Source of the DNA: a bacterium
Lineage (GTDB): Bacteria; Patescibacteriota; Doudnabacteria; UBA920; 2-01-FULL-46-14
Length of the DNA: 42,654 nucleotides
Direction of reading: 5' to 3'
Assembly: GCA_030700065.1 (NCBI GenBank)
Contig: JAUYKH010000015.1
Location: 1 to 42,654 of the forward strand
The position numbers were made by a program, and so were the translations under genes. The notes below the pieces were generated by a model. It was not told where the DNA came from. It made no database searches and saw nothing but the letters and a program-made list of their open reading frames with translations. Positions 1 through 42,654 of this stretch are shown piece by piece. Each line of letters starts with the position of its first letter. The stretch's first letter is position 1.

Positions 1-470
1 CTGGTGCTTTGATAATGCCGCGCCAGCCGCGCCATGTTGCGGGGGTTTTCCGCCGCGATGATTGGCCAATCACATGATTCAAGCTTGGGAAAGGCCGATG
101 TCTCAAGCATTGCGCCGGGATAAAATCCGGCAATCTGATTATCTTGCTGGTCTGTCATGATATATCCAGTTGCCGTCCCCAAACGCTGGGATACTCGAAG
201 ATGCCTCACCCCGATACCCATAGACTGATACGTATTGCGCAAATTTCTCCCGTCCGATCCCACCCAGCCGATAATTTCCGCATCAAGCCCCAGCATCGCC
301 AAATTATAAACAATGTTTCCGGCGGTCCCGCCGACAGAGCGCTTCACTTTATTAACCAAAAAACTCAAACTCAATACGTGGGCCTTTCGCGGATTCATAT
401 GGTCCGAAAATCGGTCGGGATAGTCGAGAATAATATCAAAAGCAATGCTTCCGGAAACCCAGATAGTCAT
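1..470 (-). CDS. PfkB-family carbohydrate/nucleoside kinase (runs off the window start)
   Basis: Not in the ORF track. Manual translation from ATG at 470: MTIWVSGSIAFDIILDYPDRFSDHMNPRKAHVLSLSFLVNKVKRSVGGTAGNIVYNLAMLG..., with the PfkB N-terminal GSIAFD and GG.A.N motifs. ATGA overlap with the HIT stop. Confidence 0.85.
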   Translation of the reverse strand, partial: MTIWVSGSIAFDIILDYPDRFSDHMNPRKAHVLSLSFLVNKVKRSVGGTAGNIVYNLAMLGLDAEIIGWVGSDGRNLRNTYQSMGIGVRHLRVSQRLGTATGYIMTDQQDNQIAGFYPGAMLETSAFPKLESCDWPIIAAENPRNMARLARHYQST

Positions 471-880
471 TTGATCGCATCCTTGATCTTTTTCGCTGTC
501 GCGCCCATTTCGCCATCGGCGTAGCGGGAGCGACTAGGCCAGGATTTTAGATTGTCATTTTCGTGACGCGGAATGATATGAATGTGCACATGGTCCACCA
601 GTTGTCCGGAGGCGCGGCCATTGTTGATGCCGATATTAAAGCCGTCGGCCTTCATGGCCCCGACCACGGCCGGAGCAACTTTCTTCGCAATCTTAATCAT
701 GCCGGCCAGAACTTCTTCGGGGACATCCAAAACATTTTCATAATGATCGCGCGGAATTACCAGAGTATGCCCGGGGTTTATCGGATTAATATCCAAAAAA
801 GCGATGTATTGGTCGTCCTCGTAAACCCGCTGGGACGGAGTCTCCCATTTTACAATTTTGCAGAATACACAATCACTCAT
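467..880 (-). CDS. HIT-family nucleotide hydrolase
   Basis: MSDCVFCKIV start (CxxC), GHTLVIP and HVHIHIIPR histidine triad. Start moved to ATG 880. Confidence 0.95.
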   Translation of the reverse strand: MSDCVFCKIVKWETPSQRVYEDDQYIAFLDINPINPGHTLVIPRDHYENVLDVPEEVLAGMIKIAKKVAPAVVGAMKADGFNIGINNGRASGQLVDHVHIHIIPRHENDNLKSWPSRSRYADGEMGATAKKIKDAIK

Positions 881-1352
881 ATTCCGCCCAATCAAAATTA
901 ATCTTCGGGTCATCATATGGTATGACTTTTTCATCCGGCTGTTTCGGATTATACACTTCCGTGGTGTGATAAAAAAGAAGGACTGGCTCGTCTGACAAAA
1001 CTTTATACCCATGCGCCACTCCGGTCGGGATCATCACCAATTTATAATCATCCCTTCCCGCATACAGGGTGTCGGTTCGCCTGAAAGTGGACGAATCGTG
1101 ACGCAAATCGTGCAAAACGATAACTACCTTGCCGGTAGCCACAAACCATAAATCATTCTGCCTTTCGTGAAAGTGAAAACCCTTAATCATGCCTTTATGA
1201 GCCACGCTCATAGTGGACTGGCCAAATTTTGTGAATATCTCATCGTCCTCGCGCAGAATTTCCATCAAATAGCCAGGCGGAACTCCCGGCTGATCCACGT
1301 CAGGAATATCCTGATGAACGGTCAAATTTTTTATCTTAACCCCGTCAATCAT
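873..1352 (-). CDS. dTDP-4-dehydrorhamnose 3,5-epimerase-like cupin (RmlC family)
   Basis: MIDGVKIK start, KGFHFH, IPTGVAHGY and C-terminal YDDPKINFDW motifs. Confidence 0.85.
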   Translation of the reverse strand: MIDGVKIKNLTVHQDIPDVDQPGVPPGYLMEILREDDEIFTKFGQSTMSVAHKGMIKGFHFHERQNDLWFVATGKVVIVLHDLRHDSSTFRRTDTLYAGRDDYKLVMIPTGVAHGYKVLSDEPVLLFYHTTEVYNPKQPDEKVIPYDDPKINFDWAEYE

Positions 1353-1503
1353 CCCAGTAACAACAACTTGACTTGCCAAAATTTAGCAAGCAGAGTCAAC
1401 CTTAAAATTAATACTTGGACCGTTGGAATCATACCACGCCTTAAATTTGTTAACGAAATTTTGCCAGAAGCTTGCTCATGTCAAGTTTTGTTACTGGGTC
1501 ATA

Positions 1504-2580
1504 TCACAAGCTCAATTCCACTTCTCTTTCCTGACCGCCTCTAATAATAGACAAATTCACTTTGGTCCCCGGCTTTTTCCCCAGGATCACGCTTTGGAAA
1601 TCATCATCCAGATCAAGTACTGTCCCATCGACCGCATAGACGAAATCCCCTTCCCGCAGCCCGGCCGACGCGGATTTGATCAATATTCCGTATTCCTTCG
1701 GAAATTTTAGAAGATTTGTCTGCTCTCGCCCCAAAATCTGATAAACCAATTCGATATTCGGCCAGCTGATTTTTTTGTCATCGAGAAAATTATCAAGCGC
1801 CGATTTCAAATCCTCGGAGCGGAGCACTGTGGTATCTTCTCCGATTTTTGTTACCAATCCAACCAATACCCCATCCTTGTTCACCAAAACCGCGCCCAAT
1901 CCTTCGGAAAACCCCCGGTCCAGGGATAGAAATGCATTAGGCTCGCTTTCGTCATAAATCGTTTCAAAACTCGGCAAAGCGAGGGCTCGGCTGGTCGCGC
2001 TGACCTGGATTGCCGAAACATTGGCCGGTCCTTCATTTGTCCAAACCGCCAAAAGTTTCTCTCCCACGTTTACGTCTCGGCTGAAGCCTTGCCTTATCAC
2101 CGACAAACCCCCGGCATCGACCTGAATGAACGCGACCCCGGTGAATTGGTCTAGCGCCAATACCGATGCCCGGTAAGGCTTGCCGTCCGACAAAATGGCG
2201 GTAACCAAAAATCCGGGTCGGATGCCTGTCGCGGGAACTATTATCAAGCCGTCGCTTGCGGCCACGACGCCCGTCGCAACCTGCGACAGGCTGAATCTCG
2301 GAGTGCCGAATTCTCCCTGATGGATAAAAATAGACGCGAGCGAACCCTTGGTCTGGTTCACGACATCAGTGTTGTTTATGCCTTCATTAATTCGTACTTC
2401 TTCCCTTCTTGTGATGACAATCGGGGCCTGCGGCTCAAAAAAAGGAATGTTCCTCAAAATCGAAATGGCTGAAAGATAAGGGAATACGATCCGATTCAAA
2501 AGCGCGTTCCCCAATCCCCCCAGAAGCATTACCAGAAGAATGGCGAGAAAAATTTTTCTATAATTTACAGGGGTTTCCAT
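1504..2580 (-). CDS. Membrane-anchored HtrA/DegP-like trypsin+PDZ protein, catalytic motifs degenerate
   Basis: N-terminal TM segment, trypsin-like motifs (TGVVAASDGLI, LVNKDGVLVGL) and C-terminal PDZ-like AGLREGD...KPGTKVNLSIIRGG. Confidence 0.75.
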   Translation of the reverse strand: METPVNYRKIFLAILLVMLLGGLGNALLNRIVFPYLSAISILRNIPFFEPQAPIVITRREEVRINEGINNTDVVNQTKGSLASIFIHQGEFGTPRFSLSQVATGVVAASDGLIIVPATGIRPGFLVTAILSDGKPYRASVLALDQFTGVAFIQVDAGGLSVIRQGFSRDVNVGEKLLAVWTNEGPANVSAIQVSATSRALALPSFETIYDESEPNAFLSLDRGFSEGLGAVLVNKDGVLVGLVTKIGEDTTVLRSEDLKSALDNFLDDKKISWPNIELVYQILGREQTNLLKFPKEYGILIKSASAGLREGDFVYAVDGTVLDLDDDFQSVILGKKPGTKVNLSIIRGGQEREVELSL

Positions 2581-3317
2581 GGACTAGAGATGAAGCTTAT
2601 TAATAAAAAAAGCAAAATCAGCCCTGTCTGAAAATATACTTTTTTGGCGGTCAGGCGGCCCGCGAAATACATCCCGCTCAATACATAAATAAGATAAAAA
2701 GCGGAAAAATTGACTACCGCGGCGGTCAAGAAATAAACGGGCATAAACAGAATCGCCCAGGCCGTTTCCACCATAATCAAACTTGCGATCAATGACAGGA
2801 GTATACAATCCAGTCCCGCTCGGCCCATCTTGTAGAACGCCTGAAAGAACATCGGAAAAAACACAATTAAGGTCAGGCTGCTTAGGAGCCACCACGCCGG
2901 AGTAAAAAAGAAATTAACAGACCAGACGGTAAGGAGCGCCATAAAACCCGCCGCCAGTGACACCGTTTCTTCCACAAGCAACGGCGGAACGGTCGGAAAA
3001 TAAATCTGATAAACGTAAAATAAAAAAACCGCGCCCAAGGCCAGGAACAACCTCATTCCCAAAGATGAAAGGGAGGCAACTGTCCCGAAAAAACCCACGA
3101 GGTAGATGGTTGGTAAAATAAGGGGCAGATAATCGGTCTCCGTCCGCGCTGTTTTTCTAATCAGTACGAGGTTGACGAATATAAAAAGAAACGTGACGCC
3201 GGCCCCCGCCCAAATAAATTGATTGAGGTTTTCGTACAAAGGGAGGCTAGCAACAAAAACAATCGCCGCCAAAATTATCCTAATTGATTTGCGCAATTTG
3301 CTTTGATTTTTGGGCAT
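2565..3317 (-). CDS. Polytopic membrane protein, unknown function
   Basis: 250 aa with about 8-9 hydrophobic segments; overlaps both neighbours in an operon. Confidence 0.8.
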   Translation of the reverse strand: MPKNQSKLRKSIRIILAAIVFVASLPLYENLNQFIWAGAGVTFLFIFVNLVLIRKTARTETDYLPLILPTIYLVGFFGTVASLSSLGMRLFLALGAVFLFYVYQIYFPTVPPLLVEETVSLAAGFMALLTVWSVNFFFTPAWWLLSSLTLIVFFPMFFQAFYKMGRAGLDCILLSLIASLIMVETAWAILFMPVYFLTAAVVNFSAFYLIYVLSGMYFAGRLTAKKVYFQTGLILLFLLISFISSPWKPL

Positions 3318-4164
3318 GATATGAAATAAACAAAATTATGGCGCCGGCGAGCATCATTACCAGGGAGGTAATCTGATCAACACGGAAGGAATTGATAAAG
3401 AAGCTGTCCAGGCGCAGTGATTCGATAAAATACCGGCCGATAGGGTACAAAATAAGATATGTGCCGGCCAGCCTTCCTGCTGACATTGAAATTCCAGTTC
3501 GAACCAGATAAACCAACAAGAAAAAAATGAAGAGGTTCAAGACTGATTCATAAAGAAACGCTGGATGAAACGATTGAGCAAAGAGATATTCAAAAGGACG
3601 AAACTGCGGCTCAATGTATATACCCCAAGGAAGAGTCGTCGGAGCGCCAAATGCCTCCTGGTTGAAAAAATTTCCCCACCGACCGATGCTTTGCGCCAGC
3701 GGCAAACCCAAGGCAAAGACGTCGAGAAAGGGAAGTACCGGCATACGCGAGCGGATGGCATACATAATAATACCTGCCGCTGCGCCGATTATCCCGCCGT
3801 AAATAGACAATCCCCCTTTCCAGACGATTAGAATATCAAGCGGATCATTCTGAAACTCTGCCCAAGAAAAAATCACGTAATAAAGCCTGGCGCCAATAAA
3901 CCCCAAAACCGCGATCCATAGAAGCGCGCCTTCGATATGTTTTTTCTCGATACCAAATCTCGGGGCGTAACGGGAAGCGACAAAAAAACCGACGAGGACG
4001 GCCGCCGCCATCAGCAGACCGTAAAAACGGATGTAGACAGGGCCCGCTTGGAATCCGGGAAGAAGGTCGATTTCGCCGCCAAAAGCGGGAATAACGTAAA
4101 AGACGATAAAGACCGGCAAAAAGATAACCAATGCGGCGATTATCACGATCCGAACGGGATTCAT
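3280..4164 (-). CDS. lgt: Prolipoprotein diacylglyceryl transferase
   Basis: GARLYYV, WKGGLSIYGG, GRWGNFFNQEAFG, HPAFLYES and RYFIESLR motifs. True start MNPVRIV at 4164; the upstream part of the track ORF is antisense to aspS. Confidence 0.95.
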   Translation of the reverse strand: MNPVRIVIIAALVIFLPVFIVFYVIPAFGGEIDLLPGFQAGPVYIRFYGLLMAAAVLVGFFVASRYAPRFGIEKKHIEGALLWIAVLGFIGARLYYVIFSWAEFQNDPLDILIVWKGGLSIYGGIIGAAAGIIMYAIRSRMPVLPFLDVFALGLPLAQSIGRWGNFFNQEAFGAPTTLPWGIYIEPQFRPFEYLFAQSFHPAFLYESVLNLFIFFLLVYLVRTGISMSAGRLAGTYLILYPIGRYFIESLRLDSFFINSFRVDQITSLVMMLAGAIILFISYHAQKSKQIAQIN

Positions 4165-4224
4165 GGCATAAGCATAGCATAATTTTTCTTGGCCAAAAAG
4201 CTGATTTTTGGTATGATTTAAAAC

Positions 4225-5568
4225 ATGGAACGAACATGCGCGATTGATACCGCGAACAAAATTGGACAGGAAGTGACAATCAGCGGGTGGGTCGACGGCA
4301 GGCGCGACCACGGCAAGCTCATCTTTTTGGATATTCGGGATATGACCGGGATTGTCCAGGCGGTCGTGAATCCAAGGGTGTCGGCCGGAGCGCACAAAGC
4401 CGCGGAAGAACTGCGAAACGAGTTTGTTGTCGAGGCCAAGGGCAGAGTCAATCGGCGGCCGGAAAATTTGATCAATCCCAAAATGGCGACAGGAACTGTT
4501 GAAATCGAAATCACTGATCTTGAAATTCTGGCCCGCGCGGAGCCGTTGCCGTTTGAACTGGATACCAATCTGAATATCGACACTTACCTTGATAATCAGC
4601 CACTCACGCTCCGCTCGCGCAAAAACCAGGCGATTTTTCGCCTGCAAGCGGCCATTGCGCAAAGCTTCCGCGATTATTTGAAAGGTATGAAGTTTACCGA
4701 ATTCCAGGCGCCAAAAATTGTCGCGCAGGCGGCCGAAGGGGGCGCGGAAGTTTTTCGGATAAAATATTTTGATCATAATGCCTATCTGGCCCAGAGCCCT
4801 CAACTTTACAAACAAATAATGGTCGGGGTGTTTGAAAGAGTTTTTACCGTTACCAGTGTTTATCGCGCCGAACCCCACTCAACCACAAGACATCTAAACG
4901 AGTATGTTAGCCTCGACATGGAAATGGGCTTTATCAAGGACCACACTGATGTGATGAAAGTGCTGAACGGCTGGATGGCTTATCTCATTGAGCAGCTGCA
5001 AAAAAATAATGCGGCGGATGTGAAACTTCTGGAGATCAAGCTTCCGGCAGTGCCAAAAGAGATTCCTTCTCTCAAACTCAAAGACGCTCAAGAAATTCTG
5101 GAAAAGGAATGTGGGGCGAAAAACGCGATCGGTCAGAGCGACCTTGATCCTGAACACGAAAGGCTGATTTGCAAATACGCTCAAGAAAAACTCAATTCGG
5201 AATTTATTTTTATCACCCACTACCCGACCAAAAAACGGCCGTTCTATACATACCCTGATGAACAGGACCCCGAAACTACCAAAAGTTTTGATTTGCTGTT
5301 CAGAGGCGTCGAAATAACGACCGGCGGGCAGAGAATCAATGATTATAATCAATTGCTGGCCAATATCGACAAATGGGGCTACAAACGCGAAAATTTCTCT
5401 TTCTACCTTGAAGCTTTTAAATACGGCATGCCGCCCGAAGGCGGATGCGCAACGGGCCTCGAACGGCTCACCCAAAAATTGGTGGGCGTGGACAACGTCA
5501 AGCTGGCAACCCTGTTCCCGCGGGATATGAACAGGATAGATTTATCTTTGGGAAAATTAAAATTATGA
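4225..5568 (+). CDS. aspS: Aspartate--tRNA(Asp/Asn) ligase, non-discriminating archaeal-type
   Basis: OB-fold GWV..RRDHGKLIFLDIRD, AEGGAEVF, YLAQSPQLYKQ, YRAE.H.T.RHLNEY, GGQRI, GMPP.GG...GLER and FPRD; no GAD insertion. Confidence 0.93.
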   Translation: MERTCAIDTANKIGQEVTISGWVDGRRDHGKLIFLDIRDMTGIVQAVVNPRVSAGAHKAAEELRNEFVVEAKGRVNRRPENLINPKMATGTVEIEITDLEILARAEPLPFELDTNLNIDTYLDNQPLTLRSRKNQAIFRLQAAIAQSFRDYLKGMKFTEFQAPKIVAQAAEGGAEVFRIKYFDHNAYLAQSPQLYKQIMVGVFERVFTVTSVYRAEPHSTTRHLNEYVSLDMEMGFIKDHTDVMKVLNGWMAYLIEQLQKNNAADVKLLEIKLPAVPKEIPSLKLKDAQEILEKECGAKNAIGQSDLDPEHERLICKYAQEKLNSEFIFITHYPTKKRPFYTYPDEQDPETTKSFDLLFRGVEITTGGQRINDYNQLLANIDKWGYKRENFSFYLEAFKYGMPPEGGCATGLERLTQKLVGVDNVKLATLFPRDMNRIDLSLGKLKL

Positions 5569-5578
5569 CATTATTAAT

Positions 5579-5661
5579 GTCATCCCCGACCTAGGTCTTG
5601 GGGATCCATCCAGGCTTGGATTCCCGCCTACGCCTGCCTACCGCAGGCAGGCGGGAATGAC
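5579..5661. repeat. Composite palindromic REP-like element (ATTCCCGC..GCGGGAAT with nested CCTGCC..GGCAGG)
   Basis: GGATTCCCGCCTACG-CCTGCCTACCGCAGGCAGG-CGGGAATGAC; a second copy lies at 11417-11462. Confidence 0.75.
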
Positions 5662-5673
5662 AAAGGAGAACAT

Positions 5674-6129
5674 ATGGATACAAAATTAAAAAAGTTCTTG
5701 GACAGCAACAAAATCAAATACAAAGTAGTCGAGCATAAAAAAGTGTACACTGCGCTAAATGAAGCAGAAACACAACATTTGAATGAAAAGACGGTGGCAA
5801 AGACAGTGCTGATTAAAGCGGACAAGGGCTATGCCCTGGTGATTGTCCCTGCGGCGAAGCATGTTGATTTCAGCAAAGTAAAAAAAACGCTCAAGGCCAA
5901 GAAAGTCAGCATGGCCAAGGAATCGGACATGGCCAAGGTTTTGAAAACTAAAATCGGCTTAGTGCATCCCTTTGGCAATTTGTATAAGCTAGCCGCTCTG
6001 ATTGATAATTCTCTCTTGAAACAGAAAACATTGATCGCAAGTGCCGGAAGCTACACGGAATCCATTGAAATCAAACCAAAAGATTACGAAAAGCTGGTAC
6101 AGTCAACAAAAGGCAGTTTCAGCAAATAA
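5674..6129 (+). CDS. YbaK/EbsC aminoacyl-tRNA editing protein
   Basis: H..VYTA, VAKTVLIK (catalytic Lys), G.VHPFGNLY and AGSYTESI motifs. Confidence 0.9.
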   Translation: MDTKLKKFLDSNKIKYKVVEHKKVYTALNEAETQHLNEKTVAKTVLIKADKGYALVIVPAAKHVDFSKVKKTLKAKKVSMAKESDMAKVLKTKIGLVHPFGNLYKLAALIDNSLLKQKTLIASAGSYTESIEIKPKDYEKLVQSTKGSFSK

Positions 6130-6828
6130 ATGAAGGTCAAGGTCCATCAATTCGAAGGCCCATTGGATCTGCTTTTGCGACTAATCGAAGAGGAAAAACT
6201 GGATATTACCGAGATCTCGCTTGCTTCGGTTACGGAACAATTCCTGCAGTATATGCGTTCTCAAACCAATATCGCGCCCGGGGAACTCGCGGACTGGCTT
6301 GTGATTGCCGCGAAACTTCTGGTTATCAAATCACGAATATTAGTGCCGTCTCTTAAGCTTGACGAAGGGGAGGAACAGGACGCCGTTGGTCTGGCGTGGC
6401 AGCTGTATCAATACAAAAAATATAAAGAGACGGCAAAATATCTTCACTCGCTGGATGCGAAGAGAAGGCAAGGTTGGTCGCGACATCTGACGTTTGTAGA
6501 AAAGATAACCTTTTTCCCGGATCCCAATGCTTCACCAAGCGTTTTGCGGGACGCCATGCGCAGCTTAGCCAAGACTTTGGAGGAAATAATCAGGCTGCCG
6601 GAGAAGGTGCTCGAGGAGGTCGTGACCATCTCGGAAAAAATTGACGCCCTGCAAAAATTGATTTATGAAAAGGTTGAGCTCAAACTCCGCGACCTTCTCA
6701 AATCCGCCAAATCCAAAACTGAAGTGATAGTAACTTTTCTCGCGCTTCTTGAACTCGTCAAACAAAAAATCCTGTCTGTGGAACAAGAAACAATCTTTTC
6801 AGAAATATTTATAAAGAAAAAAACTTGA
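6130..6828 (+). CDS. scpA: Segregation/condensation protein A
   Basis: FEGPLDLLL.LI...KLDI, LV.AA.LL.IKSR and IVTFLALLELVK motifs. Confidence 0.96.
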   Translation: MKVKVHQFEGPLDLLLRLIEEEKLDITEISLASVTEQFLQYMRSQTNIAPGELADWLVIAAKLLVIKSRILVPSLKLDEGEEQDAVGLAWQLYQYKKYKETAKYLHSLDAKRRQGWSRHLTFVEKITFFPDPNASPSVLRDAMRSLAKTLEEIIRLPEKVLEEVVTISEKIDALQKLIYEKVELKLRDLLKSAKSKTEVIVTFLALLELVKQKILSVEQETIFSEIFIKKKT

Positions 6829-6831
6829 ATA

Positions 6832-7389
6832 ATGACTGATTTAAAAAGCATGATTGAATCAATTCTCCTCGTCGCCGGCCGGCCGGTGTCTTTGAAAGAA
6901 TTGGAAAAGATTACTAGCCAATCAAAGAGCGAAATTCTGCAGTCGATTGAAGAATTAAAATCAGAACACGAAAATTCGGGAATCGTCTTGCTTGAACAAA
7001 ATCAAAGCTATCTCCTCTCCACCAATCCGGCCAATTCTTCGCAAGTGAAAGATTTCCTTAATGCCGAACTTCGGGAAAAACTCACTGACGCGGCGATTGA
7101 AACCCTCGCCATTATTGCCTATAAACAGCCGGCATCGCGCGCCGAGATAGAAGCGATCAGGGGGGTCAATTCGCAATACACGATAAGACTCCTGATGATG
7201 CGGGGGCTCGTTGAAAAAACAACCGGAAGCGATGCGAGGATCAACCTTTACCGAACTACTCATGAATTCATGCAGCACCTGGGAATCAAAGATATGAAAG
7301 AACTGCCCGATTTTGAAACACTGACGGCAAGCGTAAAACCGCCTCAAGGATTTGCGGATGTAACAAAACCAGAACCCGCCACGTCTTAA
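6832..7389 (+). CDS. scpB: SMC-Scp complex subunit B
   Basis: ETLAIIAYKQP.SRAEIEAIRGVNS and LY.TT..F...LG motifs. Confidence 0.96.
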   Translation: MTDLKSMIESILLVAGRPVSLKELEKITSQSKSEILQSIEELKSEHENSGIVLLEQNQSYLLSTNPANSSQVKDFLNAELREKLTDAAIETLAIIAYKQPASRAEIEAIRGVNSQYTIRLLMMRGLVEKTTGSDARINLYRTTHEFMQHLGIKDMKELPDFETLTASVKPPQGFADVTKPEPATS

Positions 7390-7418
7390 TATACGCAGCA
7401 GAGATCGTAAAGATCACA

Positions 7419-7451
7419 AACAGCCCCGACTTAAAAATCGGGGTTGTTGTT
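7419..7451. terminator. Hairpin terminator between convergent scpB and ROK genes
   Basis: AACAGCCCCGA-cttaaaaa-TCGGGGTTGTT followed by T-rich sequence. Confidence 0.65.
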
Positions 7452-7454
7452 ATT

Positions 7455-8297
7455 TCATAGCAATGTTGTTGCGCCCAAAGCGCCCGCGTGCTTTAACTTT
7501 GATACTCTCACTGGCGGCAAAAAACGCAATGATGAAAGAGTATGTTTCTTCATTTCCGCCAAGGCGGAGGGTAAAAACAATTTATAGCCACGAGATATTC
7601 CCCCGCCTAAAATGATAAGTTCCGGATCGAAGATATTTACGACATTGGCCATAGCTACACCCAAATAGCGTCCCATCGCCGCGTAAATAGCCTTGGCTTT
7701 TTTATTGCCTGCCTCGGCCGCGCGTTGAATATCGAGAGCGCCGCCCAGTTTGAATTTTTCAAAAAAATGACTGCTGGCCAAACTCTCTACCGTTCCCACG
7801 CTCGCAGGGTAAGCTATAGTCATGTGTCCTAACTCTCCGGCGGATGCGCGGGTTCCATGCAAAAGTTTATTCTCGATCATTATCGCTCCACCAACCCCGG
7901 TGCCGAGAGTAAACGCAACTACATTCTTCTTGCCTCGCGCCGCCCCAAACGCATGCTCCCCGCGCAAAAAACAATTCGCGTCGTTTTCCAACGCGGCGTG
8001 CACCCGGAACTTTTCTCTGATAATTTTTACGAGTTCCATTCCATGCAAAAATTTGATGTTCGGACTGCTCAAAATTATGCCCTCCTTTCGGTCAATCCAG
8101 CCGGCACAGGATAATCCAATGCCGTGAAACTTCTCTCCGTGCGAAACTTTTTCGACGAGACGAAACAAGCCTTTTGCAAATGCCTGTTTGTTTCTCGGGG
8201 TTCTCACCTCCTCGCTTCGCAATACTCTGTTGGCGCGCGCCAAAACTGCCTCAATTTTTGTGCCCCCAATATCCAGCCCGATATAAGCCTTTCTCAT
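7455..8297 (-). CDS. ROK-family sugar kinase (glucokinase-like)
   Basis: IGLDIGGTK, ENDAN, TLGTGVGG and AGELGHM motifs. Start MRKAYIG at 8297. Confidence 0.92.
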   Translation of the reverse strand: MRKAYIGLDIGGTKIEAVLARANRVLRSEEVRTPRNKQAFAKGLFRLVEKVSHGEKFHGIGLSCAGWIDRKEGIILSSPNIKFLHGMELVKIIREKFRVHAALENDANCFLRGEHAFGAARGKKNVVAFTLGTGVGGAIMIENKLLHGTRASAGELGHMTIAYPASVGTVESLASSHFFEKFKLGGALDIQRAAEAGNKKAKAIYAAMGRYLGVAMANVVNIFDPELIILGGGISRGYKLFLPSALAEMKKHTLSSLRFLPPVRVSKLKHAGALGATTLL

Positions 8298-9292
8298 TGT
8301 TCGCTCATTAATTTTTTTGCCGCCTCCCACATTTCCGGGTGCCCATGCTCCCTTGCCCAATACCACCATTCTACTCCCCAAAAGTAATTTTCTTCAAATC
8401 CAACGCTTTTCGCATACTCAACATTCGCGGCAAAAATTTCAGGATTCATGAGCTCCGTCTGCCGCTCCCAAGGCGTTTCGTGAACGTCGCTTTCAAACCA
8501 CGGCTCGGCCTGCAGTTCCACTCCCCAGACTTTGTCGATCCCGGAAAGCGTCTCAACCATACCCGCCTTGATCCGGTAGACAAACGCAGGAATCGGATAC
8601 TTGATGTATTTTTGTTTGGCGTCATGATACACCTCGCGATACATGGTTGAGCCGAAGATATCTCCCCCAGCCCACGTCGCCGGCAACCACGCGCCTTTCT
8701 CGCCGCTATCGGTAACCAGAATGGGCCGGCTATCCAGTGTTTTGACTACTGATAGTTCTTTTCGAAATACTCCCCATTTTACCACGCCGCAATCGAATCC
8801 GTAGGGAAACAGGGTCTCATTTTCAATCTGCCACGCGGAAATAGAATCATATTCTCTGAAATGTTCAACCGACGCGGAAAGCATCGCCAGAAGCGCTTCG
8901 TCCTTTTCTTCGTCTGACAGACTGTTATACCAGTCAGGATGGTGGCACTCCGGCCACCGCGGCTGTTTGTGTCCCAAAACAAGAACGGTTTTTGCACCCC
9001 TCTTCCCGGCTTCGGCCAAGAGAAAATCAATATCGTCGAATTCGTACTTTCCGCGTTCCGGTTCCAGTATTTCCCAGTAAGCCATTACCCGCAATCGCTC
9101 GGGTTTTAAATCATCGAGAACGTCAAGATACATTTTCTTCCAGTCGAATCCCATGTAGCTGGCCTGCGGAATCGAAAAATTCACGCCCCAAACAATGTTA
9201 TCGGCAGGCTCAAAGCGGAAATAGAAAAAACCCGCGAGCGCGGCCGCGATAATCAGTGTCCATTTTATGAATTTGTAAATGCGCCGAAACAT
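8294..9292 (-). CDS. Membrane-anchored clan GH-A glycoside hydrolase
   Basis: N-terminal TM, YW..LEP..G.Y.F, acid/base AWQIENE, probable nucleophile in ELQAEPW, FWGVEWWY. Confidence 0.75.
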   Translation of the reverse strand: MFRRIYKFIKWTLIIAAALAGFFYFRFEPADNIVWGVNFSIPQASYMGFDWKKMYLDVLDDLKPERLRVMAYWEILEPERGKYEFDDIDFLLAEAGKRGAKTVLVLGHKQPRWPECHHPDWYNSLSDEEKDEALLAMLSASVEHFREYDSISAWQIENETLFPYGFDCGVVKWGVFRKELSVVKTLDSRPILVTDSGEKGAWLPATWAGGDIFGSTMYREVYHDAKQKYIKYPIPAFVYRIKAGMVETLSGIDKVWGVELQAEPWFESDVHETPWERQTELMNPEIFAANVEYAKSVGFEENYFWGVEWWYWAREHGHPEMWEAAKKLMSEQ

Positions 9293-10183
9293 TTATTGCG
9301 TCAAGAAATAAAGCCCGAGGGAAATGAGCACGATCGCCAGGATTTTTTGCGCGAGTATTAGTTTGGTGATCCGTTCTTTCAGAATGTTCGGGTAATATTC
9401 GGAGAAAAAAATCGTCAGGAGGAGCAAAAAAGCATATTGAACGCCCTGCAAAGCATTTACTATGATGACACTCCCCAACGAGATGGCGTAATTTTGCATT
9501 AGCCCGGCGAGGCCGCCGGACAAACGCGCGCCATAATAAAGAATCTTATTGCCAGGCGTGGCTTCTTTGGTCGCGTCTGCGATATGCCGCCGGCTGCTAC
9601 TCGGAATCAAAAAACTCAAGGACACTGCAAAAAAACCAAGTCTGGTCCAAATAAGTCCGGACACAAAATTTGTCTGATTAAAAATATATTTTGTGAGGAC
9701 AAAAGACAAGGCAAAAAGGGCTGCCGCGATCACGGCATATCCCAGGGCCTTCGGATGCCAATGTCCCGCATCTTTACGAAAAGCGATCAGAACCGCGCCC
9801 GTAACCAAAAAAATAAACGCCACAAACTGGGAGCTCGTAAGTCTTTCGCCCAGCACTATGTAGGCGAAAACCAGGGTGAAAAATGGCACAAAACCCCCTT
9901 CAATGGGAAGAAGTCTCGAAATACTCGTCGCTTGGGTCGCGACATAGAGAAAATACAGCGCCCAGACGAAACAAGCCCCGGCTATAATCGCGATAAATAA
10001 ATCAGAAAAGCTCACGAGTTTTAGGCCGAACGGGGCGAGTACGAAAGTCAGGGGGCCGGTAATGCCGATGTAAAAAGCGTAGGCGACTGGGTGCCTGACC
10101 GCCTTTGTCAGCAAAAATTTATCAACCACGCCGTTTAGGGCAAAAAGCAGATAGGCTACAACGGCAATCCAGATATAAAACAT
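9293..10183 (-). CDS. EamA/DMT-family transporter
   Basis: About 10 TM segments in two repeats; LGERLT motif. Confidence 0.85.
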   Translation of the reverse strand: MFYIWIAVVAYLLFALNGVVDKFLLTKAVRHPVAYAFYIGITGPLTFVLAPFGLKLVSFSDLFIAIIAGACFVWALYFLYVATQATSISRLLPIEGGFVPFFTLVFAYIVLGERLTSSQFVAFIFLVTGAVLIAFRKDAGHWHPKALGYAVIAAALFALSFVLTKYIFNQTNFVSGLIWTRLGFFAVSLSFLIPSSSRRHIADATKEATPGNKILYYGARLSGGLAGLMQNYAISLGSVIIVNALQGVQYAFLLLLTIFFSEYYPNILKERITKLILAQKILAIVLISLGLYFLTQ

Positions 10184-10186
10184 GGA

Positions 10187-11410
10187 CTAGAGAGTTAAAG
10201 CGTTATCCTTGCAAATCTTCGCGTAAACTCTCGCGCTTTTTCGCACCGCGCGCTTTTGATTTTTGAAATCAACCTTGACGAGACCAAACTGCATTTTGTA
10301 GCCGGTTTTTTCCTGCTTTAGTACCGGCCATTCGTAACTATCAAGAAGCGTCCAGTGCAGGTATCCTCTGACATCTACTCCGCGTTTAATCGCATGATAA
10401 ACCTCCTTCACGTATCCGCGAATAAATTCTGGGCGTTTCTTGTCTGTGCTGTCCGCTATGCCGTTTTCCGTGATGTAAATTGGTTTTCCAAATTTTTTCA
10501 GCTTCAAAAGCACTTCATATACTGCCCTCGGATATATTTCCCATCCCTTGTCCGAAAGCTCGGCCTCGCGGCCTCGGACCACCTGTTTTTTCCAGAACCA
10601 TAGACTGAAATGAATCCGCCTGTACATATAGTGATTAAGTCCGATAAAATCGCAAATGGTTTTACGGTAAGGATAATCGATGTTGATGAATTCCTGGACT
10701 TTCACCTCCAGATTGTCAAAAAAACTGCGCGGGTGGAAAGGTCTGAAATAAGAAACATTTTGTGCCAAACCCACTTTGGCATCATGGTAGTAAGCGTGTA
10801 TGAGCTTATAGGCGCGATTGTGACCCTCAAGCATGTTCCTGTATACCATAAAAGACTTTAATATGCTTTTTGCGAAAGGCGGCCAAAATCCCCCTTGATA
10901 GCCCATATACGCGTAAATTCCCGGCTCATTGACAGTCACCCAAAAGTCAATGAATTGTCCCAGGGTCTGGGCTATTTTCCCTACGTAGTCGGCGAAATCA
11001 TCAACAGTTTTTTTGTGCGCCCAGCCGCCCTGCTTTGCCACCCAAACCGGATTGGTAAAATGATGGAGTGTGACGAATGTGGTAAATCCCTGGTTTTTAA
11101 GATTTTCCAAAACATGGAAATAATGACGCAACGCTTCCTCATCCCACTTGCCCTTGTCCGGTTCGATGCGGCTCCATTCCAGAGAAAGCCGGTGAGCATT
11201 GTGATTGAGTTTCTTCGCGAGCTTAAAATCCGCCTCGAATCTATTGTAGTGATCACAGGCCGCTCCAGCACGGGGAAGACGAACTTGTGTTTCCCAATCA
11301 TTATTTGCAATGCCGCCTTCAACCTGGTAAGCGGACGTTGCCGCCCCCCACAAAAACCCTTTTGGAAAACGCAGGGTTCTGGATTTTTGTCTTTTTGGTT
11401 TTGGTTTCAT
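10187..11410 (-). CDS. Glycoside hydrolase family 1 (beta-glucosidase)
   Basis: FPKGFLWGAATSAYQVEG, RLSLEWSRIEP, TVNEP and YITENG catalytic motifs. Confidence 0.95.
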   Translation of the reverse strand: MKPKPKRQKSRTLRFPKGFLWGAATSAYQVEGGIANNDWETQVRLPRAGAACDHYNRFEADFKLAKKLNHNAHRLSLEWSRIEPDKGKWDEEALRHYFHVLENLKNQGFTTFVTLHHFTNPVWVAKQGGWAHKKTVDDFADYVGKIAQTLGQFIDFWVTVNEPGIYAYMGYQGGFWPPFAKSILKSFMVYRNMLEGHNRAYKLIHAYYHDAKVGLAQNVSYFRPFHPRSFFDNLEVKVQEFINIDYPYRKTICDFIGLNHYMYRRIHFSLWFWKKQVVRGREAELSDKGWEIYPRAVYEVLLKLKKFGKPIYITENGIADSTDKKRPEFIRGYVKEVYHAIKRGVDVRGYLHWTLLDSYEWPVLKQEKTGYKMQFGLVKVDFKNQKRAVRKSARVYAKICKDNALTL

Positions 11411-11416
11411 ATCAAT

Positions 11417-11462
11417 GCCATTCCCGCCATGCCTACCGGCAGGCAGGCGCAGGCGGGAATCT
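11417..11462. repeat. Second copy of the nested ATTCCCGC/CCTGCC palindrome
   Basis: Reverse complement reads AGATTCCCGCCTGCG-CCTGCCTGCCGGTAGGCATGG-CGGGAATGGC, the same architecture as 5618-5661. Confidence 0.75.
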
Positions 11463-11512
11463 ATACATATGATTGATTATACCATAAATTCCTATTATAA
11501 TGACTCCGACGA

Positions 11513-11587
11513 GGCCCTATCGTCTAGTGGCTAGGACGGTTGGTTCTCAGCCAACAAACCGGGGTTCGACTCCCCGTGGGGCTGCCA
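11513..11587 (+). tRNA. tRNA-Glu (CTC)
   Basis: Acceptor GGCCCTA/TGGGGCT, anticodon arm GTTGG-TTCTCAG-CCAAC, T-arm GGGGTTCGACTCCCC, encoded CCA. Confidence 0.95.
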
Positions 11588-11610
11588 AATAGGAAATGTC
11601 AAAGACTCGT

Positions 11611-11740
11611 GCCGCCTTCGGCGGCGAAATGCATTCGAACTATTGTCGGTATACTCTACTAACAAATAAAAGGGTTCGACCCGCCCCGTAGTGTCCGCCC
11701 AAGGCGGACTACTACCGGGGTTCCCGGTACCGGTGCCAAC
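11611..11740 (+). repeat. 130-bp direct repeat, copy 1
   Basis: Ungapped match to 13255-13384 with about 16 mismatches by manual count. Confidence 0.9.
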
Positions 11741-11750
11741 ATAAAATTTC

Positions 11751-11999
11751 ATGGATTATATTCTAACATCTCACGCAAAACAACGGATGGCGGAACGCCT
11801 GATTCCGGATAAATTAATCGCCGGGACCTTGCGCAATCCCACCAAAGTGTTATATGATAGTAAAGGGCGCTTGCTTTTCAAAAAATTATATCAAAAGAAA
11901 GGGCAAACGCGGCTTCTATTGATTGTTGGAATAAAAACCGACGATAATTTAAGAATTATTACCGTAATTGACACTTCAAAAATCAGAAAATATCTATGA
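11751..11999 (+). CDS. DUF4258-like (RelE/BrnT-fold) putative toxin
   Basis: T.HAKQRM.ER.I and C-terminal IITVI motifs; overlaps the downstream small gene. Confidence 0.75.
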   Translation: MDYILTSHAKQRMAERLIPDKLIAGTLRNPTKVLYDSKGRLLFKKLYQKKGQTRLLLIVGIKTDDNLRIITVIDTSKIRKYL

Positions 12000-12235
12000 A
12001 GAAAAATTCTCCAAAAATTTCATACGATAAAGAAAGCGAAGTGCTCTCCATAGAGCTGAAAAAAGTCAAGAGCGCGGATTCTGATATCCAAGGCAACCTT
12101 GTCATTGATTACGATAAAAAAGGCGAGATTGTTCGCATTAATCTTTATAATTTTGATTTTGCCGGTTTCAGAAACGGGGTCAAGGCTTTTAAAAATTTTG
12201 CCGGCGGCTCTGCCGCTTCAGTCGTGATGAGATAA
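11996..12235 (+). CDS. DUF2283-like putative antitoxin
   Basis: ISYDKESEVLSI and VIDYDKKGEIV.I motifs. Confidence 0.8.
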   Translation: MKKNSPKISYDKESEVLSIELKKVKSADSDIQGNLVIDYDKKGEIVRINLYNFDFAGFRNGVKAFKNFAGGSAASVVMR

Positions 12236-12312
12236 AAATTGCCAAAGAACCTGATAAAAATACAGACTCGATCCACATTTGGGAAAAGAAAATTTTTTAA
12301 CTTTTTTAATAT

Positions 12313-13170
12313 ATGGAACAAAAAATAAATCCAATCCAAAATCCTAGTCCAGTTAATCCCCAACCTCCTCATAAACATCTCCATCCTGGTATTTGGATTA
12401 CTGTTTTAATTGTTGCGGCGCTTTCTGTTGGATATTTAGTTTGGGCAAACGCTTCAAAAGAATGGCCTTTCGAGGAAAATTTACAGTCCAATAATTCTGT
12501 TACTCAACAGCCTACTGCAGACCAAACAAATAATACTGGAAATACTTCTAATGATTTAACCTTAAAGGATTGGGAAGTTAAAGCAATTTCCTTGGGTAAT
12601 GACGGCTCAAAGAAGTTGATTTTAACTAATAGGGTTAATGGAAGTCAGAAAACTTTGATTGACAACACTGATACTCTAAGGAAGCGAATAGTGCAAGAGT
12701 TTGATGTAGACAAGATTTTTGACAACTATGGGGTAATTAATCTAACTGGTAGTCCAAGTATAGGTACAGCGATTTATTTCGAGTTAGTTTATGAGTATGG
12801 AGGCCCAGTATTTGCCATGGACATTAATTCCATGAAACTGCGACAATCAAAGTATGGTAGTATGCGTTTACTTTTTGCGCCTACGGGTGTTAAGGCTGTC
12901 ATTGCAGGATCTGTTGGACAAGAGAGGTTTAACACAACTTTATCTTTGGTTTGTTTGAACAATGATACAGAAAGACAACTTATTGCTCTGACAAATAGCG
13001 AAGTATTTAACGAATATCCTCCTGAACTAGATCAAAATGTTCACATAAAGTGGAATGACGAAAATAAAGTTGAGTATAGTGTTTATCGCATTGCTCCAAA
13101 TCAGAAACCGGATACATATTTACAAAATACTTTTCTAAAAAGTGAAACTCTAAATGTACCCGGCTGTTAG
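12313..13170 (+). CDS. Single-pass membrane-anchored exported protein, AT-rich
   Basis: Pro-rich N-terminus, one TM (IWITVLIVAALSVGYLVW), N/T-rich linker; visibly lower GC than the flanks. Confidence 0.8.
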   Translation: MEQKINPIQNPSPVNPQPPHKHLHPGIWITVLIVAALSVGYLVWANASKEWPFEENLQSNNSVTQQPTADQTNNTGNTSNDLTLKDWEVKAISLGNDGSKKLILTNRVNGSQKTLIDNTDTLRKRIVQEFDVDKIFDNYGVINLTGSPSIGTAIYFELVYEYGGPVFAMDINSMKLRQSKYGSMRLLFAPTGVKAVIAGSVGQERFNTTLSLVCLNNDTERQLIALTNSEVFNEYPPELDQNVHIKWNDENKVEYSVYRIAPNQKPDTYLQNTFLKSETLNVPGC

Positions 13171-13254
13171 TTGTTAAAGAATTTGCCGCCAAAGAAAAAC
13201 TTGAAATTGTCATCGGCGCGGCTCGACCGCGCTTGCGGGCGGGGTTGGCTCCTT

Positions 13255-13384
13255 GCCGTCTTCGGCGGCAAAATGCGTTCGAACTATTTTCAGGATACTC
13301 TGCCAGCAAATAAAAGAGTTTGACCTGCCCCGTAGTGTCCACCCGAGGCGGACTACTACTAGGGTTCCCGGTACCGGTGCCAAC
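13255..13384 (+). repeat. 130-bp direct repeat, copy 2
   Basis: See 11611-11740. Confidence 0.9.
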
Positions 13385-13409
13385 TTCAGCGGTATGCTAT
13401 AATGCAATT

Positions 13410-13787
13410 ATGAAAGAATTGTTTCACAGGATTGCGCATAGGGCCTCCAACTTTTTCGGCTCCGCCTGGGCTTTTAGCGTGGCAGTTGTGGTAATATTGC
13501 TCTGGTTCACCACCGGACCCATATTCAATTTCTCCAACACATGGCAGTTGTTCATCAACACTTTCACGACCATCATGACCTTCCTGATGGTTTTTCTGAT
13601 CCAAAATACGCAAAACCGCGACGCAAAGGCCACCCACCTCAAACTGGATGAGCTCATCAAAGCGTTGAGGAGCGCGCGCGACAAATTTATTGATCTGGAG
13701 GATATGTCTGACGAGGAGCTGGACAAACTTGAGTTGGAGTTCAAGAAAGTAAGGGAAAAAGGTTGGGTAAAAAAAGTTTCGAAATAA
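13410..13787 (+). CDS. Low-affinity iron permease (Fet4-like) family protein
   Basis: FS.TWQL.INT.TTI.TFLMVFLIQNTQNRD..A...KLDELI motif. ATG at 13410 follows TGCTATAAT. Confidence 0.9.
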   Translation: MKELFHRIAHRASNFFGSAWAFSVAVVVILLWFTTGPIFNFSNTWQLFINTFTTIMTFLMVFLIQNTQNRDAKATHLKLDELIKALRSARDKFIDLEDMSDEELDKLELEFKKVREKGWVKKVSK

Positions 13788-13802
13788 TTATTCAAACGAC
13801 GA

Positions 13803-13839
13803 TATCCCAACATACTTAAGAATGTTGGGATATTATTTT
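13803..13839. terminator. Hairpin between convergent iron permease and murF genes
   Basis: TATCCCAACAT-acttaaga-ATGTTGGGATA followed by TTATTTT. Confidence 0.6.
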
Positions 13840-13850
13840 GGGTGGAAATT

Positions 13851-15107
13851 TTAAGTATCTAACCATGTGCCGCTCTGCCGGCACAAAAGTTTCCCTGCGC
13901 GTTCCGGCTCCGCCATGATTTCTTTGACGATTTTTTCCATGCGCGCGGCCTGGGATCCCTTGACCAGAATCATATCCCCTGGCCTGATAAGATTCTGAAC
14001 GGGAATCCTCGCCTCATCAGAGTTTTCAAATTCCAGAATTTGACCTCCCGCGTAGCCTGCGAGCCGCGCCTCGTCCCCGGAAAATTTTGATTTAGGCCCG
14101 ACGACAACAAATATATCTATCTTGCGCTCGGCAACGGCTCGGCCCACTTCCCGATGCCCCTGCTCTGTCGCTTCCCCCAACTCTGCCATGTCCCCCAAAA
14201 TTGCTATTCTGCGCTGGGCAGGAAGCAGGGAAAGTATTTCCAGGGCGGCAATCGCCGAGGCGGGCGAGGAATTATAGGTATCATCGATTATTGTTGTCGA
14301 TTTGATTCCGCTCAAAAGACGGAGCCGCCCGGGGAGAGTCCGATAAATGCCGAGTGCGCGGCCGATTTCCACAAGATTCAGTCCCAGAACAATTCCGCAC
14401 GCGGCCGCGGCAAGAGCCGCGTAAACGCTCGGTTCGCCCAAAACCCCCGTAAGCTCAATCGGGACCGTATTGCCCGAATACCGCGCTTTAAAAATAATGC
14501 CTTGCGGCTTGTAGATTATATCCGATGCGGCGATATCAGCACGGCTATCCAAACCGTAAAAGGTCGTTTTTCCCTTATGTTTGGCGGCCATCTGCCTGAC
14601 TGCAGGATCGTCGTAATTCAAAACTGCCGTTCCGCCTCGAAGTACTCGCACCAGATTGGATTTCTCCAGAATTATATGATCCATCTTACTGAAATTCTCC
14701 AAGTGAGAAGGCCCGACCGCCGTCACGACTGAAACCGCGGGTTTGACAAACGAGGTTAAATACTCGATATCGCCGGGCCGGTCGGCGCCCATTTCGACGA
14801 CCAAAATTTTCGGATATTTCGCGGGAAACAAAAAAATAAATACTCCTTTGGCGAAAATCCACAGCCATGCAAAAAATTTTCGGCCGGGGGAAATACACCC
14901 GATGATAGTAAGCGGCACCCCAATCTCGTTGTTGTAATTTCCGTAACTTTTTCTCGTCCTTGCTTTTATTGAGGCCACCGCGAAAACTGCTTCTTTCGCG
15001 GCAGTCTTGCCGACGCTACCGGTGATGGCGATAATCAAGGGCTGGTATTTCCAGAGAATAAGTATTGACAACCAACGCAAAACTGTTTTTAAAATGTTCT
15101 TTGTCAT
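13851..15107 (-). CDS. murF: UDP-N-acetylmuramoyl-tripeptide--D-Ala-D-Ala ligase
   Basis: AITGSVGKT, NYNNEIGVPLT, EMG, DDTYNSSP, LGDMAELG and LVKGS motifs. Start MTKNILK at 15107. Confidence 0.93.
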   Translation of the reverse strand: MTKNILKTVLRWLSILILWKYQPLIIAITGSVGKTAAKEAVFAVASIKARTRKSYGNYNNEIGVPLTIIGCISPGRKFFAWLWIFAKGVFIFLFPAKYPKILVVEMGADRPGDIEYLTSFVKPAVSVVTAVGPSHLENFSKMDHIILEKSNLVRVLRGGTAVLNYDDPAVRQMAAKHKGKTTFYGLDSRADIAASDIIYKPQGIIFKARYSGNTVPIELTGVLGEPSVYAALAAAACGIVLGLNLVEIGRALGIYRTLPGRLRLLSGIKSTTIIDDTYNSSPASAIAALEILSLLPAQRRIAILGDMAELGEATEQGHREVGRAVAERKIDIFVVVGPKSKFSGDEARLAGYAGGQILEFENSDEARIPVQNLIRPGDMILVKGSQAARMEKIVKEIMAEPERAGKLLCRQSGTWLDT

Positions 15108-15159
15108 TCTATATTCTCCCCCTTCGGGGGATCTCCCGTAGGGATGATAAATTCTAATT

Positions 15160-16869
15160 TCATCTGGTCGGGCGAATTTGAAAATAATCAAGCAAAAATT
15201 TGGCCAGCTCTCCAAAAGCCGGCGCGGCAGTACTCTCCGCGAATCTGACAGTCTTTGGGTTGTCTATTTTTACCACTATCACAAATTTCGGATCCTCGAT
15301 CGGCCCAAACCCGGCAAAAGTGCCGATTGAAAGATTGGGATCGTAGCCCACAGGGCCGTCAGCACGCGCGACCTGGGCAGTTCCGGTTTTCCCGCCCAGA
15401 TAGTATCCCGGCACCCGGGCTCGTTTGCCGTGCCCGTTTTCAACGACGGAAACGAGCATCGCCGCCACAATATTGGCAGTTTTGGGAGAAACGGCCTGGC
15501 CGATCTCTTCAGGCTTTGTTTGAACAATGCCGTCCTTGGTGCGAATGCTTTCCTCAATATATGGCTTCATCATCTTACCCTGATTAGCTATGGCCGCATA
15601 GGCTTGCGCCAACTGCAGGGGCGTAACTGTTATTCCCTGTCCAAACGAGGCGGTTGCATAATCAATGTCCGCATTTCTCGTCAAATTTCGCAAATCGCCT
15701 GCGGATTCACCAGGCAGGGTTATGCCAGCTCGCTTGCCAAAACCAAACCTTTTTATCGTTTCCGCAAATTTCTCTTTTCCCGCTTTTTGCTGGAGATAAA
15801 CGGCTCCCGTATTAATAGACTGCTCGAGTATTTGCGTCATAGTCTGTCTTCCGAAAGTTTTTTCATTGGCATTTTTTATTATCCGATCATTTACCTGCAC
15901 GCTCCCCGTATCCTCAAATGTATCTTCCGGAGAAATTGCCCCACCGTCAAGCGCAAGCGCCATGGTAAAAGCCTTAAAAACCGATCCGGGTTCATAGGCG
16001 TCAGTTACAGCCAAATTTCGAAACGCGCCGGGGTTCTGGACTTCATTAAAAATATTTGGGTCAAAATCAGGATAATTCGCCATCGCCAATACGGCGCCGG
16101 TCCCGGGATCGAGTACAACAATGCTTCCGGAATCCGCTTCGTTTTCCCGGACAGTTTTGGAAAGTATGCTCTCCGCCTGGAACTGGATGGCACGATTGAC
16201 GGTCAAGACAATATCACCGCCCGGCACCGCCGGCTCGAGTTTTCTGATGCCTCCGGTGATCCACCCTCCGCTCGCGTCTTTTTCCTGCAGGAGCGAGCCG
16301 GGTTTGCCCGCCAAAATGTCTTCGAAATACCTTTCAACGCCGTACTGCCCCATGCGCTTATCTCCTTCATACGCCAAAAAACCCAAAACTTGAGAGGCCA
16401 AACTTTTTTCCGGGTAAAACCGATAGTCTTCGGGCTGGAGATAAATCCCGGGAAGATCCAATTTTTTTACGCCCAAAGAGACGTTTTCTGGAAGCTGTTT
16501 TTTGAGGGCAACCCATTTTCGCTCGTCTTCAGAAATTTTCGCCAAAATCTCTGCCTTTGGAATCTCCAAAATCTGGCCCAAAAGTTTGGCGGTCTTTTCT
16601 TTATCAGTTATTTCAGGCGGAACCGCGTAAATCAAATCTTTTTGAATGTTCCCGACCGCTTCAATAAGCTCCTCTCCGTTTTTGCCGGTATGAATGAATA
16701 TCTTTCCCCTCGCGGGAATTAGATCTTTGTACAACTGGTGCTGGTTTTCGGCCAAGCTTTGAAAATATGAATGGCCCAATACCTGGAGCGCAAAAAGCCG
16801 CACGATGACGGCGGCTGTAAAAATAACAAAAATAAAGCTTAAAAAAACCAATCTACGGCGAGTAGGCAT
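15160..16869 (-). CDS. ftsI: Class B penicillin-binding protein (FtsI/PBP3-type)
   Basis: N-terminal TM, RG.I, YEPGSVFK (SxxK), SIN (SxN) and KTGT motifs; dcw context. Confidence 0.9.
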   Translation of the reverse strand: MPTRRRLVFLSFIFVIFTAAVIVRLFALQVLGHSYFQSLAENQHQLYKDLIPARGKIFIHTGKNGEELIEAVGNIQKDLIYAVPPEITDKEKTAKLLGQILEIPKAEILAKISEDERKWVALKKQLPENVSLGVKKLDLPGIYLQPEDYRFYPEKSLASQVLGFLAYEGDKRMGQYGVERYFEDILAGKPGSLLQEKDASGGWITGGIRKLEPAVPGGDIVLTVNRAIQFQAESILSKTVRENEADSGSIVVLDPGTGAVLAMANYPDFDPNIFNEVQNPGAFRNLAVTDAYEPGSVFKAFTMALALDGGAISPEDTFEDTGSVQVNDRIIKNANEKTFGRQTMTQILEQSINTGAVYLQQKAGKEKFAETIKRFGFGKRAGITLPGESAGDLRNLTRNADIDYATASFGQGITVTPLQLAQAYAAIANQGKMMKPYIEESIRTKDGIVQTKPEEIGQAVSPKTANIVAAMLVSVVENGHGKRARVPGYYLGGKTGTAQVARADGPVGYDPNLSIGTFAGFGPIEDPKFVIVVKIDNPKTVRFAESTAAPAFGELAKFLLDYFQIRPTR

Positions 16870-17203
16870 AACCGTTTTGGCTCAAATAGTCTACCGAAGT
16901 CATGGGTACAAGGTTGAGCGTACGGATTTGGGATTCGATACTCTGTATGGATTTAAGCGACGCGGTCTCGAGCTCCAATCTCTTGTTTGATTCCTGAAGC
17001 TCAATAAGCCTTTTGTCCAGCTTCTTGATTTCATACCCTTTGGTCGAAAGATTGTTAGTTTCAAGCAAATACAACACGCCCGCCACAATCAAAAGTCCGG
17101 CCAACACAAATCCTAAACTGGACGAAAGTTTTTTCGGAGTTTTTGGTTTCATTTTTATTTTGGCTTGGGGAATTTCAAGCGTTAACGCAAAATATCTTCC
17201 CAT
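16853..17203 (-). CDS. FtsL-like cell division protein
   Basis: One TM followed by a leucine-zipper coiled coil; sits immediately before ftsI. Confidence 0.7.
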   Translation of the reverse strand: MGRYFALTLEIPQAKIKMKPKTPKKLSSSLGFVLAGLLIVAGVLYLLETNNLSTKGYEIKKLDKRLIELQESNKRLELETASLKSIQSIESQIRTLNLVPMTSVDYLSQNGYAYSP

Positions 17204-17223
17204 ACGCAGCAGAGTCCTATATT

Positions 17224-17652
17224 CTAAATTATTTGTTCTAAGGCTTCGGCGATGTTGGTCGAAGTTTTTTCAGTATCTTTCTTATATTTTTCCCATCGTT
17301 CCTGATCCCAAACTTCCAATCGATTGTACAATCCGGCAATTACAACTTTTTTCTTTATTCCGGCAAAATTTCGCAGATAATCGGGTAGGATCACTCGCCC
17401 CTGTTTGTCCATTTCCAAATCCATAGCTCCAGCAAGCATCAAACGGGAAAATGCCCTGGTATTGGACCTGCTAATGGGCAAATTTGCCAATTTACCCGCT
17501 AAATTTTGCCACTCCTTCGCAGTGTATAAGAAAAGGGCGCTGTCCAGGCCGCGTGTGACTACGGCTCCACGGCTAAGCGAGGCGCGAAATTTGACGGGTA
17601 TGGACAGCCTTCCTTTCTCATCCACCGTAAGCGAGTATTCGCCGATAAACAT
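17224..17652 (-). CDS. mraZ: Division/cell wall cluster repressor MraZ
   Basis: MFIGEY...VDEKGRL.IP.KFR, D.QGRV.LP and E.WD...W motifs. Start at 17652. Confidence 0.96.
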   Translation of the reverse strand: MFIGEYSLTVDEKGRLSIPVKFRASLSRGAVVTRGLDSALFLYTAKEWQNLAGKLANLPISRSNTRAFSRLMLAGAMDLEMDKQGRVILPDYLRNFAGIKKKVVIAGLYNRLEVWDQERWEKYKKDTEKTSTNIAEALEQII

Positions 17653-18030
17653 CGGGTGGTAGAACCTTCGGTACACCACCCGACAAGTCGGGCGGTAATT
17701 AATTATTTAGTTTGAAAATACTCCTTGAGCATCAGTTTTAACACCCGCGCACCCTTGTTCGATTTCAAATACTGCTCTCTTCTAGCCGCATCAGATTTAT
17801 TCAAATATCCCTCAAAGTGAATCAGTTGCCAAGGTTTGTATTTCTTTGTGTAGGAGCTTAGACCTGAATTATGCTCTTGGACCCTGCTTTTTAAACTCTT
17901 GGCAGTTAAACCTATATAGACGCCACCGTTCTTCTTACTTTCAAGCACGTAAACCGTAAAAAACACCGTATTTTCTATTAATCCTCAACTTGTAAGGTGG
18001 TGTGCGACCAACGGGAGTTCTACCACCTTA
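17652..18030. mobile_element. Putative minimal GIY-YIG element bounded by inverted palindromes
   Basis: Left GGTGGTAGAAC-cttcgg-TACACCACC (17655-17680); right reverse complement GGTGGTAGAAC-tcccgttggtcg-CACACCACC (17996-18027). Confidence 0.55.
17703..17966 (-). CDS. Standalone GIY-YIG nuclease
   Basis: VYVL.S.....YIG.T, R..EHN.G, YT..YKPW.L and A..RE..LKS..G motifs. Confidence 0.92.
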   Translation of the reverse strand: MFFTVYVLESKKNGGVYIGLTAKSLKSRVQEHNSGLSSYTKKYKPWQLIHFEGYLNKSDAARREQYLKSNKGARVLKLMLKEYFQTK

Positions 18031-18103
18031 TCCACTTTTCCCCACTCTTTTCCACAAATTAGTGTTGTATATCCATTATATCCCACCTGGAAATTTTCGT
18101 CAA
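18020..18103 (-). promoter_or_regulatory. dcw promoter with MraZ-type GTGG repeats
   Basis: TTGACG-17-TATAAT (18103-18075), then GTGGAAAAGA GTGGGGAAAA GTGGATAAG GTGG at about 10-bp spacing. Confidence 0.8.
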
Positions 18104-18117
18104 CCCCCAATAATAAA

Positions 18118-18143
18118 CAAAAAATCGCCAGATTGGGCGATTA
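18118..18143 (-). terminator. Intrinsic terminator after the cupin gene
   Basis: AATCGCC-caatct-GGCGATT-TTTTG on the minus strand. Confidence 0.6.
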
Positions 18144-18172
18144 TTGTCAAATATTACTCCAACTAACTAAAC

Positions 18173-18610
18173 CTAAAATTCGCTTGGGGCGTATATATCG
18201 GGTTTGAGGGGATTAAATTTTCTAGGCCTATACTCAAGATACCAACAATCCTTAATCGCTCGCATCGAATGCAGAACCAAGGGTTGTATGGTTAATTCTA
18301 CTGGACCTTTGTCCGCGTCCACACTTACTTCTTTTTTAGGCCCGCCTTTGGTTTGAAAATTGATATGTATTTTACCTTTCAACAACAGAAAGTATTCGGG
18401 ATTTTTAGAGGGGTCGTCGCCTTTATGAAAATGCTCCGCGAATCGCTCGCCCTTTTTGCGGTAATACGCGGTCACGTGGTGATCGGAACGCAACATCAGC
18501 TTTTTAAGCGGCCACTCCCAAGTCCGCCTGCCTTTTACATTTGCTGAATTGGCCGGAGGTAAGCCTTCAATAATAATACCCCCCAATGTTCCTTTTCTTC
18601 TTGTCTTCAT
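18173..18610 (-). CDS. Cupin-fold protein
   Basis: HFHK...EYF.LLKG and I.P.V.HSM cupin metal-binding motifs. Confidence 0.7.
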   Translation of the reverse strand: MKTRRKGTLGGIIIEGLPPANSANVKGRRTWEWPLKKLMLRSDHHVTAYYRKKGERFAEHFHKGDDPSKNPEYFLLLKGKIHINFQTKGGPKKEVSVDADKGPVELTIQPLVLHSMRAIKDCWYLEYRPRKFNPLKPDIYAPSEF

Positions 18611-18619
18611 GCCCTATCA

Positions 18620-19891
18620 TTATATCAAAAATTCTTTCATCCTTCCAAAGCCGACGGTGTCCTTGCCCCACTCGTCGTCAACCCCTATCATGCGGCCGCG
18701 AATAATCGTAAACTCTCCGTACTTATCATTTATTTTATCCATCGCCTGCACAACTAGCCTTGGTTTTTTATATTCAGCAAAAAGAGGCTGGTCTTGGACA
18801 TCAAATTTCAATCCAGACACAGAAATACCCATTATTTTTATTTGGCCCCCCTTCTTAAATTCCTCCCCGCCTGTGGGGGGGAAAAGGTGGGGGGTAAATT
18901 GCTTGAATATTGAAAACGCATAGTGATAAATGTCTTTGCCATCATTGATCAGCTCATTTACTTTGTGTTGCTTACTAAATCCGCTGTAGCGGTTATCGGA
19001 GTGGAAATAATGAATAATGTTTCCCCACGCCTTCCGGTGGCGCATTCTGCGGCCGATTTTTTCCGACAGTTTCAGCATCAATCTTTTTATGTCCGTTAAA
19101 TTACTAATTGCCCGAGGCAACGTATAAGAATGACCGATTGATTTAACAGGCTCGTCGGCTGGAATTGCAAAAAATCCGGCATCACGGAAATTGGCCATGC
19201 AATGCAGGGTGTAGCCCCATAGACCAAATTGATTGAGTAAATTTGATAACGGGTATTTGGCCAATTGCCGCAGTGTAAAAATTCCAAGCTTGTTTAATGC
19301 TTTTTCTGTCCGATTGGCAATGCCTGGAATATCAGTCAGTTTTAAGCGATTATAAAGCGAACTGATCTCATCGGGGCGGACCACAAAAATTCTGTTTATA
19401 TCCCCTTCTCCCAGGTCGGCAGCTATTTTAGAAACTAATTTATTTGGTCCAATCCCGACCGAGCAAGAGACCCACTCTCCAATCTCTTTTCTTAGCCGTT
19501 GTTTTATCTCCAGCCCCAAAAGCAAGGCATCATCATAATCCCGCGCAATGCCGGTCAAGTCCGCAAACGCTTCATCGATGCTCGATTTTTCAACATTGTC
19601 CGTATAGTCCGACAATATGCGCAGAAAAGCGGCGGTTACATGCCGGTATTTATCCGGGTCAACCGGCAATAAAACAATTTTGGGATATATCTTTTTGGCA
19701 TCCCAGACTGTTGTGCCGAGTTTGATTCCCAGACGTTTGGCCTCAACCGATGGAGCAATGATAATCCCGCCCAGATGCTCGCAGACTCCTACCGGCTTTC
19801 CGCGAAGGTGCGGGTTGGCCTGCTGTTCCACACTTGCGAAGTAGGAATTCATATCGAGATGAAGTATAATGCTATTATTCATAAAATTCAT
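18620..19891 (-). CDS. dinB: Y-family DNA polymerase IV
   Basis: ILHLDMNSYFASVEQ, SIDEAF.D, SVGIGPNKLVSKIA and KSIGHSYT motifs. Start could be 19882. Confidence 0.93.
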   Translation of the reverse strand: MNFMNNSIILHLDMNSYFASVEQQANPHLRGKPVGVCEHLGGIIIAPSVEAKRLGIKLGTTVWDAKKIYPKIVLLPVDPDKYRHVTAAFLRILSDYTDNVEKSSIDEAFADLTGIARDYDDALLLGLEIKQRLRKEIGEWVSCSVGIGPNKLVSKIAADLGEGDINRIFVVRPDEISSLYNRLKLTDIPGIANRTEKALNKLGIFTLRQLAKYPLSNLLNQFGLWGYTLHCMANFRDAGFFAIPADEPVKSIGHSYTLPRAISNLTDIKRLMLKLSEKIGRRMRHRKAWGNIIHYFHSDNRYSGFSKQHKVNELINDGKDIYHYAFSIFKQFTPHLFPPTGGEEFKKGGQIKIMGISVSGLKFDVQDQPLFAEYKKPRLVVQAMDKINDKYGEFTIIRGRMIGVDDEWGKDTVGFGRMKEFLI

Positions 19892-19895
19892 GCTT

Positions 19896-19934
19896 GCCCC
19901 GTAGTGTCCGCCATAGGCGGTCTACTATCGGGGT
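19896..19934. repeat. GCCCCGTAG..CTAC..GGGG palindrome, free-standing third copy
   Basis: GCCCCGTAGTGTCCGCCATAGGCGGTCTACTATCGGGGT matches the core of the 130-bp repeats (11673-11721, 13327-13365). Confidence 0.85.
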
Positions 19935-19957
19935 CAATATGTAGTATAATTCTAGAC

Positions 19958-20677
19958 ATGGTTAAATTAGTTCTGTCCAATACCACGACCTTTTTTTCCG
20001 GCCGTATTGAATCGGTTTTTAAAAAAGCAAAAAAAAACGGCTTTAAATACGTAGAAATCATCCCCTATCGCTGGACTACGGCGCAGGAAGTCTCAAACTT
20101 GGAAAAAAAATACGGTGTCCAAGTTGCCGGAATTCATATGCCACAGTATTGGCTTAGAAACCCCAAATCCTCTATATTCAACCTTGTCTTTGGGTTTTAT
20201 TTGGGCGGCGCGGCAAATAGTCCCGGCTTCGCGATAACCAAGAGCTTATCCAATCGCCGACCTTATTTGCTTTTCCATGCCAATGTCGCCGATGAAATGG
20301 GTGATAAATCTAGAGAGATATCGCACCAATTTCATACCCTTGTAGAGAATATTCCTTACCGCACAAATTACCCGGAAAATTATTGGAATCCTGTTGTCTC
20401 AAAAGAATCAGGTTTTGTCTTCGATCCAGGACATTACAAAGAAACTCCGACGGATATCCCTCATCCTGATATGTTAGAAGTCTATGAAAAAACCCTCCCC
20501 GAGGTTGTACATATATCCTACAATACTTGGTTTCAGCATGTCCTGCCCGATAAAAAAGAGCAGGATGAACTGCGGCGCTGCTTCTCAATTCACCGCCCCC
20601 GCTACCTCGTCCTAGAAACAAACCCTTTGGTGAGCGTGAAAAAAGGGAAAGCAATGCTTGAAAAGTTAATCCGTTAA
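19958..20677 (+). CDS. Xylose-isomerase-like TIM-barrel protein
   Basis: AKKNGFKYVEI, GIHMP, LVENIP, FDPGH, VHIS and VLE metal-binding pattern. Start at ATG 19958. Confidence 0.7.
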   Translation: MVKLVLSNTTTFFSGRIESVFKKAKKNGFKYVEIIPYRWTTAQEVSNLEKKYGVQVAGIHMPQYWLRNPKSSIFNLVFGFYLGGAANSPGFAITKSLSNRRPYLLFHANVADEMGDKSREISHQFHTLVENIPYRTNYPENYWNPVVSKESGFVFDPGHYKETPTDIPHPDMLEVYEKTLPEVVHISYNTWFQHVLPDKKEQDELRRCFSIHRPRYLVLETNPLVSVKKGKAMLEKLIR

Positions 20678-20902
20678 ACTATAACTATCCTCTATCCACC
20701 ATTTCAAATTCTCGGTATTGAATCCGAGTTTGAACGCGTTAGCGCCGTCTGAAACCGAAAAAAAATAAATCCGTACAGCTCCTTCCTTGATCGTATGGAC
20801 GAGGTTTACTTTGAGAATTTTGTAGCGACATTGTCCCCATTTGATAATATGCGGAAACACGCCGTTATCTTTAAAAGACACAATCACTTCAATTGTTTCC
20901 AT
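20666..20902 (-). CDS. Small beta-rich protein of the lexA operon (DUF6504-like)
   Basis: METIEVIV.F.....P..IKWG...Y.I.KV...H........FFSV......FKL.F......W.I pattern; family name is recalled, not searched. Confidence 0.65.
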   Translation of the reverse strand: METIEVIVSFKDNGVFPHIIKWGQCRYKILKVNLVHTIKEGAVRIYFFSVSDGANAFKLGFNTENLKWWIEDSYSLTD

Positions 20903-20907
20903 GAGGA

Positions 20908-21087
20908 TTAGTTGAATACCACATGACACAACTTACTGTTAATCATGACAGGGATGCCTTTGATTGCCTCTATTTCTTGTGTGACCTGTTTGACGGGACA
21001 AGCATGTTCTAAATTATTCATACACCGCGTGCAAAGGTTTTTGAGGGCCGCAATCGCCTCATATTTGGTTTTATCTAATTCAGACAT
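20908..21087 (-). CDS. 59-aa Cys/His-rich protein (not in ORF track)
   Basis: MSELDKTKYEAIAALKNLCTRCMNNLEHACPVKQVTQEIEAIKGIPVMINSKLCHVVFN; 5-nt gaps to both neighbours. Confidence 0.7.
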   Translation of the reverse strand: MSELDKTKYEAIAALKNLCTRCMNNLEHACPVKQVTQEIEAIKGIPVMINSKLCHVVFN

Positions 21088-21092
21088 ATTTT

Positions 21093-21701
21093 TTATTCCA
21101 ACTGTCTAATTACCCCCACCACCTTCCCCTGCACGCTCCACTCGTCGTTCGGATATATATTCTGATACTTTGGGTTTTCCGGTTTCAGGTACCTCCGCCC
21201 GTTTATTTCAACAAATCTTTTGACTGTTGCCTCGTCATGCAAAAGCGCTACCACTATATCTCCCGTCCGCACTTCGCGGGTTGGCTTAACAATTACCAGA
21301 TCCCCTTCCAAAATCCCCGCGCCAATCATGCTGTCCCCCCTCACCTGGAGCAAAAATACGTCTTTGCGTCCGCGCAAAAACGAGTTCGGCAAATTAACCC
21401 ATTCCTCGACATGTTGTTCTACAATTATGGGTCCGCCGGCCGGAACCGTTCCCAAAAGGGGCACACTTTGAATACCTGCCCTAACCTCATTTCCAAATTC
21501 GTCCAAGACTTGAATACCGCGGGCGGTGCCATCGCGTTTCACATAACCCTCCTCTTCCAAAGCGTACAATAGCTTGGCCACCGCGTTTTTGGACCGGACC
21601 TTGAGCGCCTTAGCCATTTCGGACACGGTAGGTGGAATTCCCTTTGCCTGAACCGCGGCAATAATATAGCCTAGCAATTCTTTCTGACGTCTTGTTATCA
21701 T
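21093..21701 (-). CDS. lexA: SOS repressor LexA
   Basis: PPTV.E.A HTH, VPAG cleavage site, V.GDSM...GI..GD and EATVK catalytic Ser/Lys motifs. Confidence 0.96.
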   Translation of the reverse strand: MITRRQKELLGYIIAAVQAKGIPPTVSEMAKALKVRSKNAVAKLLYALEEEGYVKRDGTARGIQVLDEFGNEVRAGIQSVPLLGTVPAGGPIIVEQHVEEWVNLPNSFLRGRKDVFLLQVRGDSMIGAGILEGDLVIVKPTREVRTGDIVVALLHDEATVKRFVEINGRRYLKPENPKYQNIYPNDEWSVQGKVVGVIRQLE

Positions 21702-21733
21702 ATTCTAGATTCTAAATTCTATATTCTAATCTT

Positions 21734-21763
21734 ATGGTAAACAATCGTTCACCTATATGTCAA
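21734..21763 (-). promoter_or_regulatory. lexA promoter with candidate SOS box
   Basis: TTGACA-18-TACCAT overlapped by the imperfect palindrome GGTGAAC-GATT-GTTTACC (21736-21753). Confidence 0.65.
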
Positions 21764-21785
21764 GGCCTAAATTTGTGGATAACTA

Positions 21786-21817
21786 AAAACCCAAGCCCTT
21801 GTTAGGGCTTGGGTTTA
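21786..21817 (-). terminator. Intrinsic terminator
   Basis: AAACCCAAGCCCT-aaca-AGGGCTTGGGTTT-TT. Confidence 0.8.
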
Positions 21818-21833
21818 AAATTTCAAATTTTCT

Positions 21834-21953
21834 TTAAGCTTCGCCAGAACCTTCTTCGGTTGGCGCAACCTCCCCTTCTGTCTTCTCCTCTTCAGTGCCC
21901 GGCGTTGTTTCGTCACCTTTATCCGGCATATCTTGCATGAAGATATCGCTCAT
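21834..21953 (-). CDS. 39-aa acidic peptide (not in ORF track)
   Basis: MSDIFMQDMPDKGDETTPGTEEEKTEGEVAPTEEGSGEA with AAGGAG SD, a TTGACA-17-TATATT promoter and a downstream terminator. Confidence 0.65.
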   Translation of the reverse strand: MSDIFMQDMPDKGDETTPGTEEEKTEGEVAPTEEGSGEA

Positions 21954-22049
21954 TATGTTTTCTCCTTAACTCCCCCGCAAAACGAAGGAGGATTAATAAA
22001 ACTGTCCTAAATATAAAGGTATGCGTTAATGCTGTCAAGTCAATAAAGC

Positions 22050-22811
22050 CTACTCTGTCAAAATTGAATGCCCGTTTTCGATAACCGCCACTGTGTGTTC
22101 GAAATGCGCGGCGAGACTGCCGTCGGCTGTGAGCACTGTCCACCCATCGGGCATAAATTTCACTCTCCAATCACCCAACGTAAACATCGGCTCTATCGCC
22201 AAAACCATGCCAGACCTCAACTCTTCAAGCGTTCCCCGCTTACCGTAATTGGGCACTGAAGGGGGCTCATGAATGCTGTGCCCCACACCATGCCCGATGA
22301 GATCGCGGATCACACCCAAACCGAATTTCTTTCCCACTGCCTGGACCGCGTGAGCAACATCGCCGATGGTGTTGCCGGGTTTTATCTCTTCAATTCCCGC
22401 ATGGAGGGCTTCTCTTGTCCCGGCTAATAAATTTTCAACTTCGCGGCTTATTTTTCCCACTGGAACAGTAATCGCCGCGTCAGTATATAAATTTTTGTAT
22501 TTGATTCCCAGATCCAAACTGATGATCTCGCCCTGTTTGAGAATTCTTTTGCTGGGAATGCAATGCACGACTTCATTATTTATTGACGCGCAAAGAGCCG
22601 CCGGAAACGATTTCTTGTTCCACGATGGCGTGTATCCCAAAAAGGCCGCTTCCGCTCCCGCCTTGCCAATCTTGTCTCGAGCTAATTCTTCCAAATCCCA
22701 GGTGGAAATGCCAGCCGCGACTTTCGCGGCGACATCCTCAAGCACCTGCCCGAGAATCTTTCCGCCCTCGCGCAAAACTTTTATTTCGTCCGGGGTTTTA
22801 ATGAGGCTCAT
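22050..22811 (-). CDS. map: Methionine aminopeptidase type I
   Basis: C.SINNEVVHCIP, D.A.T, GHGVG..IHE.P, AIEPM and AAHFEHT motifs. Confidence 0.97.
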   Translation of the reverse strand: MSLIKTPDEIKVLREGGKILGQVLEDVAAKVAAGISTWDLEELARDKIGKAGAEAAFLGYTPSWNKKSFPAALCASINNEVVHCIPSKRILKQGEIISLDLGIKYKNLYTDAAITVPVGKISREVENLLAGTREALHAGIEEIKPGNTIGDVAHAVQAVGKKFGLGVIRDLIGHGVGHSIHEPPSVPNYGKRGTLEELRSGMVLAIEPMFTLGDWRVKFMPDGWTVLTADGSLAAHFEHTVAVIENGHSILTE

Positions 22812-23367
22812 TTAGCCATTTGTGATAAAACTTTATTACAACATTAATCACGCCATCGAGATTTTCCGTTCCAGTGTCCACAACCAGATCAAATCTTGTT
22901 TTGTCGGTAATATCCACTTTATACAAATTTAAATACCGTTTGCGTTCGCTTTCTACTCTCTTAAACGTGTTCTCGCGTACTTCATCAACCGACGATCCTT
23001 TTTGGCTTAGCCTTCCCGTTTTTTGGATATGAGTAAATGTTCGTTCCGCTGCCATTTGAGGATCGAGGTCAAGAAACACCTTAAAAGAATCTGGCATCCA
23101 GTGAAACGCCATTCGCGAATCAATCACCAAGTTATCCTTTTCTTCGTGCATTTTTTTGAGTAATTCATCCACTTCCAAGTCAATTTCTCGTTGCTTTTCT
23201 GCAGTAATATTTATTTCTTCAATCGAGTAACCGCGCTCCGACGCCATTTTCCTAAATAGATCGCCCGAAGAAAAATGTTCGTACCCGAGCATTCTCGCGA
23301 CCCCCTTTGCGGTACTAGACTTTCCACTCCCCGGATATCCGGCTATGGTAATAATATGCTTCCTCAT
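22798..23367 (-). CDS. cmk: Cytidylate kinase, archaeal-type (AAA_17-like)
   Basis: ITIAG.PGSGKSS, S.G..FR, IDSR and R..SE..RY...Y motifs. Confidence 0.75.
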   Translation of the reverse strand: MRKHIITIAGYPGSGKSSTAKGVARMLGYEHFSSGDLFRKMASERGYSIEEINITAEKQREIDLEVDELLKKMHEEKDNLVIDSRMAFHWMPDSFKVFLDLDPQMAAERTFTHIQKTGRLSQKGSSVDEVRENTFKRVESERKRYLNLYKVDITDKTRFDLVVDTGTENLDGVINVVIKFYHKWLNEPH

Positions 23368-23930
23368 TTTAAGCCCAGCCTGTTAACGATTTCCTCCTGG
23401 ACTTTCTCAATCGACGGCGACCCGTCGATACTAATAAGTTTTTTCTCATTTTCCAATTGCCTGACAACAGGCATTGTTTCCGAATTGAATAATTCAAAAC
23501 GCTTCTTGAGAGCTTCGGGATGATCATCGACCCTACCCCGGCCGCCAATCCTTTTCAAGGCTTCTTCTTCCGGGAGCTCAATAAAAATAACCTTGTAATT
23601 CCGACGCCCGAGCCTCACCCAAGAGGCCTTCATCAATTCGTACTGCCGCAGAGAACGCGGAAAACCGTGGACAACAATACTTTGATCAGGCGGAATTTTC
23701 GACAAACGGTCTTCAATCACCGCAACAATTAATTCCGGCTCGACCAATCGCCCTTCCACATTTATGGTTTGATTTACTTTTTTCCCAAGTTGGGTATCTG
23801 TTTTGGCAATCTCCCGAAGCTCATTGCCCGCGCCGATCACGACAAAACCGAACTCTTTGGCGAGCAAGTCCGCCTGCGTGTCCTTGCCCGACCCCTGGGG
23901 CCCCAGAATAACTAAATTAGAAACCTTCAT
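23364..23930 (-). CDS. adk: Adenylate kinase (short, LID-less)
   Basis: GPQGSGK.TQA, G.LV, GFPR and R.DD motifs; follows secY. Confidence 0.9.
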   Translation of the reverse strand: MKVSNLVILGPQGSGKDTQADLLAKEFGFVVIGAGNELREIAKTDTQLGKKVNQTINVEGRLVEPELIVAVIEDRLSKIPPDQSIVVHGFPRSLRQYELMKASWVRLGRRNYKVIFIELPEEEALKRIGGRGRVDDHPEALKKRFELFNSETMPVVRQLENEKKLISIDGSPSIEKVQEEIVNRLGLK

Positions 23931-25200
23931 AATCGCGCATCACGAGCTGCGATTCAATTTGTTTCACGCTCTCAATGACAACAGCGACCACGATCAAAAG
24001 GCTCGTGCCGCCGATGGTCAGCGCCTGCGTTTTGGTAACAATCTGCATCAGAAACGGCAGGACGGCGATGAGGCCCAAAAATACGGCTCCGGCCAGCGTA
24101 ATCCGATTCAAAACGCGGTATAGAAATTCCGCGGTCTGGTGCCCGGGACGCAATCCCGGCACGAATCCGCCTTGTTTTTGCAGATTGTCCGCGATGTCCT
24201 CCGGGTTAAACACGACTGCCGTGTAGAAATAAGTAAAAGCAATTACGAGTATAAAATACGCAATGCCGTAAAAAGTGGTATTGGCAAAAAGCTCGCTTAT
24301 GGACCGGGCGAAATCGGCAATGGCCGGCGTTTTCGCCTGCGTCAAAAAGTTCGCGATTATTCCGGGAAATAACAGTATGGAAATGGCGAAGATGATCGGA
24401 ATCACGCCCGCGGTATTTACCCGAATCGGCAAGTGAGTATTGACTCCGCCGTACAATTTGTCTCCTCTGACGCGCTTGGCATAGGATACGGGTATATTCC
24501 GGGTCGCTTCGGTCATAATCACTACGCCAAGAACCACGGCCAGCGCGATCAGCACGAAACCGATAATGGTCGGCAATCCCAATGTTTCATAAATCGAACC
24601 GATCCGCGCGGTACCGCCGGGCAATTGCGACACAATCCCGGCAAAGATGATGAGTGATATGCCGTTACCGATACCGTATTCGGTAATCAGTTCCCCGAGC
24701 CACATCAAAATCAGAGTACCAGCCGTAATCGACAAAATGATAATAAACCACTGCGAGGAAGTAAGTCCGGCCAGGATGTTCACCGCTCCGCCGCCCCCTC
24801 GCGAAAACAAGGTAATGGTTCCAAAACCCTGCAGGGCCGCCAATGGCACAGTCAAATAGCGCATGTACTGGTTTACCTTTGCTCTCCCCGCTTCTCCTTC
24901 CTTCTGTAGCTGCCCGAGTTTCGGAATAATGATCGCCAGAAGCTGCATGATGATGGAGGCCGTGATGTAGGGGCCGACCCCCAGCATCGCGATTGAAAAA
25001 TTTGACAAGCCGCCGCCCGAGAAAATATCAAGCAGTCCAAAGAGCTGATTTTGGCTGAAAAATTGGCGAAGCGCGGCGGCATTTACGCCCGGTATCGGTA
25101 TCGCGGCCAAAACCCTGGTCACCGCCAAAATCAGCAAAACCATGAGGATTTTGTGGCGCAAATCCCGAAGCCGCCAGATTTGAATCAGTTTATTGATCAT
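23917..25200 (-). CDS. secY: Preprotein translocase SecY
   Basis: IP.PG, LGV.PYITASII.QL, GIGNG.SL.IF, AGVIPIIFA, PG.RPG and GGTSLLI.V motifs. Confidence 0.97.
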   Translation of the reverse strand: MINKLIQIWRLRDLRHKILMVLLILAVTRVLAAIPIPGVNAAALRQFFSQNQLFGLLDIFSGGGLSNFSIAMLGVGPYITASIIMQLLAIIIPKLGQLQKEGEAGRAKVNQYMRYLTVPLAALQGFGTITLFSRGGGGAVNILAGLTSSQWFIIILSITAGTLILMWLGELITEYGIGNGISLIIFAGIVSQLPGGTARIGSIYETLGLPTIIGFVLIALAVVLGVVIMTEATRNIPVSYAKRVRGDKLYGGVNTHLPIRVNTAGVIPIIFAISILLFPGIIANFLTQAKTPAIADFARSISELFANTTFYGIAYFILVIAFTYFYTAVVFNPEDIADNLQKQGGFVPGLRPGHQTAEFLYRVLNRITLAGAVFLGLIAVLPFLMQIVTKTQALTIGGTSLLIVVAVVIESVKQIESQLVMRDYEGF

Positions 25201-25627
25201 TTTTTCCCCCAGCGGCCTCAATGGCCTTTTGAGCCGGTTTCGAAAGCTTTACCCCTTTGAAATCCATTTTTTTTGTTACCGCCCCGCCCCCCAATATTTT
25301 TACCGGCAGTTTCGAGTTTGCAATCAGGCCAGCCTGTTTTAAGACCTCCGGCGTCACGGGAAATTTCGAGACGCGCTTTTCGACTTCAGAGAGATCAACG
25401 ACCTGGTTTTTCGGATAAAATGACTTAAAGCCGCGAATTTTGGGGATTTGACGGATAAAAGGCATGCGCCCTCCCTCGAAGCCCGGCTTGATATTCCCTC
25501 CGGAGCGGCTCTTTTGCCCCTTCATGCCCCGGCCTGAATAAGTCCCGTGGCCGGAGCCGGATCCTCGCCCGACTCTCTTTCGGTCCTTTCTTCCTATCTT
25601 CGGTTTTAGGTTTGATAAATTAAGCAT
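25190..25627 (-). CDS. rplO: 50S ribosomal protein L15
   Basis: RVGRG.GSG.G..SGRG.KGQKSRSG and GFEGG motifs. Confidence 0.97.
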   Translation of the reverse strand: MLNLSNLKPKIGRKDRKRVGRGSGSGHGTYSGRGMKGQKSRSGGNIKPGFEGGRMPFIRQIPKIRGFKSFYPKNQVVDLSEVEKRVSKFPVTPEVLKQAGLIANSKLPVKILGGGAVTKKMDFKGVKLSKPAQKAIEAAGGKNDQ

Positions 25628-26108
25628 TTTCCTTATTTTCTCGCTGCGGCTTCATTTTCAACTTCTTAAGCGCTTCATAGGTCGCCCGGACATTGCTTAT
25701 CTTGTTCGCACTGCCCAGCATTTTGCTTGAGATATTTTTTATGCCCGCCAAATCAACAACCGCCCGGACCGGACCCCCTGCCACGATTCCGGTTCCCCGC
25801 GGGACTGGTTTTAGAATAATTTGCGCCGCCTTGAATTTGATTCTTATCTGGTGCGGGATGGTATCGTTCACAATAGGCACTTCAATCATATTTTTTTTGG
25901 CTTCCGCCGTAGCTTTGCCGATTGCCTCGGCAACATCCGTCCCCTTCTTTACGCCTATGCCGACTTTGCCTTTCCGGTCTCCCGCAACAACCAGGGCGCG
26001 AAACCTCATGCGCTTCCCGCCCGCCACTACACGGGTCACCCGTTTTATCTCGACGACCTTTGTCTGAAATTCTTTTTTGATTGCTTCCCTGCGTGAATAT
26101 GCCATCAT
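25620..26108 (-). CDS. rpsE: 30S ribosomal protein S5
   Basis: RVTRVV.GG.R.RF.ALVV.GD and GTGIVAGG motifs. Confidence 0.97.
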   Translation of the reverse strand: MMAYSRREAIKKEFQTKVVEIKRVTRVVAGGKRMRFRALVVAGDRKGKVGIGVKKGTDVAEAIGKATAEAKKNMIEVPIVNDTIPHQIRIKFKAAQIILKPVPRGTGIVAGGPVRAVVDLAGIKNISSKMLGSANKISNVRATYEALKKLKMKPQRENKENA

Positions 26109-26109
26109 G

Positions 26110-26439
26110 TTAAATCTTTAATCCCGCCTCGCGCAAGGCCTTGCCCACTGCTTCAACCCGCCCATGATAAATATTCCCGCCACGGTCGAATACAGCCTCC
26201 TTTATCCCCGCCTTCGCCGCGCTTTTGGCCAAAAGCTTGGCGGCATCCACAACCCGATCTTTCCCTTTCGATTTTTCGGTTGAGGCGGAGGCCACCGTCA
26301 CGCTCTTCTCATCATCAATGAGCTGAAGGTGGATATGCTTGTGGCTCTTGAACAAACTTAACCGCGGACGAGACGCAGTACCGCTTATTTTTGCTCTTAT
26401 TCTTCTATGTCGATTAATTCTATTTTCTTGCCTTGTCAT
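26110..26439 (-). CDS. rplR: 50S ribosomal protein L18
   Basis: RPRL...KS.KHI..Q.IDD and VFDRGG..YHGRV motifs. Confidence 0.97.
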   Translation of the reverse strand: MTRQENRINRHRRIRAKISGTASRPRLSLFKSHKHIHLQLIDDEKSVTVASASTEKSKGKDRVVDAAKLLAKSAAKAGIKEAVFDRGGNIYHGRVEAVGKALREAGLKI

Positions 26440-26491
26440 AAATTCCTACGAATTACGAATTTTTACCAATCTACGAATGATTTAGTAGGGT

Positions 26492-27043
26492 TTATCCCGC
26501 CCCTACTGATTTAACTACTTTGCCGGCTTTGCGACGAATAACTTCTTCCGCGTATTTTATTCCCTTGCCTTTGTACGGCTCGGGTTTTTTTCTGCTTCTT
26601 ACGAGCGCCGCAAATTGGCCGACCTCCTGCTTATCGATGCCACTGACTGTAATTATACTTTTTTCCACCTTAACTTCCAAGCCGGGAAAAATCGGCAGTT
26701 CGACCGGATGAGAGAAGCCAATATTCAAAACCAGCTTTCCGTCGGCAACCGAAGCCCGGTATCCGACTCCGGATATTTCAAGTTTCCGTTCAAATCCGGC
26801 TGACACGCCGGTTATCGCGTTTTGAACGAGCGAACGGAATGTGCCCCAAAGCGCTCTCTGCTTGCGATTGTCCGGATTGGGAACGCTTACCGCAAGCTGG
26901 CCTTCTGCCGATTTAACCGCGACGCTAGGATGCAATTCAACAGTCAAATGACCTTTGGGTCCTTTGACGTTCAATGTCTGCCCGGCGATATTGACTTCCA
27001 CGCCTTCGGGTATTGTTATGGGTTTTTTTCCAATCTTGCTCAT
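26492..27043 (-). CDS. rplF: 50S ribosomal protein L6
   Basis: MSKIGK.PI and PEPYKGKGI.Y motifs. Confidence 0.97.
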   Translation of the reverse strand: MSKIGKKPITIPEGVEVNIAGQTLNVKGPKGHLTVELHPSVAVKSAEGQLAVSVPNPDNRKQRALWGTFRSLVQNAITGVSAGFERKLEISGVGYRASVADGKLVLNIGFSHPVELPIFPGLEVKVEKSIITVSGIDKQEVGQFAALVRSRKKPEPYKGKGIKYAEEVIRRKAGKVVKSVGAG

Positions 27044-27047
27044 ATTT

Positions 27048-27449
27048 TTACCATATCTGGCAAATTACTTCGCCCCCGACTTTTTCCTTGCGCGCCTGTC
27101 GGTCAGTCATCAATCCCTTTGAAGTTGAAACAATTGTCGCGCCGAAACCAGATTTCACTTTTGGAATCTCCTGACTTCGGGCATAAATCCGCTGACCGGG
27201 TTTGCTTATGCGATTGAGTCCGGAAATTATCGGCGATCCGGCCTCATCGTACTTTAATTTAAGCTTCAAATGCTTTAATGATTTTTCTTCCGTCCCGCCG
27301 TCTATTTCCACTTGATCAATCCAACCTTGATTATGAAGCAATTCGGCCAAGTTCTGTTTCAGCTTCGAATACGGCAAAACCACCTCGGCCTTTTTTACGG
27401 CCAAGGCATTTCTGATTCGTGTTAGCATGTCTGATATTGGATCAGTCAT
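27048..27449 (-). CDS. rpsH: 30S ribosomal protein S8
   Basis: MTDPISDMLTRIRNA, SKPG.R.Y and STSKG motifs. Confidence 0.97.
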   Translation of the reverse strand: MTDPISDMLTRIRNALAVKKAEVVLPYSKLKQNLAELLHNQGWIDQVEIDGGTEEKSLKHLKLKLKYDEAGSPIISGLNRISKPGQRIYARSQEIPKVKSGFGATIVSTSKGLMTDRQARKEKVGGEVICQIW

Positions 27450-27459
27450 ACGTTTGATC

Positions 27460-27645
27460 TTACCAACTGGATTTAATAATACCTGGAATTTCCCCTTTGG
27501 AAGCCATCTCGCGAAAACAAATCCGGCACAAATCGAAATCTCTCATGTAGCCGCGCTTTCTTCCGCAACGCCAACAGCGTCTCACCAGTCGCGTGGAATA
27601 TTTCAGCTTTTTCTTTGATTTGGCAATCTGACTCTTTTTAGCCAT
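27460..27645 (-). CDS. rpsN: 30S ribosomal protein S14, Zn-binding type Z
   Basis: RC.RCGR.......F.LCRICFRE motif. Confidence 0.96.
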
Positions 27646-27664
27646 ATAAATTTAATGTGTCTTT

Positions 27665-27694
27665 TCCGCCGGAGGCGGATCCGCCTTAGGCGGA
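27665..27694. repeat. Tandem TCCGCC-N3-GGCGGA palindromes overlapping the rplE stop
   Basis: TCCGCCGGAGGCGGA-TCCGCCTTAGGCGGA. Confidence 0.75.
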
Positions 27695-28231
27695 AAACGG
27701 CATTCCTAACTTTTTCAAAAGCAGATAGGCCTGCTCATTGTTCTTTGCTGTGGTGACAATAGTGATCTCGAGACCAAAAGTCAATCCGACCTCTTCCTGC
27801 GCCATCTCCGGAAAAACAAAATGTTCAGATACGCCACAACTGTAATTTCCCTTTCCGTCAAGAGCGGTTTTTGAAAGACCGCGGAAGTCGCGGGTGCGCG
27901 GCAAGGCGGCATTGATAAATTTATCCAAAAATTCGTACATCCGTCTGCCTCGAAGCGTGACCCGCAAACCGACTATTTGTCCTTCGCGGATTTTGAACGC
28001 GGAAATTGCCTTCCTCGCGCGGGTCAAAAGCGGTTTCTGCCCGGTAATCCTGGCCATCGCCAGGGTAATTTCATCAAGGCTTTTAGGATTTTGCTGGAGC
28101 ACCCTCCCGATTCCCGCGTTTACTATAACTTTTTCGATCCTGGGAACTGCAAAAACATTGTCCAAATGAAGCTCTGCTTTGAGCTCTGGACGGATTCGCG
28201 TTTTATATAATTCCTGCAATCTGGTAGCCAT
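27686..28231 (-). CDS. rplE: 50S ribosomal protein L5
   Basis: ITGQKP..T.ARK.I..FK.REG and LPR.RDFRG motifs. Confidence 0.97.
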   Translation of the reverse strand: MATRLQELYKTRIRPELKAELHLDNVFAVPRIEKVIVNAGIGRVLQQNPKSLDEITLAMARITGQKPLLTRARKAISAFKIREGQIVGLRVTLRGRRMYEFLDKFINAALPRTRDFRGLSKTALDGKGNYSCGVSEHFVFPEMAQEEVGLTFGLEITIVTTAKNNEQAYLLLKKLGMPFSA

Positions 28232-28240
28232 AATATAAGA

Positions 28241-28552
28241 TCAAATATTCTTGCCGCATCGCTTGCATACGCGTCTTTTCATCCCTTTTTCATCCGTGAC
28301 ATGGCCAATCCGGGCGGGTTTTTTGCAGTGGGGGCATACAACCATCAGGCGAGACGCTCGCATGGGCATTGGAATCCGAAGTTTCTGTCCTTTTTCTCCG
28401 CCTTTTTTGGGCTTTCGGTGCCGGAATACGATATTGCGCCCCTCAACGGTCGCCATATTGAGTTTCGTATTCACCTTCAAGACTTTCCCCGTCTCGGATC
28501 GATCCTTGCCGGATAAAATTTTTACCAAATCGCCTTTTTTGATATTGGTCAT
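28241..28552 (-). CDS. rplX: 50S ribosomal protein L24
   Basis: KKGD.V.ILSGKD KOW motif; C-terminal CPHC/CKRC. Confidence 0.95.
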
Positions 28553-28920
28553 ATTACTTCGGGCGCCAAGCTAATAATCTTCGTGAAACCCAAATCCCTT
28601 AATTCTCGGGGGATGGGTCCAAAAATGCGGGTTCCGCGCGGCTCTTGGGAATCCTTATTGACCAACACAGCCGCATTCTCGTCAAAACGGATGTATGAGC
28701 CGTCCGCGCGCCTCGTTTCCTTCCGGGTCCGGACAATAACCGCGTATACTTTATCACCCTTTTTCACGCTTCCGGTCGGACTCGATGCCTTGACGGACGC
28801 CGCCACGACATCGCCTATCCTGGCCGCTTTGCGTTTATTTTTGCCAGATACGCTGAAAACCGCGATTTCCTTCGCGCCCGTGTTGTCCGCAACTTTCAAT
28901 CTTGAACGTAATTGAATCAT
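28549..28920 (-). CDS. rplN: 50S ribosomal protein L14
   Basis: MIQ....[10 protein letters not shown] and GTRIFGP..RELR motifs. Confidence 0.97.
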
Positions 28921-28921
28921 A

Positions 28922-29176
28922 TTACTTAATCTTTTTTACAATTTTCCATCGTTTCTCGCGCGAAATCGGCCGTGAACTTTCGATCTCCACCGTGTCTCCA
29001 ACTTGATATTCATTCTTCTCGTCATGAGCTTTATATTTTTTCGTAACCGTAAAATGCTTCCTGTATTTCGGATGACTTTTGCGGGTTACAACTTTGACAA
29101 CCGCTGTCTTGTTCATTTTATGAGCCACGATCTCCCCTTGTGCGCTAGATTTTTGCTTCCCTGCGGTCTGGCTCAT
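28922..29176 (-). CDS. rpsQ: 30S ribosomal protein S17
   Basis: KMNKT.VV, HPKY.K, AHDE.N and RPIS..KRW motifs. Confidence 0.97.
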
Positions 29177-29364
29177 GTCTTTTTCCTTTCTTCAAGTATT
29201 GTTAAAATCCGGGCCAAATCCTTTTTGGTTTGCCGCAGCTGCTGGTGATTTTTAATCTCGCGGTTGGCGACTTTAAATCTCAAAGCGCGAATATGCTCCT
29301 TCATTTCTTCAAGCTGTTTCAATAAATCTTCCGTCGGTTTTTTTCGAATATCTTGAGCTTTCAT
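29173..29364 (-). CDS. rpmC: 50S ribosomal protein L29
   Basis: LRF.......N......KKD.ARILT motif; operon position. Confidence 0.93.
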
Positions 29365-29777
29365 CCCTCGCCCTTCCTTGCCTCAAAACGGGTTTTAACC
29401 GGCAATTTTCTAGCGGCCAGGCGCATCGCCTCGCGCGCTTGTTGGGGTGTAACGCCGTCCATTTCAAAAAGCATCCGTCCCTTTTTCACGACCGCGACAA
29501 AGTAATCCACCGCGCCCTTCCCCCCGCCCATCGGTATTTCGTTGCCTTTCGCCGTAATGGGCTTGTCCGGAAATATTCTCACCCATATTTTTCCGCCGCG
29601 TTGGACATATCTCGTCATTGCCCGGCGCGCCGCCTCAATTTGTCTGCTGGTTACCCAAGAATTGCTCAAAGCCCGCAACCCGTAGTTCCCGAAACTCAAA
29701 ACATTCCCGACCATGGCCTTGCCCTTGGTATGACCGCGGTGATGCTTTTTATGTTTAAGTTTTTTGGGAATCAACAT
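29361..29777 (-). CDS. rplP: 50S ribosomal protein L16
   Basis: QIEAAR.AM.R, W.RIFPD.P.T.K and MG.GKG motifs. Confidence 0.97.
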
Positions 29778-29780
29778 ATT

Positions 29781-30443
29781 CTAAATTCTTTCTTTCTTAA
29801 GCTCTTGAGCGGCAAAGACTTCGCCTTTATTGACCCAAACTTTTATTCCGACTGTTCCATAAGTGGTGAAAGCTGTCGCCCGCGCAAAGTCGATATTTGC
29901 CCGCAGGGTATGCAAGGGAAGCTTCCCTTTGTAAAGCCATTCTGTCCGCGCAATTTCCGCTCCGCCCAAGCGGCCGGAAATCGCGATTTTGACCCCGGTT
30001 GCCCCCGCGTCCATAATCTGCTCGATCGCTGTTTTCATGGCCCGCCGGTAGGACATCCGCTTTTCGATTTGCTCCGCCAAAGTCTGCGCCCAAACCTGGG
30101 CCTCGAGATTGATATTCCTTGATTCTTCGATGGTCACCTTGAGATCCACTTTCCCGATGATATGTTTCTTGAGCTGTTTCTTGAGCTCTTCGACTCCCCC
30201 GCCGCCCTTTCCGATAATCATGCCGGGGCGGGTAGAGTGGACGATTACATTGATTTCTTCGTTCAATCTCTCAATATCTATTCTGATAATGCCTGCTTTG
30301 GCATACTTTTCCGCCACAATTGTCCGAATTGTGCTGTCTTCCTTGAGCGTATCCGAGAATTTTTTTCCACGGGCAAACCACCTGGATTTCCAGGTGTCAG
30401 TGATATTCATTCTAAAACTGCGCGGATCAACCTTGTGGCCCAT
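29781..30443 (-). CDS. rpsC: 30S ribosomal protein S3
   Basis: MGHKV.P, RPG..IGK.G, GRLGGAEIAR.E and PLHTLRA.ID motifs. Confidence 0.97.
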   Translation of the reverse strand: MGHKVDPRSFRMNITDTWKSRWFARGKKFSDTLKEDSTIRTIVAEKYAKAGIIRIDIERLNEEINVIVHSTRPGMIIGKGGGGVEELKKQLKKHIIGKVDLKVTIEESRNINLEAQVWAQTLAEQIEKRMSYRRAMKTAIEQIMDAGATGVKIAISGRLGGAEIARTEWLYKGKLPLHTLRANIDFARATAFTTYGTVGIKVWVNKGEVFAAQELKKERI

Positions 30444-30448
30444 AATAG

Positions 30449-31024
30449 TTAGCTTCCCATATTACCTCGTCTGTCAAAACCTGTATAGTGCTTGCCTTTT
30501 GGATCCTGTTTGGGCGGCAGCTGCGGGCCGCTTCCCTCTTTCCTCTTTCTCCGCAAAAAGCTGAACCGGGACGGCTTGGTTTCTTCCGGCTCTGGAGCTT
30601 TGACCGCCTGCAATGCTTCTTCCGGTTTTGGTTCCGGCTTTTTGCCTGCAGGCCTTGCAATCGATTTCTTACCCACGCCCAAAATCAAATTCATATGGCT
30701 GGTTCTCTTTCGCACTGGTAATGCCCGACCTTGGGCGCGGGGCATATATCGCATGTAAACAGGGCCGCCGTCTATCGTGAGATTTTTGATGAACAGCCGT
30801 TCTTTTTCAATCTGGTGATTGTGAGAAGCGTTCGCCACTGCGGAGTCAATCAATTTCGAAATCGGCCGCGCCGCCTTTTTCACCAAAAATTTGAGCTGCG
30901 AAAGCGCGGTTTCCACCGGCATATCCTTCAATAACCGGGCCACGAGTCTGGCCTTCCTGGGGGAAATATGAATTCCACCTGCCCGGGCTTTGACTTCTGT
31001 AATTATTTTCTTTAAGTCTTCCAT
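30449..31024 (-). CDS. rplV: 50S ribosomal protein L22 with about 70-aa C-terminal extension
   Basis: ISPRKARLVA, SA.ANA..N and PRAQGRA....KRTSH motifs. Confidence 0.95.
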   Translation of the reverse strand: MEDLKKIITEVKARAGGIHISPRKARLVARLLKDMPVETALSQLKFLVKKAARPISKLIDSAVANASHNHQIEKERLFIKNLTIDGGPVYMRYMPRAQGRALPVRKRTSHMNLILGVGKKSIARPAGKKPEPKPEEALQAVKAPEPEETKPSRFSFLRRKRKEGSGPQLPPKQDPKGKHYTGFDRRGNMGS

Positions 31025-31049
31025 TATTCTATATTCTCTATTCTAAATT

Positions 31050-31394
31050 CTATTTCTTCTCTCCTCCCGGTTCCTCTTGCGCGGCGGCAACCTTCGCCCG
31101 TTCCGCGTCAGCCGCCGCGGCCGCTTCTTCTTTGGCCATGCGGCCTCCGTGGCGGGTAAACTTTCTCGTCAGAGAAAACTCGCCCAGTTTATGCCCGACC
31201 ATGTCTTCAGTAATAAAAACTTCGTTGAAAATCTTTCCGTTATGCACGGCAAAAGTGAAGCCGACCATCTCCGGAGTGACTGTGGAATCCCGCGACCACG
31301 TCTTGATGACAGTCTTGGCGCCCGCCTTGAGGTTCTGCATTTTCTTGATGAGATTCGGATCCACAAACGGCCCCTTTTTTAAACTTCTGGACAT
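31050..31394 (-). CDS. rpsS: 30S ribosomal protein S19 (Ala-rich tail)
   Basis: [12 protein letters not shown] and MVGHKLGEF motifs. Confidence 0.97.
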
Positions 31395-31395
31395 A

Positions 31396-32130
31396 CTATT
31401 TAGTCAACTTAAAGGTAGTAAGCACTTCAGCAACATTAAAGTTGTCAGGCCCTGATGTTGCATTTCTGGTTAGGTAAATATCGGTCGCGGTCTGACCCAA
31501 AACCTTCCAACCGCTTTTCTGACCATCCGGCATCATATCCCAAATTTCCTTTGGGTAGATTGTTATAGTCAAGGGTGCAAAGTACCCATACATCTCATCG
31601 GTTACATTTATAACGGTACTTGATTTATCAGATGTCGGCAATGAAAATTGTATATAAGTTGGGCGTCCCACCCCTTGGCTTCCCTCAGATGAAAACACTT
31701 TATATCCTTGCCACGCGTCGGTGAAAGTTAACTGAAATCCGAATCGACTATTTGTGTAAATTTTCCAGCTTGCGGTTTCCATACTCGCCCGATATTCGTT
31801 GAGGGGCTGCCCTTCAATTAAAATTGTATAACCAACCTCCCTACCAAGGTCCCCTTCTATAACATCTGTAATTGCATTAGAAACACGTTGGAAAGTATCT
31901 TCAAAAATGGCCCAACCTTCTGAGGTGATTTCTTTGGTAAAGTTAAGGGTAATTAGGTTGCCTTCAACTTTGACAGCAATTAATTTGCTCCCAACGGGGG
32001 TACCGGGCTTACCCAATGCCGTTTCAACTGCGGTTTTAACACGCGAATCCAAACTTGGTTGAACTGGAACCGTATTGCAAGCTGCGGCAAAGAAGATAAC
32101 TGCGGCGGCGATTAAAAACGTCTTTTTCAT
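31396..32130 (-). CDS. Lipoprotein inserted in the S10 operon
   Basis: Signal [18 protein letters not shown] (lipobox-like); GerMN-like segment, then a [15 protein letters not shown] motif. Confidence 0.85.
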
Positions 32131-32131
32131 A

Positions 32132-32965
32132 TTATTTCCTGCGTCTGATTATAAATTTATTCGACAATCGATTCTTTTTTCGCGTCTTCACACCCAGCGC
32201 GTGTTTGCCCCACGGGGTTTTCGGATATTTCAAGCCAATCGGATTTTTGCCCTCCCCACCGCCATGCGGATGGTCAACCGGATTCATCGCCTTACCCCGC
32301 ACCGTCGGCCTGATTCCCATCAATCGCTTGCGGCCGGCTTTGCCGATGCGGACATTCATGTGGTCAACATTCGAAACCTGCCCGATCGTGGCCATGCAAT
32401 TTTCGTCAATCTTCCTGATTTCTCCAGATGGCAATTTCAAAATCGCGTACCCGCCTTCGACGGCTGTGATTGTCGCGTAACTGCCGGCCCCTCGGACGAT
32501 TTGCCCGCCGCGGCCCGCCGCCAATTCAACATCATGCACAATCGTGCCGACCGGCATATTCTTGATGACTGTTCGAAAGCCTGGTTTGATCTCCACTTTC
32601 CCTTTGGAACTGATAACCTGATCCCCTACTTGAACGCCAGCTGGAGCGATAATATAGTCTTTCGCGCCGTTCTTGTAAAACAGCAATGCTATAAACGCGG
32701 AACGGTTCGGATCATATTCGATGGACGCGACCTTTGCCGGAATATCAAATTTCGTCCGCTTGTAATCCAGCAGGCGGATCCTCTTCTTCGCTCCGCCGCC
32801 GATATGCCGGACGGTGATGTGTCCATGCTGATTTCTGCCGCCGCTTTTGGCCTTGGATAAAAATTTCGAACGCGGGCCTTGCGGTTTTTTTGACAGATCT
32901 GAATAAACTACTACGGAAGTTTTCCGAAGCCCGGGAGTCGTTGGTTTGTAATATTTAATGGCCAT
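32132..32965 (-). CDS. rplB: 50S ribosomal protein L2
   Basis: [12 protein letters not shown] and [19 protein letters not shown] motifs. Confidence 0.98.
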
Positions 32966-32968
32966 ATA

Positions 32969-33373
32969 TTATCCGACTGATTCAATAATTCCTGGGATTT
33001 TTTCGCCTTTGCGAACTTCAACAATTGCTTTCTTCCAGGGGGAGGTCCGCCCTGTGGTTTTGCCATAGCGCCGCGATTTGGACGGCATACTGATTATCCG
33101 CACGGAGGCGACATGAACATTGTAAACTCGCTCGATACTCTTTCTTATCTCGCTTTTGTTTGCCGAATCCGCGACCGCGAAAACATACCGTCCCATTCCC
33201 GCCAGATGAGTGCCTTTCTCGGATGTGACCGGCCGCAGCAAAATCTGGTAAGCCCGGCCAGTGTTTCCTTTTGGCGTCGGCTTCTCCGGCTGTTTTTCGG
33301 CTTCCGGCTTTTCGGCCTTCTGCGGCTCTTCAGTCCGCTTTTTCTTGAATTTTAGCTTGTCGAGTATTCCCAT
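32969..33373 (-). CDS. rplW: 50S ribosomal protein L23 with N-terminal extension
   Basis: RPVTSEK, ANK.EI...IE..Y.V.V..V and WKKAIV motifs. Start MGILDK at 33373 is inferred. Confidence 0.92.
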   Translation of the reverse strand: MGILDKLKFKKKRTEEPQKAEKPEAEKQPEKPTPKGNTGRAYQILLRPVTSEKGTHLAGMGRYVFAVADSANKSEIRKSIERVYNVHVASVRIISMPSKSRRYGKTTGRTSPWKKAIVEVRKGEKIPGIIESVG

Positions 33374-33377
33374 ACCT

Positions 33378-34025
33378 TTATAAATACGTCTTTTCAATCT
33401 CCGGCAACGCGTCTTTCAGCACAATTATTGAATTTGCCTGAAGAAGGTCCAGGATATTCAGATTCGCAGCGGTAATAACCTTGACATCCGGCAGATTAGC
33501 GCTTGCGCGGGCTAGTTTTTCCGCCTTCGCGGGAGTGATAATTAAAACATTTTTTCCCGTTGGCTTCATTTTTTTCGCAAAAATGTCAATTTTTTGCAAA
33601 AGCTCTCTGGTCTTGGCCTCTTGCAGCTCAATATTATCCACGACCAAAAGCTGATTTGACTTTATCCGGTCAGTCAGGGCGGCAAAAAGGGCCAGCCGGT
33701 TTGTTTTTTTGTTCACCTTCTTGTAAAAATTTCTGCCCGCGACCGGACCAAAAATTATTCCGCCGCCGCGCCAAAGAGGAGAACGGATGGAACCGGCCCG
33801 GGCGCGACCCGTGCCTTTCTGCTTCCAAGGTTTCTTCCCGCCCCCCCGCACTTCCCCTTTGGTCTTGGTTCTGGCCGTGGCCCGCCGCAGGTTGGAAAGT
33901 CTGGCGGTAACTACCTGATGCAGAACACCGGGCTTTAATTCCTTGATCTCAAAAATCTTTGGGTTCAGCTCGATCTTGGAACCCGTATCTTCTCCGGACT
34001 GGCTGTAAACGGAAACTTTGAGCAT
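33378..34025 (-). CDS. rplD: 50S ribosomal protein L4
   Basis: TKT.GEV.GGGKKPWKQKGTGRAR.GS.RSP.W.GGG motif. Confidence 0.97.
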   Translation of the reverse strand: MLKVSVYSQSGEDTGSKIELNPKIFEIKELKPGVLHQVVTARLSNLRRATARTKTKGEVRGGGKKPWKQKGTGRARAGSIRSPLWRGGGIIFGPVAGRNFYKKVNKKTNRLALFAALTDRIKSNQLLVVDNIELQEAKTRELLQKIDIFAKKMKPTGKNVLIITPAKAEKLARASANLPDVKVITAANLNILDLLQANSIIVLKDALPEIEKTYL

Positions 34026-34030
34026 ATAAA

Positions 34031-34627
34031 TTAGGCCTTTGCCTGATATTCAAAAACGTCCGCGATTGCCTTCTTTTTGCCGGTGGCGACAATTTTGACG
34101 ATACTTCCAAAATGTCCCGGCACCCCGCCTTTTGCGAACAACAGATTTTTCGCGGGATCAACGGCCACGACAACCGAATGTTTGACTGTCGCGTTTTGGG
34201 CCCCCATGTGTCCGGCCATCCGCAGTCCCGGCCGCACATGCTGGGGAAACCGCTGTCCGATCGAGCCGACCGCGCGGGGATGGTCATGGCCATGGCTGGC
34301 CGGCGCTCCGTGAAAACCGTGCCGTTTCATGGCTCCGGCGAAACCCCGCCCTTTCGAAATTCCGGAAATATCAATTACCTGGCCTGGCGTAAAATCGGAA
34401 ACCTTGATTTCCCGCCCTTTTTCGATTTTCAATTCTGAATTCTCCATTCTAAATTCTGCTCTCTTCTTGTTGCCGAAACTAATCTGCACGGCGGAATACT
34501 GATCTTTTTCAGGCGTCTTCACCTGAATTACCTTGCACGGGCCCGCCTGAAGCACTGTCACCGGAACAACTCGCCCCTCTTCCGTAAACAACTGGGTCAT
34601 ATTCAATTTTTTGGCAAGTATAAACAT
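34031..34627 (-). CDS. rplC: 50S ribosomal protein L3
   Basis: K..MTQ.F...G..VPVTV, SKGRGF.G..KRHGF and MAGHMG motifs. Start MFILAKK at 34627. Confidence 0.96.
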   Translation of the reverse strand: MFILAKKLNMTQLFTEEGRVVPVTVLQAGPCKVIQVKTPEKDQYSAVQISFGNKKRAEFRMENSELKIEKGREIKVSDFTPGQVIDISGISKGRGFAGAMKRHGFHGAPASHGHDHPRAVGSIGQRFPQHVRPGLRMAGHMGAQNATVKHSVVVAVDPAKNLLFAKGGVPGHFGSIVKIVATGKKKAIADVFEYQAKA

Positions 34628-34719
34628 AATTTTTAAAAAAATACCAGGAAGATCCATTCCTGGTTAGAATCGGATCTTCGGTGATATCCCGCCTGCGGCG
34701 GGATCAGAACCCGAAGTAT

Positions 34720-35049
34720 TTACATCTTGATCTCTATTTCCACGCCGGCGGGGAGGTTCAGTTTATCAAACGCGTCTTTGGTTTTCTGCGTTGGATTCAG
34801 AATATCAATCAATCGTTTGTGCATGCGCATCTCGTACTGATCGCGGGAATCTTTGTGCACAAAGGTCGATTTATTAACCGTATATTTTTTCTTCTCTGTG
34901 GGAAGAGGCACCGGTCCGGCGACCATCGCCCCGCTTCGCTTGGCAGTATCCACAATTTGCTTCGCGCTCTGATCTATCAATTTGTGATCATACGCGCGTA
35001 TTTTGATCCGGATGCGCTGTTGTGCTGGTTCTTCCGCCTTTCCTTTCAT
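34720..35049 (-). CDS. rpsJ: 30S ribosomal protein S10
   Basis: IRIK..AYDH..ID.S, GP.PLPT and HKRLIDI motifs. Confidence 0.97.
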
Positions 35050-35058
35050 TGCTTGATA

Positions 35059-36243
35059 TTACTTGATTATCTTCGTCACAACCCCGGCGCCGACCGTGTG
35101 GCCGCCTTCGCGGATCGCGAATCTTTGCTGCTCTTCCAGAGCCACAGGTGCGATCAGTTTGATAATCAATTTGATAGTATCGCCCGGCATGACCATTTCC
35201 TTGCCCGCGGGCAGGGCGGCCTCTCCAGTCACGTCAGTGGTTCGGATGTAAAACTGCGGTTTATAACCCGTGAAGAACGCGGTATGACGTCCGCCTTCCT
35301 CTTTCGTCAGAACGTAAACTTCGGCTTCAAATTCAGTATGAGGAGTGATCGATCCCGGCTTGGCCAAAACTTGTCCGCGCTCGACTTCTTCCTTTTTGGT
35401 GCCGCGCAAAAGAATCCCGGCATTGTCTCCGGCTCGCCCTTCGTCCAGGGATTTGTTGAACATTTCAATGCCGGTAACGACTGTCTTTGAAGTCGGACGG
35501 ATACCAATAATTTCGATCTCATCGCTTAACTTCACAATGCCCCTCTCGATTCTTCCCGTTACAACAGTGCCTCGCCCTTCGATAGAAAAGATGTCTTCAA
35601 TCGGCATCAAAAAGGGTTTGTCCGTGTTGCGCACCGGCTCGGGGAAGTATGTGTCCATGGTATTGACGAGCTGTTCGATGCTCTTGAGCGCTTCGGGGTC
35701 ATTTTCCATGGCCTTGAGCGCGGACCCGCGAATGATCGGGGTTTCCTTTCCGGGATATTCGTATTTGTTCAAAAGTTCGCGAACTTCCTCTTCAACCAGA
35801 TCTATGAGCTCGGGGTCGTCCACCATGTCCACTTTATTCAAGAAGACGATAATATGCGGCACACCGACTTGTCTGGCCAGCAAAATGTGTTCTCGGGTCT
35901 GCGGCATCGGGCCGTCAGCCGCGGATATGACCAAAACCGCGCCATCCATCTGGGCCGCGCCCGTGATCATGTTTTTGATGTAATCCGCGTGTCCCGGCGC
36001 GTCAACGTGGGCGTAATGGCGCTTCTCTGTTTCGTACTCGACATGCGAAGTGTTTATGGTGATTCCGCGCTCCTTTTCCTCCGGAGCGTTGTCAATGGAA
36101 TCATAGCTTCGTTCCTTCGCCAGTCCTTTGGAAGCCAAATAATGGGTGATGGCCGCGGTCAGAGTGGTTTTGCCGTGGTCAACATGCCCGATTGTTCCGA
36201 CGTTAATATGGGGTTTTGTGCGTTCAAATTTCCCGACTGCCAT
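35059..36243 (-). CDS. tuf: Elongation factor Tu
   Basis: [28 protein letters not shown] and NKVD motifs. Confidence 0.99.
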
Positions 36244-36282
36244 ACTTTTTTATAAATCTTTTAATAATAAATTGACAAAAAA

Positions 36283-36311
36283 ATTATAATTGACTTTTTC
36301 GATAAAGTCAA
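36283..36311 (-). promoter_or_regulatory. sigma70 promoter for tuf-S10-spc
   Basis: TTGACT-17-TATAAT. Confidence 0.75.
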
Positions 36312-36326
36312 ACTTTATACAATATA

Positions 36327-36623
36327 TCAAATCCCCAGATGGGCGTCAAGGGGCTCTATCCTGACTTCGTCCACGGTATTCTCGGCCAACAGTCCCTCGT
36401 CGGCGGTGAGCTGGGCTTTGGTGATTTGCTTGTTGATGTCCTCGATTTCCGAAATCCGTTCGGCCAGCTTGCCGGCAATGCTCGGAACCGCGAGATTCTG
36501 AAATTCCTGGTAATCCATGAGCACCACTTTGGGCTCGCCCTCTTCGACAATAATAAATTTGCCCCCGATGAGCTTAAGTATCCGCAAAATGTCCGCAAGC
36601 TTATCTTGATCCATATTACCCAT
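36327..36623 (-). CDS. Small hypothetical protein with a Phd/YefM-like N-terminal motif
   Basis: FIIVEEGEPKVVLMDYQEF resembles the Phd 'i.it..g.p..vl.s.eey' pattern. Start may be 36614. Confidence 0.6.
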   Translation of the reverse strand: MGNMDQDKLADILRILKLIGGKFIIVEEGEPKVVLMDYQEFQNLAVPSIAGKLAERISEIEDINKQITKAQLTADEGLLAENTVDEVRIEPLDAHLGI

Positions 36624-36632
36624 ATTCTAGCC

Positions 36633-37250
36633 TTATTTCACAAAAGGCACAAATGCGAAACCGGGGAAACTTTCTTCTTCAAAGCTATCCTTACCGGTTT
36701 TCGTCAAATGTTTGATCGAGCAATCGTACGCTGTTCCAACCGGGATCACTATTTTCCCACCGACGACGAGTTGTTGTTTGAGGGATTTTGGAATTGCCGG
36801 CGCGGCGGCGCTGGCGATTATCCGGTCAAAGGGTGCGGCTTCTGGCAGACCCTCCCAGCCGGACTGATTGCGAAGCTCAATATTTTTATATTCCAATTTT
36901 TTTAAATTGCTTTTGCCAAACTCAAAAACTTCCGGAACAACTTCCAATCCCCATACTTTTCCCTGCTCGCCAGCTATGTGAGCCAAAATTCCGGCCGTCC
37001 AGCCTGAACCAAAACCAATGTCTAATATCTTTTGCCCGGGCTGGGGATCCAAAAGCTCCATCATAAAAGCCACGGTGTAGGGCTGGGAAATCGTCTGCCC
37101 TTCGCCAATCGGCAGGGGGGCATCAACATAAGCGTCCGCCTCAAACCCAGCCGGCACAAATTTCTTCCGGTCATTTGCCAGGAAAGCGAAAATAATTCGC
37201 GGGGTCTTCAAAACCCCGGCTTGTTTTAAACTCTCCACCAATTCACGCAT
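36633..37250 (-). CDS. pcm: Protein-L-isoaspartate O-methyltransferase
   Basis: AY.D.PL.IG.GQTISQP, LDIG.GSGW, APFDRI and QL..GG..V.PVG motifs. Start MRELVES at 37250. Confidence 0.95.
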   Translation of the reverse strand: MRELVESLKQAGVLKTPRIIFAFLANDRKKFVPAGFEADAYVDAPLPIGEGQTISQPYTVAFMMELLDPQPGQKILDIGFGSGWTAGILAHIAGEQGKVWGLEVVPEVFEFGKSNLKKLEYKNIELRNQSGWEGLPEAAPFDRIIASAAAPAIPKSLKQQLVVGGKIVIPVGTAYDCSIKHLTKTGKDSFEEESFPGFAFVPFVK

Positions 37251-37453
37251 CTTTTTTCCTTTTCGAATATACTGGACTTGGCACGAACCTTTTTTGAAAA
37301 AAATTTTTGACTCTGTGATGATTTCCGGCGGCAAACGCTACGGAATTCCCCCACACCCCCTTCCGCGGCGTTTGCAGGGGATAAATGGCGGGCAGCGGCG
37401 GAAAAATCAAGATTAAGGTCAGTATATCAGAAATTTGATAGTCCTTTAAAAAT

Positions 37454-37496
37454 AAAAAAGGCGGACAGATTTGCAAGATTAGCAAAAATGTCCGCC
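37454..37496 (-). terminator. Terminator after tyrA
   Basis: GGCGGACA...TGTCCGCC-TTTTTT on the minus strand. Confidence 0.7.
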
Positions 37497-37502
37497 CGAT
37501 AA

Positions 37503-38243
37503 CTATTGTTCTGCCAGCCTCCTTTCAAGATTTTCCAGTTCCTGCATGAATCTCTGCCGAACTTCGGCGGCAAATGGATTGCCCAACTCGATTGTTTTGA
37601 ACAATTCCCACGAATCCGCGCCCAGCAACTCGGCAACTTTACAGAGATGACCAAAGGCAGTTGTGGCAAGTTCGGAATTACTCACCTCGCATCCGGTCAA
37701 ACCCCGGGCGATGAAATGCGTGAGTGCCTGCACATTAGCCATTTGCCGATCGTGTTGCTCGGCGGTCATTTCAAACAAACGCAGCCCCTGGTCCCGAAGA
37801 AACTGCAACATGAATTCCGACTTGGGAGACGAAGCGGCAATTGGGCAGATGACCAGCCGATGGCCGTGCCAGCCGTCCTTAGCGCTTTGTGGACCGAACA
37901 ACGGATGTGTGCCCAAGAGCTCTATCTGCGGTAAATATTTCCGCATCAGACGAAGAGGTTCTTGTTTGACCGAGCACACATCCATCAACAGCGCGTTGGG
38001 ATTAACACACAAGGTTAACCGGCCAAGCAGTAATTCCATTGATTGTAACGGCACGGCCAACACGACCAGTTCCCTATTGGCCACTTCCTCGAGCGTAGAC
38101 CACCTCACGCTCATTTCAGCCGCTTCATCGTTAAAATTTCGGCAGTCCCAGACGGAGACATCAAAGGTCGTGGCCAGTTTTCGAGCGAAAAACTTGCCAA
38201 AGTTGCCAAAACCAACTATACCCACTCTTTCAATTCTTTTCAT
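37503..38243 (-). CDS. tyrA: Prephenate/arogenate dehydrogenase
   Basis: GIVGFG.FG Rossmann motif, LAVP, DVCSVK, THPLFGP and HD..MA..QALTH motifs; AAGGAG SD. Confidence 0.9.
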   Translation of the reverse strand: MKRIERVGIVGFGNFGKFFARKLATTFDVSVWDCRNFNDEAAEMSVRWSTLEEVANRELVVLAVPLQSMELLLGRLTLCVNPNALLMDVCSVKQEPLRLMRKYLPQIELLGTHPLFGPQSAKDGWHGHRLVICPIAASSPKSEFMLQFLRDQGLRLFEMTAEQHDRQMANVQALTHFIARGLTGCEVSNSELATTAFGHLCKVAELLGADSWELFKTIELGNPFAAEVRQRFMQELENLERRLAEQ

Positions 38244-38434
38244 ACACTCCTTTCATCGTCCCCATCGGAACGTTCTTTAAACCCGAACTTCAGTTTGAGA
38301 GCCAGTACAGTTACCCTGCTGTCTAAACCCTCGGGCAGACTATCCCTGTCGACATGCAGTATCACCCACAACTTTGAAAACCCACCTCCTAGAGCGGCTG
38401 CAACCGAACCAAAGAGTTCATCAAGTTCACTCAT
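38240..38434 (-). CDS. 64-aa hypothetical protein, first gene of the tyrA operon
   Basis: Strong GAGGAGG SD; ATGA overlap with the tyrA start. Confidence 0.55.
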   Translation of the reverse strand: MSELDELFGSVAAALGGGFSKLWVILHVDRDSLPEGLDSRVTVLALKLKFGFKERSDGDDERSV

Positions 38435-38524
38435 GTTTCCTCCTCATCGGAAGCATATGGCCTCCGGGCTTCTCTCTGCGCACCAAAGGCTGGTGTAGCC
38501 TCTCCACGAAATTGTGAAAGAACT

Positions 38525-38551
38525 AAAAACTGGCCCCGCAAGAGGCCAGTT
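38525..38551 (-). terminator. Attenuator 2 terminator
   Basis: AACTGGCCTC-TTGC-GGGGCCAGTT-TTT. Confidence 0.85.
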
Positions 38552-38574
38552 GGAGGAGTCGAAATTTTAAAAAA

Positions 38575-38655
38575 TTACTTCGGCACCTTGAAACAAGCCT
38601 CTTGCAAAGAGCCGTAGTAATAAACATTATTTTTTGGGAACATTACGGTAGTCAT
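38575..38655 (-). CDS. Tyr-rich leader peptide 2 (MTTVMFPKNNVYYYGSLQEACFKVPK)
   Basis: 26-aa ORF with TAT TAC TAC; contains GCAAGAGGC, complementary to the 5' arm and loop of terminator 2. Confidence 0.8.
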   Translation of the reverse strand: MTTVMFPKNNVYYYGSLQEACFKVPK

Positions 38656-38661
38656 AAATTT

Positions 38662-38690
38662 AAACAAAAAACCGCCCCTGCAGAAGGCGG
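38662..38690 (-). terminator. Attenuator 1 terminator
   Basis: CCGCCTT-CTGCA-GGGGCGG-TTTTTTGTTT. Confidence 0.85.
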
Positions 38691-38719
38691 ATATCATCAA
38701 GATTTAGTAAAAATGAAAA

Positions 38720-38788
38720 TTACCGCAACTTCTGCACAATTGAAGTCGGGTAGTAATAGTTGTTCATTTGTTGCTTAATTAAATTCAT
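38720..38788 (-). CDS. Tyr-rich leader peptide 1 ([MNLIKQQ]MNNYYYPTSIVQKLR)
   Basis: ORF from ATG 38788 or 38767 with TAT TAC TAC; contains TGCAGAAG-TT-GCGG, complementary to CCGC-CTTCTGCA in terminator 1. Confidence 0.8.
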   Translation of the reverse strand: MNLIKQQMNNYYYPTSIVQKLR

Positions 38789-38799
38789 AACTTAAGGCA

Positions 38800-38827
38800 A
38801 GTATAGCAAAAATGGGGATTATATCAA
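38800..38827 (-). promoter_or_regulatory. Promoter of the tyr leader
   Basis: TTGATA-16-TATACT with extended -10 (TGcTATACT). Confidence 0.7.
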
Positions 38828-38928
38828 TAGCGATTTTGGGAGTCAGAGAATTAGCCATTTGCTCGTGGGGTGGGTGGGACGAGCGTAGCGAGGAGGTAGT
38901 GCCTCATCAAAATTCAAAAAGTTTCAAC

Positions 38929-39002
38929 TGGTCGGGCTGCTGGGAATCGAACCCAGACTACATCCACCCCATGGACGCGTACTACCACTATACTACAGCC
39001 CG
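38929..39002 (-). tRNA. tRNA-Pro (GGG)
   Basis: CGGGCTG/CAGCCCG acceptor, CGTCC-ATGGGGT-GGATG anticodon arm, CTGGGTTCGATTCCCAG T-arm, encoded CCA. Confidence 0.93.
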
Positions 39003-39335
39003 TTAGTCTTCTCGAGATAGACCTTTAATTTTTGTTTGATTACTTCCCTTCCATAACCGCTTTTGAAAAATTTTTCCGCCGCTGCTGCATCTGACTTTTC
39101 GATGTAAGCTTCATAGAATATGAGTTTAAATGGCCCGTTCTTGGAAGTATAACTACCACCTTGCTTGCGATTGTGTTCAATTACTCTACGACGCAAATCG
39201 CTCGTCAGTCCTGTATACAAACGTTTATTCTTGTCGCTAATTAATACATAAACATACCACATATCAATCCCTTTACACAGTACCCGCCTCTTCGGCGGGT
39301 CGCCGTGGAGGCGACTACCACTATACTACAGCCCG
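38981..39335 (-). mobile_element. Putative tRNA-Pro-targeted GIY-YIG mini-element with 22-bp direct repeats
   Basis: ACTACCACTATACTACAGCCCG occurs at 38981-39002 and at 39314-39335, flanking the GIY-YIG gene. Confidence 0.65.
38993..39262 (-). CDS. Standalone GIY-YIG nuclease
   Basis: YVYVL.S.....YTG.T.DL.RR..EHN, LIFYEAY and A...E..FKSG.GR motifs; the stop codon lies inside tRNA-Pro. Confidence 0.92.
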   Translation of the reverse strand: MWYVYVLISDKNKRLYTGLTSDLRRRVIEHNRKQGGSYTSKNGPFKLIFYEAYIEKSDAAAAEKFFKSGYGREVIKQKLKVYLEKTNGL

Positions 39336-39405
39336 ATTCAGGCAAGGATATTAAAATATTACCATTTTCAAAAAATTCGGACAAAACTAATGAAACAAAC
39401 AATTC

Positions 39406-39437
39406 AAAAGGGCTGGACGAATCCAACCCCTTTGTTT
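39406..39437. terminator. Hairpin terminator
   Basis: AAGGGGTTGGA-TTCG-TCCAGCCCTT-TT on the minus strand. Confidence 0.7.
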
Positions 39438-39505
39438 AATCCTCCGTATGTGAAGCTTACAATTACAATCACATCCTGCGCATCACCTCCTTCAATTTCC
39501 CAGTT

Positions 39506-39718
39506 TTATCGCGCCGCCGCAACCCCTCGTCCCGCTGCTTCGCGCGAAGCTCCGTTCGCTCCGAGGCACTCCGTCTGGTTGGAAAATTGGTGCAGATATT
39601 GGTGCGACTCCCCGCAGTTGTCGCAGATATACGAAAGGTTCGGCCAGCCATCGCGACTTTTCAAAACCGCGCGAATCTGCCCGTCCCGATGAACATCACT
39701 CGCACTTACCACAATCAT
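39506..39718 (-). CDS. 70-aa hypothetical protein with CxxC
   Basis: AAGGAGG SD; YICDNCGESH...H...C pattern. Confidence 0.55.
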   Translation of the reverse strand: MIVVSASDVHRDGQIRAVLKSRDGWPNLSYICDNCGESHQYLHQFSNQTECLGANGASREAAGRGVAAAR

Positions 39719-39993
39719 TAATCTTTCCTCCTTTTCTACTAAAACCGAAATTCCGCAAGCTTTTGCGGAATTAAGGTCGTTTGCTGCGAATTTTGACTAA
39801 ACTTTTTACTTTCCCTAGAATTCCGCCCCGGCTTAGTTAGCGATGGTAATTCCCGCAAAACCGATGATCATGTCGGTTGGAACCTCACTTATTCCATCCC
39901 CTAACCCTGGCTTGGTTCATGGATTAGCAAATAATTTAATCTGAATTCATCCTACCACAGACTGTCGAAAAGTCAAGGATTTATCCACAACGG

Positions 39994-40971
39994 CTACGGA
40001 CCCGCCATTCTGTTAACGATGTCATTCAGCTCCTCGTCCGAAAAAAACTCTATGGTAATTTTGCCGCCCTTTGCCCCTTTGTTGACCGCGACCCGCGTGC
40101 CGAATTTATTGCGTAGCAAGTTCTCGAGCGATTCCAGGAAGGGATCGGGCACAAACATCTCATGGACTTTGATTTTGCGGTTCCTGATCTCCCTGACCTT
40201 GCTCTCGATGTCTCTGACCCTCATCTTGTCCTTCAGAACGATCTTGAACATGACCAGCATCTCTTCCCGATCCCGCAGGGACAGCAATGGCCGCGCCTGT
40301 CCCTCGGCAATCGCCCCTTCGATCAAAGCGCGCTGAACTTCCACCGGTAAATTCAAAAGCCGGATCAGATTTGAGATCGTGGAATCGTCTTTGCCCACGC
40401 GCTTGGCAATCTCGGTAATCTGCAGACCAAATTCCTGCTGGAGCTGCTGATAAGCCTTGGCCTCTTCAATCGGATTCAGATCCGCGCGCTGAACATTTTC
40501 AATGAGCGCCAGCTCAAGCTTGGTTTGCGAGGACATGCCGCGGCTCACAAAAACCGGCACCTTGGAAAGGCCCGCGATCTTCGCGGCGCGAAACCGCCGC
40601 TCGCCAACCACTATTTCATACATTCCATCCGGTCTGGCGATGACCACGAGCGGCTGGATGATCCCGTGCATTTTGATTGACTGCGCCAGCTCTTCAAGCT
40701 TTTCCGTGTTGAAAATTCTGCGGGGCTGAAATTCGTTCGGGATGATCTTTCCGAGCTCAACTTCAAAAAGCGCCTGCCCGTCGAGCGGCGAACGAAATCT
40801 CGCCTGCGGGTCGGACTTCGCCGTCGGATGCTTGATTACGTTTAATTCTCCCCCATGCGAAGGGGGAGATGAAGTGGGGGTAGAAGACGCTGTGGCCGCC
40901 TCATCCAAATCATCCAATTCCTCATCCTTCAGCCCCTCAAAATTACCTAATTTGAATACATCATCGCTCAT
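39994..40971 (-). CDS. parB: ParB/Spo0J partition protein
   Basis: PN.FQPR..F, SI..HGIIQP, GERRFRA, LIEN.QR.DLNPIEEA and HTH motifs. Confidence 0.95.
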   Translation of the reverse strand: MSDDVFKLGNFEGLKDEELDDLDEAATASSTPTSSPPSHGGELNVIKHPTAKSDPQARFRSPLDGQALFEVELGKIIPNEFQPRRIFNTEKLEELAQSIKMHGIIQPLVVIARPDGMYEIVVGERRFRAAKIAGLSKVPVFVSRGMSSQTKLELALIENVQRADLNPIEEAKAYQQLQQEFGLQITEIAKRVGKDDSTISNLIRLLNLPVEVQRALIEGAIAEGQARPLLSLRDREEMLVMFKIVLKDKMRVRDIESKVREIRNRKIKVHEMFVPDPFLESLENLLRNKFGTRVAVNKGAKGGKITIEFFSDEELNDIVNRMAGP

Positions 40972-41606
40972 ATTGATCTAATATCCGCAAGAGCCGTGCT
41001 CTTGGGCAGTTCCTTTACCCATTTCTCAAAAAATTTCCCCAATTCCTCGCGAGCGACAGGATCCTTGATCTTCTTGATATAGGCGCGCCCTTTTTCCAAC
41101 GCCAATTCCAAATCCTGTTTCACGAGCTTGTTTTGGTGAAACTTATAGTGAGTGCATTCAATGTAATCCGCGATTTTCGCGATAATCCCCTCGTCAGTTT
41201 TGGCGCTCAATATTTCTTTTGATATCTTTTTAAAATGACTTCTCTCCGTGCCAAAAAATTTGCTTAAAAATTTCTGGTTTTCCTCTTCGAAGGCCTTGGC
41301 CTTGCGATAGGCCGCGCGATTTGCCTTGGCATACGGCATGGAGATGTCACCGCCGAAAAGTTCGCCCAAATCGTGAATAAGCGTAAATTCCAAAACTTTC
41401 GTGATATCTATTTTGGCGCCTCTTTGATTCAAACTGCGTGCCAGTTGCCAAGCGATGAAGGTAACCAAATAATGGTGTTCCGCCAAATTGCTTAATTCAT
41501 TCGTCGGGATGCCGGCCAGCACATAGCCGGTCTGCGGCTGATTGCGGGTCAGCTCCATTAGTCTGAAAAGCCTGGTGAGATGTTCCATATATACAAAATC
41601 TATCAA
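40968..41606 (-). CDS. HD-domain 5'-deoxynucleotidase-like protein (YfbR family)
   Basis: AEH.Y.V, IHDL.E...GDI and K.AD..E motifs. Start may be 41588. Confidence 0.85.
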   Translation of the reverse strand: MIDFVYMEHLTRLFRLMELTRNQPQTGYVLAGIPTNELSNLAEHHYLVTFIAWQLARSLNQRGAKIDITKVLEFTLIHDLGELFGGDISMPYAKANRAAYRKAKAFEEENQKFLSKFFGTERSHFKKISKEILSAKTDEGIIAKIADYIECTHYKFHQNKLVKQDLELALEKGRAYIKKIKDPVAREELGKFFEKWVKELPKSTALADIRSI

Positions 41607-41628
41607 AATTCAGCCCTTTGAGCAAACG

Positions 41629-41665
41629 AAAAAGGCGGGTCACAATACTATTGCGACCCGCCTTT
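41629..41665. terminator. Intrinsic terminator after the metalloprotease gene
   Basis: AAAGGCGGGTC.CAAT.....TTG.GACCCGCCTTT hairpin with a T-run on the minus strand. Confidence 0.75.
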
Positions 41666-41694
41666 GAGCCGTTTTATGTCAAAGAGTCTTTTGT

Positions 41695-42558
41695 TCAGTA
41701 GAGTTTGTTTGCGCCCGCGATGTCGCCCGCGTTCAGATCGCGCTTTTTGGTTTCGCCATAATCCGCGTAGCGATACATGGTCTCTTCAACGCAGGAGTCG
41801 CTGGGATGGCCAAAGCCAACGGCGTGCCCCAGCTCGTGCGTGGCAATATTTTCAAAATCCATCTTGCCGGCCTCCCCGCTTGCCGACCAATCATAATCAG
41901 TGTCGTCAAATACCATATCCCATTCCACCAATTGTCTTCCCGAAGGAGGGCCGCTGAAAATTCCCCAAACAATGGTCACGGCAATCGCGCCAGCGCTCGA
42001 AACGTCGGCAAAATAAACTTCGTTCTGGCCGTCCGGCGCGGCAGTGTCAGCCGATAAAGTCGTTGTTGCCGTAAATCCGCTTCCTAAAATATTAGCTCCT
42101 GTGCCGTTTCCCAACAGTCCATCCGCCGCGTCTTCCCATTTCTCGATGTCGGCCGTCAAATTATCGAAAACAAAATCACTGCCCAAGCCACGGGTGTTAT
42201 CAGGATTCACTAGCCAAGGTTCCACCGCTTTCCATTTTGCATCCTTGGCAAGATAACTAAAACATGAGGTCCTTGTCGCGCCGGCATTTTGCCCGCCTGG
42301 TTTGGCTGAATTATTTTTGCGGTGAATAAAAGCGATCCCCTCAACACGCAATCCGGTTTGCGGATCCACCGCGCTCCCCAGCGAAATCACTGGTGAATTA
42401 TCAGCCGCCGCGGGAAGCAGAAGCGTCCTCTGCGTTTCCGGGGTTGCAAGGCTGGCGTTTGACAGATTAGGCACCGCACCCGCAGACGAGGCGGTTAGAA
42501 GCAGAACCAAGGCGGTCGGGGTCAAAAATTTAACGAAAAACTTTCTATTTTTTAACAT
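41695..42558 (-). CDS. Secreted matrixin-like (M10) zinc metalloprotease
   Basis: Signal peptide, HELGHAVGFGH (HExxHxxGxxH) and Met-turn ETMY. Confidence 0.88.
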   Translation of the reverse strand: MLKNRKFFVKFLTPTALVLLLTASSAGAVPNLSNASLATPETQRTLLLPAAADNSPVISLGSAVDPQTGLRVEGIAFIHRKNNSAKPGGQNAGATRTSCFSYLAKDAKWKAVEPWLVNPDNTRGLGSDFVFDNLTADIEKWEDAADGLLGNGTGANILGSGFTATTTLSADTAAPDGQNEVYFADVSSAGAIAVTIVWGIFSGPPSGRQLVEWDMVFDDTDYDWSASGEAGKMDFENIATHELGHAVGFGHPSDSCVEETMYRYADYGETKKRDLNAGDIAGANKLY

Positions 42559-42654
42559 TTTTGTCGATCATTAATTGGTTAATTATTCGTATAGGTTAAA
42601 TTTACAACGAATAGCTTTGGTTGTCAACTTTTCCAGTCCGAAATGACCAATTTC

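What the first reader, a model, noticed from the sequence alone, without database searches (positions are those of the whole stretch)
38525..38827. Two tyrosine-sensing leader-peptide attenuators in tandem upstream of a prephenate dehydrogenase operon
Seen in sequence (minus strand): promoter TTGATA-16-TATACT, then leader ORF 1 (38788/38767-38720, ...MNNYYYPTSIVQKLR), terminator 1 (CCGCCTT-CTGCA-GGGGCGG-T6), leader ORF 2 (38655-38575, MTTVMFPKNNVYYYGSLQEACFKVPK), terminator 2 (AACTGGCCTC-TTGC-GGGGCCAGTT-TTT), then a 64-aa ORF and tyrA. Both leaders carry TAT-TAC-TAC but are otherwise dissimilar. Each has mutually exclusive pairings. Unit 1: CGACTTC/GAAGTTG just after the Tyr codons (1:2) versus TGCAGAAG-TT-GCGG/CCGC-CTTCTGCA (2:3 antiterminator). 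Unit 2: GCAAGAGGC (38597-38605) pairs with GCCTCTTGC in the terminator. Established: this is the architecture of trp/his/phe/thr/leu attenuators, and TyrA makes the tyrosine precursor, so the control codons match the gene. Inference: two serial Tyr-tRNA checkpoints would multiply repression and sharpen the response. I do not know of tandem classical attenuators, or classical attenuation in CPR bacteria, but cannot verify novelty.
Basis: partly seen in the sequence, partly recalled or inferred. Interest (0 to 1): 0.92.

Follow-up and report, generated by a model that had tools for sequence, protein, structure and literature searches.

The report
Tandem tyrosine leader-peptide attenuators in CPR
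Two short tyrosine-codon reading frames, each followed by a switchable terminator hairpin, sit in series in front of a tyrosine-synthesis gene of an ultra-small bacterium, and the same design recurs in its relatives in front of other tyrosine-supply genes.

Summary
The promoter, two short ORFs carrying TAT-TAC-TAC, two intrinsic terminators and competing antiterminator pairings all lie upstream of a 64-aa ORF and a PDH_N/PDH_C (TyrA-like) gene.

The design is a conserved family, not chance. I collected 19 distinct "unit 1" and 13 Tyr-bearing "unit 2" leaders from relatives (public titles: Candidatus Doudnabacteria and allies) and from metagenomes. Twelve loci carry both units in the same order.

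- **Conserved features:** Tyr codons stay in frame, at codon 11-12 in 18 of 19 unit-1 leaders, while the N-terminal codons drift. The terminator and antiterminator stems show compensatory changes.
- **Folding:** Masking a ribosome at the Tyr codons gives the antiterminator in 19/19 and 13/13. Masking it at the stop codon gives the terminator in 19/19 and 13/13.
- **Regulated genes:** These are TyrA-like dehydrogenases, a pterin dehydratase-phenylalanine hydroxylase fusion, a class IV aminotransferase and Asp/Glu-type racemases.
- **Start position:** Leader 1 starts 6-13 nt after the -10 box in 17/19, so it is probably leaderless.

No Rfam family matches. No expression data or experiment exists. 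My verdict is a new Tyr-specific, tandem variant of classical attenuation, in a phylum where my literature searches found none described.

The parts
38800..38827 (-). Sigma-70-type promoter TTGATA-16-TATACT
   Evidence: 10 of 12 matches, TG before the -10. A TTGACA-like -35 with 16-17 nt spacing stands at the same place in the related loci (upstream sequences printed).
38720..38788 (-). Leader ORF 1 (22 aa, MNLIKQQMNNYYYPTSIVQKLR). The ATG is 11 nt after the -10 hexamer.
   Evidence: Homologous ORFs of 16-32 aa occur in 18 other loci.
38750..38758 (-). Control codons TAT TAC TAC of leader 1 (codons 11-13); also part of the 1:2 helix
   Evidence: The first Tyr codon is codon 11 in 13 of 19, codon 12 in 5 of 19 and codon 20 in 1 of 19.
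38723..38736 (-). Unit 1 region 2 (TGCAGAAGTTGCGG). It pairs either with the Tyr-codon region or with the 5' arm and loop of terminator 1.
   Evidence: TGCAG and TGCGGT are invariant in alignment A1.
38666..38690 (-). Terminator 1 (CCGCCTT-CTGCA-GGGGCGG plus T6)
   Evidence: Terminator helix on A6: 96.2% of cells paired, 5 of 7 pairs with changes on both sides.
38575..38655 (-). Leader ORF 2 (26 aa, MTTVMFPKNNVYYYGSLQEACFKVPK)
   Evidence: Homologous Tyr-bearing ORFs occur in 12 other loci.
38614..38622 (-). Control codons TAT TAC TAC of leader 2 (codons 12-14)
38538..38605 (-). Unit 2 antiterminator. The long-range helix pairs 38605-38596 with 38547-38538 and encloses an inner hairpin (about 38588-38554).
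   Evidence: It is the RNAalifold consensus. On A5: 92.4% paired, 11 of 24 pairs with changes on both sides, 0 of 500 shuffles reach the observed score. Window fold -26.4 kcal/mol.
38523..38551 (-). Terminator 2 (AACTGGCCTC-TTGC-GGGGCCAGTT plus T run)
38435..38524 (-). 5' UTR of the 64-aa ORF. The conserved start GTTCTTTCACAATT is predicted to pair with the GAGGAGGAA Shine-Dalgarno region.
   Evidence: Alignment of 3 loci at 72% column identity. Folds at z -2.13, -2.82 and -0.93. The evidence is weak, and its belonging to the switch is inferred.
38240..38434 (-). 64-aa ORF with a strong Shine-Dalgarno site. Its stop overlaps the tyrA start (ATGA).
   Evidence: No Pfam family. No similarity to the small ORFs at the same place in G004 or L102.
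37503..38243 (-). tyrA-like gene (prephenate/arogenate dehydrogenase family, 246 aa)
   Evidence: Pfam PDH_N and PDH_C above cut-off. The best NCBIfam model is prephenate dehydrogenase at 126 bits, below its equivalog cut-off of 310.
37454..37497 (-). Likely operon-end terminator (GGCGGACA ... TGTCCGCC plus T6, long loop)
   Evidence: Read directly from the sequence. Not listed by the scan, whose loop limit is 8.

Best explanation
This is a pair of classical ribosome-mediated (leader-peptide) transcription attenuators in series. Both report the supply of charged tRNA-Tyr and control a small operon (64-aa ORF plus tyrA).

Proposed sequence of events:
1. Transcription starts a few bases before the ATG of leader 1, so that ORF is read as a leaderless or nearly leaderless message.
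2. If Tyr-tRNA is plentiful, the ribosome runs to the stop codon. Region 2 (TGCAG...GCGG) is then covered, or re-pairs with the Tyr-codon region, and the CCGCC/GGCGG hairpin with its U tract ends the transcript.
3. If Tyr-tRNA is scarce, the ribosome waits on the Tyr codons. Region 2 is left free and pairs with the 5' arm and loop of the terminator, so RNA polymerase reads on.
4. The same decision is then taken a second time at leader 2. There the antiterminator is a long-range helix closed over an inner hairpin.
5. Only transcripts that pass both checkpoints reach tyrA.

Shown here: the sequence elements, their conservation, covariation of the stems, the thermodynamic feasibility of each state, and the tyrosine-related nature of the controlled genes.

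Inferred: that the ORFs are translated, the transcription start, Tyr-dependent read-through, and any gain in steepness from two units.
For: **1. Conservation of the design.**
- Unit 1 matches (model R1) occur in 13 of 146 genomes of the class at E<=0.001.
- Unit 2 matches (model R2) occur in 12 of 146 at E<=0.01.
- Two of 21 genomes of a second order also match R1.
- A pattern scan of 185,579 species genomes gave 58 stretches. Seven are genuine, all from CPR-labelled bins.
- A metagenome scan gave 18 stretches, 7 of them genuine.
- Both units, in the same order, stand in 12 loci.

**2. The ORF is kept, not the peptide.**
- In 19 unit-1 leaders the first 10-11 codons differ freely, but the ATG and the frame are kept.
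- The control position reads YYY in 11, YxY in 6, YY in 1 and a single Y in 1.
- TAT and TAC interchange.
- In G098, G108 and G056, leader 2 is read in another frame relative to the conserved AAGAGGC motif, yet still carries 3-4 Tyr codons.

**3. Structure.**
- Terminator 1: 5 of 7 pairs have changes on both sides.
- Unit 2 antiterminator: 11 of 24 pairs have changes on both sides, 92.4% of cells pair against 34-59% for slid controls, and 0 of 500 shuffles reach the observed score.
- Cognate region 2/region 3 duplexes are more stable than non-cognate ones (permutation p = 0.0027 and 0.0047).

**4. Switch logic.**
- With the ribosome masked at the first Tyr codon, the nascent RNA pairs the terminator's 5' arm upstream in 19/19 (unit 1, -12 to -22 kcal/mol) and 13/13 (unit 2, -18 to -31).
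- With the ribosome at the stop codon, the terminator forms in 19/19 and 13/13.
- Native antiterminators are far more stable than shuffles (mean z -3.69 and -4.02; window z -4.79 and -4.55, 0 of 100 shuffles each).

**5. Regulon coherence.** First recognisable genes behind the leaders:
- PDH_N dehydrogenases (window, G004, G080, G006, G108).
- Weaker TyrA-like genes (L109, G056, and the second gene in G008).
- A Pterin_4a+Biopterin_H fusion followed by tyrS (G106).
- Aminotran_4 (G079).
- Asp_Glu_race (G008, G113, L068, L110).

**6. Same architecture with other codon runs in the same class.** There are tandem VVVV/VVVVV leaders (G113:C40) and a Leu-rich leader (G099). Both show the three-state folds.
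Against: - There is no experimental or transcript evidence of any kind.
- Leader 2 has no Shine-Dalgarno site in the window. By my reading of the upstream sequences printed, a well-placed one is present in only about 2 of 13 loci (G008, G081), whereas the structural genes have strong GGAGG sites. How leader 2 is initiated is therefore open.
- In the window the minimum-energy fold of the untranslated RNA is the antiterminator for both units. Overall, 4 of 19 unit-1 and 6 of 13 unit-2 sequences behave this way. Termination without translation would then need a kinetic argument.
- The criterion 'arm paired upstream' is also met by 46% (unit 1) and 67% (unit 2) of shuffles. Only the energies discriminate.
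- The Tyr codons lie in the 1:2 helix, opposite the GGTAA of the stop region. Part of their nucleotide conservation could therefore be structural.
- The alignments used for pair counts were fitted to the models.
- The sequences are related, so the shuffle and permutation figures overstate independence.
- Some members are decayed. G006's unit 2 has no Tyr codons, G156 has one, G081 reads F-Y-F, and unit 2 of G080 and G098 lacks a U tract.
- My masking treats everything 5' of the ribosome as unavailable. At the stop codon of leader 2, region 2 would in fact lie just behind the ribosome.
Confidence: 0.85

Rival explanations
1. The terminator/antiterminator switches are real but are set without a ribosome. 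A Tyr-responsive RNA-binding protein, uncharged tRNA-Tyr (T-box-like, through the UAY triplets) or a small ligand would bind the leader. The ORFs would be incidental.
For: The UAY triplets and the inner hairpin of unit 2 are conserved at the nucleotide level. Leader 2 mostly lacks a Shine-Dalgarno site. Elsewhere, tyrosine genes are controlled by T-boxes (PMC1262725, passage read).
Against: No T-box or other Rfam family matches, even at E up to 10. In all 19 unit-1 and 13 unit-2 leaders an ATG stands in frame upstream of the Tyr codons with an open frame between them, although that stretch is otherwise unconserved. The first Tyr codon is codon 11-12 in 18 of 19 unit-1 leaders and codon 10-12 in 12 of 13 unit-2 leaders. 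YxY variants keep the flanking Tyr codons in frame. Three unit-2 leaders shift frame relative to the RNA motif but keep their Tyr codons. Val- and Leu-run versions of the same architecture exist. Each of these would otherwise need its own factor.
Confidence: 0.06
2. The short ORFs are translated, but they act mainly on translation or mRNA stability of the downstream genes, or the peptides act in trans. They would not act by transcription termination.
For: Unit 2 of G080 and G098 has a hairpin without a U tract just before the Shine-Dalgarno site. A predicted Shine-Dalgarno-sequestering helix follows terminator 2 in the window, G004 and L102. Leaderless poly-Cys short ORFs in mycobacteria are described as attenuators of operonic expression (bioRxiv 10.1101/834739; title and start of abstract seen in the listing).
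Against: In the window and most loci both hairpins are G+C-rich stems followed by 4-7 T, which is the form of intrinsic terminators. The peptides are not conserved beyond what the RNA pairing imposes.
Confidence: 0.05
3. The hairpins are ordinary terminators of the upstream tRNA-Pro gene, and the Tyr ORFs are chance.
For: A tRNA-Pro gene ends 100 nt upstream of the promoter.
Against: The same units, each with its own promoter, occur in loci with other upstream genes. They show covariation and in-frame Tyr codons.
Confidence: 0.01

Closest known systems
Classical leader-peptide attenuators of amino-acid operons (trp, his, pheA, thr, leu, ilv of Proteobacteria; trp, ilv and leu leaders of Actinobacteria; His leader in bacilli)
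   Same: A short ORF with a run of codons for the pathway's own amino acid, an intrinsic terminator, a mutually exclusive antiterminator, and a 1:2 helix over the control codons.
   Different: The control amino acid is tyrosine. My four searches touching on this turned up no Tyr-codon leader. PMC1262725 lists tyrosine as T-box-controlled elsewhere. No Rfam leader family matches. The host is a CPR lineage. PMC2965389 stated in 2010 that leader peptides were known only from Proteobacteria and Actinobacteria, and added Firmicutes. There are two units in series, and leader 1 is apparently leaderless.
Tandem attenuators of the Salmonella mgtCBR leader (mgtM, mgtP)
   Same: Two short ORFs, each with its own attenuator, in one leader RNA (PMC3641672, abstract).
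   Different: There the two units answer to different signals (ATP and Pro-tRNA). Here both carry Tyr codons. There is no sequence relation, and the arrangement here is conserved in 12 loci.
Tyr-specific T-box riboswitches of Firmicutes
   Same: Both sense tRNA-Tyr charging to control tyrosine genes through a terminator/antiterminator choice.
   Different: Here there is no Stem I or specifier loop, no T-box sequence and no Rfam hit. An ORF is conserved instead.
Leaderless poly-cysteine short ORFs of mycobacteria
   Same: A leaderless short ORF with consecutive codons for the regulatory amino acid, standing ahead of the operon (bioRxiv 10.1101/834739, listing only).
   Different: Different phylum and amino acid. 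I did not read that paper's mechanism. Here clear intrinsic terminators follow the ORFs.
Tandem riboswitches and tandem T-boxes (recalled; not looked up here)
   Same: Two sensors of the same signal in series on one leader.
   Different: Those sensors are RNA aptamers or tRNA-binding RNAs, not translated ORFs.

Membership tests
Ribosome-mediated leader-peptide transcription attenuator | Short ORF with start and stop between the promoter and the structural gene | tested here: met
   Kept in 19 (unit 1) and 13 (unit 2) loci.
Ribosome-mediated leader-peptide transcription attenuator | Clustered codons for the amino acid made by the controlled genes | tested here: met
   YYY in both window leaders. 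At least 2 Tyr codons within a 3-5 codon stretch in 30 of 32 leaders. The downstream genes are TyrA-like, Phe hydroxylase and aminotransferase genes.
Ribosome-mediated leader-peptide transcription attenuator | Intrinsic terminator after the leader ORF | tested here: met
   Covariation. U tracts in all 19 unit-1 terminators and in 11 of 13 unit-2 terminators.
Ribosome-mediated leader-peptide transcription attenuator | Antiterminator mutually exclusive with the terminator, freed by a ribosome stalled on the control codons and blocked by one at the stop codon | tested here: met
   Constrained folds: 19/19 and 13/13. z -3.69 and -4.02 against shuffles. Pair counts.
Ribosome-mediated leader-peptide transcription attenuator | 1:2 helix over the control codons, giving termination when the leader is not translated | tested here: inconclusive
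   The free RNA folds to 1:2 plus terminator in 15 of 19 (unit 1) and 7 of 13 (unit 2). In the window the antiterminator is the minimum-energy fold for both units, although the 1:2 helices exist as local folds (-13.5 and -17.8 kcal/mol).
Ribosome-mediated leader-peptide transcription attenuator | Leader is translated, and read-through rises when the cognate charged tRNA is scarce | not testable with these tools
   No RNA run holds the locus, and there is no cultured host.
Rfam leader families (Trp, His, Phe, Thr, Leu leaders) and T-box (RF00230) | Match to the family's covariance model | tested here: not met
   cmscan of 37000-40000 at E up to 10 found only the tRNA and chance-level hits.
mgtCBR-type tandem attenuators | Two ORF-dependent attenuators in one leader | tested here: met
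   The resemblance is in architecture only. There is no homology, and both units here use the same signal.
Leaderless short-ORF attenuators | Transcript starts at or next to the start codon | tested here: inconclusive
   The -10 to ATG spacing is 6-13 nt in 17 of 19 (18 and 23 nt in G098 and L094), read from the upstream sequences. No mapped 5' ends are available.
Prephenate/arogenate dehydrogenase (TyrA) | PDH_N Rossmann domain plus PDH_C dimerisation domain | tested here: met
   Pfam PDH_N 58 bits (cut-off 26.5) and PDH_C 23.6 bits (cut-off 22). NCBIfam equivalog cut-offs are not reached (126 against 310 bits). Substrate was not tested.

The most novel reading that the evidence does not exclude
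A whole CPR class may have its own modular design of attenuator: a leaderless short ORF with the control codons at codons 11-13, often two different units in series. It would be used for tyrosine and apparently also for valine and leucine. Under this reading the Tyr regulon marks how these shikimate-less cells obtain tyrosine from host-derived precursors. The routes would be an orphan TyrA acting on scavenged arogenate or prephenate, Phe hydroxylation, transamination, and an Asp/Glu-type racemase acting on D-Tyr or a related compound.
Probability: 0.35. Interest if true: 0.85.

Novelty: new variant of a known kind. Interest (0 to 1): 0.72.

Why it matters
- **Extends a textbook mechanism.** It would add an amino acid (tyrosine) and a phylum (Patescibacteria/CPR) to classical attenuation. 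For CPR, almost nothing is known about gene regulation. The held library has 0 papers combining 'Candidate Phyla Radiation' with 'transcription attenuation'. The 2 papers combining 'Patescibacteria' with 'leader peptide' include one that uses the term only for bacteriocin precursors; the other I did not open.
- **Testable system.** Two same-signal, ORF-based checkpoints in series, conserved in 12 loci, offer a natural system for asking what serial attenuators buy, such as tightness or steepness.
- **Free functional labels.** In genomes lacking the shikimate pathway, any gene behind a Tyr leader is flagged as a tyrosine-supply gene. This covers the orphan TyrA, an unusual pterin dehydratase-hydroxylase fusion, racemase-like proteins and several unknown small proteins. 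It makes the nutrition of these epibionts testable.
- **Possible tools.** Short, self-contained leaders of this kind could also serve as expression switches for CPR genetics.

Tried and rejected
- **Rfam.** Nothing beyond the tRNA, so no known leader, T-box or riboswitch family applies.
- **Order-wide BLAST.** Nineteen of 146 genomes had hits at E<=0.01. Only those at E<=3.5e-7 (G079, G004, G116, G113, G002, G080) proved to be leaders. The short 19-37-nt hits were not examined further, apart from the own-genome C21 hit, which the motif scan did not support.
- **GTDB-wide pattern.** Fifty-one of 58 stretches lie in high-G+C genomes, have no U tail and no short Tyr ORF, and were dropped as chance. 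Five of them (Burkholderiales) share a ...LLQSLR* end and were not followed.
- **Metagenome pattern.** Eleven of 18 were dropped for the same reasons. L105 and L107 duplicate the G008 and G002 leaders and were not counted as distinct.
- **Weak R1 hits.** The hits at E 0.002-0.008 in G096 (L124) and G131 (L127) match only the terminator part and were dropped. G076 (L126..YCYLQKIRL*) was left out of the counts.
- **Class search.** It covered the same 146 genomes as the order search and added nothing.
- **Column-wise pair counting of the unit-1 antiterminator.** I gave this up because the internal loop differs in length between loci (seen). I used per-sequence folds and a cognate versus non-cognate duplex test instead.
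- **Whole-genome scan for other codon-run leaders.** This crude scan of the window's genome gave 20 candidates. It recovered the two Tyr leaders; the rest were not filtered for coding regions and were not pursued.
- **64-aa ORF.** It has no family and no similarity to the small ORFs at the same place in G004 or L102.
- **Expression.** No RNA holder is listed; the 4 runs are all kept as DNA contigs.
- **Supplements of papers.** These were closed. The supplementary lists of PMC2965389 might contain related leaders that I could not check.
- **Not used.** No structure prediction, complex prediction or protein database search was used.
Full report
**What is there**

On the minus strand a good sigma-70-type promoter (TTGATA-16-TATACT, 38827-38800) is followed after 11 nt by a 22-codon ORF (38788-38720). 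Codons 11-13 of this ORF are TAT TAC TAC. A short G+C-rich hairpin with T6 follows (38690-38666).

Next comes a 26-codon ORF (38655-38575) with TAT TAC TAC at codons 12-14, then a 10-bp hairpin with a T run (38551-38523). After these lie a 90-nt untranslated stretch and a 64-aa ORF with a strong GGAGG site (38434-38240). A 246-aa gene overlaps that ORF's stop (38243-37503). It carries Pfam PDH_N and PDH_C, the prephenate/arogenate dehydrogenase family. NCBIfam prephenate dehydrogenase models match it, but below their equivalog cut-offs.

Rfam finds nothing in the leader, even at E up to 10. The window's genome (798,033 bases, 41 contigs, 93.5% complete) holds one copy of each unit. It holds 50 TAYTAYTAY words on both strands.

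**It is a conserved family**

The nearest TyrA homologue (G004, 54% identity) has the same leader:
- a promoter;
- a 22-codon ORF with YY at codons 11-12, ending ...LQMLR;
- a CCGCC/GGCGG terminator;
- a second ORF with YYYG..QEA.F;
- a second terminator.

I then searched more widely:
- BLAST over the 146 genomes of the order.
- An exact pattern over 185,579 species genomes: 58 stretches, of which 7 were genuine by the criteria.
- The same pattern over metagenome contigs: 18 stretches, 7 genuine and 5 of those new.
- Two covariance models.

Unit 1 (R1) matches 13 of 146 genomes at E<=0.001, or 17 of 146 at E<=0.01. Unit 2 (R2) matches 12 of 146. In a second order, reached through locus L068, R1 matches 2 of 21 genomes. 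Public titles of the related contigs read Candidatus Doudnabacteria, Kerfeldbacteria or generic 'Saccharibacteria' bins. Every genuine hit of the two pattern scans is in a small, moderate-G+C, CPR-type context.

I ended with 19 distinct unit-1 leaders and 13 Tyr-bearing unit-2 leaders, plus one decayed unit 2 in G006. Twelve loci have unit 1 followed by unit 2. Eight have unit 1 alone and two have unit 2 alone.

**The frame and the Tyr codons are what is kept**

In unit 1 the first ten or eleven codons are almost unconserved, yet the ATG, the open frame and the length are kept. The first Tyr codon is codon 11 in 13 leaders, codon 12 in 5 and codon 20 in 1, out of 19. The control position reads:
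- YYY in 11;
- YxY (x = T, S, M or N) in 6;
- YY in 1;
- a single Y in 1.

TAT and TAC interchange. The conserved C-terminal LQxLR* is the translation of TGCAG...TGCGGTRA, which is an RNA pairing element.

In unit 2 the conserved ...Q(E/K)(A/V)(S/C)F(K/Q)(A/V)PK* is likewise RNA-imposed. In G098, G108 and G056 the ORF is read in a different frame across the same AAGAGGC motif and still carries YYAY, YTYY or YTYYY. This is hard to explain unless the Tyr codons are read as codons.

**Structure and switch logic**

Pair counts:
- *Terminator 1.* On the model-fitted alignment A6, 96.2% of cells pair and 5 of 7 pairs have changes on both sides. For the whole structure, 0 of 500 shuffles reach the observed score and slid controls pair 35-59%.
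- *Unit 2.* RNAalifold's own consensus is the antiterminator with its inner hairpin. On A5 it pairs in 92.4% of cells, and 11 of 24 pairs have changes on both sides. Zero of 500 shuffles reach the observed score, and slid controls pair 34-59%.
- *Unit 1 antiterminator.* Its internal loop varies in length, so I tested it per sequence. Cognate region 2/region 3 duplexes are more stable than non-cognate ones (-15.78 against -14.02 kcal/mol, p = 0.0027). The same test for unit 2 gives -15.05 against -13.24, p = 0.0047.

Constrained folds:
- With a ribosome masked at the first Tyr codon, the nascent RNA pairs the terminator's 5' arm upstream in 19/19 and 13/13.
- With a ribosome masked at the stop codon, the terminator forms in 19/19 and 13/13.
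- Untranslated RNA folds into a 1:2 helix plus terminator in 15/19 and 7/13.

Shuffling the upstream strand shows that mere 'arm paired' is common (46% and 67% of shuffles). The native energies, however, are exceptional (mean z -3.69 and -4.02; window -4.79 and -4.55). In unit 1 the 1:2 helix pairs the Tyr codons with the GGTAA of the stop region, as in the trp leader.

**The regulated genes point to tyrosine**

Behind the leaders stand:
- PDH_N dehydrogenases (window, G004, G080, G006, G108);
- more distant TyrA-like genes (L109; G056; second gene in G008);
- a Pterin_4a-Biopterin_H fusion, whose best NCBIfam model is phenylalanine 4-monooxygenase, followed by a gene that by its sequence looks like tyrS (G106);
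- a class IV aminotransferase (G079);
- Asp/Glu-type racemases (G008, G113, L068, L110, and a remnant in G039);
- a weak PDT-like protein (G116);
- several small proteins without a family.

The window's own genome shows no CM_2, chorismate synthase, class I/II aminotransferase or class IV aminotransferase (each family was found in 13-14 of 14 control genomes). TyrA is therefore an orphan enzyme here. That it sits behind a Tyr sensor argues that it really serves tyrosine supply, perhaps from scavenged arogenate (inference).

1. *Leader 1 is probably leaderless.* The ATG lies 6-13 nt after the -10 hexamer in 17 of 19 loci, which leaves no room for a Shine-Dalgarno site. A precedent for leaderless codon-run ORFs as attenuators exists in mycobacteria (bioRxiv 10.1101/834739; I saw only the listing).
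2. *Leader 2 mostly lacks a Shine-Dalgarno site*. This is the weakest point of the model.
3. *A conserved block follows terminator 2* (38524-38435). In three loci it is predicted to pair its GTTCTTTC start with the GGAGG site of the next ORF. The support is weak.
4. *The same class holds look-alikes with other codon runs.* There are two Val-run leaders in tandem (G113:C40) and a Leu-rich one (G099), each with the three-state fold.

**Comparison with what is known**

The mechanism is that of the classical trp/his/phe/thr/leu attenuators, and all sequence-testable defining features are met. It is not a member of any Rfam leader family or of the T-box family.

- Tandem ORF-dependent attenuators are known from the Salmonella mgtCBR leader. 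Its authors call it a singular example, and its units sense different signals (PMC3641672, abstract).
- A 2010 survey stated that leader-peptide systems were known only from Proteobacteria and Actinobacteria, and added a His leader in bacilli (PMC2965389, passages).
- A survey of Actinobacteria lists tyrosine as T-box-controlled in other species (PMC1262725, passage).

My searches for Tyr-codon leaders and for attenuation in CPR gave nothing relevant. For CPR I ran, (2 papers, one opened and irrelevant; 0 papers). This covers the held library only, and subscription papers and supplements were not searched.

**Verdict**

This is a new, Tyr-specific, tandem and probably leaderless variant of classical attenuation, conserved in one CPR class and a neighbouring order. 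It carries a coherent tyrosine-supply regulon.

Everything rests on sequence comparison and folding. No RNA data hold the locus (see Tried and rejected). My confidence in the mechanism is 0.85.

Noticed in passing
window 38981-39335 (minus strand): A 22-nt direct repeat equal to the 5' part of tRNA-Pro(GGG) (38981-39002 and 39314-39335) brackets an 89-aa GIY-YIG endonuclease ORF (39262-38993). It looks as if the endonuclease gene inserted at the tRNA gene and duplicated its 5' end.
   Followed up: partly
window 38435-38524: A conserved stretch lies after terminator 2, starting GTTCTTTCACAATT and shared with G004 and L102. Its start is predicted to pair with the Shine-Dalgarno region of the next ORF. 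This may be a third, translational layer (z -2.1, -2.8, -0.9).
   Followed up: partly
L128 1501-1800 (G113:C40) and L125 (G099:C3): Look-alike attenuators with other codon runs. There are two tandem leaders, MNNKQQSIQSLVVVVSLT and MLNNLLKISEVVVVVSSP, each with a terminator, and a Leu-rich leader, MKIFATQNILSLSLLLLQAVF. All show the stalled, stop and free fold pattern. The downstream genes are small and unknown.
   Followed up: partly
L120 515-1471 (G106:C18): A 318-aa fusion of pterin-4a-carbinolamine dehydratase and a biopterin-dependent aromatic hydroxylase lies directly behind a YTY leader. It is followed by a gene that looks like tyrS.
   Followed up: partly
whole genome G000: No chorismate mutase (CM_2), chorismate synthase, class I/II aminotransferase or class IV aminotransferase was found in the window's genome (93.5% complete). 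The tyrA-like gene therefore looks like an orphan step.
   Followed up: partly
L008, L014, L068, L110 (genes behind the leaders): Asp/Glu/hydantoin racemase-family genes are the most frequent non-TyrA cargo of the Tyr leaders. The one tested, from L008 (G008), scores above the cut-off of the TIGR00035 amino acid racemase subfamily. Their role in tyrosine supply is unknown.
   Followed up: partly
window 38525-38655, L014, L109, L123: The unit-1 model R1 also matches four unit-2 sequences weakly (E 0.002-0.004). The two units may therefore be distant duplicates, or may merely share architecture.
   Followed up: no
L008 about 3040-3100, L109, L123, L121, L011, L014 (between unit 1 and unit 2): Several loci carry an extra G+C-rich hairpin (often CCCTCCC...GGGAGGG) inserted between terminator 1 and the start of leader 2. 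It is absent from the window.
   Followed up: no
L003 2266-2374 (G006:C58): This is a decayed unit 2. The RNA motif is kept (R2 E = 3.8e-11), but the Tyr codons are replaced and the ORF is cut to a few codons, upstream of a 353-aa PDH_N protein. tRNA-like fragments lie just upstream.
   Followed up: partly
L036, L038, L040, L077, L079 (Burkholderiales contigs): Five chance-looking pattern hits in high-G+C Burkholderiales share a reading frame ending ...LLQ(S/L/P)LR* before a CCGCC...GGCGG element. This may be an unrelated conserved element.
   Followed up: no
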